DNA from: Podarcis liolepis
Taxonomy: Eukaryota
Reading direction: 5' to 3' (one strand)
Length of the DNA: 64,000 nucleotides
NCBI GenBank assembly: GCA_965112155.1
Contig: OZ218104.1
Part shown: piece by piece, positions 1 to 64,000 of the stretch
How positions within the stretch are numbered: the stretch's first letter is position 1
Layout: every line of letters begins with the position of its first letter
The notes under the pieces: generated by a model
Database searches by the model: none
Told to the model about the DNA's origin: nothing
The model's input: only the letters and a program-made list of their open reading frames with translations
Made by a program: the position numbers and the translations under genes

Positions 1-246
1 AGGCCCCCTGAGCTAAACAAAAGGGTAATGGAACTTTCAGAGCCCCTGCAGAAATCAATTAGGAAAGTGGCTGAGGAAGGGAATGGGTCCTTTGCTGGGA
101 GGTTGTGCCTGTAGCAGAATAAAGTGCTGCAGGCCAAGGCCAAGACACATCATGCACCTCTCCAAAGCATTGGCCCGAAGTGGCGCTGGGCTTCTGACTG
201 CAGGACCTGCCACTATGTGATCTACAGCCACTAAGAGGGGAGCACA

Positions 247-425
247 ATGAGAGCCTGCAGATGGAGCAGGTCAAAGGAGGCCAATCTAATCCAGCATCCT
301 GTTCTCACAGTGGCCAACCAGATGGCCCAGTTAGAAACATGCAAGCAGGGCATGAATGCAACAGCAACACCCTCACGACTTGTGATTCCCAGCAGCTGGT
401 ATTCAGAGGCATGCTGCTTTTAATT
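247..425 (-). mobile_element. CR1 LINE 3' end/UTR fragment
   Basis: Plus strand reads ...atctaatccagcatcctgttctcacagtggccaaccagatg...cagcagctggtattcagaggcatgctgc, the reverse complement of the squamate CR1 3' UTR; related copies at 13180, 34455, 48340 and 50550. Confidence 0.7.
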
Positions 426-769
426 TATTCTGAGCACCAGCTGAACATGTGCCATTGCTGCTATATGCCAAACTGGCCTCTAATGCACTTGAAGGGGAAT
501 GTGATTCCATACAGGGCAGCAAGCACACAGCCATCTGACAAAGGTCAGAGAGCATGTACATGCAGCCATTGATGGAACCATCATGCACAGGGGCTGCATG
601 AATGATCCCAGAGACTTCCACAAACTCTAGCTTTTCCTGGCTAATAATTTTGCCTTTGGGTTTCAGCACTTCTCTAGGAAGATGCCCCTTTTGCCAAGGG
701 TCTTTTCAGTTGCTAAGCAAATAGAGCAGATGTTACTATCTAGCTAAAGTAGTACAACCCCAGTTCTCA

Positions 770-1228
770 TGCTAGTTGTGCCATGCAACCCATTCAACAT
801 CTGAGATTGTGCTCCCAGTGCCCTCACTGGCAGAAGCTGGGCAGGTATCCACGAGGAGCAAGGCCTTCCCAATGGTGGTGCCAACCTTATGGGATAGCCT
901 CCCCAGAGAGACCCACCTAACCCAAACATTGTATGCCTTTAGGTGCCAGGTAAAAAGTCAGCTCTGTGGGAAGGCATTTGGAATCAGCTGGACTTGTTCA
1001 GATCATTTTTGCTAGTTTGCTACTGACATTTGTTTTGCTACTGCTATTTCCGGATAATTTTGTTCACCACTTTCTCCTGTTGCTAAGTACTTTGCGGCTT
1101 TGCTGTCTTCTATTTTTGTCTTGCTTAATTTATATTTTTGATGTTTGGATGTTTTGTAATTTGTATGTTAGCTGCTTTGAGTTTATTTATAAAGATAAAT
1201 GAGGAGATATATTTCAGTAAAACAAATA
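770..1228 (+). mobile_element. L2 LINE 3' fragment (RT C-terminus, T-rich 3' UTR and tail)
   Basis: ORF 776-1015 contains KAFPMVVPTLWDSLPRETHLTQTLYAFRCQVKSQL, matching the L2 C-terminal motif RAFSVVAPxLWNSLP...FRRQVKTxLF. It is followed by a T-rich UTR and a gttagctgctttgag...aaacaaata tail. Confidence 0.85.
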
Positions 1229-2000
1229 TCTTGTCCCAAAATGGCCAAAATTGCCTGTGTCTTCTTTGAGAAACTTGTTGGTTGTTCTTTGAGAAACATG
1301 TTGGCTACAGATTGTTGTTGGTTTGTTTCAAAAAAATTAAAGCCTCATCAGCATTCCGACTGGAGTGGAAATGAAAGGAGAACCCAGCCTTTAAAGCAGA
1401 TGGAAAAAAATAATGGAAACTTTTGTAAAAAAAAAGTTCTCAAAACGGCACAGGCATGGAGGAAGTGAAGATTATGTGGCTAGTCATCAGTGACATCACA
1501 GGCACTAGCCAATAGGTGCAGCACACATAGTGATGGCTGTGCAAGCTGTAGGGGAACATGCACATCCTTCCAGGGGTTAAAAAGTATGTGATGAGCACCA
1601 TGAATCAGGATGAAAAATGCCATTTCCCAGCAATAGCTGAGCCGCCTTCTCCCCACCAATGAGTGTCTTGTCAGCTGCACCTTTACAGGGTGGTGGAAAA
1701 GCCCCTTGTCCCTGCCAAGCAAGAATCAGCCTGGCTGCCTCAGGTCTGCTGAAGCATGCTGGGATTCGAGTTCAAAGGCCTCCTTGAGTCTTCCTTGAAA
1801 GCGAGTCTAGTGGCCTCTCTGTTTATACAGCAACTTACAGGTTAAATGAAAAGCTACTTGGAAAGCAGGCCTGGATCCTCCTATTGTGAGCCCTTCAGCA
1901 AATTTAACAAAAGGGGAGGGGGAGGAAGGGGGGAGCCCAGGCTGGAAAGGGGGGGAAGGGAAGAGTCCACTCCTCAGGCTGGTGTGTGGCAATCTGGCTG

Positions 2001-2038
2001 GTTGCTATGGAGACGTGATGACTTGTTCACATGGCAAC
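2001..2038. promoter_or_regulatory. Tandem RFX X-box-like motifs
   Basis: GTTGCTATGGAGAC (2001-2014) and GTTCACATGGCAAC (2025-2038) both resemble the X-box palindrome GTTGCCATGGCAAC. Confidence 0.5.
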
Positions 2039-3151
2039 ATACCTTAGGCCTACTATTAGCATGATGAGAATGTCGTAGGTTGCGCTCCGGAGAACACCCT
2101 CAGTGCCGGCGCATGCAGGAGCGAGGCCAGATAGAGGAGCAGCCCGGGGAGGGGAGCAGAGGAGGATATGCTGATCCTCTTGCTTTCTCTGGAAGCAAAG
2201 GGACAGGTGATGTGGTAGCTGGGGCTTCCCAGGCTGCGGATACTTTCCACACCACCACAGATGACACTGTATGCTAACCTGGCACCAGGTTTTGTGATAA
2301 GCACCCCTGTGCAGACTTCTGTCTGGGGCTTCCTTTGATTCCTGTTCCTGAGATTTCAGCAAAACAGGAAATTCATTTGCTGAGGAACGAGGGTGCTTTT
2401 TAGCCGTTTCTGACAGTTCTGAAGGACCAAAGCACCCAAGAAGAGGCGCACACGGCTGCGGTGTCTCTGGGATTTTAAGAATCCAGAAATTGCCACCTAC
2501 TTGATGGCAGCGAGAAAACCAAGGGCTCAGCCCTTGCCTGCTACTGACATGTTGGACATGGAGGGGAGAGTGACTCTCTCCCAATCACATTGCACAAACG
2601 GTTGTTTACGAAGTGAGAGAAGACCTGGGAAGGAGAAGGCCCCTCTTTGCCATCGCCTTGTGCTTGCTTGCCTTTTCAACAAACATGCAAATCCATCAGA
2701 GAGGCCAGTGTGCCTTCAGCCTACAAAAGTGGTCCTGTGCCTGATGATTGTAGGTGTGTGAAAACATCCACGATGGCAAGCTGCTGAGAATCAGTCAAGT
2801 CCCCGCCCCCCAGGCCTTTCTGGCTTGGCATTCTTGTGCCGGAACGGCATCTCTCTTGCACAGAAATAATGAGGAACAGGAGGCAGCAAGGAGCAGAGAA
2901 TTTCCAGGTGCTGCAACAGGTGCCTAAGCAATCCCACCTCCCTCCCTCCTCCTGGCCTTCTTCGCTCTTATTTTCAAGTTTTACTCCATCATGGAGTTGC
3001 TGCTTAGCACCTTGTGTGCTTAGCCATTTAATTAAAGCAAATCCATGTCCACATGCCTTGACCAGTAGAGCCAGATCCTCATTGTCATGCCAGCTGCTCC
3101 AGGAGGGACGGAGCCCCGCGCATACTAATTGGGGGAAGGCAGTGATTCATC

Positions 3152-3299
3152 NNNNNNNNNNNNNNNNNNNNNNNNNNNNNNNNNNNNNNNNNNNNNNNNN
3201 NNNNNNNNNNNNNNNNNNNNNNNNNNNNNNNNNNNNNNNNNNNNNNNNNNNNNNNNNNNNNNNNNNNNNNNNNNNNNNNNNNNNNNNNNNNNNNNNNNN
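3152..3299. other. Assembly gap (N run, 148 nt)
   Basis: Run of N. Confidence 0.99.
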
Positions 3300-3858
3300 G
3301 GAAAGGGGGAAAGGGGGGGGAATCTGGGATTAATGGGCAAATCTAAGCAGACACAAAGGAACAAAGGCTTCCCTCGCCCTTGTTTACATACCGAACAATA
3401 AGAAAACCCACAAGTGACAAGTTATGGGAAAGGCAAGTGCGAATTTTCGGCACGAGTGAGTTGGAAGACTACACGCAGTTCATTATGGATGCAGCATTTC
3501 CATACTCATTATCCTGAGCCCTTCTGGGACCAATGGCAGCTCTTTTTATTATTATGCCTTTCCTGCTAGAAGGGCGGAGGCGGCCAGTGGAGGGGGCTGT
3601 GTGATGCTGCCGGTGGCTGACTTTCAGCAAGGAGGGGTAGGGGCTCAGGGTTACAGGAGACCTCTGGCTGTAGTAGGGAAGGGATTCAGGGAAGAGTGAC
3701 AAAGGCTGGGGAGGCAGGAGGTGCTTGGGAGGCCTACATGACAGCTTGGAGGCTCCTCCAGGACCACTTTCATATTTTTGCAAAGGCCTTCCTGACTTTG
3801 TTCTCTGTATGGACTGCCCTATTCAGCTAAACTCTGCCCCCCAATGCAACTCACTCAC

Positions 3859-4038
3859 GGGGGAAGGGCTGTGACTCAGTGGCAGAGCATGCAGAAGGTG
3901 GTGCAGTCCCTAATGGCTGGGCTGAGAAAGACTCCTGTCTGAAACCCTGGAGAGCCAATGCTGCCAGTCAATGTAGACAACACTGAGCTAGAGGCACCAC
4001 TATTCTGGCTTGTTGTAAGGCAACTTCCTGTGTTCCTG
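3859..4038 (+). mobile_element. Squam2-type tRNA-derived SINE
   Basis: Head ggggaagggctgtgactcagtggcagagcat, body gaaaccctggagagcc...ctgccagtcaatgtagacaacactgagctag, tail gcaacttcctgtgttcct; same family as 27476-27663. Confidence 0.85.
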
Positions 4039-4189
4039 TGACCTGTTGGAGGTTTTTCTGGAAGACCCAGGAAGGACATCTCCTTGACTTCTGTTCCCAC
4101 CATGCCTGGGCATCCCTGAGCCCACTTCGTCCTTGGAGAGAGATTCAGGGGTTGACTTGTTAAAATGCTGTTAGTAGCAGTTGTTAATA

Positions 4190-4262
4190 TTTATTTTATG
4201 AATTATTTTTATTAGTACCCTGCCCATCTGACTGGGTTGCCTCAGCCACTCTAGGTGGCTTA
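4190..4262 (-). mobile_element. L2 LINE 3' tail
   Basis: ccctgcccatctgactgggttgcctcagccactctaggtggctt preceded by a (TTA)-like tail; reverse complement matches the L2 tail at about 52390-52440. Confidence 0.7.
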
Positions 4263-4639
4263 TTTATTAAATTTATATCACCGTCCTCCCACCCAAAGGG
4301 CTTTCTTTAGGTATCAGTTCCCATTCTCTGTGTCTCAAATAGTTCAGTCTCTGGCTGGGGGTAAGCTGGCTGGATACAAAGGCATGCAAAGGAAGGCCCA
4401 AAAATGCCACCACATTGCTCCCCTTGCTTCCTTCCCTGCCACCCAACCCACAACTGCCTATTTGGGTAAAAAAAAGAAAAGAAGGATGAAATGTCTTCAG
4501 GTTGAAGAGTAAATAAGTAACAGACAGAGAAATGCCTTCTACAGTATGTGAACCTTGGGGTGAGGAGCATCGCAAGGACACCAGTCTGTCCCTGTTTCCA
4601 TCTGGGAAATGCCTAATGCCACCACCGTCATTATAATTT

Positions 4640-4835
4640 TTAATATATTTATGGGATTTACAACGTGCCCCTCATCACAAATGATCCTGGGGCGAGTCAC
4701 AACAATATAAGGTACCATTAAAAACATCAACAAATTTATTCATCATCTGGCTTCCAATATATTCAAACTGTCCAAAGGCCTGGAGGAAAAAGAACTGTCC
4801 TCACCCGGCACCAGATGAATCTCAAGGTGAGGGGA
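4640..4835 (-). mobile_element. Degraded L2 3' fragment
   Basis: Tail-like atttatgggatttacaacgtgccc...ctggggcgagtcacaacaat and aaaggcctggaggaaaaagaactgtcctcacccggcacc (reverse of the L2 C-terminus). Confidence 0.5.
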
Positions 4836-4914
4836 GAGAAGGAGCATATTACACTACCTATTTGCCATTGCATGCCCCACCTTTTCACATAAATTTAGGG
4901 CTGCTTACAAACTT

Positions 4915-5270
4915 GGATGTGGGTGGCGCTCTGGTCTAAACCACTGAGCCTAGGGCTTGCCGATTGGAAGGTCGGCAGTTCGATTCCCCATGACAGGGTG
5001 AGCTCCCATTGTTCAGTCTCAGCCCCTGCCCACCTAGCAGTTCGAAAGCACATCAAAGTGCAAGTAGATAAATAGGTACCGCTCCCGCAGGAAGGTAAAC
5101 GGTGTTTCCGTGTGCTGCTCTGGTTCACCAGAAGCGGCTTAGTCATGCTGGCCACATGACCCGGAAGCTGTCTGCAGACAAACGCTGGTTCCCTTGACCT
5201 ATAGAGTGAGATGAGTGTGCAACCCTAGCGTCCACGATTGGACCTAACAGTCAGGGGTAACTTTACCTTT
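4915..5270 (+). mobile_element. Full-length Sauria SINE (Squam1/POM-type)
   Basis: Starts ggatgtgggtggcgctctggtctaaaccactgagcc, contains cctagcagttcgaaagcacatcaaagtgcaagtagataaataggtacc, ends ctttaccttt; flanked by direct repeat TTACAAACTT (4905-4914 and 5269-5278, overlapping the tail). Confidence 0.95.
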
Positions 5271-5715
5271 ACAAACTTGAAACGCAAGAAAAACATCATA
5301 AGAGTCATAAATAAGAATACAACCACAACATGACATAAAATAATATAGAACTGTACCATTTAGCTTTCACCCACTCTAACTTGGGCAACCAGAGCAAGGC
5401 CAGAGTGAGGCGGGGGGTAGAAGAAGCAGCAATCTTGAATCCCCACCAGGAAGCAGCTCAACTCATTGTTCCTCACACAGCTTGGCAGGTGTCAGCTGAC
5501 ATGCTGGGCATGCATACACCACTCTCCCCTTTTCTCTACACACCCAGCTTCCATGCCTTCAGCATACAGTGGTGAAGCTGAAGAGCCCTTCAGGAAAATG
5601 CTGCTTTACCTGCAAATGATTACTACTCATGCATTAGACACTTAGGTGTGGGCTTCCCTGTCTGGCAAGGGCAGAAATCAAGTGTAAAGAAAGGAGGAGC
5701 CTTCATGCACTAGGA

Positions 5716-6049
5716 CAGGGGTCTGCAACCTTTAAGACAAAAAGAGCCACTTGGACCCGTTTCTGAAGAAAAAACAACAACTGGGAGCTGCAAAACCATT
5801 GCAACATTTAAAACAAATATATCTCCGGAGCCACGATCTGACAGCGGGCGGGAAGGTGGCATCGGGACGGTGCGTGACTAACGCACACACCGCCCCCATG
5901 CGATGTCACAGCCAGTACAGCGCCCGCCACAGTGAGGAGTGTCGGGGCGCACAGTGCGCCTCCTCCCCTCGCTAGTATCCACCCCGGAGCCGCAGCAAAG
6001 ATGTAAAAGAGCCGCATGCGGCTCTGGAGCCGCAGGTTGCAGACCCCTG
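5716..6049. mobile_element. Young non-autonomous hAT (Charlie-like) MITE, 334 bp
   Basis: Perfect 16-bp TIR CAGGGGTCTGCAACCT / AGGTTGCAGACCCCTG; perfect 8-bp TSD CACTAGGA (5708-5715, 6050-6057); CpG-rich interior. Confidence 0.95.
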
Positions 6050-6980
6050 CACTAGGAGGACAAGCTTTGTTGCTTGGGACTGTTCTTGGAAGAAGAGCAG
6101 GAACTTGTCCCTGGAGCTGAGAAGCAAAAAATGCCTTCCATCATCCAGTTTCCCTGGAAAGGCTCCAGGGCAGAGCAACATCCCAGGCAGCCCCCTGGAC
6201 AGCCCAGGCTCCTAAGAGGTGCCACAGTCATGCCTGGAGGACAGAGGCTTCCTGAGTCTCCAAAGGCACCTCTGGCACACACAACTGCAAGACAATCAAA
6301 CAGAGAGCAGAATGGCCTCTTGAAGCAGGGCAGGCAGCGAGTATTGCTCAGGTGAATGGAAGCCCTCAACCCACCTCCAACATGCAGGCAAGGCTCATTC
6401 CAACTGCCTAGTACGAATAGCTTTGAGGCTTTTATGGCTTCCCTGATCCTTCACAAGCTGGGAGGCTGGGAAGGCAGGTGCTGGGACTCTGGAAAAAGAA
6501 ATTCATTGATATTGGCAGGCAGCTGAGCAGAAAGTCAGAGCTATCAGTTGTGTTTAAGCACGATTGCCACCCCACCATATTTGCTCTGTGAGACTCTCCT
6601 TTCTCTGGGGCTGTGGCTTCTGTGAATGTCATCTGTTTTGCAGGGATGTTGGCTCAGGGCTGGTGCTAAGAGAAGGAGCCGGTGGCTGCAACCACTGGAA
6701 GCTTACAGAGTTCATTGACAACTGGGACTCTTCCGTGCATCTCGCTAAAAGAGGATTAATTATGATTTGCAGATTAAGAGGTCTTTGTATTCCACAAGGT
6801 TCTCGACCGCACTGTCTGTGTTCAACAACCAAAAGTGACTCAGAGGCACTTCCCTTCATGAGCCATCCAAGGCCATCCTTGTTGCAGAGGACCTATCTAG
6901 GCTTGAAAACTAATTAGAAATGGTCCCTATCACTTTTCAGCCCTGCCACACACCTGTGTCCTCTGAGCCTTTTCCCTAAC

Positions 6981-7007
6981 CACACACACACACACACACA
7001 CACACAC
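6981..7007. repeat. (CA)n microsatellite
   Basis: Direct reading. Confidence 0.95.
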
Positions 7008-7050
7008 CCCTTCCACTTCTGGATAGAGACCAGACCAATCATTCTAAGCT

Positions 7051-7211
7051 TGTGTACACACCATTCATTTAAAGCACATCCCTGCTCCCTCTGCAATCCT
7101 GGGAACCATCACAGAGCTACAGTTCCCAGCACCCTTAACAAACTACAGTTCCCATTGTTATTTGGGGGTGGGGGAAGAAATATGCTTTAAGTGTATGGTG
7201 TGTTTGCAGCC
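7051..7211. mobile_element. Palindromic lizard MITE (PIF/Harbinger-like termini)
   Basis: gtacacaccattcatttaaagcacat ... atgctttaagtgtatggtgtgt ends, core ctacagttcccagcacccttaacaaactacagttccc; same family at 17950, 20313 and 46860. Confidence 0.75.
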
Positions 7212-7476
7212 TCTGCTTCCCACCTGTAACCTATGAGGCATGATTAGTCTGTTTTGCAGGTGAAACTTGCAAAGGGCCTTGCTTGGGGGTGGCGGCGGTA
7301 TCCTGCCTCTCCAAAATACATCCACACAAGAAGGATTATGTTTGCATGGAATCCAGCTCATCCTTTCCAGCCATGTTACTGTTCATCTTCCTTTTCTAAT
7401 GGAGGGCAGGGGGACTTTGCAATGGAATCTGGCTTGCTCAGTTGTCAAGGCACAATTACTAGTTGTGAAGGGGACA

Positions 7477-7613
7477 TCCTTGGCCAGATGACCCGGAAAG
7501 CTGTCTGTAGACAAATGCCGGTTCCCTCAGCCTGAAAGCAGAGGTGGGCACCGTACCCCATAGTCGCCTTTGATGGGACTTAACTGTCCAGGAGTCCTTT
7601 ACCTTTTTTTACC
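7477..7613 (+). mobile_element. 5'-truncated Sauria SINE
   Basis: tggccagatgacccggaaagctgtctgtagacaaatgccggttccctcagcc...gtcctttaccttttttt acc aligns with the 3' part of the copy at 4915-5270. Confidence 0.85.
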
Positions 7614-7719
7614 TGCATATGCAATATAACAGAAGAAAAGGGTATGGCTTCCTCTTCACAGTTTCCACTATGCTATCATACCCATGCACAAACCTGCTTT
7701 CTGTTCGATGCAAGGGCGC

Positions 7720-8104
7720 AGTTTTCAATGCATGTATATGGGTAGTGCCAGGAGACTAATTCACATTTGTAAATACCAGAAATCAAGAGGATGGAAGCTA
7801 TTCCATATACTGTAAACTAATAGAGTGTGTGTGTGTGCGCGCGCGTGCACGTGTGCGCGCGTGTGCTCTCCTTTACTCTTATCTTCTACAGGCCAGTTTT
7901 TCAGACCTCCTCTTGAGTCACAGTAGATAGCACAGGCATTCTTCAGAGTGGAGTGAGAGTGTGCAGGAACCACCTGCCTCAATGCTAGATCCAAAAGGAG
8001 GAAAGTTTTCAATGCATGTATATGGGTAGTGCCAGGAGACTAATGCACATTTGTAAGTACCAGAAATCAAGAGGATGGAAGATATTCCATATACTGTAAA
8101 TTAA

Positions 8105-8154
<50 letters not shown>

Positions 8155-8307
8155 CCGTGCACGTGCTCTCCTTTACTCTTATCTTCTACAGGCCAGTTTT
8201 TCAGACCTCCTCACAACCCTTGAGTCACAGTAGATAGCACAGACATTCTTTGGAGTGGGGTGAGAGTGTGCAGGAACCACCTGCCTCAATGCTAGATCCA
8301 AAAGGAG
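7720..8307. repeat. Head-to-tail tandem duplication (7720-8003 and 8004-8307)
   Basis: Both units begin agttttcaatgcatgtatatgggtagtgccaggagactaat and end cctcaatgctagatccaaaaggag. Confidence 0.95.
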
Positions 8308-8339
8308 AATCCATAAAAAGAACCCTGCTGTATCAAGCA

Positions 8340-8510
8340 ATCTTCTCCAGAACCTCTTCCAGCTCTGCAATATTCTTTTTGAGGTGAGACAATCAGAACT
8401 GTACCCAGTTGTGCCATACATTTGTATAACACTGTTGTGATATTGACAGTTTTATTTTCAATCCCTTTCTTAATGATTGCTAATTTTTTTTACAGCTGCC
8501 ACAAACTGAG
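8340..8510 (-). mobile_element. CR1 ORF2 fragment (distal part of a split copy)
   Basis: Minus-strand translation WVQF*LSHLKKNIAELEEVLEK matches the CR1 motif CVQFWSPHLKKDIVELEKVQKR. Confidence 0.85.
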
Positions 8511-8915
8511 GGTCCCTCCAGACAGGTGTTTTATTGCGGGTGTCTTCCGCAACATTTCCTTGACACAATAATAGTGCATTCATTAGTGGTGGATTTATTC
8601 TGCTTTATTAGTTGTTCTGCAGTGCTTCCCCAAAGCTACCACATCGTTGTTGTATGGAGGGTTTGCAGTGCAACAAAAGTGGGACAAAAATAAACCAGAA
8701 CTTTTGCAGTATAAAAAGTTATGGGATTTCAGCCAGACATTACAGGATATGCACTCACTGGAAATGAAACAGTATGACCACCCCAAAACTTTTGCAGGTG
8801 CAAATAGTATTGAAAGTGGGATCATACACAGCTGCCCTAATAGCAGCATGAGCATAACTCATAATGAGTGTGCAATACAGTGGACACCCCAGGGGTGGGG
8901 GGCTGAGCCCATCTC
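8509..8915. mobile_element. Putative non-autonomous DNA element inserted within CR1
   Basis: About 400 bp interrupting two collinear CR1 pieces; begins agggtccctccagacaggtgttttattgcgg, like lizard PIF/Harbinger MITE termini; right TIR not clearly preserved. Confidence 0.55.
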
Positions 8916-8919
8916 TTAT

Positions 8920-9104
8920 TTTAGCTATCCACTATGACCCCAAGGTATTGCTGCTGGTCATCACTACCAGTTCAGTCCACACGAGCATATCTGAAATTAG
9001 GATTTTTTGCTCCAATGTGCATCGCTTTATACTTGCTTACACTGAATTGCATTTGCCATTTTACTGCCCATTCACCTAGTTTGGAGAGATTCTTTCAGAG
9101 CTCT
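8920..9104 (-). mobile_element. CR1 ORF2 fragment (proximal part of a split copy)
   Basis: Minus-strand translation EL*KNLSKLGEWAVKWQMQFSVSKYKAMHIGAKNPNFRY matches the CR1 RT C-terminal region. Confidence 0.9.
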
Positions 9105-10104
9105 GAGCTTGCAAGCTAAACTTTGAAGACAGTATTATTCCACACACTTAAGTGCCTGAAAAGGGGGCACTTTGGTTGGCAGGCTGCAAAGTACGGTTGG
9201 CAGAGAGATGCACCCTTTCCGCGCACTCCAGAGCCAAGCTGCTCTTCAGAAAAAGACAAAGGGCTCAGCGGCCAAATGGGCTTGTACAATACAGCCTATC
9301 TAAGAAGACAACACAGTTCTGTCGATGGAAGCAATTGCTGCCGGCTGCATTAAGTGTTAACTGTCCAGGAATAGCTAAAAACAGCACGCTAAATGGTAAT
9401 CACTAGGTAACGTCTCCGACAGATAGGAAGAGAGGGGGGGAAACCCTGGAGTAGCTATCTTTAAAGAGAACAAGCAGATCTGAGTAATCCAATTTAGGGG
9501 AGATAAGAGTGTGCTGGTAGCCCTGTCCTTTAACTGGACAAACGCCTTCGTTCAGGTGTCAACCCCAATCCTGGAGAGGTCACCGCAATGGGCCTGCAGC
9601 CTAATATACTCCAGAATTGGCTGAGTGGATTTCCGAACAAACACGCTGGCCCAACAGAATTGATTTCCAACGGGCCGCATTGGTCCCTAACGTAATTATA
9701 CTGCAGTGAGTCAGTTCATGGCAGGCCCTGCATTTAAAGCTCCTGGTCAGCCAAAAGAAGAGGTTAGTATCACGGCCTCCGCTTCAGCCGCTTCTGTCTG
9801 CACAGGACTGTGCGGTCCTTGCTAATGGAAGCCTACAAGCAAATTGGGGTGGAGGAGAAGGGAACTTCCCTCTTGAGCCCCACTGAACCACCACTCTAAA
9901 AAGAACACAATAGACAGCAAGGAAATGCACACACATGCACACGGGTCACAGCAGACCTGGCTTGTCTCATTATACAGAGATGCTTCTAAAGGTGGAGGAG
10001 AATTTCATACTCTACCAGCGGAGCTATCCAGGCTTTCATTCAGTCCCCATTTGTCTCCTCGGGAGAAAGGGTGAGATATAAATCTTAACAAAATAAACTT
10101 CTAC

Positions 10105-10170
10105 ATCATAGAATTGTTCATTTAGAAGGGATCTTCAAGCATCATCTAGTTCACCCCCCTGCAATGCAGG
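10105..10170 (-). mobile_element. CR1 extreme 3' tip
   Basis: atcatagaattgttcatttagaagggatcttcaagcatcatctagttcacccccctgcaatgcagg; reverse complement matches 59297-59368. Confidence 0.75.
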
Positions 10171-10173
10171 GCC

Positions 10174-10511
10174 TAATTTGCACCTTCCAGGCTAATGCAT
10201 GGATTGGGACGTAATTATTCTTTGGATGTTGCACTTCTCTGATTTTTGCAGTACAATTCTCGGGTCGAAAAACATACCAAACCAGCGTGTTAAAAAGGGC
10301 ACAAAATACATTTTAGGAGGAAATATATTTATAAATCTGTACATTGAGATAAAATGCATACGTAAATTTTAAAATTGTGATAAAATCTAATTCACATTTA
10401 AATATGAATTGCAGGTGGGTACGAAAATGGGACAGAATTGGACTCATAAATGAAGACAGGTGAAAGTGACACAGACAAGACAGCCAACTGAGGCACCTCC
10501 GTCCATCATTA
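10174..10511 (-). mobile_element. Degraded AT-rich non-autonomous hAT-like element
   Basis: gcacttctctgatttttgcagtacaattctc...aaaatgcata; appears to be a reverse-orientation relative of 15800-16170 and 53390-53545. Confidence 0.55.
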
Positions 10512-11582
10512 CCTGTGTCCTCAACACTAGCTAACCTAACACAGGGGCAAAACTAGATTTTATTTCACCCAGGTGAAAGACCCAGTTTGCCACACACCCC
10601 ACGTGCATTTGTATACACTCACACACACAGGCTGGGAGCCTCAATGGCGTCCCTCTGGAGGTTTCACCCAATGTTGCCCTTACAGAGGCCTCTCAGCAAA
10701 TAGAAGGTACTGCTGCTCTCCTCCCAACCCTGGGGAGGAAATGGAAGGGGCTGCCCACTGGGGTCTTCTGAGCTCTACATCCACCCAGTGCGATACAGAG
10801 CAGACCCCTTTCACCTCCTTTGATTCCCACTTCAGATAAGGTTGATTTGATTCCCCACTTTGTTCCCAATGCAGATCTTTATTCGCAGCTTGTTCTTGGG
10901 TAGATCTTCACTCACCCCTTCTTCCTTGGCAGGGTGGTACCAATTTATGGTTTGCCTCAGGTGTCAAAATAACTTGGCCCGGCTCTGCCTACCCTCCACT
11001 GCATATGGACAATTGGCCCCCACCTTGCCACCTCTAGATGCTTCAGCTACTGCCTTTCCCTTCTCAGAATTTCCCGGTGAAGAAGGAGGCTTGTTGGGGA
11101 AGGTAGGCCAGTGGAATCTGTTCCTTCCCATGTTGCTGGCAGAGGGTGCAAAAAGAGGAAGAAAGAAGCCACAAACTTGCAAAATCCAACATGAATAAAA
11201 GGTATCCATACAGGTGCAATGTAGCTTCCCTCCCTAGTCTCCCAGGCCATCTTAGTCCACACACCCAGCCATGGAACAACAAGAAAAGTTCTCAGATTCA
11301 GGGGAATAAATTGGTACACAATACGGTCAAAATATGTGTCAAGAGAAAGTGTGAATGAGCCCTGACACTGTGCCCTCCTTGTTCCAGCAGCCCACAGATG
11401 CTCCCTGGTCACTCAGCCTCGTTCCCTATTGCCCATCTTTCCCCCAAAGCTGGAGCAAGTAGGGCCAGGTCCCAACTACATTTTTCAGCCTCCAATTAGC
11501 AGGCTCCAATTCATCACCCCGAATATCTCCTGGCATCAGAGCTGGGATTTCCGTCCTCACGCCTGGTAAATCGGTCTTCATT

Positions 11583-11802
11583 NNNNNNNNNNNNNNNNNN
11601 NNNNNNNNNNNNNNNNNNNNNNNNNNNNNNNNNNNNNNNNNNNNNNNNNNNNNNNNNNNNNNNNNNNNNNNNNNNNNNNNNNNNNNNNNNNNNNNNNNNN
11701 NNNNNNNNNNNNNNNNNNNNNNNNNNNNNNNNNNNNNNNNNNNNNNNNNNNNNNNNNNNNNNNNNNNNNNNNNNNNNNNNNNNNNNNNNNNNNNNNNNNN
11801 NN
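11583..11802. other. Assembly gap (N run, 220 nt)
   Basis: Run of N. Confidence 0.99.
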
Positions 11803-13179
11803 GAGGTGTGAGTGTGGGGTGCACATTCCATGAGGAACAACTTCCAATTTCGCCTTGAACCCACAAGTGACATCTTTAGGAAATGGGTGTCTCTGGGCAG
11901 CATTGAAACACCTTCCTCATTCTCTCCCTCTCTCTCTGCAGATCATGGATTTCCCAGCAGACCCTGAGGTCACCATCACTTTCATGAAGGTCGTCTCCTT
12001 TAGTTGGAGTTGATGTCCCATGGATGTACAACACTGCAAGTAGCCCACCTCCCAAGAGGCTGACTATTCTCACTTTGGGCAAGAGTCTGGTCCTGTCACA
12101 AACCACATATGTGCGCCATCCTTACAACTACCTTGCAAGGTACACTACTACACCTTGACTCATCTTGGAATTTGGATGGTGAGGATAGGAATCAGAACAT
12201 AACTTATTTTCCCCAAGCTTACCCCTGAGATTTGAACCCTGTTGGGCTTCCAATTACTTTGTTGGGAGCACAATGGGGTCCAAATGCCTCTCAAGTCTCT
12301 GTGAGCTCCCCACCACCAGCAGCCAAACAATGCCCTTTTCTGCTTTCCTGGCAGTAGCAGCAGTTGGGGGGGGGTGTCTCCCTGGCCCTCTCTGTAAGCT
12401 CTTACTCTCTCTCAGGCACCTTGAACATGGTAATGACACTTTCCCAGGAGCCAGGGGCATGACACTTTTGCAAGGCCCCTATGGGGTCTGTTTGCTTCAT
12501 TAAGCTGTTTGCTTCATTAAGCAGCTGAGCATCACTCAGGTAATTGCGAACTTTGGCAACATCTCAACAATCTGAAGGAAAAGAAACAGGCCCTGAGTAA
12601 ACAGTAGCCAAGAAAAGGTGACTGTAAGTGGCTGGAGGAGAGGCACGCACAGCAGTAGCACCACCCCAGGGTTCAGTTCCCCACCCCCATGGCTGACTGA
12701 GAATTCTGCCCACCAGCGAAGCCAGGGAGCTCCCCCATCCCAGGCCAGGCATGAAAGGATACATCAAGGGAGAATCCATAGGGAGCCCAGCAAGATAAAG
12801 TGGCAGGACACAACAACCACCCCCATTTCCTATGAGGGCTAGCTCTTCTCCATAATGTTCCAGCCATAGAGGGTACCAGTCTTTGCTGAATGCAGGATTC
12901 CATGGTGCTCAACAGAACAGTCACAAGAGGTCTGTGTGGTCTCCTTTATTTTTGTTGTTGCAAATCTCTCTACCGCTGCACACGCCAGGGGTATGCAAAG
13001 CCTGAAGTCTTACAGAGACAGACAAGCACACTTTGTTTCTCTGATATGTGCACAGCCTCCTGATTGCTTGCTGGGATTTTCACAACTATGTGCACAGCAG
13101 TCATCTTATGAGAAGGCCTCTACAAACAGTCAAGGAAGAGAGGTCTAATACTGGATATTAGACATCACTCAGGATGGCT

Positions 13180-13295
13180 CTATGGAACCCCCAAAGTCAG
13201 AGGAAGCCTACCCTCTGAATACCAAATATTGTGGGGCAACCACCAGGAAAGACACTCCCCCCCCACCTTGCTTGTGAGCTTTCTGGCTGGTCTGA
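13180..13295 (+). mobile_element. CR1 3' UTR fragment
   Basis: gatggctctatg...agaggaagcctaccctctgaatacca...ccttgcttgtgagctttc, complementary to the 247-425 copy. Confidence 0.55.
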
Positions 13296-14354
13296 AGGGC
13301 TTCCTTGTGGTACATGGACATGTTCCAGCCAACATGTCCTGAACTATATCCATGTTGCTCTGAGAATTCAGACACTTCTCCTCCTCCTCAATGAACTTTC
13401 TCTGTGCTCAGGTGCCATCACATTCCTCATGCAAAAGGTACCAAAGAGGCTCCTGACATGCTTTGAACTCCCCCAAGGCGAGGCATCCTTGAGGGGCAAG
13501 CTGCACAGCCAGCAACAGCAGGCGCTAATTAGCCCAGATGTTCGATTGACTTGTTTTGTGTGTGTGGCTTTTCTTTTTTTCCCTGGGTGTCTCATTTGCA
13601 GGATGTTCAATCACCTTCCCCTCTCTCTGATTCTGCAGTTGTGTGTGTTTCTATGTGACTGTCGGGTCTCAACACCTGTCAAACAGTGCCACAGTAAATT
13701 GGACGTGTCAGCCCCAAGGTGCTGGTGCCAAGGTGCGAATTAGACACAGTCTCTTGCAGCTGTTCTTCTGACCTCCTACTCTATTAGCGGGACATCTGTA
13801 GATGTCCAATCAAGGAAGAACCGGACCTGCAGCCTGTTCCCATTGATGCCAAGGAAGCAGGAGAGGGCGGGGGGCAAGGAGGCAGATTGCAAGGGGAGGC
13901 CGGGTGGCAAACGCAGGCCAAGTGTCTTGAGGCACCTTCGTGGCTCACCTTGGATTTCTGGAAGGCATCCTGGATGAGGAGGCTGTTCTGGGCTGGGCTG
14001 TAAGCCTTTTTGTGCAGCCCTGAGACAAGACCATGTGTATGTGTGTGCAGATGGAGCAGGGGTGGGGAGGCCTGAACTTCTTTCTGGCCATCAGAAGCGC
14101 AGTTTGATTTTTTTCACCATGAAAAGGAATGACCTGCTCTGTGAGCTAGGCACATCCACTCTGGATCTTTCTCCCTTTTCCAATTAGCTGTTCTCGAAAA
14201 AGTGGGTGCCGATACTGATTGCCCTTAAGTGACACCCAGCAAAGGCCCCCTTGACTCTCAGCCAAATGCCCACCTGGGCCTTGGGACCTAGTGAATGTAG
14301 GGAGCTGCCCCACACCGAATCAGACCACCACTCCAGCTAGCTCAGACTTCTCCA

Positions 14355-14462
14355 CAGCTGGAGGGGTAGGGTGCCTTTTTCATCTTGGGGGCCACGTTCC
14401 CTTATGGGTCACAGTCCATGGACCAATGGCCAGATGCAAAAGTAGGCAGAGCAATGGACATG
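14355..14462. mobile_element. hAT MITE fragment
   Basis: ggggtagggtgcctttttcatcttgggggccacgttcccttatggg resembles a Charlie-like MITE left end. Confidence 0.5.
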
Positions 14463-14467
14463 TCGTA

Positions 14468-14758
14468 CTATTTATTTATTTCATAAAGTTTACACACCAC
14501 TTGATTGTAAAAAGACCCTCAAAGTGGTTTATGAAAGATAAAATGGTAAAATCAAAACAAACTTTCAACCCTACTATAAAACATACATTGGTTAATATAT
14601 TAAAACAGATTAAAATTACCTTAACTTTCTAAGCAACTGGGCAGGCTTGTCTAATCAGGAATGGTTTTAGCCAGCGCCAAAAAGGGTACAGTGAAGGTGC
14701 TTGCTTGATCTCAATAGGCAGGGAGTTCCAAAGTGTAGGCATTGCCATACTAAATGAT
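14468..14758 (-). mobile_element. L2 LINE 3' fragment
   Basis: (TATT)n tail, then ...ttttagccagcgccaaaaag...ggcagggagttccaaagtgtagg (reverse of the L2 PTLWNSLP motif). Confidence 0.8.
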
Positions 14759-15074
14759 GCAGAATGGGAATTATGTGACACCTTCAGTAGTGCCAAGTCT
14801 GGTTGAGTGGGTGCATGTAGGGTACGGAGATCTCATAGGCAAACTGGTCCCAATACATGACTCTTGTCTTTGTACAATGGATGCTATTCCGGCTACACCA
14901 AGGTTTCTACACTCACCTCCCCATCCAGGCAATACGCAGGAGGCAGCATTGCAGTCCAAGGACACAACTGAAGCCAGGCAAAAGTACCGGTACTCAAGGA
15001 GGGTGTGGAGGAGGGCAGGGGTGTGGCCTGGAGAATGGGGCATGGCCTGAGGAAAATCCCACTTCTGCTGCCCA

Positions 15075-15152
15075 GAGGTGCTGTTTGGGGCTGAGGTCCA
15101 GAGCTTTTGCATGCAAGGCATATGCACTGCCACTGAGCTAAAGCCTCCCCTT
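15075..15152 (-). mobile_element. Squam2-type SINE head fragment
   Basis: Reverse complement aaggggaggctttagctcagtggcagtgcatatgccttgcatgcaaaag matches the tRNA-like head. Confidence 0.65.
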
Positions 15153-15799
15153 CTCTGCAAGAGTTTCCATCAGCTCTAGAGGAACCACTGCCTTGGCCAG
15201 AAAGGGGTTGGGGTCACCTTTCCATGTACCTGCCTCGTAGTTGCAGTGGGGAAAAGATCCTTCAGCTAAAGTAAAGGTCTGTTGGGAAGTGCCGCCCAAG
15301 CCCTTCCTTCTCTCTCTGCTGATTAAAGCCGAGCAGAGCCTGTGGCTCCCTCTCTACAGCGCTGTCTGATCTCACGTAAGAAGTTACAATAGTTTAAAGT
15401 CTTATCAGATCTACCAAACCCAACGGTGCCTTTTTTGTTTTTTGTTTAAAGTCGGCAAAAGTCTTAAAACTAACACACCAAAACATAGAAGTAGCGTCTA
15501 GTTTTTCATGTTGAAAGTGAGACATTTCCCTCTTATGGGTGACACGTTCATTGCTAATTACACAATTAGTTTATTATGCAGCACTTACCGAAAATAACAG
15601 ATTTTGAAGTGTGAAGAAATGTCTACCAAATAATAGAATCATTCTGATACCATGAATAAATGTAGCCACTGTTTTCCTTTAAGCTGGAATTTGCTGAATG
15701 GAACTGAAGCCAAAAGCATTTTCAGAGTCCAAGGGAAGTTGCTGGGAAATACAGGAGCAAAATGGAGGGAGTAAAAGTTTCTCTTTGGTTTTTCACAAC

Positions 15800-16170
15800 T
15801 AGGGATGGGTGAAACTGTTGATGTCTCTATTTCTCATTTTAAGTTCAGTTCCCCATATTTCCATATCAGTGTGGATTAAAAAACAATAATCATTGGCATT
15901 TTTGTGTGCAAGTCTTCTAATATACACATTTTTTGAAAACCAATTTCCCCTAATATAAATCATTTTGGTGTGTTATCTTCCTCAGTCTATGTATTTATGC
16001 ATGCCTGACTCTAATATATGCATTTTTGGCTGGAGAAATACATTACATTTTTTGACAAATGTGAATTTACAAGGATAGTTATGTCTAAATTCACAACTAA
16101 TTGTAGAAATAGCAAATTAGGTAAGTTTGCCTTTAAATGCAAACAAATTGCTATGGGTTCATTTAGAAAT
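15800..16170 (+). mobile_element. Degraded AT-rich non-autonomous hAT-like element
   Basis: Starts tagggatgggtga (hAT-type terminus), with internal ctaatatacacattttt/ctaatatatgcattttt subrepeats. Confidence 0.6.
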
Positions 16171-16812
16171 GAATGCAAGGAAAGCGCAATTAATTCACTG
16201 TCTTTTTTTTAAGTCAAGAAGCTTGAATGCGGAAGAGTAGGCATTTCTACCTTTTCTAACCACCATTTCCAGTCATTCCTTTAAACATTTCACAGGCCCA
16301 TTTCATTTTGCAAAGTTGCTGGTTTCTCCTTAGGACCAACTAATATTTGCACAGACGCACCGCAAGGTCCATAATGATTTCCATAAGTGGGAATGGGCAC
16401 ACAGTCACACTTTAACAATGCACACAATCTCTGAATACAAGGATGTATAGGAAGAGGACTGATTACAACCTTGCTCCTTTAAGAAAAGGGAAAATGTATT
16501 ATTCCTGAAAGCTTATTTCTGTAATAAAAAGTTATTTTCCAGCCAAAAGCAAACCATTGCTAGCTAAAGAAAGGGCTGGGGATGAGGGTTGACATGCTTG
16601 GCATGCTCAGTGTTTCCTCAGTTACTGAGATGGTAGAAGGAGAGAAGCCTCTGTTTAGGGATGATGATGAGAATCCACGCTACACAACCACACACATACA
16701 ACACACATGGGAGGACTTTGTCAGAAAACATCATACATGACAAAATGGCCCCCACATAAAATGTTTTTAATGTTTGATGTTTTATTGTCTTTGTATATTT
16801 AGCGGCATACTA

Positions 16813-16864
<52 letters not shown>
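16813..16864. repeat. (TAT)n microsatellite, about 17 units
   Basis: Direct reading; explains the poly-Tyr ORF 16774-17016. Confidence 0.95.
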
Positions 16865-17573
16865 TGCAGAACCACATGGCCAAAAGAAGGAGGGTGTCTT
16901 CCAGGCTCTCTTTGCAGAGCAGCCTGGACCTCTGTGCAAATTATTGTCCCTTCAGCCAGCTAGTGAGAAGGCTGGATGCAGGCAAGGCTGCCTGGAGTGG
17001 GAAGAGAAGGAAGTAATTCTGCCCAAGGGGCTTAGGCATTCTTCAGGGATATTGTTAGTTTTAATTGTGCTGAGTTCACTCACCTTTGCGACATAAAACA
17101 TTTTTATTTATGTCGTGCTTTAGCTGAGCCCTGCGCTTTGCAGACCTTCCCCTACCCTCAGTCTCTGGCATTTCTATTCCCGGGAAGTTATAGCCCTAAT
17201 CTTGGGCTGGCCAAAGGCCAGAGGGGCACCACATAGGGAGGCAGGAGGAGCCTGGGAACGGTCACTGTAGCTAATGCCCACCTTTAAAATATTCCCTGGA
17301 AATCTGGGGGGGAGAAGCAGAAAAGGTTTTGAAGCAATGGATCATAATACATAGATATAGGATAGGGGAGTGTGCAGGGGGAAAGAAAGATGAGGGAGAG
17401 CCTCACAGTCAGGCCAGGATAACAGGATGGGGGGAGGCTTTGCACATGAAGGACATAAAAGGGGGTTGTGCTGGCGAATAAACACAGAGGCAGAGGCAGC
17501 CATGCTGAGACTAGAAGAAAAGATTGAGGAGCTTCCCCCCCCCCCAACATGGTTGGTCTGTTGGTACCTGGAC

Positions 17574-17889
17574 CAGAGGTGAATTTAGGGGAATGCGGCT
17601 GATTTGCCTGCACTTTTTAAGCTGGGAGGGTTCTGCAACCAGGGCTTTTTTCAGCTGGAACTCACTGGAATTCAGTTCCAGAGCCTCACAGGTGGGTTCT
17701 GGCACCTCTCTGGTAGGCACCATTGCCATTCTAAAAGAATGAGGGAGGTGTTCATAGTGAGTTATTTTTCTATAAAAATAGCACTGACTGTAACAATGAC
17801 AAACAACAGAAGGCGAGAGGCAGGGGTGTACTGAATTTTGGCATCACACAGGGTGCCACTGAAATTGTAAAGTCCAAAGTCTGCCACTG
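17574..17889. mobile_element. Older hAT-like MITE (outer element of a nest)
   Basis: Imperfect TIRs cagaggtgaattt ... aaagtctgccactg; no TSD seen. Confidence 0.5.
17640..17786. mobile_element. hAT (Tip100-like) MITE nested in the outer element
   Basis: TIRs cagggcttttttc / aaaaatagcactg; degenerate 8-bp TSD TCTGCAAC vs ACTGTAAC (6/8). Confidence 0.75.
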
Positions 17890-17949
17890 CCAGAAAGGAC
17901 TCTGGCAACTCCCTGCTGGGTATCACCAGGGTGGCCCCTTTGTGCCCGG

Positions 17950-18070
17950 GGCTGCATAAACACACACTCCCAAAGGAATTCTGGGAACTATAGTTTAGCC
18001 CTTACAGAGCTACAATACCACCTAGCAGTCTTAACAAACTGAAGTTCCTATAATCCTTGTGGGAGGGAGG
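17950..18070. mobile_element. Palindromic MITE fragment (7051 family)
   Basis: ttctgggaactatagtttagcccttacagagctacaat...cttaacaaactgaagttcc. Confidence 0.65.
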
Positions 18071-18414
18071 AGTGTACCCAAGCTTGGCCCAGCATGGGAT
18101 TCACAACTATCTCTTTATTTAAAAAGCAGATTTCCATGAGGCATAACAGGGCAGAGTTGAATCACTTCAGCAGCACATGCACTAAAATCAGAAGGATACA
18201 GAGACCACAGCCCCTGCACAAGGAAGGCATGCAAACTCATTAAATGTTCCTTTAGGGTGGGGGTAATGTAAAAATGTAAAATGAATAACTCTCTCTCTCT
18301 CAAACACACACAGACACACACCCCATAATGGACACCCCTTTTGGAGACTCCCATATGGTCAGCTGTGGTCCTTTCCTCATAGAATTGCTGTTGCTGTTTG
18401 CCATAGATGACTCC

Positions 18415-18500
18415 ACTATCTTCACAACTACCCTGAGGCAGGGTGATAAAGTTACCCAGCATAGCCCACCCAAGGTGCTTGCAGCTAAGCTGGTAGCTCA
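18415..18500 (-). mobile_element. MIR-like/Squam3-type SINE fragment
   Basis: atcttcacaactaccctgaggcaggg...cccaaggt...cagctaagc; similar relics at about 12115, 20235 and 21865. Confidence 0.45.
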
Positions 18501-19224
18501 GCCTGATTCCTCTTCCATTGTGCATTGCAGTGGCCCTCTGGAGCAGGCCCCCTTCCTGATCCCATAGTCCCCAGAGGATTTTTTGCATCTGGCCAGACCT
18601 GGAGTGGGGGCAGAGGAGAAAGAACGGGATTCTAGTGCACATCCCAGGGAAAGTTGGCCTTGAAAGAGAGCCCTAAAGGAGTCCTGTAGCTGCCTTAGAG
18701 ACAATTCCAAGCAGCTTCAAAATACTTCTGTAACTCAAAAGGTAACAAAGGTATTCGGTGAGAACAGTGGAAAATCCATTATTTCTGATTTTCGAGCAGC
18801 TCACATTTCTTGTCCTTTAAATGCACCACCTCCCCCATTTCTCCCCCATAGCAGTAATTCAGACCTATGGGTAGGGGGAGAAGAAACCTCATTAAGAAGC
18901 TCCCCCAAAAGAGGGCTCAATGAGGTCTCATTTCATCATAATGAGCTCCAATTGAACACGATCATTATTTCTGACATTAAAGTCCTCTGAATCATGTCAC
19001 ACGCCTGGGGGCTATTTTCTTCGTTGCCCTCTAATGCTAGAAATAACAAGCCACCGTTAAGGGACAGGGAATCTGTGGCAATAAAATTCCATCAAAATGG
19101 GAATTTTACTCCTGGCAGACTGGCTGCGATCCAGTCAAAGTTTGCTGAGGCAGGTGGTCTGTCCTCGCTTTCTGTGGTTGGTCCCTGTCCCTCCCTCCCA
19201 ACCTGTGAGGCGGCTGGTGTGATA

Positions 19225-19256
<32 letters not shown>

Positions 19257-20312
19257 GGGGAAAACAAGGCTTCATTACCTTCCCATTGCCAACATAGTGG
19301 TGATTAAGTAAGCTTACAACAGATTTGATTTGTTGTAAGCCAATTAGCTCCCTTGTTGTTAACCAATTAATCGGATGTCCAGAGTAAACATTAAGCATCC
19401 GCTTCGACTGTCCCTGGAAAATCTCTGTGCCTCCTTTGTCCCTTGGAGAGATTCAGGGTTTGCCTTGTTAAAATGCCTGTCAATGTCCCCTTCCTTAGGT
19501 TTCATCCCCCCCCCCACTTTCTCTGGCTCTCTGGCAGGGGTGGGAGTCATGTGGCCGGATTCATCTCTTGACTAGAGTGCACAGGTATGTAAAGGCAAGT
19601 CCCAAATGCTGGCAAGTGGTTCCTTTTCTCTCTCTCTCTCTCTCTCCCCCTCCCACAATAACTGCCTATTCAGATAGCAAATGTAGCTAAACATGTTTGA
19701 GTTACAGAGTAAATGAACAGCAGAACATCAATAGATCTGCTTAGATAAGGGATTCTCAAACTGTGTTATAGTGAGCCTCATTCCCCAGAGATGCTCTTGC
19801 TAAAACAGGCTGCAGAACAAGAAGAACCTCAGAGACGTTGTTCACGAGAGTGCAGGGATTTGGTGCTACATAAGCCAGGGTTGTGGCACCATAGGTGGGT
19901 CCTGCTCTCCCATTTGGACCCACAGAGATGAGCAGGGGATCAACACATTCCCTGCATATTAGAGCAGGGTTAGCCAATGTGCTGCCCTCCAGATGTTGTG
20001 GAACTGCCTCTGCATAGAAGTCAAGTATCAATACAGAGTCCACACCTGAACCCAAGAACTATGGCCCTTCTTTATACCATCAGTGACAGCCATCCTCCCC
20101 GCCAGTCCCTCACTTGCTCCCATCTGGAAAATATTATATTTTAAGTCATTTGGCTAAAATACTGGAAAGAACCAAAAATCTGTTGGATTATTACAGATCT
20201 TTGCATACTACTCTTCTTTCTTCAAGGGTCCACACAGACAACCCTGTGAGGTAGGTTAGGCTGGGAGAGAGTGGCTGTCCTCCAGGGGTGCTTAATGGGA
20301 GAATGATCATTT

Positions 20313-20479
20313 GGCCTGCATACACGCTATACATTAAAAGCACATGCCTGCCCCCCAAATCCTGGGACCTATTGTTTGTTAAGGGTGCTGGGAATTGTAG
20401 CTCCAAGAGGGGTAAACTGCAGTTCCCAGGGTTCTTTGGGGGAATTCATGTGCTTAAAATGTATGGAATGTACACAGTC
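20313..20479. mobile_element. Palindromic MITE (7051 family, opposite orientation)
   Basis: tacacgctatacattaaaagcacatg...aagggtgctgggaattgtagctc...catgtgcttaaaatgtatggaatgtacacag. Confidence 0.8.
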
Positions 20480-23420
20480 TCAGAGTCACTCAGGCTCCTC
20501 GTCACCCTAAGCCCAGCCCTCTAGCCAGCCACTATTCCACACTGGCTCCCCAGGATGGTGGGTGCAATGCATTCATTCTGTGTTCAGCAACATCTCAGAT
20601 CATACAAAAAATGCAGCCGTGGTGCCATCTCAGACCTCCTATGAGAACCTGTCCAACTACTCCAGGCCCCAATTCTGCAGAGGTCCAGTCATGTCCTTCC
20701 CAGAATATGGCTGAGGTGGGCTCAGTATTTTGGTAGAACAGAGCGGGAAGCATCTCTGCTTATTAGATGGAGTCTACCCCATCACTGTCTCTCCCTCACC
20801 GTCCTCCTCCTTGCCTGCTATCTAACCTCTTCCGAATTATGTCAGCCGCTTTGATTTCATTGACTCTGAAATGCATTTTCATAAAGGTGCAAATGGGTTG
20901 ATTAGTTTATTCAGGGGTATTGACAAGCTGTAACGTGCTGGAGCAGCGAGTCCATCTCCTGCCACGCTTGAGGAGGCAGTGGCTACCCCACTGCAGTGAC
21001 ATAAGCAGGAATCAAAAGTGCCTGCCTCCCTCCATGAATGAGTGAGGACACATTCATTGCTCTGACTTTTGTAGGATTCTGCTCTCTGGATGTGGCCACC
21101 AATAAGTGAGCTATCGATGGTGTGGGGGAAGGAGGAGTGGGAAGGAGGAGCCCTGGGATCAGTCAGAGGAGAAGGAGGAGGAGAAGTTTAGCTGGGCCCC
21201 CTCTCACCTGCCCATTCCATCACCAGCAGCCAGCCAACCAATCCGGGATGCATGTAGGATTTTAGATCTCAGCACCAGGTCAGAAATTCCTCATGACCGG
21301 ATCTTATCTTGAGATTGCACTGTCCCTCATCCATGGGAAATGGTGGGCAGCTCCCTGAGGCCCACAGCCTTGGCAAAAGTTACAGGTTAGAAGGAAGCTA
21401 GGGGAGAAGCAAATGGGGTGCTCCTACTGCATCAGAATCGGGGGGGGTGTGCCTTTGACTTGGCTTTGACCTGGAAACCTCAGCAGGTGAGAGAGCAGTC
21501 TACTGCTGGCAGGGTGGCAGTGAAGGTTTATGGCCCAGCAGGGGACAAGGGGGGCACCTGATTTCACCACTCATCAGCTGGAGTGTGGAACCACCTGTTT
21601 GCCATGCCACATTCTGGGTACAACCCAGAAAAGGAGCCCCCACCCACCTACCCAGAGCCACAACCTTGCCTCATTCTGCGCCAGGGGCAGGAAGCGCAGC
21701 CTGACAAGTGCCCTCGAAAATCACAGCTCCATTTGCATATGCAAAACAACTTGTGACTGATTCCCTCCAGGGATGCTAAGTGGCATCCATATGGCAGCAG
21801 GCGACTCCTGCCACATTCGGTATTAATCTCCCTCGTTTAGAGAGTGTTTTGTGATCATTATCTCATTAATCCCCCACAACATCCCTGCCAGGCAAGTAGG
21901 TCAGCTCCCTCCTGCCCACTTTACATGGGGCGGTGGGGAGGAGGGAAGGAGGCAGAAGCCGCCGTGAGGGAACAATGACTCATGCCAGGGAAATCAGCCC
22001 ACGGATGAATGAGCTGGACTTGGATTCCAGGCCTCTGCTCCACTGAGGCCCATTTGCAGTGGCTCTTGCCTTAGAGCAGACTGAAGATGGGCCAACACCA
22101 CAGGGCAGGCAGATGGGGTGCCCTTCCAGATTGGGCTCAGGAAGAGTCTCTGCTTCTGGGGACCCTTCATTAGACTTGCCACCTGTGTGAGGGTGAGCAC
22201 CTGTCCACCTCTTGCATGCTTCCGCCCTTTGCTTTCCACACGTGCGTTCCCTGTGCAAGTCCTCAGGAAACAGGCTATGTGCGTGTGCATGTGATTGATT
22301 GATTATGGGGGCATGCCAAGTGCTGAATGAGCCTTTCCAGAGAAAGGGGCCAATTGCTATCTTTCCCTCTAATTGGTGTGTTTGTGTGGAGTGAACAGGC
22401 AGCTCAGGCAGAAGAGGCTGCAGACAGGAGGGGGTGGGCTGCAGTTCTGTTGCCTGAGTTGGAGTTGGAGAGAAATGGTTAGTAACTCAGGCTGGTCCCT
22501 CAGGGGTTCATTAAGTGACTGGTCATCCACTATATCCTGTCACTTCTGACCTGGAAACATAAACACGAAGGAGGCCAGCTTTGCAATATGCATGTGCCTC
22601 TCCTCCCTCTGCTTGGCCCACAGTGTGGCTCCTAACAATGGGTGCACAGCATCAAAACCACATGCAAGGAATCATGGGTGGTGCTCTCCTGGCTCCCAGA
22701 GTTATTGCTGCACACCCTTCTCTGAGAACAGCCTCTTTGCTTTGCCACTAAAGGTGCCAGGGCGAAGAGGCAGGGAGCAGGTGCAAGAGGGAAAGAAGCA
22801 AAGGCCACAGAGGTGCTCTTCCAGAAGTCTGTGGCATCAACCAAGAGGGTCTCCCCCGGGGGCCCTAAGGGCCTGAGTCTGCCGTATGGGGCTGCCCCCC
22901 TGACACACACAGCTTGAACCAGAGATGCTGCCCAAAGGACATCTCCAACAGGCACTTGCTGAATGTAATCCCTGTGCTAGAGCATTTGCTAATCCCAGTG
23001 GGAAAGCCGAGTTCTTCATCCCACCTGCAGATGACACAGGATGGGAACCCCTTCTGAAATTACACTTGTGCTTGCTTGTGTTTTGTGCCCATGACTGGCT
23101 AATCCTGAACACAGCAGCAACAACACAGCACAGCTGACCATGCTCTTGGGCTCAGTTTCAGCTACACTCTCTTGGGACTCCCTGTTTGGTCTGTTAAAAA
23201 CAGCAACAGGTTGAGAGGGATTATTTGTCATCTTCCTCTACCCCCACCCCACTCTGGCCCACCCCGTCGCCACTCCCAGAGTTAAACGGTGCCTCTTCCC
23301 TTTCCGCCTCAGCTCTCTAGATTTTTTGTCAAGGACCTTAGAGCTAAGTTGCTCTGTGTTCCAGCCCTCTGGGAGTTCATTTTGCTGCTTCTAGATCCAG
23401 CAGGCCTGATCTGGCCAGAT

Positions 23421-24226
23421 CAGAGTTTTCCAAACTGTGTGTAGTGACATGTTAGTGTGTCAGCTGCGGTGTGTAGGTGTGTCGCGCGAACACTCCCCGC
23501 ACTCCTCTCGGAGCTGGAAAGGGGTTAGTTTTGTGGGATGTAAACACAGGAGCAGTCAATGACAACATTCCTAGAGTGTACATGTTAGAACATGGGGAGG
23601 GATGTCTGTCCAGCAAGCGGGTAAACTTCCTGGGGACGGACTTCCTCCGCATGTGACCAGAGGTGGGTGTGGCCTCACCTGTGCAGGTAATGACAAAAGC
23701 ACAGGGCAGGCAACCATCTCTCTCTCTCTGCCATTTTCCTTCGATGAGGAAGCATCTAAAGATGCCCTCTTGGCTCTCAGCCAAGAGAGGAGATAAGGTC
23801 TATCTTGCAACAAGATAGATTCTAAGTATTTGTAACTTTTTAAGCCTGTCTGCCTTCTGGGATCATGTTGTGAACAGAACGTGAGTAAACTCTTTTATAC
23901 TTTTATAAAGACTGTGTTGTGTCTTGTATTTTAAGAGGGAACAAAGGGGAAATTACCAGGGTAATTATTATAGAGGTTCTAGCGAACCTGTGCACACGTT
24001 ACCGTTGCGAACTTAAAGGGGAAAGTTTGTAAACTCTGCTGATATTTTGGGAACTTGTTAGCACAAGTTGGATAAGGATATAATTAGTCAATATATCCTC
24101 TCCTGCACCCCAGAACATTCCCACAAGTTTAACCTCCAAGTTTGCTAGTAAAACTGAATTGCTGTGTCGCAAAATGATGCATGTCTAAAAAGTGTGTCAC
24201 CAACATGAAAAGTTTGGAAAGCTCTG
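23421..24226. mobile_element. hAT MITE (about 207 bp when empty) interrupted by a solo LTR
   Basis: TIRs CAGAGTTTTCCAAACT / AGTTTGGAAAGCTCTG (15/16); perfect 8-bp TSD GGCCAGAT (23413-23420, 24227-24234). Confidence 0.93.
23532..24125 (+). mobile_element. Solo LTR, 594 bp (Gypsy- or ERV-type)
   Basis: Termini TGTGGGATGT...ACATTCCCACA (TG...CA, inverted); 5-bp TSD AGTTT (23527-23531, 24126-24130); TATA-like GACAAAAG near 23692 and poly(A)-signal variant AGTAAA at 23884 suggest plus orientation. Confidence 0.9.
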
Positions 24227-24329
24227 GGCCAGATAGCTTTTTTTTGGGTGCGCAATGGGGCTCTTGATGCAGCTGCGCTGCAGGAATCCTATCCCCCACC
24301 CCTATTGCTCAGATATTTGCGGACATCCC

Positions 24330-24525
24330 TCTGGTTGGCATCCCTTCGATATTTACAGACAGTTACCTTGCCCTCCCTGCAGTTGTCTCTCTGCCAAGCT
24401 ATGCGTATTTAGCTCCTTTAATCTTTTCTCATAAATCAATCTCTTCGGCCTCTTAATCCCCTTTGTTGCTGTCCTCTAATCTCCTTCTTTGTTTATCAAT
24501 ATCTCTCTGGGACTGAGGGGACCAC
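24330..24525 (-). mobile_element. Ancient CR1/L3 ORF2 fragment
   Basis: Minus-strand translation RDIDK.../ATKGIKRPKRLIYEKRLKELNTHSLAERQLQG matches CR1 KDIDKLE..RATKMIRGLEGL.YEERLKELN..SLAKRRLRG. Confidence 0.8.
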
Positions 24526-24958
24526 ATCTCAACTCAGGAGGAGACTTGGAAAGCATGGCTCCTGCACAGGGGCTCTGCCCTTTGCCCAGGAACCTAGTGA
24601 GGAAGCCTTGACATGAGCTGCTCCATGCTGCACTGCCCCATCCCTCCACGTGGGAAATCTGGATTGGCTATCTCACCTAAGAGGGAGCTCTGTCTGGAGC
24701 CACAGAAAGTAGAGGGTCTCCCCTCTGATCTCTTTAGGACCACTGGCTCCTCAGGGCTTTGACCTTAGGATCCATCATCCAGTTGTCACCAGAGCCAACC
24801 AGCATTAACTGTGCATATCCCATTTTACAGCAGTTCTTGTAACAAAGAGAAAACAACTCTTGATGAGCAAAACATATTTTCAGTCCATGCTCAGATAAGT
24901 GATTTCTTACCCAATAATATTGCTGGCCTTCTCCCTACTCAAGAACTGCTTTAAAAAG

Positions 24959-24989
<31 letters not shown>

Positions 24990-27475
24990 TGGGTTAAGCT
25001 GCTTTTAATCTTTAATTCATGCCCACAGATGCTCTGCAGCACATGCAGCAGCGGAATGGGAACGGCACTCCCAAGTTGGCGGGTTGTAGAGACTCTTGCC
25101 AGACCTTCCCTTTCAAAGCCGCACAGCCTGGGGAATGGTACAAATGGCCTTCCATTGCCCTCTTCATTGCTCTTTGTGGCAAAAAAAATGCATTGCTTTT
25201 ATCCAGCCCCGCACTGTCAGCCCCAGAGGCTTTGAGAAAACAAAAAACAGCTGAGTAAAATGCCCCCTTCTCTCCCAGAAGGCGGGTGGGTGGGAAGCTC
25301 CCTCCAAGGAAAAAGGGCTGAAGGAGGGCAGGCGCTCAGGCTGTAAAAGCCAGTAAGTGTAGCAAATTTTTCTGCATGGATAGCAGAATTTGGCCGAGGC
25401 TGACAATGTGCTTGCTCTTTCCAAGCTCCCACAGGCTCTGGCTGCATTAAGCTGTGCTTGGCCAGAATGGAAGCCAAGCAAAGAGGCATCTATTGTTGTA
25501 CCTGGCATCTAAGTGGATGCAAAGGGAAGACAATCCCACTGCACAATTGAAAGAAGGGCCAAATGAATGTAGGAGGGGTGACTAGCAGCCTTCCAAACAG
25601 ATTCATTAGCATCTCACAGAAGACAGCGAAGGCTGCTCTGGGAAACGAACATACAACCACAGGCTAATGTTACAGCAGACTCTGAAGCAGCAGGGCAGGG
25701 GACCGATCAGATCCAAATCCTTAAAAATAAGTGAGGCAGTGCGTAATCAGAGACAGGGAACCCATGATATGAGCAGAAAGGCAGAAAGTGGGGGAGGAAG
25801 CAAAGGAAAACAGGCAGGGAGCCATCAATAGACTCAGTGTCCATCCTTCCATCCCTCTGCCTGTGTCCTTTAGAAAGTAAAAGAGAACTGGTCCCTGCTT
25901 CTGTATATTAAGCCATGAGGGTGCAGGGAGGAAGCAGAAATCTTGTGCAAAGGAGGAATAATAACTCTCTCTCTCCTCCAACACAACTTCTGGCAAAAAA
26001 GTGATGTTATTATTTATTTTGATTACTTAATATTCTTCTATCTTGCTCTTCCCCCAACCTGGAACTCAGGGCAGGTAAAGAACCAAGAACAAGAAGCCAA
26101 AATAAGGCATCATTTAAGTGCAACTTGCTAACTAGGCATGCAAAGAAGAACTTTATTGGGCAAATTGTTAAAGGTATAAAAATGAGCAATAAATGGGAAT
26201 TCAAACTGGAGTATTTTTTGCATATTTGCATTTAATGTGCAAAAATGAAGGTAGCAAACTGCTGTGGGGACTGAAGGTAGCAGGTGTGGAGGAGTTGAAA
26301 TTGTGGTCCTGTTGAAATTGTTCATCAGAGGCTGTGATTTGCATTGGGAGGAAATTCCCCACTGGTGCAAATGGTAGCTTCTGGAGAGTGATTATCAACA
26401 GGACTTTGACACAGATACCTCAAATATTTGGTTTCACCTAATGCTGTTTTCAAAGCTTTTGAGATTACTTTTTATCACTTTCTAGGGTGGGTAAAGTTGA
26501 GCAAGAAATACAAACTATTTTCATATTTAGGCACAAGTTATAACATTTTTGGAAGGCAACAGAAAGGGACATACCTAAAGGTGAGGATTGCTGTGTTATC
26601 CCAGCCGCTTCAAGCCAAAAACATCATTCTGCATTTGGTGGCCAAACACATTATTATGGGAGGACATAGCAGCCCATCTGGGCACTGAGTGCAGCTCCTG
26701 TTGCCTACTCAAAGCCTTAAGCTTAAAAGGAGACTAAAAGGCTCTTACAACTGAGGCAGCCAAGCACCAGTCTTGACCCTGGAGTCATCGTCTTCAAGGA
26801 ATGAAGCTAGGGAGCTGGAGTTTGACAGGGAACTGCCCTCAGGCCAGTCCCAGATGTATGTAACTAACAGGAACCACTTGTGCAAGAGGAGCCCATTGTG
26901 CCAGCACCTCTCTGTCCACAGGACATCACATTCCCCTCCTCTGACTCAGAGGATTCCAGTTCAGGACCCATGGTTGGGCCACTGTCTCCTTTGCTCCATC
27001 AGAGTCAAAGCAGGTTGAAACCCTTTAAATGAAGAGGTTCCTTTCACCACTGAGCTAGCAACTGAGATAGAGCTGTTGCTCATATTTAAGGGCCAGCTTT
27101 TGGGTTACAGGTGCTTAAACAACATTCGAGCTTTGCTCATGTGGAGTCTCCCGCCTGAGCCTCACATGGAGCTGTCCAAGGTACTGATGAGGTTTGCCTC
27201 ACAGCTGAGACCATCACTTAAAACAGAACTGCAGCCACATTTTCCCTTGGTGTTTCAGCCCTAGTGGTCTTCTTCCTTTGCAGGGTTGGGGAATACTGAA
27301 GCTCAAAACATATCTAATGGTTTCTACACATTTCCCTGTATGCTTCATTTGGGTTCAAGAGAATGGAGCAATTCAGTAGCAACAAATTGGATGCCAAGAA
27401 TGGCAAATGCAAGATGTAGAGAGAGAGAAAGATGGTAGGAGGGGAATGGCATGAGACTGGTGGCAGGCCAGCACA

Positions 27476-27663
27476 GGGAAGGGCCGTAGCTCAGTGGCAG
27501 AGCATCTGCTCTGCATGCCGAAGGTCCCAGGTTTAATCCCTGGCATCTCCAGCTACACCTGGGAAAGACTCCATGTCTGAAATCCCAGAGAGTCACTGCT
27601 ACTAGTCAGTGAGCTAGATGGATCAATGGTCCATCTTGGTATAAGGCAGCTTCCTATGTTCCT
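27476..27663 (+). mobile_element. Squam2-type tRNA-derived SINE, near full length
   Basis: gggaagggccgtagctcagtggcagagcatctgctctgcatgccgaaggtcccaggtttaatccctggcatctcca (A/B boxes) and tail ataaggcagcttcctatgttcct. Confidence 0.9.
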
Positions 27664-28481
27664 GTGGGACGAGTTTGTCTTTCACCATGAGTAAGGCTGA
27701 GTGGATAAGTCTGGCATTGTGAGCAGAGATGCAAAGGGATTGACATTTGCCGTATTAATTAAATGTTTAGAATTTACAAGCAAAGCAGAGCAAGCCTGGC
27801 GTTCTGTTTGAATAGTTACTTTATTAGTTTTGAGTTAAGCATGTGCAGGACTGAGTTCTGTATTTTAAGATAAGCTATGCAAGAGGTTGGGTGTCAGAAT
27901 TAAAAGTTTAAAATTTGCCAGCATATGTTTTATTAAAGACTGACCCACTACTGACTTCATCTTTAGGGTCCTCTAACTTGTAGAGGATTCGGACCAAAAC
28001 ACCAAAGAAACTCCATGGGGACACAGAAGCTGCTGCAAGTGAAACACAAGCATCTGTACTATAGAGTACAGCATCTTTACCGCTTATATGTCACACAAGT
28101 TAAGATGAGAGCCTTACTTATTGGCGCACAAGTGAATTTGTAAGCTCCTTAACTCTTTTTAAAAAAACTGAAATGTATATATTTTAGTCCTAGAATGTCT
28201 TCATTGTTTTTAATGAAAGCAAATTTGCTAAATTTCAGTGGGAAAAATACTATACTATACTATACTATGCTATAACACACCGGCAGCAAAACCATCTATC
28301 TTACTCTCACATAGGCACACAGAGCAGCCTTCCTCACAAACACATATTCTCCCTCTTGCTCTCTGTCACAAGTATGTGCTTCTAGTGTGCTCATCCTCTG
28401 CTTCCACTGGTGCTCACTAGTTGAAGGATAACAATATGCAGAGATCCATCTTCTTCCAGTCCCCTGGACTAGATCACAAAT

Positions 28482-28494
28482 TCTCTCTCTCTCT

Positions 28495-28540
<46 letters not shown>
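28482..28540. repeat. Abutting (TC)n-(GA)n microsatellite
   Basis: About 7 TC units directly followed by about 22 GA units. Confidence 0.95.
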
Positions 28541-28544
<4 letters not shown>

Positions 28545-30149
28545 AAAAGCCATAGTCTTGACTGCCACAACTTACTTGCTGGGTGTGTCAACTTTTAACT
28601 ACCTTGTAAATGCCGCCCTATCCTGCCAATCCACCTGAATCCAGGTTTTTTTTCATTTCCAACTAATCTCTTGCTTTGCGTCTTTTCCTACCTGCTATTA
28701 TTCCAAATCACCCACTGTACAACTGGAAAAACAAACCTGCTTGCGTGTCTTACATGCATAACTGTTAATTTACCTAATTAAATGTAATCTTGTTAAACTG
28801 TGTGTATCTTTGGAGCAGGAAATCAACTGACAACCAGGGTCAAAATTGAAAGCAACAGTGTGAGTCAAGTCCCTGAATCTCCCATGATGGGAAATTAAGT
28901 GCAGCTTTCAAACAGCCTCCTGATTAGCTATTTATCTTAAGCCATTTTAGGTAGAAACTGATACTGTAACAAGAGGTAAATTATTTTACAAGAAGTTTTC
29001 CCCCTTTCTTTCTAAAGTAGTGCAGTGCCTCATTCAAACCGTTTGTTTCTCTGCTTGCTTAGGATAAGTGAAAGATGCTGACAAGCCCAGTTAAGCTACA
29101 GCCACGTTCTTTGCTGAGCAAGTCACAGGCTGGGATTCTTTGCTTCTGCGTTGTCTTGGTCAGACAGAGAGATTCTTACGAGCATCATCTAAATACCCCT
29201 GTTGTTGTGATATACATTGAAAAGTCAGCATGAAACATTCCATGCCAATAAAAATCAACAGAGAGAAAAAGAGAAGAAGTCCTTGGCCTGAGAGCTTAAA
29301 TAAATTACCATCTTTGTAATTCTGTAATAAATCCCTCAGTTGGGCTATAATGATTTAGTGTTTGCTGATTTGGCACGAAGATAAATGTCTGGTGTTGCTT
29401 AATGGATAAAGTGTTGCCTTTTCACCTTCCTGACCCTGTTTCAGCCTCTGCTCCAAGGACTCCCCTCAGTTCTTGATGGACAGCAGCAGCAGCAGAGGAG
29501 CTGGAGAAATGGCCTCTGAGAGGCAACCGCTCCACAGTCAGGAAAGGGGCAGAGGGTGGGTGAGTGTGTGGACATTAATGGAATGGAGGCCCATCTTTCA
29601 CACCTTGTAGAAGGAAGCCCAGACTTCTTGCCAGCATTGTGCCTGTCAGGGCTTTGAGCTTCAAAGGCAGAAAGTTAAGCACTCCACAGGCAGCCCCTGC
29701 AAAGCAGCTTCTTCCCTCCCCAAAGGACACCAACAGAGTTAGGGAAAGATATCAAGTTCCTCCTAGGTGCCAGCTTCAGGTTTTTAATGGAGACGGGCAC
29801 CAGCGCCAGAATGGGGCTGAAATAAATCTTTCCACTTCCCTAACATTCTGCTCTGGTTTCTAGGCACCAGGTTATCTGTTGCCTGGATTTTCCCCAAACT
29901 GGGAGGCACCTGTTCAGAAGAGGCGGCCCAATTCTTTCCCGGGGGGGGGTGTGTGTGTGTCCCCACATGTCACTTGGGATACAAACTGTTTATTTTTTAA
30001 CATCAGGAGGAGATTGCACATGGAAGGAAAACCCAGACGGGTTCCAGGAATAAAAGTTTCTCTTGCTTTATTCAATTAGGCAGGAATGGGAGGAATATTT
30101 TTCAGGGGACACACATTCTCTTTTGCGCAATCTGCTGAGGGCGCATTTT

Positions 30150-30265
30150 GGCTGCTGTGAGCTGTGCTGCTTATATCTCTTTACTGTTTTTCATCTGCGT
30201 TGCTCTAATCTCCTTAAAGAAGAAAAAGTGGGGTATAAATTATTTTAAAACAAATACAAAAATAA
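30150..30265 (+). mobile_element. L2 3' tail relic
   Basis: T-rich UTR then gcgttgctctaatctcc...aagaaaaagtgggtataaattattttaaaacaaata. Confidence 0.45.
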
Positions 30266-31868
30266 AACAATGCAACCAGATGTTGACTCTGTGGGAGATG
30301 GTTGTCAGTGATTAATGAATCACTAGGGATGCTGCTAATCATTGCATGCTCATTTCTCATTGGAAACTCTTCCTATAAGGTGTGAAGATTCTCTAATCCT
30401 TGAATTCTTTGGACAAAGGGACACATTCTCCTTTGATGAGAGGAAATGAATGTGGTTGTTTCCCATGATACAGGTTAAGAGAATGCTCAATTTGCAATCA
30501 GATGAAATCTCTTAGTTAAAGCTGGTCATCTGGATTACAGAAATGCCTTTTGGGGATTGCTTTCTAGGTGCAAAGAGCAACACATCTTTAAGTCAAAGCC
30601 CTTTGTGCAGGCTGCTCTATGGTGCACCTCCAGATAAGGAGACAGCATCCCCGCCAGGCCTCCCTAGACTGCCCCACAGGGGGCTCCTCTGGCCCATTTG
30701 CTCCAGTAGCCTTCCCTTTCCAGCCGTTAGTTAGCATTAACGGGAGAGGACAGCAAACCCCCAAAGGCTGTGTCAAAAACGGGGAAGAGAGTCATTCAAT
30801 AGAGCACAGAAAAGACCTAAATTGGAGGTCAGGAAAGCCAGTCAAAAGCCGGGTAGGAAGGAGGGTAGGTTTGCTTTGTCCTGCCGCCATTGGGAGCAAT
30901 GCAGCCAGAGATCTCTCCAGCCCTGGGGGAATGGGGGCTATTGTCTTCAGCTGCCCATAGATGTAAGCTCCATATGCCCAGAGCCCTCCCCCTTTCCTGA
31001 CCCCAGCAAGGTCAGAGGCACAGACATTGGTCTTGAACTCTCCGTCTGTTTCCCCACTTTCTTTCTGCCATATTAATTACGGCTCCTCTCTATCAAATGC
31101 ATCCTCCCCCCTGGCATTCACGTGCATTAAGAAGGGCAAGCTGCTTGTTCTGGCTGCCTGATCCCTCTTCCCCCACAGAAAGGCAGGCTGAGTGGAGGAC
31201 AGCCTAGAGATGCTTTTCTCCATGGGCTAAAAACAACACTTGCTCGGATCTCCAAAGTGCTGCAGGGATCAGCAGGCAAGGGAGGTGGAGAAGGCAGGGT
31301 GATGCCACAGTGAGGGGAGTTGATGCACAGATTCTTGTGCAAAACAAAGCCAAGATTCTCACTGGCTGGAAGATCTCTAGTTGCCAGTGTTTCCTGGAGC
31401 TGCTCCTTCTCCAAACACTGCAGAGCATTTCACATTGGATCATTGCAAGTTTTGATGAGGGCTGAGGAAGCCCCCCCCCTTGATGTGAGCCATTAACACG
31501 CACACCCCACTTCCTACATGCAACACCCAGCCCCAGTGGCACTAAAGGATTACCGAATCAGAGTTAAGATACAGGTTAGTTCCCCTTCTCCAGAAAGCTT
31601 GCCAGCCACAGGAACCAGGTAACCATGATGCCTCCTTCTGCTTCTTTCATGTATTCCAAACTGTGGAAAAGAACGGGCAGCTGCTCCTTCCAAGGGCTGA
31701 AGGAGCACAATGCACTGGCCCAACTGGGTGAGGCCTCCAGTGATCTCTTCAATGCACCAGAAGGTTCTCATTGACCTGCATGGGGATGGCACATGAACAT
31801 GGAAAGAGTGCCCAAAGAAGCAAGAGTGCACGGTGGGTAAGTCATAGCCAAAGAACTGGGTCCCAACA

Positions 31869-31871
<3 letters not shown>

Positions 31872-31912
<41 letters not shown>
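31872..31912. repeat. (TG)n microsatellite
   Basis: Direct reading. Confidence 0.95.
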
Positions 31913-31916
<4 letters not shown>

Positions 31917-33493
31917 GCTGCTGAGTTCCTGGAACAAACTCTTTCTTTGGAGAAGCACCTTCCCTCCTTATTCCCCAAGCTTTATAAAAATAGAAAGAAC
32001 ACATGTTCCCATTAGTCATTTGCTTGAGGGGAGCTTTGGGGTATGTGCTGACAGTCTGTACATGGAGGCCTAATTTGAATACTATTTGCATATTGCAGGT
32101 AGACAAAGTGCCACTGTCTTAACAACACTCACAGGCAGGCAGGCAGGAGGAGGTGGAGCTGAACAAAGCAGTGTGAGGAAGACCCCCCATGACCCCCCCT
32201 GGCAAGCAACCAAGTCAAATCCCAAGCAGCAGCTCCCTCCACCCACTCACCAGCACACCCCCCCGGCAAGCAATGCCCAACGCGGCCGCCGTATTCAGAG
32301 AGGCTTTTAATTAAATGCTCGCTTGCCAAGAGTGGTTTGTAGATGCCTAACAGAGGACACGGCTTCCCTCCAGGGAACGTTGCAGGCAGACACGGTCCCC
32401 CTCCCTTGATAACACCATTTGCAAGTCCTGAATGAGGAAGAGGAGGGGGCGAAATTTTCTGGAGGATACAAGCCAGTTGGTACTGCCTGACGCTCCTACC
32501 CCAGGCCAGAGATTTGAAAGTGTCCTGAAAGCCCCCTTCCAGAAGCCCCCTGCCCCTGGCATCCTTTGATCTCATCCAGCTGAATAGCCTCTGCCTTGGA
32601 CATAACCTTGGGGAGTTCAAAGGTTACGTTTGAAGGATGCAATCAGTGTCCGTGCGAGACAGGACAAGAATGTGAGTGGGGTGGGGGCGGGAGGGCTCCT
32701 ACAGGTGCCTCCATTATCGATGGACCACTTTGCATTACAGGATGTGAAATGCTGTTCATGTCCCCAGTGCCTTTGATCTGACCTGACCTCTGCAACCCCG
32801 TCAGGCCCAGCGGTCAGTAGTTATCAGCTGTCAATAGGCAGCGGAAAACGTTCCTCATTCTGACCTGATCAGCTGTTATTACTACAACTCCTATAGATCA
32901 ACTAATCAGCTGCAAACCATCAGCCTCAGATTTTGTGACTTAGCCTCAAGAGAGTGTCCGGTGCTGATTCACCTCTAGTTCCAAAATATGCAAGAAAACA
33001 GAGAGGCGGCTTGCAGCCTCACTCCAAGGATGTAGGCCACTTATACACCAACAATAAAAAAGAGAGGATGATAGATAATTTGCACATGATGATTTTTATA
33101 TATAGATGCAAATTCATAAATAATTGCTAGACGTCAAAAGAAATACATATATGTCACCACCGTGGGGAAGAAGGCTGTGGTCAGGGGCCCTGTGTGACTG
33201 CTCAGCCTATTGTCCAGGAGCTGCTCACTACTGCTGGCTGGAAACTTCCAGCCCTTACCCCTTTTCTGCTCTCCTTTCTTGTGACTCTTTATCTTTAAAC
33301 CAGGCTTGGACTGGGCACTCCATCAAAAAGAGAACTATCCTCTGCAAAGTCGGAGAGCTGCTCCCCCAACCGTCACTAGGCTTGCTTGGAAGTCAGCCCC
33401 AAAATTCCAGTGGAATTCACTTCCAGGGATGCAATCAAGCATAGTGACACCAAAAGGAGGGAGATGGATACTGAACTTCAGCTTCCTCTAAAC

Positions 33494-33629
33494 CAGGGTT
33501 TCCCAAACTTGGCCCTCCAGCTGTTTTTGGACTACAATTCCCATCCTTCCTGACCACTGGTCCTGCTAGCTAGGGATGATAGGAGTTGTAGTCCCAAAGC
33601 AGCTGGAGACCCCAGTCTGGGAAACCCTG
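33494..33629. mobile_element. Palindromic hAT MITE, 136 bp
   Basis: TIRs CAGGGTTTCCCAAACT / AGTCTGGGAAACCCTG; perfect 8-bp TSD CTCTAAAC (33486-33493, 33630-33637); internal arms ctccagctg..ggactacaa / ttgtagtcc..cagctggag. Confidence 0.95.
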
Positions 33630-34454
33630 CTCTAAACCTTCATATTAACCAGCTTGCCTCGGCAAAAAGCACAGTACCTTGGGGTCAGAAATGGTTTTAC
33701 TGAGACAACTAGCAGGCTTCATGACACTTCTGTGCCAGTCCAATGATGATGCTCTGGAAACACTTTTGGTTTCAATGGTGGCAGAGTTGGCAACGAGTGG
33801 TGTAAGAGCTTTGGAGTGGAAGGACACAAAGTTCAGAGAGGAAGGAGGCTGTTGCTTTTGACACTTCCTAGTGGGATTTGTGGTTGGGCCTGGAGCAACA
33901 AGTGCCGTGGAAGGTGAAGGCCGGGAAGACCTTCCAGCACAGCCAGAGAGAAAAAGAGTCTTGGAAGAGGGTTTGGGATGCTGAGAGGCTCCAGACAGAA
34001 AGACAGAATGCAGATGGCTGCATTCAGAAAAGAATTAATGAGTAGGTGTCTTCTACGGCTGTGATAATTACCAATTTTCTGTATTTATGAAAATGTCATA
34101 AATATTGAAGTGTGGCACTATTATCTCTATAGATACTGATTTAGCATGAATATGGAAATTTGTTAATTATCGCTAAAGCTGTTCATTAAATTCTGAAAGT
34201 TTTTTTTAATAAAAAAAAGCAAATAAGTATGTCATTTACTCATTGCTTCATTGCTTCAAACCAGACATTTCCATATTGACCTGCTTTGTTTGTTTGTTCC
34301 TTTCATGATGCAGGTAGAAGAGATTCACTCCAAATAAAAGGTTTTCTCTTGCTGCACAAGCAGAATTATGCAGTTGCCCTGATCCAGCAAAGGAAACCCA
34401 TGCACAGAAATAGGACTTAGCGCTGTGTGTTCACAAGGAGAAGGACAGCTGAAA

Positions 34455-34650
34455 GACCCAGCTGGATCAGACCAAGACAGGCAGATCCTCCTGCTCTAGT
34501 TTTCTGCTTTCCACAGTGACTGCACAGATACCTCTGAGATCCACAAGCATGACACGTGAGCACAATTAAAGGCCCCTTCCACTGTCATTCCCACTTCCCA
34601 CCAGCAACTGGTATTCAGTGGTATATTGCCTTTAAATCTGATGGCTGCAT
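34455..34650 (-). mobile_element. CR1 3' end fragment
   Basis: gctggatcagaccaa...ccacagtg...ccagcaactggtattcagtggtatattgcct. Confidence 0.65.
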
Positions 34651-36168
34651 CTGCTAATCTGGTTTCTGGATTGCAGCTACCAGAAGGAGAGTTCAGGTTG
34701 CAATCCTAAACATATTTTTTTCATGTTCACACCACCCACAAGTCCCAACTCAGGCCAGGCTTTTTCATATACCCCTTCCCTGCCATTGCTGCACTCCAGA
34801 TAGAAATGCAACAATATCCCCTAACAAGTTCATTACAAAAAAGGATAAATAATCAAGACAAACAAAATCACAGAACAGACAATTTCAATAATCAATACAA
34901 AAACACTCAGTTCCTAACAATTCATTATACTAGAATAAGTAACAATGCTGTAATGACAGCATTAAACGGCAAGTCACAATTCATTCATACGAACAAGCAA
35001 AAATCACCAGCAAAGCTTGGCAAAAATTAATACAAATAAATGAAAATGCCAGTGTAATCGGTGCAATTAAGATGTTAAATGCACAATCTTATTGAAGGCA
35101 GAGGGACTTCTGAGTAAACATGCTGAGGACTGAGCTGTCAAATTAGGAAACAGAGGGAGAAATGCACTACTGGCTGTGAATGCCTGCTTGGCAAAGCAGA
35201 TACTCTGCTCAGAGGGGAAATTTGTTACATTCTTTGCCCCCTTGGGCCAAATTTCTAGGCCTGATAGAAAGGAAAGTGCAAAGAGGGCCCAGCTGCGGCC
35301 AGAGAAGGTCTGAGAACACCCAACACCCTGTGAGAGGGCAAATCTGTATTTAGTCACCAGCCACGCAAACTCAAATCATCACTTGTGCAGAGCACAGATA
35401 ACATATAATTTGGGAAGCCGGGAGAAGGCTTGAGGAATCTCCTATTGGAGCAGATGGGCCAATGGACAAAAGCGAGCTGCACTCTAAAAGCTGAACTTAG
35501 CCTACAACTGCCCTCCCTCCTGCCAGTGCGAACCTGGCAGGAACTCAGGAAGCAGCTAAACCACTTCTTGGTGTTCAGCATCACTGCAACATTCCCAAGC
35601 GGAACATGGGCGCATCGCATTGCTCTGATCTGCACATCAAACCACGCATAAAGTAACATGCAATTATACAATTAGGCTGATAACACAAGCCTCCAGTTAG
35701 TGTTTATTCCTCTTGCCAATCATGCTGCTGGCTGGGAAACAGGCCTCTTGGAATTTGCAGCTTGACAGCATTTTTCTCTTCCATTTGCGGAGCCTTTGCA
35801 ACCCTACCTGCTGGTGGAGGTTTCCATTTCCTTGGGGCCCTTAAGGATTTCCCATTACGAAGTCAACTGGAAATGGGATGGACTTAGTCCCATCTCCTGT
35901 GTGAACAAGGATGAACAGGGCTTTAACTGGTCCTTCCCTCCCTCCCTAGGAACAGGAAGCCCACCCTCAACGTGTGCATTGGCCTTATGTTGTGCAAGAA
36001 GGAGCTAATATCTCATAGCATATTCAGGACAGTTATCTGCAAGAGCAGATATGTTGTTTGCTCTGCAGGCACAGGCACCCACAAGCATCCCTATGGGGAC
36101 CTACTGTAGACTGAACCAGTCAGGGGTAATGAGCTCTTTCATCACAGGATTGAGAAACAGCACAGCCC

Positions 36169-36655
36169 CAGCCCATCGCCGGGGGTGGAGGAAAGTGGTG
36201 GGGCCAGTCCGTCCTGGGTGTCATCAATGAGGGGGTGACATTGGCGCTCTGCCAGCCTGTGACTCCCAAGCCTACCCCGAGCCGTTGGGGGAAGGGGCAG
36301 AGCTGCGCTGCCTTGCCAGTGGCCTTCCCCCCTTCCCCCTTTGTTTTGACAGCTCAGGGGAGGCTTGGGAGTCGCACCGTTGACCCCTGCTCCCAGGCTG
36401 CTTCCTGGGGGGGGAGCCTCCCCTGAGCTGTCAAAAGGAAGAGGGAAGGGAGGAAGGCTGCTGGCAAAGCGGTGCGGCTCCCCACCCCACCCCGCCGCCA
36501 CCAGCCAGGAAGCAGCCCACCATGGGGGCGGCTCGCTCCACCCCCCAGGATGCTCGTTCTGTCCGGGGGGTTGCTTGCCCCGCCCCCATGGCCCCGCCCC
36601 TGGGTGCACAGCATGTGTGACGCTCTGGGTGCTAGAGCAACTAGCTCCACCTCTG
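36169..36655. mobile_element. GC-rich non-autonomous hAT-like element with internal inverted repeats
   Basis: Subterminal ctgggtgtcatcaatgagggggtgaca and right end ctgggtgctagagcaactagctccacctctg; sharp GC/CpG contrast with flanks; boundaries approximate, no TSD seen. Confidence 0.6.
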
Positions 36656-39600
36656 CCCGCCGCTATCCATCTGACCTGCCCTTAATGGGACTGGCTTCCC
36701 CACTCTTTCCTCTCAGTCATTTCAACCTCCCACCTTATCTCACTGGGCTCTAGGACTGCTGGCTCTTCCTTAATACATTTGTAGATTAGCTGCTCCTTCC
36801 ATTAGCAAATTAGAAATCCTCCAACCCACTAGTTAGGGAGAGGTTTCCTCTTCTTTTCATGCGTGTCTAGATCCCAGCCTTGCCTACCATGAAAGCGTCC
36901 ATGCCTCTCGTGAAAGAGGGACCATTTTGAATCAAATTCTGTGGCTTTTCGGGAAATGGTTGGTTCTAGACAGTAATGTCCCTACGTTTCGTTAAGGAGA
37001 AAATTCATTGTTGGGGAAGTGTAATTCACAAAAAGAGATTAACAAAAGACGGCGGTGGGCATGTCAACCAGAGCGTGGCAGGGCTCACACCTTCACAGCA
37101 GAGGCTGTAGGAGGGGGTGGCTTGAGCAGGACAATGACTGGGCAGGGCAGGAAGGATGGGGGCTGCCCCCAAATGCAGAAGCAAACCCCCTTCCTCCCAG
37201 TTTGTGCTGTATAAATCAAAACAACTGGGATCCACTTTGAGCCTTCCAGAGAAGGTGGGTGTGAAATAATTGAATGGTCACGCAGAGCACCCACTCAGCT
37301 CTTCCACCATCACTGCTTTTGCAGTTGAGGCAACCAGTTTCTAATGGCCATCTAATAATAAGAAAGTATAATTTACACAGATCACTGTAAAGAGTGGGTC
37401 ATTCTGAGGCTTTAAGAGGAGTCACAAAATCTGGGAAGCTGCATATTGAAACAAAATAAATAAAACCCCTGGTGGATCCCTTCTTTCTATGGCACAGAGC
37501 TGGTCCTTGGGCTGTGCACAGCTAGTGCTAGTCCCAGGCTATCAGGACGTACTTACAGTTCAACGACCCTTCAGGAGCTCTTTGGGGGCTGCTCCAGAAT
37601 GGCCAGCAAAGGAGTCCTACAACACTCCTGTACCATGTCTCTAAACTCAAACTGCCTGTGCACTTGAATGCCAGCATTTCAAGGCTCAGGTTCCTTGGTC
37701 AATGCTGGGGATTACAAGCTTTATGAAAAATCAACATGCAGATTGATTTTTGGTCAGATAATGTTTTGCCATGTTTTGAACCCAAGGATGATAAAGGCAT
37801 AAACTGTTCAATTTCTCCCAGATGCAAAATTTACCCAATGTAGCAGAAGCTTTTTGTGCACCTGAAAGTCAAAAAAGCTTCTGACAAAAGTTAGGATGGA
37901 GAGCAAGCCATGAATGCCTGAGGATTCTACCTGACAGAGAGTTTAGAAGAACCAAAATGAAACCTCCAGCAGCCAGGTGAGATACCTCTCCTGGGAGATG
38001 CGAGATCCTGAACAGTGCAGAGGGCCCAACCACCTGGCCACTCTGTGCCTCTTATCTCTTCCTTTAATTGGTTTAATCTAGCCTGCAGGTCCATGCTGAA
38101 CAAACCCCAACAAGATGCTGTGCGTACTCTTCTGAGACTCCTTTGCAGGCAGCAACCCCCAGCCTTTAGTGGGCTGTTGCAGTCCCAGCAACAACACCCA
38201 AAAGAGAGAAGGACGTTTTGTGCTTCTCAAGAGTGTCCGTTTAAGCCTTCTTGGTCTCACGCGGCAGAGAGGCAGGATGTGCAAAGAGTTAAACAGCTCA
38301 CATTTCCATTACACTTTGCCACTGGGCACAACGAATTTGATGTAATTAAGAACCATTTAGGAGGCAAAGTGTGAATGGATCCAACTGCACTTCTGAATTT
38401 TTAAACGGATCCTAAGTGGGAGACAGTGGCCGGCTGCAGCCTCTCTCCAGAACACAAAGAGCTGCTCCTCTGCCCTGCTGAGTGGAGCCCTTGGAGCAAA
38501 GGTAGGGGATGGGGGAAGCAGATTACAAAATTCAGTCACATTTGAAAATTTTCTGCTACAATAATTCACTTTATGTAGAATTAATGTGGCTGATTGAACG
38601 TTTGTGCTGCAATTTACTTATAATTAACATTTTATGGTGAACAGATTTCACCATCGCCTTCATGCTGGGAACTCCGAGCCATAGGTCAAAAACAGAGATG
38701 AAACAGAGAAGCACAAAATATTCTCACTGAAATATTAATGAGATTTTAATTTACTGCTTTAAAAATACATCTTTCATCAACGTCTGTATATCAAATCATT
38801 ATTTCAATTTCCCCCCTCAAATCACATTAAAACTATAATGAACTTTTCTGGCCTTTGAAAAGCTCTGAGGGAGAGACATTTGTTTTGAAGGAACATCCCT
38901 GGGGAGGAGCGCCAAAGCACCCCCCTCCAGCCCATGGCTCTCTGGCTGACCAGGACCATTTACTGCCCGACTCTTGGCCCACTGGCTTCTGCAGCCATTG
39001 CTGCACTCTGGAAAGGAAGGTAAAGTGAGGGTCAGTCAATAGGCTCACCCAAGATCCCCTTCTCCTTACTGAAAGCCAGGGCCCCAGGGACTGAAGGGAA
39101 ACTCCAGCTGGTCAGCCCTACATATTTCACTTACTGATTTTATTTCCCATTGCTTTGAGATGTTTCTCAGGAATGGGGGGGGGGAGCGGGGGGGGAATCT
39201 AGGCTGCTTTTCAAAATAAGGATTTTCCCCCAAGCAACACACATTAAAAGCAAAATTATTGAAACAAAATGTAAATTCAAAAGGCAGCATACAAACATTT
39301 AAGCCTTAACAAGTAAACCATTCCAAATTCAAAGCCACCCAAATCCACAGTCTTCCACAGCAACAGCTAGCAGCCTTTGCAACAGCCTCAGGTGCTGGAT
39401 TGCCACTGCTCAAGTAAAAAAGCAGTGTTTTAAGGTGTATTTGTGAAGATATCCTGCTAATGTTGCCATATGTTCTCTTTTTCCAGGACACGTCCTCTTT
39501 TTCATGAGCAGAGTCGTCATAGCGATCCATAGTTTAAAAGTAGAAATCAGCAAATGTGTCCTCTTTTTTTCCCCTCTTCAAAATATGGCGACCCTATCAG

Positions 39601-41006
39601 CTGAATGCTGAAGAGAAGGGCACAGTGAATTTCTGCCTGCCACACAGCTGTTGAAGGTAAAAGAGCCTTGCTCTCCTCCACTGCCAACTCTCAAACCATA
39701 CCAGTGGGTTTCTTGAGCTTCAAAACCAATTATGTTACTGCAGCTATTGCATCCATTGATCTTAGGCTGGCAATATGACATTCAGTGCTAGATCAGGACT
39801 GGTATTTCAGATGGCAGAGGCGGGGGTGGAGGGGTCAAAAGAGATTGAAGAATTACAGCAGTCAAGGCTCAGATGCTGCCCGTGCTTGCATAAATTCAAG
39901 ATTAAATTGTTAAAAAGCATTCTAAGAGCATTTGCTGTGGTTATTTATTTATATCTCATAATAATAAGTACAACAATGTCATCAGCCCAGGTCAAGCAGG
40001 CGCCCTTTTATTTTACTTTTTTAGCAAAAAGGATTTGATGCTTTGACATTAATGTATATACCAGAACAATCCACCCCAAGAATTTCCCTAACCTACCCTT
40101 CTGAAAGCAATTAATCCCCCTCCCATGTTGCTGCTACAATCAACTGATCAGCATCTACATCTGTATTTCCCTTTAAAAAAAACCAACACACCATGAGCCT
40201 GAATAACAACACTAGTCTACACTGCAGGGTTGTCATGGACTACTCTTTCTCAATCCTCCTGTCACCCCCACTTTAGCAATATTAGTATAGCAACTCTGAG
40301 CTATTTTGCATGGCTGATGTAATCCTTGCTTTCTCAACCATAATATCCTCCGTGCAATATGGATATACTAATCATGGATTTTATTTGTATTTCCATTTGC
40401 AGGGTGTCACATGAAATTAATCCTGTGCTACGAAGAGCATGAAGTCCTGTCCTCATTGCACCCTTTTGGTTTGGCTGGACATGCCGCTGCCTAGTCACTA
40501 CTACACTAAAATCCTGGATTTCCAAATTATTATCTCTGATCAACAATTACTTGTCTGTTACAGAAGAAGAAAGCATCAAAAAGACTCAGCCATTCCTTTC
40601 TCTGTTGTTTTGAATCTAGCAAAAAAGAAAAAGAAAAAGAAAAAGTTTGAGCCACAGAGCTTCAAAATGACCCAGGAAGTCCCTTCTCCATTGTGTGCAG
40701 AAGGGGTTTCCTGGGTCATGCTGGAGCTGCTTTGTGCTCTTCTCTGATGTGTGGGTCACTCTACATTTATCTGTAGCACTTGCCAATCACAGCGGTGATC
40801 ACTCACAGCCTACAAACACTGAAAAGTGGGAACAGGCTCATATTTCTTGAGGCTTTTGGGGGTGGGGAATAGTGCCTGCACAGCTTGCTTCATAACATTT
40901 GTTCTACAAGGGCTAGAAATTTACTTTTAAAAAAAGAAAAGAAAGCTCAGAGTCTGCTCTCCTGCTGGCTCTGAGCTCGGTCCCTCCTTCTCTGGTTGGG
41001 TGCTGC

Positions 41007-41290
41007 AGGAAACAGAGAAAGTGTCCTTCTCTTGAGTCAGGCCATTAGGTCATCTAGATCAGCACTGTCAACACTGACTGGCAGCAGCAATCCAAGTTTC
41101 AAGTTAGGGGAAATTCCCAGTCCTATCTGGAGGTGCCATTGTTTCCCCACTTCTAATTTTATTATTTTCAGAAGCATATAATATAATAATATAAACCTTT
41201 GTATATTGGTGGCGGTGCAAGTGTGGATTGAACCAGGGATCTTCTGCATGCTGAGCAAAGGTTTGACCATTTAGCTACAATGCGCCTTCC
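41007..41290 (-). mobile_element. Squam2-type SINE with an about 86-nt internal insertion (41139-41224)
   Basis: gagtcaggccattaggtcatctagatcagcactgtcaacactgactggcagc...ctggaggtgcca [insert] ggattgaaccagggatcttctgcatg...agctacaatgcgccttcc. Confidence 0.8.
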
Positions 41291-41294
41291 TATG

Positions 41295-41335
41295 AACAGG
41301 ATGCTAGACTAGGTTGGCCTTTGGTCTGATCCAGC
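41295..41335 (+). mobile_element. CR1 3' tip
   Basis: aacaggatgctagactaggttggcctttggtctgatccagc. Confidence 0.65.
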
Positions 41336-41509
41336 CCTAAGGCACTCCCGCCCATATCACATCAAAAACATTCACCGACATTTCTGCCTCAGAGTCGTAG
41401 GCTCTTAATTTCAGTCACCACTAGCAAGGAGTGCGGCTGGCTATGCAGAAGAGGATATTGCCATTACCATACATACGAACTGGGGAGGAAATAAGATGGT
41501 AACAATGAA

Positions 41510-41516
41510 ACACACA

Positions 41517-41562
<46 letters not shown>
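41510..41562. repeat. (CA)n(GA)n compound microsatellite
   Basis: Direct reading. Confidence 0.95.
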
Positions 41563-41567
<5 letters not shown>

Positions 41568-41912
41568 AAGCAACCTTTCCTTATTTCTCTCGTAATAATC
41601 TGGTTTTTGCTGCAAAGACTGCAAGAACAGCCCCCTCACACACCATCCCCTACCAATCCCAGGCCTCACTTTGAGTTCATTCTGTGCATTTACACATTCT
41701 GAAAGAAAGAAAGAAAGGAAGGAAAACCTAATGAATATACTCAAAACAACAACCTTGTCTGTGTTCAAAAGGCCCTGGATTTTGCTCCAAAGTTGCTGTT
41801 CCGTAGTAGAAAGATAGAAACATCCCTGGGAATTATTACTAATTTTTAAACAGCACTAAAGAATTAAAGCACAAGAGAAAAAGAAGACAAGCAGGAGGAA
41901 GGGGGGAGGAGG

Positions 41913-42044
41913 NNNNNNNNNNNNNNNNNNNNNNNNNNNNNNNNNNNNNNNNNNNNNNNNNNNNNNNNNNNNNNNNNNNNNNNNNNNNNNNNNNNNNNNN
42001 NNNNNNNNNNNNNNNNNNNNNNNNNNNNNNNNNNNNNNNNNNNN
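41913..42044. other. Assembly gap (N run, 132 nt)
   Basis: Run of N flanked by GGA-rich sequence. Confidence 0.99.
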
Positions 42045-44300
42045 GGAGGGAAAATGGGTTTGGGGGGGGCATTTCAGCTTAAAAGGAGACTTTATTCATT
42101 CCTGATCAGCTTCTCCTTCTATTCTCTCTTTTATTCTTAGATATCTTTTTTTTTTTAAGGCGGCCCTTCAGATGTTACACATCCAACCCTGTGAATCCCA
42201 CCTCTGGGCAGTGAGGGTGGAATTCAGCATCCAATCGGCTCTTTCTACAGCGCTGAAAAACCAATTTGCTCATAAAGATTTTTTTTTTTTTAAAGGGAGA
42301 AGCACAACAAGAGGGGGCTGGAGTTGCTCTTGGAGGAGAGCTTCAATTTCACTGTAATTGTCAGAAGAAGGGCTGCTTTGATCTACAGAATCATTATTAT
42401 CTTTCAAATGTCTGTGCATTAATGCAGCAGCTGCACTTTGGCAGGAGGGCATCAAGAGGGTGTTGCAGGATAACCTCCGGCTTTGGCCCTGCTTAGCTCC
42501 CCCCACAAGCCTCCCTCTTCACTCTTCCCCCCACCCCACTTATTATTTCCAAGGCCACTTAGGAAGATGCCCCACAAGCAGCAGCGGCAGATGTAAAGCT
42601 CTTCGTCACCAGCCTTGGTGTTTCCGAGAAGGTCCCACCAAAGGTTTGGAAAGGAGCTCTCCAGGCAACACAAGAAATGCTCTTGCCTGTCAAGCCCCCA
42701 TCCCTGCCCCCAGTTCCAACCCCAGGCAAAGGCAACTGGGAGGAGACTTGAATGTTGGGTGAAGACTCATCTTCTGATCTTCATATTTTCGTTCTCCATT
42801 CTGCATTATCCAAACAGAAGAATTTTCTTCTCTTTGTGTTGCATGCTGTTGCTACAATCCTCAAACCCAGTTCTGGAAATCACGATCCACAGCATGCTCT
42901 GGTTGGGAAGATGGAGCCTAGGAGAGGCCCTCATCTGTGCACCTGCAGCTGCCAGGTGGCAAGACTAAGGGCCCAGTTACACCTTATGGGGACACTGGAT
43001 GGCTGCCAGAGACCCGCCTCCCCAAAGAATTACTGGGCAAAAGACACAGGTGCCACTGTATTCCGTGATCTCACCACCACCACCATTCCAGTTCACTGAC
43101 TGCCACTGACTGGAAGAGACAGAGTGCATTGGATGCATGGATTCATGCCTCATGTTTCTTCTGCCAAACACTACTGAGGGGACACAGGTTGGTGGGAGCT
43201 GTGTCCCCCTCCCACACACATGAAGCCCACCCTAAATCACTGGAAGATAAGCAGTCACCTTCATTTCTCTGATGCAATTTTTGGCCCTCAACCCCAACAC
43301 TACATTGCTCCTTGATTCACTGATTCCATTTCTCTGCTGCCCATCCAAGGCTTAAAGCTCCTTATGGAAGCTACTGACTGTTTTGTTTTTGTGAGAAGTG
43401 GGGCATCTGCAAAGGGGAAGAGGAAGACTTGCTTAGGAAAGCCAGTAGGCCCACCAACCTCACTTTCCCCACCTGCACGAGCTCCCCACCTAACCTTATG
43501 CTAATTAGCCGTGCAGCCCCACCAAGAGCAAAGTTGCCTGCCATGTCCCCCTCCCTCACCATGATTTATGTTCAATTTGTACAAATGGAGAAAATGAGAT
43601 TTCTGATTTCAATGCCATTTCTGCAATGAAGTGATTAAAAGAGAGAGAGAGAGAAAGAGAGAGAGTAGGGGAGAGGGAGGCACTGCGTTCGACTGTATAG
43701 AATATTGATCCCGGCGCTATTTTCCTTTGCAATAACCATTAGCCCTGTATTATTTGCAAACCTCTAATGTGAACCCGAGGATGTAATTTACATTTCTGCT
43801 TTCCTTATTTGCCTTAACAAAACAACAACAAAAAGCTTTGGGCCTTTCAATCTATCCACATTGTCAATAAAATCAGCAGCTGATAGGAATTTGTGCATAT
43901 GCTAAACTGTCATCTCCATGTAAACGACAGAGGGTAAAGTGAGGAGCAGAGGGGACTAGGAAGGCTTCAGATTGTCTAGACTTGGCACAGGTCTCCTCCT
44001 GTGTCCATCCTATACCTGTTATTTGCTCCCCCCTCCCCAAGAGCACAGTCCTGGCTCCTGGAAGCAATGCACAGGAAGCCATGCAGGCAATAGGCCTGGA
44101 TGTGGCCTGAGGAATATAGCCACATAACGAACTCAGGGCGCTTCCAGATTTTTGAGTAGGATTCAGTCACAAACTGGCAAATGAAGGCTGCACAGTTAAA
44201 GTTGTTTGGGTGGTCTTGTGCAACAAACCCACTTCTCCAAAAGAATTTATTTTATTTTATTTTGCAATCAGGAAAATGATGAGAAAATGCACTGAGATAA

Positions 44301-44484
44301 TATACCCTCCAAATGTCCCGATTTTCCAGGGACAGTCCTGGAATTACAGAAGCAGCCCCAGTTTCTGATTTGATCCTGGACTGTCCCACTTTTCCAAAAG
44401 GACATCCCTATTTTCATCGGAGAAATGTCAGAAGAGATGGAAGAGGACATCCCTCTTTTCATTGGAGAAATGTTGAAGGGTATG
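44301..44484. mobile_element. MITE with (c)ataccctccaa / ttg(g)agggtatg termini and duplicated right end
   Basis: Left tataccctccaaatgtcccgattttccagggacagtcc; right-end unit at 44400-44439 and again at 44445-44484; same family as 52138-52517. Confidence 0.8.
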
Positions 44485-44684
44485 GGATAACACTTGCTTT
44501 GATGCAACATCATCTAACCACCCCCCAAACAAACTGGAAAAAATGCTCATTGAATGGCCAGCATCATCTAATCTGCCTGCAAATGAGTCGGGATGGATCC
44601 TTAATAAAGAAGTTGTCTCGAAGTGGCCTCTCACACCATTTTACAGCCAGCCATTTCATCACTCCAGAACTTGGAGGGGGCACA

Positions 44685-44805
44685 TCAGGGGCATCTAAGC
44701 TGTGACCCTCCAAATGGTCCTGGACTACAGATTCCATCACCCCCAAATGTGGGTCATGTTCACTGCAGTTCAGCAACATCTGGAGGCTGCAGATTAGCCA
44801 CAGGG
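44685..44805. mobile_element. Degraded palindromic hAT MITE
   Basis: ccctccaaatggtcctggactacagattccatca...tgcagttcagcaacatctggagg; related to 33494. Confidence 0.55.
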
Positions 44806-46859
44806 ACACTTTAGAGAGGGTTGCAACTGCAGCTAATAAACTACAGCAAAAGAAGGTGTTTCAAATGTGCTCTAAAGGTATAGCGTGTACACTGAAACAG
44901 GTACATTGTAGGATAGATGATGCCCCTTGTTATGTGATGGGTGGCCAGTGTGGCTGAGCTGTGCCCCTTCCTAAAAAGGTCCAGCTCTTTGTTAATGTGC
45001 TTTAGGTCACAATGGTGGACCTATCCCAGTTCATAAGCACCCAGCCAGCCATCAAAGAGGCAACAGGCAGCAAAGAAGCCCAAAGAGGTATGTGTGGAAT
45101 GGAGAGGTACTAGAGACAGAAAGGCAAGTGGGGGGATGGGACAAGCAAGGTAGCTCTTGCCCTTCAGCCAGGAGGGATACAACGCTCTTGCCTCTGAATC
45201 AGGAGGACTTTGTCAGGGTGGGGAAAACAGTCATGCAAAGGTCCAAATCCATCTGGGACTCTCGTGCAGAGATTGCTGGAAAAACCCTTACTGAGCTAAC
45301 TGCACAAGGAGTTTATAGCGCAGGTACACACACCTGCACCACACACACCAGTCCAAGGAGAATCAAGATGGGGAGGCAGGGATGAAGTCCTGAGAAGTTG
45401 TCAGACATCATGTTGCCTCTTGGGTACCAGTTCCTGACAAAGAAGATGAGGAAGTTTCTAGGCATCCCCAAAAACAAGGAGAAGGAAAGCAGGAGAGGGA
45501 GCCCAGCCCAGCTAATGACCCTTAATTGCCACAAGCAGCATGGCACTGAGGCCAGGCGGCTGCTTTGCATTCTTGGGGTGTAGGGTATGCAAATGTCTCC
45601 CAAGGGCTGACACAGTTTCTCTATTGTGGATCCTGAGGGTAACAAAATTAGCCTTTGGCAGCCATGGTAATTGGGAGGTGCGGTTCCCATTAGGAGTCCT
45701 ACAAATTATGAAGAAAAATGGACCAGGGGCTTTGTCGCAAATAATAATAGCAAGAAGAAAAGAGCAGGCGCCTGCCTCTGTCCCCCCCCCCCCACGCCAA
45801 ATCTCTCTCTTTATTTCTAGATGGTGCAGTTAATGCCTCCTTGTTTAGTAACAAGAAAATAGTCTGCAGTCCCCTGCTGGACTTTTCCAAGGCAAGATCA
45901 CATGGTGGATAATATAAAATCCAATCCGAAGATGGAGTTGCAGCAGAGCCAAAGTGCCAGTGGCTGATCCAGACAATGTTCTTGTCCCTGCTTTGCCCGC
46001 CCCCCCCCCGCCCCCGCCTTTGTTGTGAATGAGGACTGAGACCTGCAGCAACATGGAAGGATGTGCTTCCTGGTCCCTGAAGGGCTAGACATCTTTGAAC
46101 AGTCCCAACCCATGATTTCTTCTTTCCTCTGCTGCAAATGGGGGGTCCTAGCCTGCTCCCAAATGTGCCTGCCCGGGATGAAGGTCCCAGCCGCTGAGAA
46201 CTTGAAATGCTCTGCCAACATCTTCAATGGCTGCTGACCCTCTCACAGCAGATACCGCAAGTCTGAAAATGAGTGGCCTCTTTGATCTCCCTGCCAGGAG
46301 ACCAAATGTCACATTCAAGAAGCCCCAGCCGCCGCCCCCAAGTTTACACCTGAGACTGTTTTCCTCCCGAGTCTTGAGGGTTTTCCATACTACTGGGTCA
46401 GGGTAGCAGAGAGTGTGAGAAGTTTCACATACATAGTGCAGCAGGCCACCTGCTCTGCAACTGTACTGTGTTTCCTTTTGCAAGAAAACTGCAAGATGTC
46501 CCCAAGGTTCACTCAGGTTTGTGGATGAAGCTAACAGGGACAGAGGAAGTGAGGCAGATGTCCAAGGAAGGCCTCCCTCCTTCCTTCTGAAGTGCATGAG
46601 GCCATTGCCAGTCGCATCAGGACCCAGCCAGAGGGCTCTGGAATTTGGCTGAGCCAGGCAACTGGAAAGTTCCCTTGTTGCATGGTGTCCAGAGAAAGGC
46701 CTGAAGCCAGATGATTGGGTCTGTGCCTGCACAGTATCAGCACTGGGTGGGGGGCAGTTTTGGGGGATGCCATGAATGCAATTCTGAGCCAGCAATAAAA
46801 GGGGAAATGAGGGATTTGGGAATATTGAACTGTTGCAGTCACATTTGTGCTTTGAACTG

Positions 46860-46966
46860 CAATTTGTTAAGGGTGCTGGGAATTATAGTTCTGTGAAGGA
46901 TAAACTACAGTTCCCATGATTCTTGGGGGGAAGCCATGTGCTTCTGATGTATGGTGTGGATGTGCA
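46860..46966. mobile_element. Palindromic MITE half (7051 family)
   Basis: tttgttaagggtgctgggaattatagttctgtgaaggataaactacagttcccatgattcttggggggaagccatgtgctt. Confidence 0.75.
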
Positions 46967-48339
46967 TGAAACTCAACCAGGTGAGCAGATGTGGAGAATG
47001 CTGCTGCTGCTGCTGCTGCTGCGATGTCCCTCTCAAAGGAGCGTCAAGACAGAGGGTGTCTGGGGCAGGAGTGTAAAGAGCCGTCACAGGCCACACCTCA
47101 TCCTGAATCCTGTTTCTGGTTCACCCACTAAAAGAGGAACTCCACATACCCTGAGCTGTTTCTCATTCCTTTCCGCTCTCTACATTCTTCTTCTTGTATA
47201 TTATTATTTCAAACCAGGCAGCACAAGAGCAGCCATTAAACAACACCAATCAGGGAGGCACCCACAATGCTGGGAGGACTAAGTCTGCATGAGGACGATC
47301 CTGCAAGCGACACAGGCTGTGTGGCAGAATGAAAGAGGAGGAACAAACTGTGCCTGGGGATGGGGGGCCCATTACCTCTCCCCCAGGTCCTGGGGCAACG
47401 GGCGGCCAGCCTCCCCACTCCACTCCTGCAGGAATCCAGGGCAGCCCTAAAAGATTACGAAATCCCAAACCCAGAAAGGCTTCATGAGCTGTGCAGACGA
47501 GTTGAAGGGAACAGCTCACTCACACAGTGACAACAATGCTCGACTTTTTCATACTTATGCTAACTCTCCATCATAGAAACCGCCGCAGTCAATGTCTTAA
47601 CCCCAGATCTTTATTTTTTCATTGTTTCCCCTCAGGGCCTCTTTAAGGAGCCGGCAGAGGAGCCACTTTCCACGTCGGGCGCAGTTGGCACGCCGGCCAA
47701 GTGTACTTAAACTTTGCGTCTGATCAAGTTATGTGTATTGGATCTGAAACCAGCGAGTCAATTCTTCCAGGTCCCTAAGTGGCGATTTGTGGTAATGTCT
47801 ACATCAATACGAAGAGAGCGGTTTGCTAGCTGGTTTACGTAAAGCAAATGCCTGCAGGATGGGAGGGGGCCTCCAAGGGTTCTCCCAGCTAATGGTGTTG
47901 TGCACATATGGTGGGGGGGGGAGCACAAGCAGAGGCCAAACAGGAGAGGGTGCTTTTTATGCAAACCTCCAGGCAAAGGAACCACCACCACCACAACCAC
48001 CACCTCCTCCTAACTGAAGGGTTCTTTCCCATTTCCACCAAAGCTTCTCTTTCCCAGCCTATGAGCATCTCTCTGCCATCTTCCTGGCAAGCACAACCCA
48101 CCAGTCCTGAGGTGGAGAAGGATGGGGAGCCTCTGGAGGCGGCCTGTGGGCCAGGCCAGGAGATGGGGAACTGGGTATTCTGTCACAGGGACTTCCCCAG
48201 ATTGGCAGGCTGTGCTTTCTCTCATTTGCTTGGTTTTCGGGGGGGGGGGCTCTTGGCACACAAAGCTGTGTGAAAATTGATTTATGGGATCCACTGCTGC
48301 GGGATGCAGTGATAGCCCTACAACAGAGAGAAAGAACAG

Positions 48340-48612
48340 GGAGGTTTAAAGGGGGATTAGAGGGATTCATGGGTGAGTGGGGAGATCTGTCAATGGCTGT
48401 TTGTCATGGTTGGTCTGTGGAAGATGCTCTGGGTTTAGCCTATACCGCTCCTAACATTTGCTGGCAGGCACAGAGCAGGGAGCACTTATCCCTGCTTGTG
48501 GGCCTCTTGAAGGCACTGCTACTTGGTGGGGCAGATGAACCGAGGTGATTCCTGCTTCTGATCTCTCCCCTGAACAAGCCTTCTGGTTTGCCTTCAACAG
48601 CATGGCTACTCT
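48340..48612 (+). mobile_element. CR1 3' end (ORF2 end and UTR), degraded
   Basis: ggtttaaagggggattagagggattcatgg (FKxGLDxFM) followed by tcaatggct...cctgcttgtgggc. Confidence 0.6.
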
Positions 48613-49123
48613 ATACCAGGCATGCTCCCTTGCCCGCATCTACCTGGCCACCTGGCCTAGCCAGATGAAGAAGACAAGAGAAGAAAATTTGAGAAAATTC
48701 CACCAGAGTCCTGGCTACATGTAAGATTTCCCAGAATGCTAAGCAGCACTGTTCACATCCTTCTTCTGAAAGCGTCAACAGGATCCCCTTGCCCTAGATG
48801 ACTCCCAGTTCCTCTGTGGCAGTGCAGGTGAGCAAAAGTATGATGGAACAAGGTTGGGAGGTGCAATGGGAATTTCTTACATTCAGATTTAAGACACCAG
48901 CTGCCCATTGTCTCTGTGTGCTTTCTTGTGAGAATCGGCCCAACGTCACTGAAGTCCTTAAGTTAGTCATAAACATCCCTCAGATCTAGGAGGGCTCTCG
49001 AGAAAGACTAGCTCGCAGCAATGACCTCAGGAGAACCTTCTTACGTCCTCTCTAGGATTTCAGGACAACCTTCTCTGAGCTGCCTCCTCCTTCTTCATCT
49101 TCCTCCTTTCCTTGACCTCTGGA

Positions 49124-49202
49124 CCAGTTTCACCCAACTGAGATGCCCTCCAGGTGTTTTGAACTACAACTCCCATTAGCCTCAGCAACATGTTGGCTGG
49201 GG
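49124..49202. mobile_element. hAT MITE fragment
   Basis: tgccctccaggtgttttgaactacaactcccattagcctcagc. Confidence 0.55.
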
Positions 49203-50549
49203 AGGAAGGCTTACAAAGGAGCCACCACTGCAGCAAAGATTTCCATAGGTGGAGAGAATCTGCTTATCCATTTGACACTGCTAAGTTTAGTCTTCTTAAG
49301 TACCAGCTCCCCGCTGCCTGCTGCTGCCACCATGACAGTGATTCTCTTCTATTTCCCATTAATTATTCGTTTTGCAATTGTACATCTCCATCCCTCTGGG
49401 ATTGTGCTGCTGCTGGCATTTGGCACACAATTTATGGAAAGTTTCCATAAATATGATGCTGTTCAGAAAAGGAGCAAGATATTAGTTTAGAATTTGCAGA
49501 CTATCACAGGCTGAGGACACACCACTGATTTATGGTCCCCTGTAAATTCAGAGGCACGGCTGGTGCTGCACTCATAAACTGCAGATGAGCTGGGGTTGGC
49601 ATTTCTCTCAAGCCCAACCGACTCAACAGCCACCAACTGCAGAGATGGCGGCCTACTGCCTCTCTGGCCTCTTCAGCCTACCTGCTAGAGTCAGGGATTC
49701 TTCAGCAGCCATTGCCACTAGGAATGGTTGACCTAGATTCTTCTGCTGGACAAGGACTCCTCTGAGGTCCTAGGCCTGCCATGATTGATTTCAGCTCCCC
49801 ACTGCTCTGCTCACACCTTCCTCCCACAAACAGCAGCAAACCAGGCCTTGGATGATACTCCCACTCTATCCCATAAATGCTTTGCAGCTGCATACCCTCC
49901 AACATGCCACAGAGGAAAATCCGGCTGTATGTCTTTTGGGGCTGCACGCCCGTGTGAGTCGTGTGACTCGCGTAAGAATACAGCTCCGAAAAACGTGCAT
50001 CTTTTCAGAGCCAGATAACTCATGTGAGAGCACGGGGCCCCCAAAACGAGTGTCTTTGGGGGTTGTGATCTTGTGGAAGCCAAATAGGACATTCTGGGAT
50101 CCCATCAGAAGCCGGTATCGCTTCCGTAATTCTGTGATGTCTCGCTTCAAGCAAGACAGTTGTGGGGAATGGCAGCTGACAGGGCTGGAACACCTTCAGA
50201 TTTGCAGTCTTGGTAGCAAATGGCAGCAGGGAAAATGTTTTCTAATGCAGGTTTCCCCTTGGGGGAGCTGGGGGGTGGCTGCAACATTCCTTTGGGAATT
50301 TTTGTAGCCACAGCCATCTGTATTCATTCAGCTACTTGACAGCCCACAAATCCTGCTCCTGTACAAGAGGAAACGAAGGAGTTCCGATGCTGCACTTCAT
50401 TTTAAAACTGGGCAGAGCTTGCTAAAAACTCTGGCCTAAACAGATCTGCAGACAGACAGATTCACCTCTTGATGATGCTGTGAACTGCCAACAGTGGTTG
50501 TCTACGCGGCATCTCATGTCTGCTCCCCTCTGCCACGGATAGACTTTCC

Positions 50550-50730
50550 CATAAGAACATAATAGCAGCCCTGTTGGATCATGCAAATGGTCCAGCTACT
50601 CTTCCATAGTGCCCTGTCCCACAAGCAGGACATGACGACAAGCCCCCTCCTGCTTCTTGCCTCCCTGGAAACTCAGGCTCAGGGAAGAGACTAGCTCTTC
50701 AGATGTCCCTATACACTGGCAGCATCCATA
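50550..50730 (-). mobile_element. CR1 3' end, degraded
   Basis: cataagaacataatagcagccctgttggatcatgcaaatggtccagcta...cccacaagcaggacatga. Confidence 0.65.
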
Positions 50731-52137
50731 AGCGCTACGAGCTGGATATTGTGGGTGGTGGGTATCTTATTCCTCAGTCAGATGCTATGCAGAAGATGCC
50801 ATGTGTGGATTCGGAGGATTGTGTTGTACAAAGCAAACAGTACAGTACTCAGCTACAACCTTCCTTCACACATCTAGGAAAAGAGGTCACAGCATATCTT
50901 GTATGGGTGAATCCCAGGCCCAATGGTGAGTTTTGCCACAAGTTCAACAGCCACATTTGTCTTAAAACTGAACCTGAAAGGAATAGGCACCCTTCCACTG
51001 GGGAGACAAACTCTCGGAGGGCTTGCACAAGCCCAGTTTCTACAGGACAGGAATAGCAGCAACTGACCTTCCTAACATGGCATAGCTGAAGGGATATATG
51101 AGGTTGCTGCCTGCCCTGAGGTTAAGATGGACTGGGCCATAAAACCCAACTTTCAAACTTCAAATGTTTGTGCCCCTCCTCCATGAAGGAAAAAAGAGAG
51201 CAGTTTCCAGAACAGCAAAGTTGGTCCAGTTTAGGAGTAGAAAGAATGCCTGCCGTGATCAGATTTACTGCTAGAAAGGAACATGCATGCATCATGGCAA
51301 GCCTGAAATGTGTCATTATGAAACATTTAACCAGTTTAAATCTCTCTCTCTCTCCCTTCTCTGATGCCCTTCTGAGTGTCTGCGATTTACAGCTCTCAGT
51401 CGATAATCAAGCCCAATAGCGTGGATGAAACTGACAATCAGAGGAAGCATCTAAATGAAACAGAATTGGAGTCACTTTCGAAAGATCCATTAAAGTAAAG
51501 AATTCTACTGAAGACTCTATGACAGCACTTATTAGAAACACCTCAGAGCAAGAATCAAACTGTGAACGGAATGGAAAATCTCAATGAGTGCTCAGAATTA
51601 ATTAGGGAAAGTTTGGAAGAAGAGCTCCCATGTAATCAGGGGAATACCTATTTGGGGTTTGGCAGGGAAGGGGCTCATTTCTTTCCATATGTAGTGCACC
51701 TTCCAAGGCTAACTGATTTGGAGGAAGCCCACCTGGCTTGCAAAGGCTGCTCTGGGAGCCATCAAACAGGGCTTGGACCCAGGCCCAGGCAACTGCCCTT
51801 GCTTGAAAGCCAGAACTGTTGCTTCTTGGCCAGAGGGCATCTCTGGAAAGCACTTGGGCCTCCCTCCTTGCTGAGTCCCCATCAGGGCATCTCCCCTCTC
51901 AGATAGCAGCACCTTTGCTTCCTTCCTCCCACAGCCCTTGGATAATTTCCCTGGCTATGGACTCCAGCCTGAACAAAGAACTGTGGTCTTGTCTTTGCAG
52001 GGAGCCACAAGGTTCTTAGCTTCTTATCTCTTAAAAGTGCCCTTGCCCCCTTCTGCATCTTGCCTGAGGCAGCCTTGTCTTGCCATCAGGCTCAGGCTGG
52101 ATACCAGCAGGCCAAGGCAAGAGTGGAGGCAGGAGGG

Positions 52138-52517
52138 CAGACCCTCCAAGTGTCCCTATTTTCCAGGGAGTCCTGGATTTACAGAAGCCATTCTGATTTG
52201 ACCCTGGAATGTCCTACTTTTCCTTAGGATGTCCCTATTTTCATCTGAGAAATGTTGGAGGGTATGGAGTTATGTGACCCTCAAGCCACAAAGATGGAAC
52301 TATACAAGCTTTAGTAGATACCTGAAGGCAGCTCTGTACAAGCAAGTTTTTTAATGCTTAATGTTTTATTATGTTTTTATATATGTTGCAAGCTGCCCAG
52401 AGTGCCTGGGGCATCCCAGTCAGATGGGCTGGGGAATAATAATAATAATAATAATAATACAGTAATAGAATAGAATAGAACATCCCTATTTTCATCAGAG
52501 AAATGTTGGAGGGTATG
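52138..52517. mobile_element. Composite MITE: duplicated right end enclosing an L2 3' tail and (AAT)n/(TAGAA)n
   Basis: Left cagaccctccaagtgtccctattttccaggg; right-end unit ending ttggagggtatg at 52266 and again at 52517; L2 tail at about 52305-52460. Confidence 0.85.
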
Positions 52518-53002
52518 GGTTCTGGCTGAATGCAGGGGCTCTGGCTTGGCTCTGTGGCCGCACAGCTCCTATGTTACTTCAGCAGGGAACAAACTGAACC
52601 TCACCCAGCCCTATGTGGCTGCAGCAGAACAGCTGTCTCCTAACCACAAGCCTGGCAGGCACTTGAAAGTTCTGCTTTGCTTAAAGGGCCCAGCCCTCTC
52701 CATTAGTCTCTTGCTGCAATGGAGTGGAGTCTCCGGTTGCAATGAGTCCTCCATGGAGCCTTCCAAGCCTGAGAATGGCATCCTCTGGCTGCAGGGTGAG
52801 GAGGAGGACACTGGCCCTGCAGGCTCCTCAGGTAGGAATGCTACATACCCTTCCCCTTCTGTTTCAGAGTCTTACACTTCATCACCTGAAGAGCACTCCC
52901 TCTCTTAGCCTCTGACAGGGTAGGAGCACATTTAATTCCGACCAGTACCAATTTGACAAATCCGTATAATGAATATATTTAAGCAAGCAGCTGCTCACTT
53001 CA

Positions 53003-53070
53003 TTTTGTTTGTTTGTTTTATTTATTATACAATGTTTATATACTACTTCATTGTAATAAACCCCCAAAAG
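53003..53070 (-). mobile_element. L2 3' tail relic
   Basis: (TTTG/TTTA)n then tttatatactacttcattgtaataaacccccaaaag, like 14468-14530. Confidence 0.5.
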
Positions 53071-53389
53071 ACTCATTTGACCACTACCACCACTTACTCC
53101 ACCATGCTAGAGGCCAGGCCCTTCTATGGAAGTCCAGCTCCTTTTCTGAAGCATCTTAGCATAGGCCCAAACCCTTGATGATGCCTCTGGCTAGGGTTTG
53201 CCAGCAGGACCCCTGACCAATTGGGGACAAACCAGGCCATGCAAATGGCCCTCGGCTGCACTTCCTGATTGCACTGGGTGCACGTGACAGAGCGGATAAA
53301 ATGTCAGAAGTAGCTGCATGAGCATCGTTCAAAACCAGGTGTAGATCTAAATGATCCTGGGTGCTCAGAGGATGGATTTGTCATTGGTT

Positions 53390-53545
53390 GGAAATATGGG
53401 TGAATCTGTAAATTTTGGTTTCTCTCAGCTTTTCCTTTTTTGCAGATTTTTTTAAAAGAAATCCTCATGAAAATTCATCAGTATTTTAGTGTGAATTTCT
53501 CTGAATTTATACATTTTTGTTTGCAATGCTGCCAACAATTTTATT
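53390..53545 (+). mobile_element. hAT-like element fragment (15800 family)
   Basis: atatgggtgaatctgtaaattttggtttctctcag...aaaattcatcagtattttagtgtgaatttctctgaatttatacattttt. Confidence 0.55.
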
Positions 53546-55283
53546 GAGTGCAGGATGGAGGACATGTGATGCATCACTCCTACAAATGTAAATGGGGAGC
53601 AAAGCAGCCCCTGGTATGTTGTGGCTGCTTCTTTGACCACTCTGAGCCGTTACAAATATCCACAGCCATAAAGACAGGTAGAATCTCACACACCTGAATG
53701 ACACTTTCTGCCTCCCTCAAATGGACCCGACTCCCCAGCTTGAATCTGTTTCTCAGTCAATTCCTCTTTAGCGGAGGTTACTTAAAGGTGACTTTGCCTC
53801 CCCATATCCTGCCTGGCCTGTTCCCTCAGGGTCACTTTGTGTTCACAGGGAGTCAGGTGGGCCCAGATGCCTGGGATCTGGGATCTTTAGAAGCCTCGAT
53901 TGCTGTAGCCAATTACTTGTCACTCTGGTTCAGGGCAAGTAATAGCATCTGCAGCAACGACCCAGGTCATTCTCAAAGCCACACAGAGACCCTGTGACCA
54001 GGCTCTGCAAGGCCTCTTGCCCGGGGTCTATACGAATAGCAAATGGATAGCCACCTCCTCTCCTGCTTAAAAGGAATGTGCTCAGGGACATGAAGGCTTG
54101 CCCTTCGATGCAACTAGCCTCTCCTATTGCCTCTCTTTCACTATGCAAAGGCACCCCCCCACAACACACACACCCTCCCCACCAAAGCTTTGCCAACAGC
54201 TGGAGAATCGCCTCTTTAATTCTGACACACGGAGGATGGTGGAAGGCGCCCACCAGTTCACCTGCCTCCTGGAATTCACAGCAATTCTTTGAACGTGATA
54301 AAAGACCCTCTTCCTCTCCCCGTTCCTCTCGCCTCCTTGAAGCCTGCCCAGGCCCAGACAACCAGGTCTCCCCAGCCCTTAGATCCCCGCCATCAAGGGG
54401 TTCATTTTCTGTTCAAAACATGGCAGCTTAAACAAACAAAATGAAACAGAAATACAAGAGGAGAATTATCAAAGGGAAAGGAAGAGCAAGAAATAAATGA
54501 GAAATAGGTGAGCGGGGGTCGAAGGCGACAAAGCGAGGCGCTTGACCCACCTGGAGAGCAGACCGGGCCATCGCGTCCGTCTTGGCCAATCATGCGAGCT
54601 TTGCAACGGGCAGGAAAATCCACATGGGTTCATTTGGCTGGAGAGGGTGGCTCATAAACCTTACAGTGCTGCTATGAAAGCTCTCCGAATCTCCCCACGT
54701 TTCCCCTTGTCATACCGTGGAGATTGGCTGCTGGAGAAGTGGTGTTGGTGGTGGGGCGGGCAGGCAGGAGGGGGATTGGACTGATGTGTGTTGTGGGGGA
54801 TCAGCTGGCGGGGGGGGGGAGAGGGATGGCCAGAATTATTATTTTTTTTAACTGCGTAAAGCGAACGAAGAAAACAGTTTATACCTTTAGGGTCATGTGA
54901 GGGAGCCACTGGCAAAGATATATGCAAGACAACAGCAAAAGAGGGAAGAGGGAGGGGGGAGGGGGAGAATGAGTGCGAAGGAGAGAGGCAAAAGCTTTCT
55001 ATTATTCGGGACATTGGTGATGCACACGGAGGCAGTTGGAAGATTAAATTAAGTATTATATCTGCTGACCCAATTGCCATGGTTACCGGACAGCGGAAAA
55101 TATTAATCAAGCCAAGCCTTTTCTGCTGAACATTCTGGGGGAGGCGGAGGTGGGTGGCGGGTGGGGGGGGGAAGAGAATGCTCAATATAAATATATACAT
55201 ATATATATATAGGCATTGCTCCGTCACACAAGTGCTGTGGAGGAAGGCACCTGATATTGTCAAGATAAACCATTTAAAAATAT

Positions 55284-55322
55284 TGCTGCTGCTGCTGCTA
55301 CTACTACTATTATTATTATTAT
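55284..55322. repeat. Compound (TGC)5(TAC)3(TAT)5 microsatellite
   Basis: Direct reading. Confidence 0.9.
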
Positions 55323-55952
55323 TCAGAGGAGAGCAGATGTCACTGCAGAAAGCTATGCTTGGAGGACAAAGATATGGCAGCCTCCAGCTCCTTCTTCCAG
55401 CTGTTTTTTAAAAAGTATTTATTAATGGCAGCAAACTATGACATTTGGCTGATTGCAAAGGCAATGGCATCTCCAAGGCTCTTTGCATCCTTCCGCCCAG
55501 GAAACATCACTGTGGCTGAGTATCCCTCCTGACAGGAGAGGCAGCAGCCTGGGGAAATAAATGATGGCCCAGGTAGACAATGAGCAAAGACCAGCTGAAG
55601 AAGGTTGCCTAGGTGTGTCTCCTGCCAGCCCCTTCATGTGCAAGACCAAGCCTCTGTTGCTACCACATCCATCTGCAGCTGCTGCCATTGCACACAGAAT
55701 GAGAGCCATGCATAGCTTCAGGAATGGCCCGAGTCTCACAACTGGAAACTGAAGCTCTGGTTCCACCATGTTAAGAGATGTAGGAGCTTGGTAATGAATC
55801 TGAACCAGGCGCTATCCTCTGATAAGTTCATAGACAACTGCCGCCTTCCCTGTCTCTGCTGTCAAAATGGAGGTGAGAGCAGGGGTGGGGCGTGAACCAC
55901 CGAGCCCTCTAATTTACTTGACAACAGCCACCACCTTGCTGCTACTCCGGGG

Positions 55953-55966
55953 CCAGCAGGTGGCAC
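55953..55966 (+). promoter_or_regulatory. CTCF core motif
   Basis: CCAGCAGGTGGCAC matches every position of the consensus CCA[CG][CT]AG[AG][GT]GGC[AG]C; not within a recognisable TE. Confidence 0.6.
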
Positions 55967-57033
55967 TGTAGCTTCATCTGCTTCTACTCCCAACTGGTGG
56001 TTAGGCTGAAACAGGAACTTCTTCTTGATTGGCTCATTCAGATTATTTAACTTCCTGAGTCACTGTTGAGCTGGGCAGGGTCCAACCATTTTTTCCTTTT
56101 CCCCCACCTTCCTTCTATTGTAAAGCTGAAGAGTTTCCATGTCAGAGCCGACCAAGGGCCTATCTGACCTAACTCCCCTGCTCCCAAGAGAGTCCAGTCA
56201 GATCCCTCTGGGAAGCTCACAAGCAGATGAGCCAGCTGCCCCTCTGCCCCAGTTATCTGAACATGGAGGTTCCACTTATATGTCGTGGTTAATTATTACA
56301 GATGGATGTATCCTCCTTCTCTTCTATGTATGTGTCTAATACTTATGTTGTCAGCAAGACAAAGTAAAATGCAGTATCAGGTATTCAGTGGTGTATGCCT
56401 GCATGTGAAGATGGAGGGTCTGTTGGCCTGGTTTAGACTCCTAAAATATGTAGAGCCCTCCCTTCTTAGTCATCTTGCCCAGCATCTTCCTCCAACAGTG
56501 TGTAGCCTAAAAAAGACCACATGTAGGACATGAAGGCCTCCCTGGCTGTCCTCATACACAGGATTTGGACCTCAGGAAGCAGGCAACCTCTTCAACCTAT
56601 GCAAATGAGGTAGGCATCTACTTAAAGAAGCATTCTTTTCGTACAGGCCTTCCCATATTAATTCAGTGTACCGTATTTTATTTTTCTCCACTGCTGGCAT
56701 TTTGATCACTTGGAAATTGTTTTTATCTTGTCTTTATGATATATTGCTTTTCTCTTTAATATACACTGGTTTGATATTTTCTAATAATAATTGGTTTAAA
56801 AGTCTTGCACAGAAATGTAAACAGAAATTCCGCTCCCATCTCATCGTTCTCAGACTGTCTATCGGGGTTTCATAATCTTTTTGGCTGTAGATATTTTAAA
56901 TGCTACTTTTTTGGTCTTTAGTTTTGTAAGGTACTAGAAGTAAGTGATTGCTTGATTCTAGGTGTTCCAAATGTTCTGAAAGACTTCAGGGGTTTAAGAA
57001 AATGTTTTCAAATGTTTAATACACACATACATA

Positions 57034-57036
<3 letters not shown>

Positions 57037-57072
<36 letters not shown>
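57037..57072. repeat. (AT)n microsatellite
   Basis: Direct reading. Confidence 0.95.
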
Positions 57073-57078
<6 letters not shown>

Positions 57079-59296
57079 AATTTAAAATAGTATTGTTTTT
57101 ATCTTTATTTATTTTTCCTGTACTGAGATACTTTGGAAGGAAGGGCAGGATAGAAATCAGTCAGTCAATCAATTGATTACCTGTGTCTGTATGAGAGTTT
57201 CAACATTTTTAGCAACACAGCTGTTACTGTAAATATACTTCTGATAAGCAGAAGCAAAAGTACTGTGTATTAAAGACAACACTAAAAAAGAGCATTGCTG
57301 CTTTTAATTTTTTTAAAAAATTAAAAAAAATATTTTAAAATGTTAATAATAAATATTCATCATAAAATAAACAGAACTACTCTACTGTATTACACCTTGG
57401 GGTCTCCAATAATGCCATCTGCAAAACACTCTTTCCAGAAATACCACCAGAATTGTAGTCACCCTAATCCAAAGTATTTCCAAAATTGTTTAATTAAATC
57501 CTTGCTTGGTGGTGGGAAGACTGCCAGAGGACGTCACAAGAATATTGCCATTCAAAAGCTGTGTTACATATTTCCTATGAATTAAATAACAAAAGGCAGT
57601 CTCTGCAATCCAGTGGAGTGAACAGCAGCTGGCATACTTAAGTCCCATGCAATGATGTGGTTGAAATGCACCAAATTCTGTCTTGGAATGTGGTCAGTAA
57701 TTTTTAGTCAATCCATTGAAAAGCAGACTGTGCTAAGTCTCAGTCCAGTGGTGTTGTTCTCTCAAAGGAAATACTCTCCCCATTTATTCCTTGACCCAAG
57801 GGAAACTCATGAAGCTGGAGATCTTCCCCTGCCCCCCCCCAGTAGTTACTTGCCAGCATCCTCTGTATTGCTGTCTGTTTACTGCTGCCTCTTGCTGCCA
57901 AGATGGCAATCACCCCATCACACCCAGCACCCTGATCCCTTGAATCCTGCAATCTGGAGCTTCTTGGCTGTGCATTCTGGAGTGCCCAGACCCCTGAATC
58001 AGTGGCTGCTGCCTCTGCATAAGCCCTCCCCTTTGGCACTTCAGACATAGCTCCTTCCTTCTTACCCTGGCAACTTACTCTGGATTCTCCTCCATCTGCC
58101 ACCCTGCCCAGCTGCTTGTGGGATCCTCACAATCCTGCCCAAACATGCCTCCTTCCCCTTGATCCAGCAACACCTCCCTCCCAGTTTGTTTGTTCCTGGC
58201 CCTGAGTCTTTGCTTTCTTCCACCCCACCAGCAGTAGCCCAGCCGGCCAGAGGCTCATGGGCAGTACCTGTCTGGCCAGTAATCCTTTCCTGCCTGGAAA
58301 ATGATTACCCTGCCATGGCCAGTGTGGACGGCTTAGGGCAGCTGTGTCATATAAATTGTCAGCAATGACCATAAGCACTCAGAGAAACACTTTAATTCTT
58401 CACTCCCGCCACCGTGGGCTGATATATTCTTTCAAGGTCATTACCCAAGGCTAGGGGGGTCGCATGATAAACGAGTGACAGGCCCAATGAGAGACGGTGT
58501 GCCTGAGCAGGCCTTACATTAATTAGACAGAAGTGCTAGAGAGGAAAGGTGGCTGGGCCAAAGAAGGGGAGGGGGAGGGCTGGCCCAGGCTCTCTGGGAT
58601 CTCTCACCCTTCCCTTCCCCTCCTGCAGGCCAGGAGACCAGTTGGCCTCCCTCCCTTGCCAGGTTTAGCAGCTTTACTTGTAAAACAACATATCAGATGT
58701 AAACAATACTTCATTTCTGCTTTGCAAGGACCGGGACATCCCCCTCTCTGCCTGTGTTCTGCTGGGTCTGCTACTTGCCCCCCACCCCTGCTTCACACTG
58801 GACTACAGAAGAGTAACTTGCAATGAATGACACATCCGAGAAACAGCAAAAATAAATTGCTCAAAGCCAAGGAAGAAAGGCGGCACCATGTGACATTTCT
58901 CGAAAGGCATCGTTGACAGGCCTGGTACAGCCACCCGCCTTGTTAGGTTGAAAGAGCAGTAAGAGAATTGCTGGGTCAGTTCATGCACCCACATTTGTCA
59001 CTTGGTGGCTACACCCTCAAGTATCAACTTGCACATCCAAATGAGGCATCCAGAATCTAAAGTAACCTCCAGCACTGTACAAAATGTCTATGGGTAGAAT
59101 CACCGCACACATTCAGCCAACACTCAGCACATGCTGAATAATCAAATTATGAGGAGTCTAGCGATGTTGGTGAATGTGTGAACTCACACACTGAATCAGT
59201 TTTGTGTGGAAGCTGATGGGTGCACCCGAGCACTTGGTTCCTTGAAACCAGAAGAGGGGGTTTGGATAATATCACATCTCCCCATGTTGAGCAAAA

Positions 59297-59368
59297 GATT
59301 CTTGTATTTCAGGGGGTTAGACTAGATGATCCTCGTGGTCCCTTCCAACTCTACAATTTGTGATTCTA
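59297..59368 (+). mobile_element. CR1 extreme 3' tip
   Basis: cagggggttagactagatgatcctcgtggtcccttccaactctacaatttgtgattcta. Confidence 0.8.
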
Positions 59369-60705
59369 AAGATATAGAGCTCAGCTACCTCTGTTCCAGC
59401 CTTTTAATTGGGTGTTACTGCAGGTGTGAAGGGAGCCTGGTTACAGCTGCTACCCTTTGGTGAAAAAGGCTCCCAGTTCGAACTGAACCATCGGTTGCAT
59501 GTTGTATTTGGGGTGGGGTTGGAGATAGAGTGGAGCAGATGGGTGCAATCCCAAATGGCAACAAACAAAGCCACCGAGTAATGGTGCAATGGGCTGCACC
59601 TCTGGCCTCCCCTGCCCCTGACATCCACATTCACCCAACAGCACGTGCAGGAATGAGGGGTCTTCCTGACTAGTGCAAGCCCTGGTGGGTGTGGGTGGGT
59701 ATTCCTCCTTGGGTGCCCACCCATGGCTCCCCACTATGAGAAGAATGATTTGAGATGGCGAGCTGATTTTGTTCTTTATAAATCAACCTCTGGCTAGTCC
59801 TAAATCCAGCACTGCATCTGTTCCTTGCCTGGATCTGTGTACGCATATCAATGATTTCTTGATCTTCCTGCCCTTCGAGGTACAAGTGTAGGCAGACGTG
59901 TAAGGAAATATTTGGTGTGTGCCTGCGTGGGCGTATTAAAAGGGTTCTATGCTCTCGCTTTCCCTTCCTCGTTTTCTCTGGTTACTCTTGATAATGCTGA
60001 TTTTACTGCATAAAAAGAAAGCCCCCCAGAGCATTCGGCTCTTCCCACCCCCACCCCCGCCTGCCTTCAATTCCTCATAAAGCCTCTGGCCTTACACTGC
60101 TGTTTATCACCTAAGGCAAACTCTCTCTCTCTCCCCTCCACCCAATCCCACTTCTTTAAATCTCTAAACCACAAGGCAGTGTGCGAGCAACACCGTGGGT
60201 CAAAATATCAAAAGCCGGAGCTTTCTCCGGTTTCCTCGATAACACAAACCATAAAAGGAGGCAGTAGCATCAGCGCAGGCAGTTGCCCTGACCTTAGCTG
60301 GTGATGCTGCACGATGGTTCCCGGGCAGCCTGCACCCAGCCACACCGGCAGGTGATGGGACTGGCTGGGGCTCCAGCAGGTGTTAATGATGGAGAGGCAA
60401 GAGCAGAGGATGAATCTCACAACTGCAAGGAGGATGCAAGGACAGCATGGGATGGGTTTCATCCTGCAGACAGCACCAGAGAAACAGCCGCCTCACCCCA
60501 CAACCCAGGTATCATTTCAGAAACTGTACGCCCCGTTCTGGTGTTCTCGAGGGCGAATGCATCAGAAACAGGAGGGAAGGAGGATGCGACCATTCACAAC
60601 AGCCCCATCCTTTTGGACAGCAAAGGTTGCAGAACGGCAACAGCAGAAGTTCAGTACAAATCTGAAAATGACTGGCCTGCTTTCAGCTTTGCAGCTTGGC
60701 TACAC

Positions 60706-60707
<2 letters not shown>

Positions 60708-60755
<48 letters not shown>
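60708..60755. repeat. (CT)n microsatellite
   Basis: Direct reading; explains the SLSLSL tracts in ORFs 60301, 60380 and 60696. Confidence 0.95.
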
Positions 60756-60759
<4 letters not shown>

Positions 60760-63700
60760 CTCTCCCCCACCAACATAACAGTGGTTGTCCATTCCCATCC
60801 TCCAGCCCACTCCAACTCCCAAAAATCAAGCATTTACAACTTTTGTTTCCCAATGTTTGGGGCACCATGCCCCTTAGTGTATTTTATATATACCCTTAGT
60901 GTATTTTTGAAAAGCGACAGCCACTCTAGAAGCTGGCATTTCTGCAGGCCTGTAATGTGCCCTGGGGTGCTGCTTTGTCTCTTTGGGCATTCAGCTCCTC
61001 TACTCTTTGCACTTAGAAAGTCTTGTCTCTAACAAGCCTCAGGAATGTTAGAATGTGGGCCTGAAACTGCCTGTCACCAAAACTTCAGAAAAAGTCCTTA
61101 TGTTGACTGGCTCAATCCAAGCCCTGAATCTGAGTCTGCTGGCCTGGTCTTCCTGTAGTGACTACAGGGCCAGATTCAATAAAATGTGGGCCCCACAGAA
61201 CATGTACATATCTCACACCTATGCAGTCAGTGTGCACACATGGCTGAATCACCTGCCCATAAAGCACACAAACATGTAGAAGGGCACATCTAAACCACGG
61301 CCGGCAGCAGCACCTCCATGAAGGATGGGCTTCAGAGATGAAAGAGACTTGTCTCATGCGTGTCAGGCAAAGGCTGCCATTTTGAACAGCACTTTCCCTT
61401 CCATCAGAAGAAACACCCCAAAGACCAGACTTCTTTCCCACCAAAGGGCACGTCCGCCTCCTGTCCGCCCCTCCCTCTTGCCCCACTTGAGGGCATGAAC
61501 CAGCCATGCGGAAGGAGTGGGGAGGGCAGCTGCTGCCCCATCTCACCTACGTCCTGTCAGCCTATGGACAGGCATTTCCACACAGCCTCTCTTATTTACG
61601 CACACGTGCAACGCGTCTAGGAGGAGAGAGCGCCTATCTCTGTGGTTATGCCTGCTTGTCTCCAGGATGAAAAAAAATACACAGCACAGTTACTCAAACA
61701 CATGTAAATATCGCTCTAATCCCATTTGTTTGGCAGACCATATAAAGGCTAAGAAATGAAAAATGCACTCACACGCCCTCTGACACCCTGGCCCAGCGCA
61801 TGGAGGGGAGCGCTCTCCCAGTGGCTGGCTCCTGGCTCCCTCGCCTCCCTCGCGCTTTGCTGCTAAGAAGATACTTAGAGCGCAGGGATTGCTCACAATC
61901 TGGCTGTGTGATCCACATACATGAGTTGTAATATGCCTGCTCCTATTTCGCTGCCTCTCCCTCTGCCTCTCCCCCCCCCCCGCCAGCCCATCTCTCTTGT
62001 TCTCATGTTCAGTGGTTATTTTAGCTTAATGCAATGACATCACACGGCTCCCTTCATTAGGCAGAGCCCTCGCCGTGCTGCGCGGCTCCCCTGATCACTT
62101 CCAAATGATGGGATTTAGGGAGGTCGGATATTTATTGCCGATCAGTCTTAACGTGGGACGCTCAGCTCCAGGGTGGCGGGGTGTGTGTGTTGGTGTGTCA
62201 ATTTCTCTGCCCAAGGTGTACACAAGGGGGGGGTTGCACAGCGCGGGTGACAGCTGTGTTGTGGCTGTTTGTGTAAGCTGGCGGGGGGTGGGGAGAGAGA
62301 AGGCGAGAAAGTGAAAGGGGGGCTTTATTACACATTTTCATTTTTATACAGCAGGCTCGAATAGCTATAGGTATCTGCCTTTAATCGGTGGAGTTTTTAT
62401 ATCAAGTCTGAATGAGGAAACTCCAGTAGGCCCTGGGAGGGGATGGCGGGTGCAGGGGGGAGAAACCTCACTTTTCAGCATCGCATAACAGCATCGCAAA
62501 ATATCAGTATTAAAATATGCACAATATATTATTTGCTTTGATGATGGCAATAATAATATTTTTTAAAGTAGTTGTGGTGGTGGTTATTAATTGTTAAGCT
62601 GCTGCTGCTGCTACTACTAATACTAGTAACAACAACAACAACCATTTTTCTTTTTATTTCCTGCACACACCCTTTTATGTTTTATCTTCTACCTTCTGGG
62701 CTTTTGGATATCTCCATCATTTTATCAAAAGCGGCAAATGCTAAAGGACCAGCAAAGGCCAAGCAGTGGTTCAGCAGGAATGCTGAGGAGGAGGGAGAGA
62801 GATGTCATCAAATGAGCTTCCCTTTATTATGGGCTGTGGTGTGGACTGGCTGGGTTCCTGGGACGCCAGAGAGCCCTGAAACCCTAAATAATCAGGTTGC
62901 CAAGAAGGCTAGCCTGGGGAGGGCGAGGTTCAAAGCCTGCTCCTGGAAAGACAGACACACGCCGGCGTTTCTCCTGCAAAAGGCTTCATTCAAGTATTTT
63001 CCTTCAAAATCAGGCCAGCACAAATCCCCGCCTGCAGAATATATACTCTGTGCCCTCCCTTGATGGGCTAGGTAATCCCTTGAATTAAGATTTCTTCTTT
63101 TTCCTGAGGGTTTTTATTTAACTGTTCTTAATAAATGAGAGCATTTAGGCACGTTTTGTTCTGCAGCCCTTGCTGGGACCAAAATTGCTACATTTGCTGA
63201 AATGCCGTTCCAGATGGCGTGTCCCCCACCCAGCTCCCTCCCCAAAAGGGCTTTTCTGCTTCTGGCTGCCTCTCTTTCGCTGCTGCTTGGCTGGGACAGA
63301 GGGGCAGCCGCTGCGGGACCTGGACAGCTCCCTTGCAGAGCCACAAAGCCAGGCAGGAGGAGGCCTGGCTGGCTGGCTGGTTGGCTGGCTGTCGCAATGG
63401 AGCCCCTCCATACATTTGTAGCAGCAGCAGCAGCAGCGGCAGTCTCTGGACTTGAACCCCCTGCCCTCTCACCTCAGGGTCTGATATGACTCCTCTCTCT
63501 CTCTCTCTCCCCCCACAACTCCCTGCCCCCACTCTCTTTTCTTCCGGCTCCTCTATCAAGCAGTGATGTACTCAGGCTGGCTGTGAATAAATGTAAGTGA
63601 CCCCCACCCAGCCACCCCCACTTCCCTGAGCCTTCTGCAACTGCTGGAGAGGGAGAGAGAGAGAATGAGAAAAAGAGAGAGGAGGAATGAGAGAGAAGAA

Positions 63701-64000
63701 AGTGAGGGAGAGAGAGAGCAAGCAAATGGCCCCGACTTCCTCCCAGGTAATTAAAGGGTCTGTTTTCAAGGTTGCGTGGGTAAAAGACAATTTGGCCTAA
63801 TGAAGCATTGATCGGCCAGCACTAAAGGTAGAAAAAGAGATGCTGACTCTCATCCATTCAAAGGTACCTTTCACTGCTGTAAAGCAGAGAACCGGGGATT
63901 GTTCTGGCTCAGCTGTCATTGCCTATGACCTGCTTTAGGGGGGGAAAGATGAGAATTTGCTTTAAATTTATTTCGATTCTGTAATGGCGCCGAGGTATAT

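Follow-up and report, generated by a model that had tools for sequence, protein, structure and literature searches.

The long terminal repeat (LTR) at positions 23532–24125 (+ strand) of the 64,000-nucleotide stretch of Podarcis liolepis DNA analysed here (the window) is a solo copy (U3-R-U5) from a young Ty1/Copia family, and its U5 carries two boxes complementary to the initiator tRNA, tRNAiMet, placed between covarying hairpins and in tRNA-complementary order. Box A (23995–24009, + strand) is complementary to tRNAiMet nucleotides 25–11, with 14 of 15 positions pairing, two of them as G-U, and box B (24033–24040, + strand) is a perfect complement of nucleotides 8–1. Judging from sequence comparisons, we propose that the two boxes and an imperfect primer-binding site probably form a three-part primer site for a half-tRNAiMet in a folded leader. 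Neither box appears in an earlier note made from the letters of the window (the sequence-only reading), which had described the LTR as an array of short perfect hairpins. The solo copy in the window lacks a primer-binding site and has no priming role of its own.

Solo LTR of a recently spread Ty1/Copia family

The identification of 23532–24125 as a solo LTR in the sequence-only reading was borne out by TG...CA ends, a terminal inverted repeat of about 10 bp and a 5-bp target-site duplication on both sides (23527–23531 and 24126–24130, + strand). The LTR was also, as that reading supposed, a member of a multi-copy family, since the 40 copies scored among 1904 candidates in its own genome were each 97–100% identical. 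An exact 5-bp duplication flanked 23 of the 30 close copies fetched, four adjoined internal sequence, and three had imperfect or offset duplications. In complete copies the LTRs are about 4.3 kb apart; some copies carry stops or frameshifts, and gag was at least 91% identical in about 40 copies. Five LTR pairs were 99.7–100% identical, suggesting recent spread of the family. An LTR pair was sought for L040–L042 and none was found. Loci L032 and L033 hold three LTRs in a tandem array and have two internal regions in common with the same breaks, and at L065, L057 and L064 the LTRs of one subfamily are found within elements belonging to a different subfamily of their clade.

The family had been expected to be of the Gypsy/ERV kind and possibly to encode an accessory RNA-binding protein, and neither expectation held. 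A single 1358-codon open frame spans the internal region of the copy L031 (1844–5920) and stops 44 nt short of the 3′ LTR. Its domains follow the Copia order of gag, zinc knuckle, protease, integrase and reverse transcriptase (RT), with Pfam matches to Retrotran_gag_2 (33–195), zf-CCHC (224–239), Pol_BBD (282–368), rve (482–581) and RVT_2 (853–1097, E 2e-72). This order, in which the integrase does not follow RT-RNase H, ruled out Gypsy/ERV identity, and an env or accessory ORF sought in the internal region was not found, the one frame occupying all of it. RNase H gave no Pfam match and is presumably present, judging from sequence motifs. TG...CA LTRs, the 5-bp duplication and a polypurine tract agree with Ty1/Copia termini. 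The nearest named proteins were arachnid Copia polyproteins (47–49%), and the RT tree included no named copia sequence. Two-nucleotide spacers separate the LTR from the primer site (L031:1624–1625) and the polypurine tract from the LTR (L031:5963–5964); the other Copia families compared have none, and their presence in the clade of the window family suggests end-trimming by the integrase.

Transcription was followed in four raw-read runs from two studies of a related organism. The start site had been presumed to lie directly ahead of the R hairpins, and tagged read ends of that organism mapped it to about 23724 (23722–23726, + strand), where the Smart-seq3 5′ tag at L031:1221 was carried by 209 and 183 reads in two single-cell runs. 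Both the tag identity and the strand-invasion artefact of the method have been described (PMC9546772). Tagged ends are also piled up at L031:1097 (153 and 165 reads), and others carrying a short tag lie near L031:5470; these may be such artefacts or a second start. Reads spanning the polypurine tract and the LTR numbered 263 and 322, and further reads of the related organism linked U5 to the leader across the primer site. A poly(A) tail was sought among loose read ends and none was seen, the single pile being one of 21 read ends at L031:1398.

Of the 74 long open frames in the window, 46 were scanned for host-gene context, and none of these had a Pfam match. Long imperfect inverted repeats at 33489–33634 and 36287–36493, with arms of 63 and 79 nt and about 80% complementarity, are probably small DNA transposons, and 7720–8307 holds a tandem duplication of about 290 bp with 86–96% identity.

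Hairpins of the LTR and their covariation

The eight stems of at least 6 bp and the two 5-bp stems of the sequence-only reading were all recovered at the same positions, together with a ninth 6-bp stem at 23894–23909. Three had been drawn with 2-nt loops; these stems are real, but such loops cannot close, and the hairpins are one pair shorter with 4-nt loops. In 2000 dinucleotide shuffles, the nine observed stems of at least 6 bp compared with 1.09 expected (shuffle maximum 6), the five of at least 7 bp with 0.31 and the three of at least 8 bp with 0.08, in agreement with the rough chance estimates of about 1 and about 0.3 made earlier for the first two classes. The LTR folded with z-scores against shuffles of −5.28 (+ strand) and −5.19 (− strand), and the 400-nt flanks folded like shuffles (z −0.02 and +0.19). 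By region, the + strand gave z-scores of −5.2 in U3, −2.8 in R and −3.3 in U5.

The idea of an unusually structured R/U5 leader was upheld by comparison with other LTRs. Six LTRs of the window family had 6–9 stems against about 1.1 expected and z-scores from −4.0 to −8.0 (15 shuffles each). Of the other LTRs measured, 12 from other Copia families had 0–4 stems (z +0.6 to −2.1), 13 Gypsy-type repeats had 2–6 stems (z +2.5 to −2.6), and seven Copia-like LTRs without RT had 0–2 stems (z +0.3 to −3.6). The window family is thus the most structured among the LTRs compared, though by degree, since 12 of the 13 Gypsy-type LTRs also showed a mild excess (2–4 stems against 0.5–1.1 expected). BEL/Pao controls gave just three weak matches and were left out of the comparison. 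A search of Rfam with the LTR yielded four weak matches, all far under the gathering threshold, and no TAR- or psi-like family. Stem-loops are likewise conserved in the R/U5 regions of retroviruses (TAR, the poly(A) hairpin, and the R loops of MLV and HML; PMC2664473), whereas the window LTR has no sequence or Rfam match to them, belongs to Copia and accompanies no accessory ORF.

Subfamilies and sister families, designated Y, M, P, O, S1 and S2, were found through gag matches and three LTR searches; Y copies are 89–100% and M copies about 80% identical to the window. Stems proved to be shared within the family, six of the eight listed being perfect among the 30 closest copies in 30 (23581), 25 (23767), 21 (23799), 28 (23974), 29 (24052) and 29 (24075) cases. 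Of the remaining two, the stem at 23752 was perfect in 10 of the 30 and the 7-bp form at 23951–23966 (+ strand) in three, with its 6-bp core in all 30. Across subfamilies, the stems at 23581, 23752 and 23951 are lost and are thus copy- or subfamily-specific; that at 23951 is not kept in M, and that at 23581–23594 (+ strand) is not kept beyond the youngest copies. The latter is also a U3 stem situated ahead of the start site, so that the placing of the stems in a structured leader stands for those of R and U5 and not for this one.

Two structures on the + strand were absent from the earlier list. A long imperfect stem in U3 (23590–23654) covaries, with two-sided changes at four basal pairs in 7–9 of 24 copies, and a stem at 23855–23879 directly before the poly(A) signal has one pair that is U-A in Y, M and P and A-U in S1 and S2. 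The predicted signal itself is AGTAAA at 23884–23889 (+ strand), followed by a GU-rich run. A putative degenerate TATA position at 23693–23699 (+ strand) aligns with TATAAAAG of the sister copy L102. R contains two short hairpins (23736–23765, + strand), the second of which is the stem at 23752. Two 9-bp hairpins of the + strand follow. That at 23767–23787 has a stem invariant in Y, M and P copies and a loop that varies, and that at 23799–23819 shows G-U wobbles in both M and P, the latter also having one double change. The pairs of the latter were counted in Y, M and P only, because the six-group alignment of R is out of register there; S1 and S2 have a different hairpin at a comparable position.

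Covariation in U5 was assessed in 71 of about 100 copies from the six subfamilies, aligned without regard to structure. Two hairpins of the + strand with UAGC or UAAC loops, at 23974–23989 and 24052–24069, had two-sided changes at four of six and six of seven pairs, respectively, and RNAalifold recovered both unaided. A third (24075–24099, + strand) has a variable 9-nt loop and a 3′ arm within a 16-column invariant run; its register shifts in S1 and S2, and its pairing is lower (78%). Over the three stems, 87.5% of cells were paired, against 29–49% with slid partners, and 11 of 21 pairs had two-sided changes. Compensatory changes across subfamilies, which bear directly on the structured leader put forward in the sequence-only reading, are thus present, and they trace to few lineage splits and not to 71 independent events. 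Among the 52 group-by-pair states of the 23974 and 24052 hairpins, 46 were Watson-Crick, four were G-U on the sense strand, none was A-C and two were broken or gapped. Both loops switch between UAGC and UAAC and, scattered decay aside, show nothing else. The covariation together with the sense-strand wobbles points to a selected RNA structure.

Inverted repeats can also be perfected without selection by template switching, during reverse transcription or repair, so that the hairpins would be mutational by-products. The stems that are perfect in part of the family only (10 and three of 30) and the mild excess in Gypsy-type LTRs are in keeping with this explanation. Template switching, however, yields Watson-Crick symmetry; it accounts neither for G-U pairs confined to one strand nor for the constancy of the U-A-R-C loop. 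The other Copia families, whose enzyme is of like kind, have few stems and weak folding; we hold this origin to be very improbable.

Alternatively, the stems could be palindromic DNA sites for transcription factors, with folding as a side effect. By their motifs, 23770–23784 is a candidate NFI site, 23581 and 24052 would be of p53 type and 23977 of STAT6 type, the p53-type spacing at 23581–23594 presumably fitting weakly. The near-equal folding of the two strands agrees with DNA sites, as does the invariant 9-bp stem at 23767, which we take to be a perfect NFI-type palindrome; for this single stem, which could equally be an RNA hairpin or an NFI site, the DNA reading may hold. At 24052, however, the sister families swap p53-type cores with all pairs kept, and in the M subfamily the STAT-type site at 23974 is disrupted and a U-G pair retained, changes that ruled out the p53- and STAT6-type readings of these two U5 hairpins. 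The absence of A-C wobbles beside four sense-strand G-U pairs and the position of the start site upstream of most stems also argue against DNA sites, which we consider quite improbable as an explanation of the array.

tRNAiMet complementarity in U5 and in other elements

The primer site of the family is complementary to the anticodon arm of tRNAiMet as encoded by the genome's own tRNA genes. It is perfect in L055 and bulged or mismatched in the other seven of eight variants, with constant ends and a variable middle. From this site, the primer is predicted to be the cleaved 5′ half of tRNAiMet. Box A is the top match to tRNAiMet anywhere in the LTR. Scored over the last 200 nt, the boxes gave p values of 0.001–0.009 in all 10 clade LTRs scored (1000 shuffles each), and the 3′ half of the tRNA, the antisense strand and six other tRNAs gave lower scores in all 10. 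The window's score of 39 was reached by 8 of 2492 genomic segments of 200 nt and by one of 1000 GC-matched ones. Median scores were 39 in Y and M, and 29.1 in S1 and 29.8 in S2, a level reached by 5% of genomic segments.

The two boxes differ in conservation. Box B is among four invariant runs in 190 columns; seven of its eight columns are identical in Y, M, S1 and S2, and the eighth has an A-to-G change that keeps pairing. The letters of box A are not conserved above neighbouring columns (3 of 15), and the box has three or four mismatches in M and P and is down to 7 nt in S1 and S2; its changes opposite a tRNA G are C/T exchanges that retain pairing.

Like boxes were found in a separate Copia clade of the RT tree with 8-nt primer sites (p<0.05 in four of five LTRs), and the box test was passed, as had been predicted beforehand, by all seven further Copia-like LTRs with short sites (p 0.004–0.036). 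Two families with perfect primer sites of 15–17 nt had no enrichment (p 0.46 and 0.64). Among four Gypsy-type control families, one passed (4 of 13 LTRs, p 0.002–0.015), and the shuffle p values are therefore too lenient. The LTRs of L268–L271, which are Gypsy-type, match tRNAiMet nucleotides 14–25 about 180 nt before their end, and this was treated as a false positive. A metagenome set comprised 120 loci, of which 80 had flanks and 74 of these enough upstream DNA. With the lizard-type tRNA as a stand-in, its elements with perfect sites showed no box enrichment (5 of 74, against 3 of 74 in the control); 30 of the 74 had a Copia protein match, and one of these 30 passed. Two metagenome loci, L157 and L175, carry a near-contiguous complement of tRNAiMet nucleotides 1–18/20 directly inside the LTR end (p 0.003 each, in 74 tests), and several others have a 7-nt match to nucleotides 19–25 at about −45.

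Since a hairpin array is absent from the second clade with boxes (z −0.2 to −1.1), hairpins and boxes do not necessarily belong to a single device. The U5 of the short-site clade (L043, L045, L046, L051, L053 and L275–L281) also contains a sense look-alike of tRNAiMet, 50–110 nt before the LTR end and downstream of the antisense boxes for the same tRNA, which reaches nucleotides 1–32 in L275. Its p values ranged from 0.002 to 0.038, being below 0.02 in 11 of 12 LTRs and 0.038 in the twelfth; the window family has no such look-alike (sense p 0.9). The boxes of the short-site clade could pair with the look-alike in the same U5, and the look-alike could act as a decoy or a lock, or as a place of hand-over on the newly made DNA strand. 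L275–L281 are high-copy Copia-like elements with about 2.9–3.1 kb between near-identical LTRs and a frame of about 930 codons; six of their seven internal regions have no RT match, and they are likely RT-less elements mobilised in trans.

These comparisons bear on the view that the hairpins are packaging, dimerisation or Gag signals and that the boxes are a decayed copy, made by RT, of the half-tRNA primer that no longer binds tRNA. The box order is what a read-through copy would yield, box A is eroded in S1 and S2 and is weakly conserved, and the look-alike of the other clade shows that tRNA sequence does enter such LTRs. A decayed copy, on the other hand, accords poorly with the invariance of box B, whose sole change keeps pairing, with its recurrence in a distant clade, with the pairing-keeping C/T exchanges in box A and with the company of short or imperfect primer sites in which boxes occur. 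We consider such an origin unlikely, and retain the three-part primer site as the preferred reading.

Proposed priming complex and known systems

Considering these results, we propose the following scenario for the three-part site. In genomic RNA, the boxes would pair with tRNAiMet nucleotides 1–8 and 11–25 and the primer-binding site with nucleotides 26–40, so that all stems of the tRNA 5′ half would be invaded and its 3′ half displaced. The U5 hairpins may fold away the intervening RNA and hold box B open; the U-A-R-C loops would be likely landing sites for the Gag zinc knuckle, which may anneal and package the complex, and the R hairpins would likely serve first-strand transfer and 3′-end control. 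Predicted duplex energies were −21.2 kcal/mol for box A, −11.3 for box B and −26.0 for the primer site, and that of the folded tRNA was −30.3. The predicted unpaired fractions in the free leader were 0.80 for box B, 0.41 for box A and 0.34 for the primer site, and the U5 hairpins were predicted to be stable in the folded leader. The proposed three-helix complex would have a pseudoknot-like topology. A candidate helix closing the tRNA junction, between sequence 5′ of box A and sequence 3′ of the primer site, was rejected, being seen by eye in Y only and showing no covariation.

Three helices crossing on a single RNA would presumably be avoided if the boxes bound the tRNA in trans, the half-tRNA bridging a genome dimer through the primer site of one molecule and the boxes of the other. 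A comparable role of tRNA in joining RNA ends has been proposed for Ty3, and tRNA-dependent dimerisation has been discussed for Ty elements (PMC4974528). The same source, however, reports dimerisation and packaging without the tRNA or the bipartite site, and the approximately 40 unpaired nucleotides from box B to the primer site are by our estimate enough for the cis form. Bridging of this kind appears highly improbable, and the cis arrangement of the three-part site is kept in what follows.

Half-tRNAs are known to serve as primers in copia and Ty5 and also in certain plant lineages (PMC10886601, PMC5371799, PMC6317226). Drosophila copia and Ty5, which are of the Hemivirus type, have in common with the window family the Copia domain order, the 5-bp duplication and a primer site for the tRNAiMet anticodon arm, but the site of the window family is imperfect and 2 nt off the LTR, and extra U5 boxes cover nucleotides 1–25. 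Boxes like A and B were not found for copia or Ty5 in the literature searched, primary papers lying outside the search. In Ty1, boxes 0, 1 and 2.1 are likewise short extra boxes for the tRNAiMet D arm that aid a short primer site (PMC4974528, PMC3592414), and both packaging of the primer and initiation depend on boxes that pair with its T and D arms (PMC4974528). Ty1, however, starts at the 3′ end of an entire tRNA, with its boxes 3′ of the site, in GAG, whereas those of the window family lie 5′ of the site, in U5, and cover the acceptor 5′ strand and the D arm, with a half-tRNA as the predicted primer. The tRNA 3′ half has no match in the window family, and the layout is thus not that of Ty1. 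Our best reading, by analogy, is that the three-part site would work like the multipartite primer site of Ty1 in a different layout.

The split 5′-3′ primer sites of Ty3 and Drosophila Gypsy also engage one tRNA through sites that lie apart (PMC5371799, PMC1635307). The second of these is found close to the RNA 3′ end, whereas in the window family a span of about 150 nt in the 5′ leader holds every part. Helenus and TRIMp3 likewise have tRNA-related sequence within the LTR (PMC10886601), but Helenus is non-autonomous and its sense tRNA copy is a Pol III promoter, whereas the window family is autonomous and its match is antisense to the primer. By description only, the family may be likened to squamate Copia elements, namely the corn-snake OCA2/CLCN2 insertion and Anolis Copia-6, which are recently active and 5–6 kb long (PMC4657000, PMC11948899), no LTR structure being given for them in the text searched. 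As far as the text of PMC3601003 goes, no LTR model converged for animal Copia. The literature searched, with Repbase, Dfam and supplements outside the search, contained no description of U5 boxes that bind a half-tRNA primer or of covariation in the leader of an animal Copia element.

How copia- and Ty5-type elements capture the initiator tRNA and come to start from its middle has long been asked, and there are few ways to approach it. The LTRs described here offer defined boxes for primer nucleotides 1–25 alongside primer sites that are imperfect or short, in a recently spread, transcribed vertebrate family, and a leader structure backed by covariation, which is rare for animal Copia. They may also offer a control point for 5′ tRNA fragments of the host, and many solo LTRs of the genome carry tRNAiMet-complementary RNA when transcribed. 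As a tentative and somewhat doubtful extension, the U5 of short-site vertebrate Copia elements in general might act as a tRNA-unzipping jig, in which boxes and primer site would strip the 5′ half of tRNAiMet from its 3′ half and so ready the tRNA for the internal cut that yields the half-primer, the U-A-R-C hairpins would recruit Gag, and the sense look-alike of the second clade would be a lock or hand-over site. The leader of the window family directly before the gag AUG (L031:1830–1910) consists of short AT-rich tandem repeats and is predicted to form a long hairpin.
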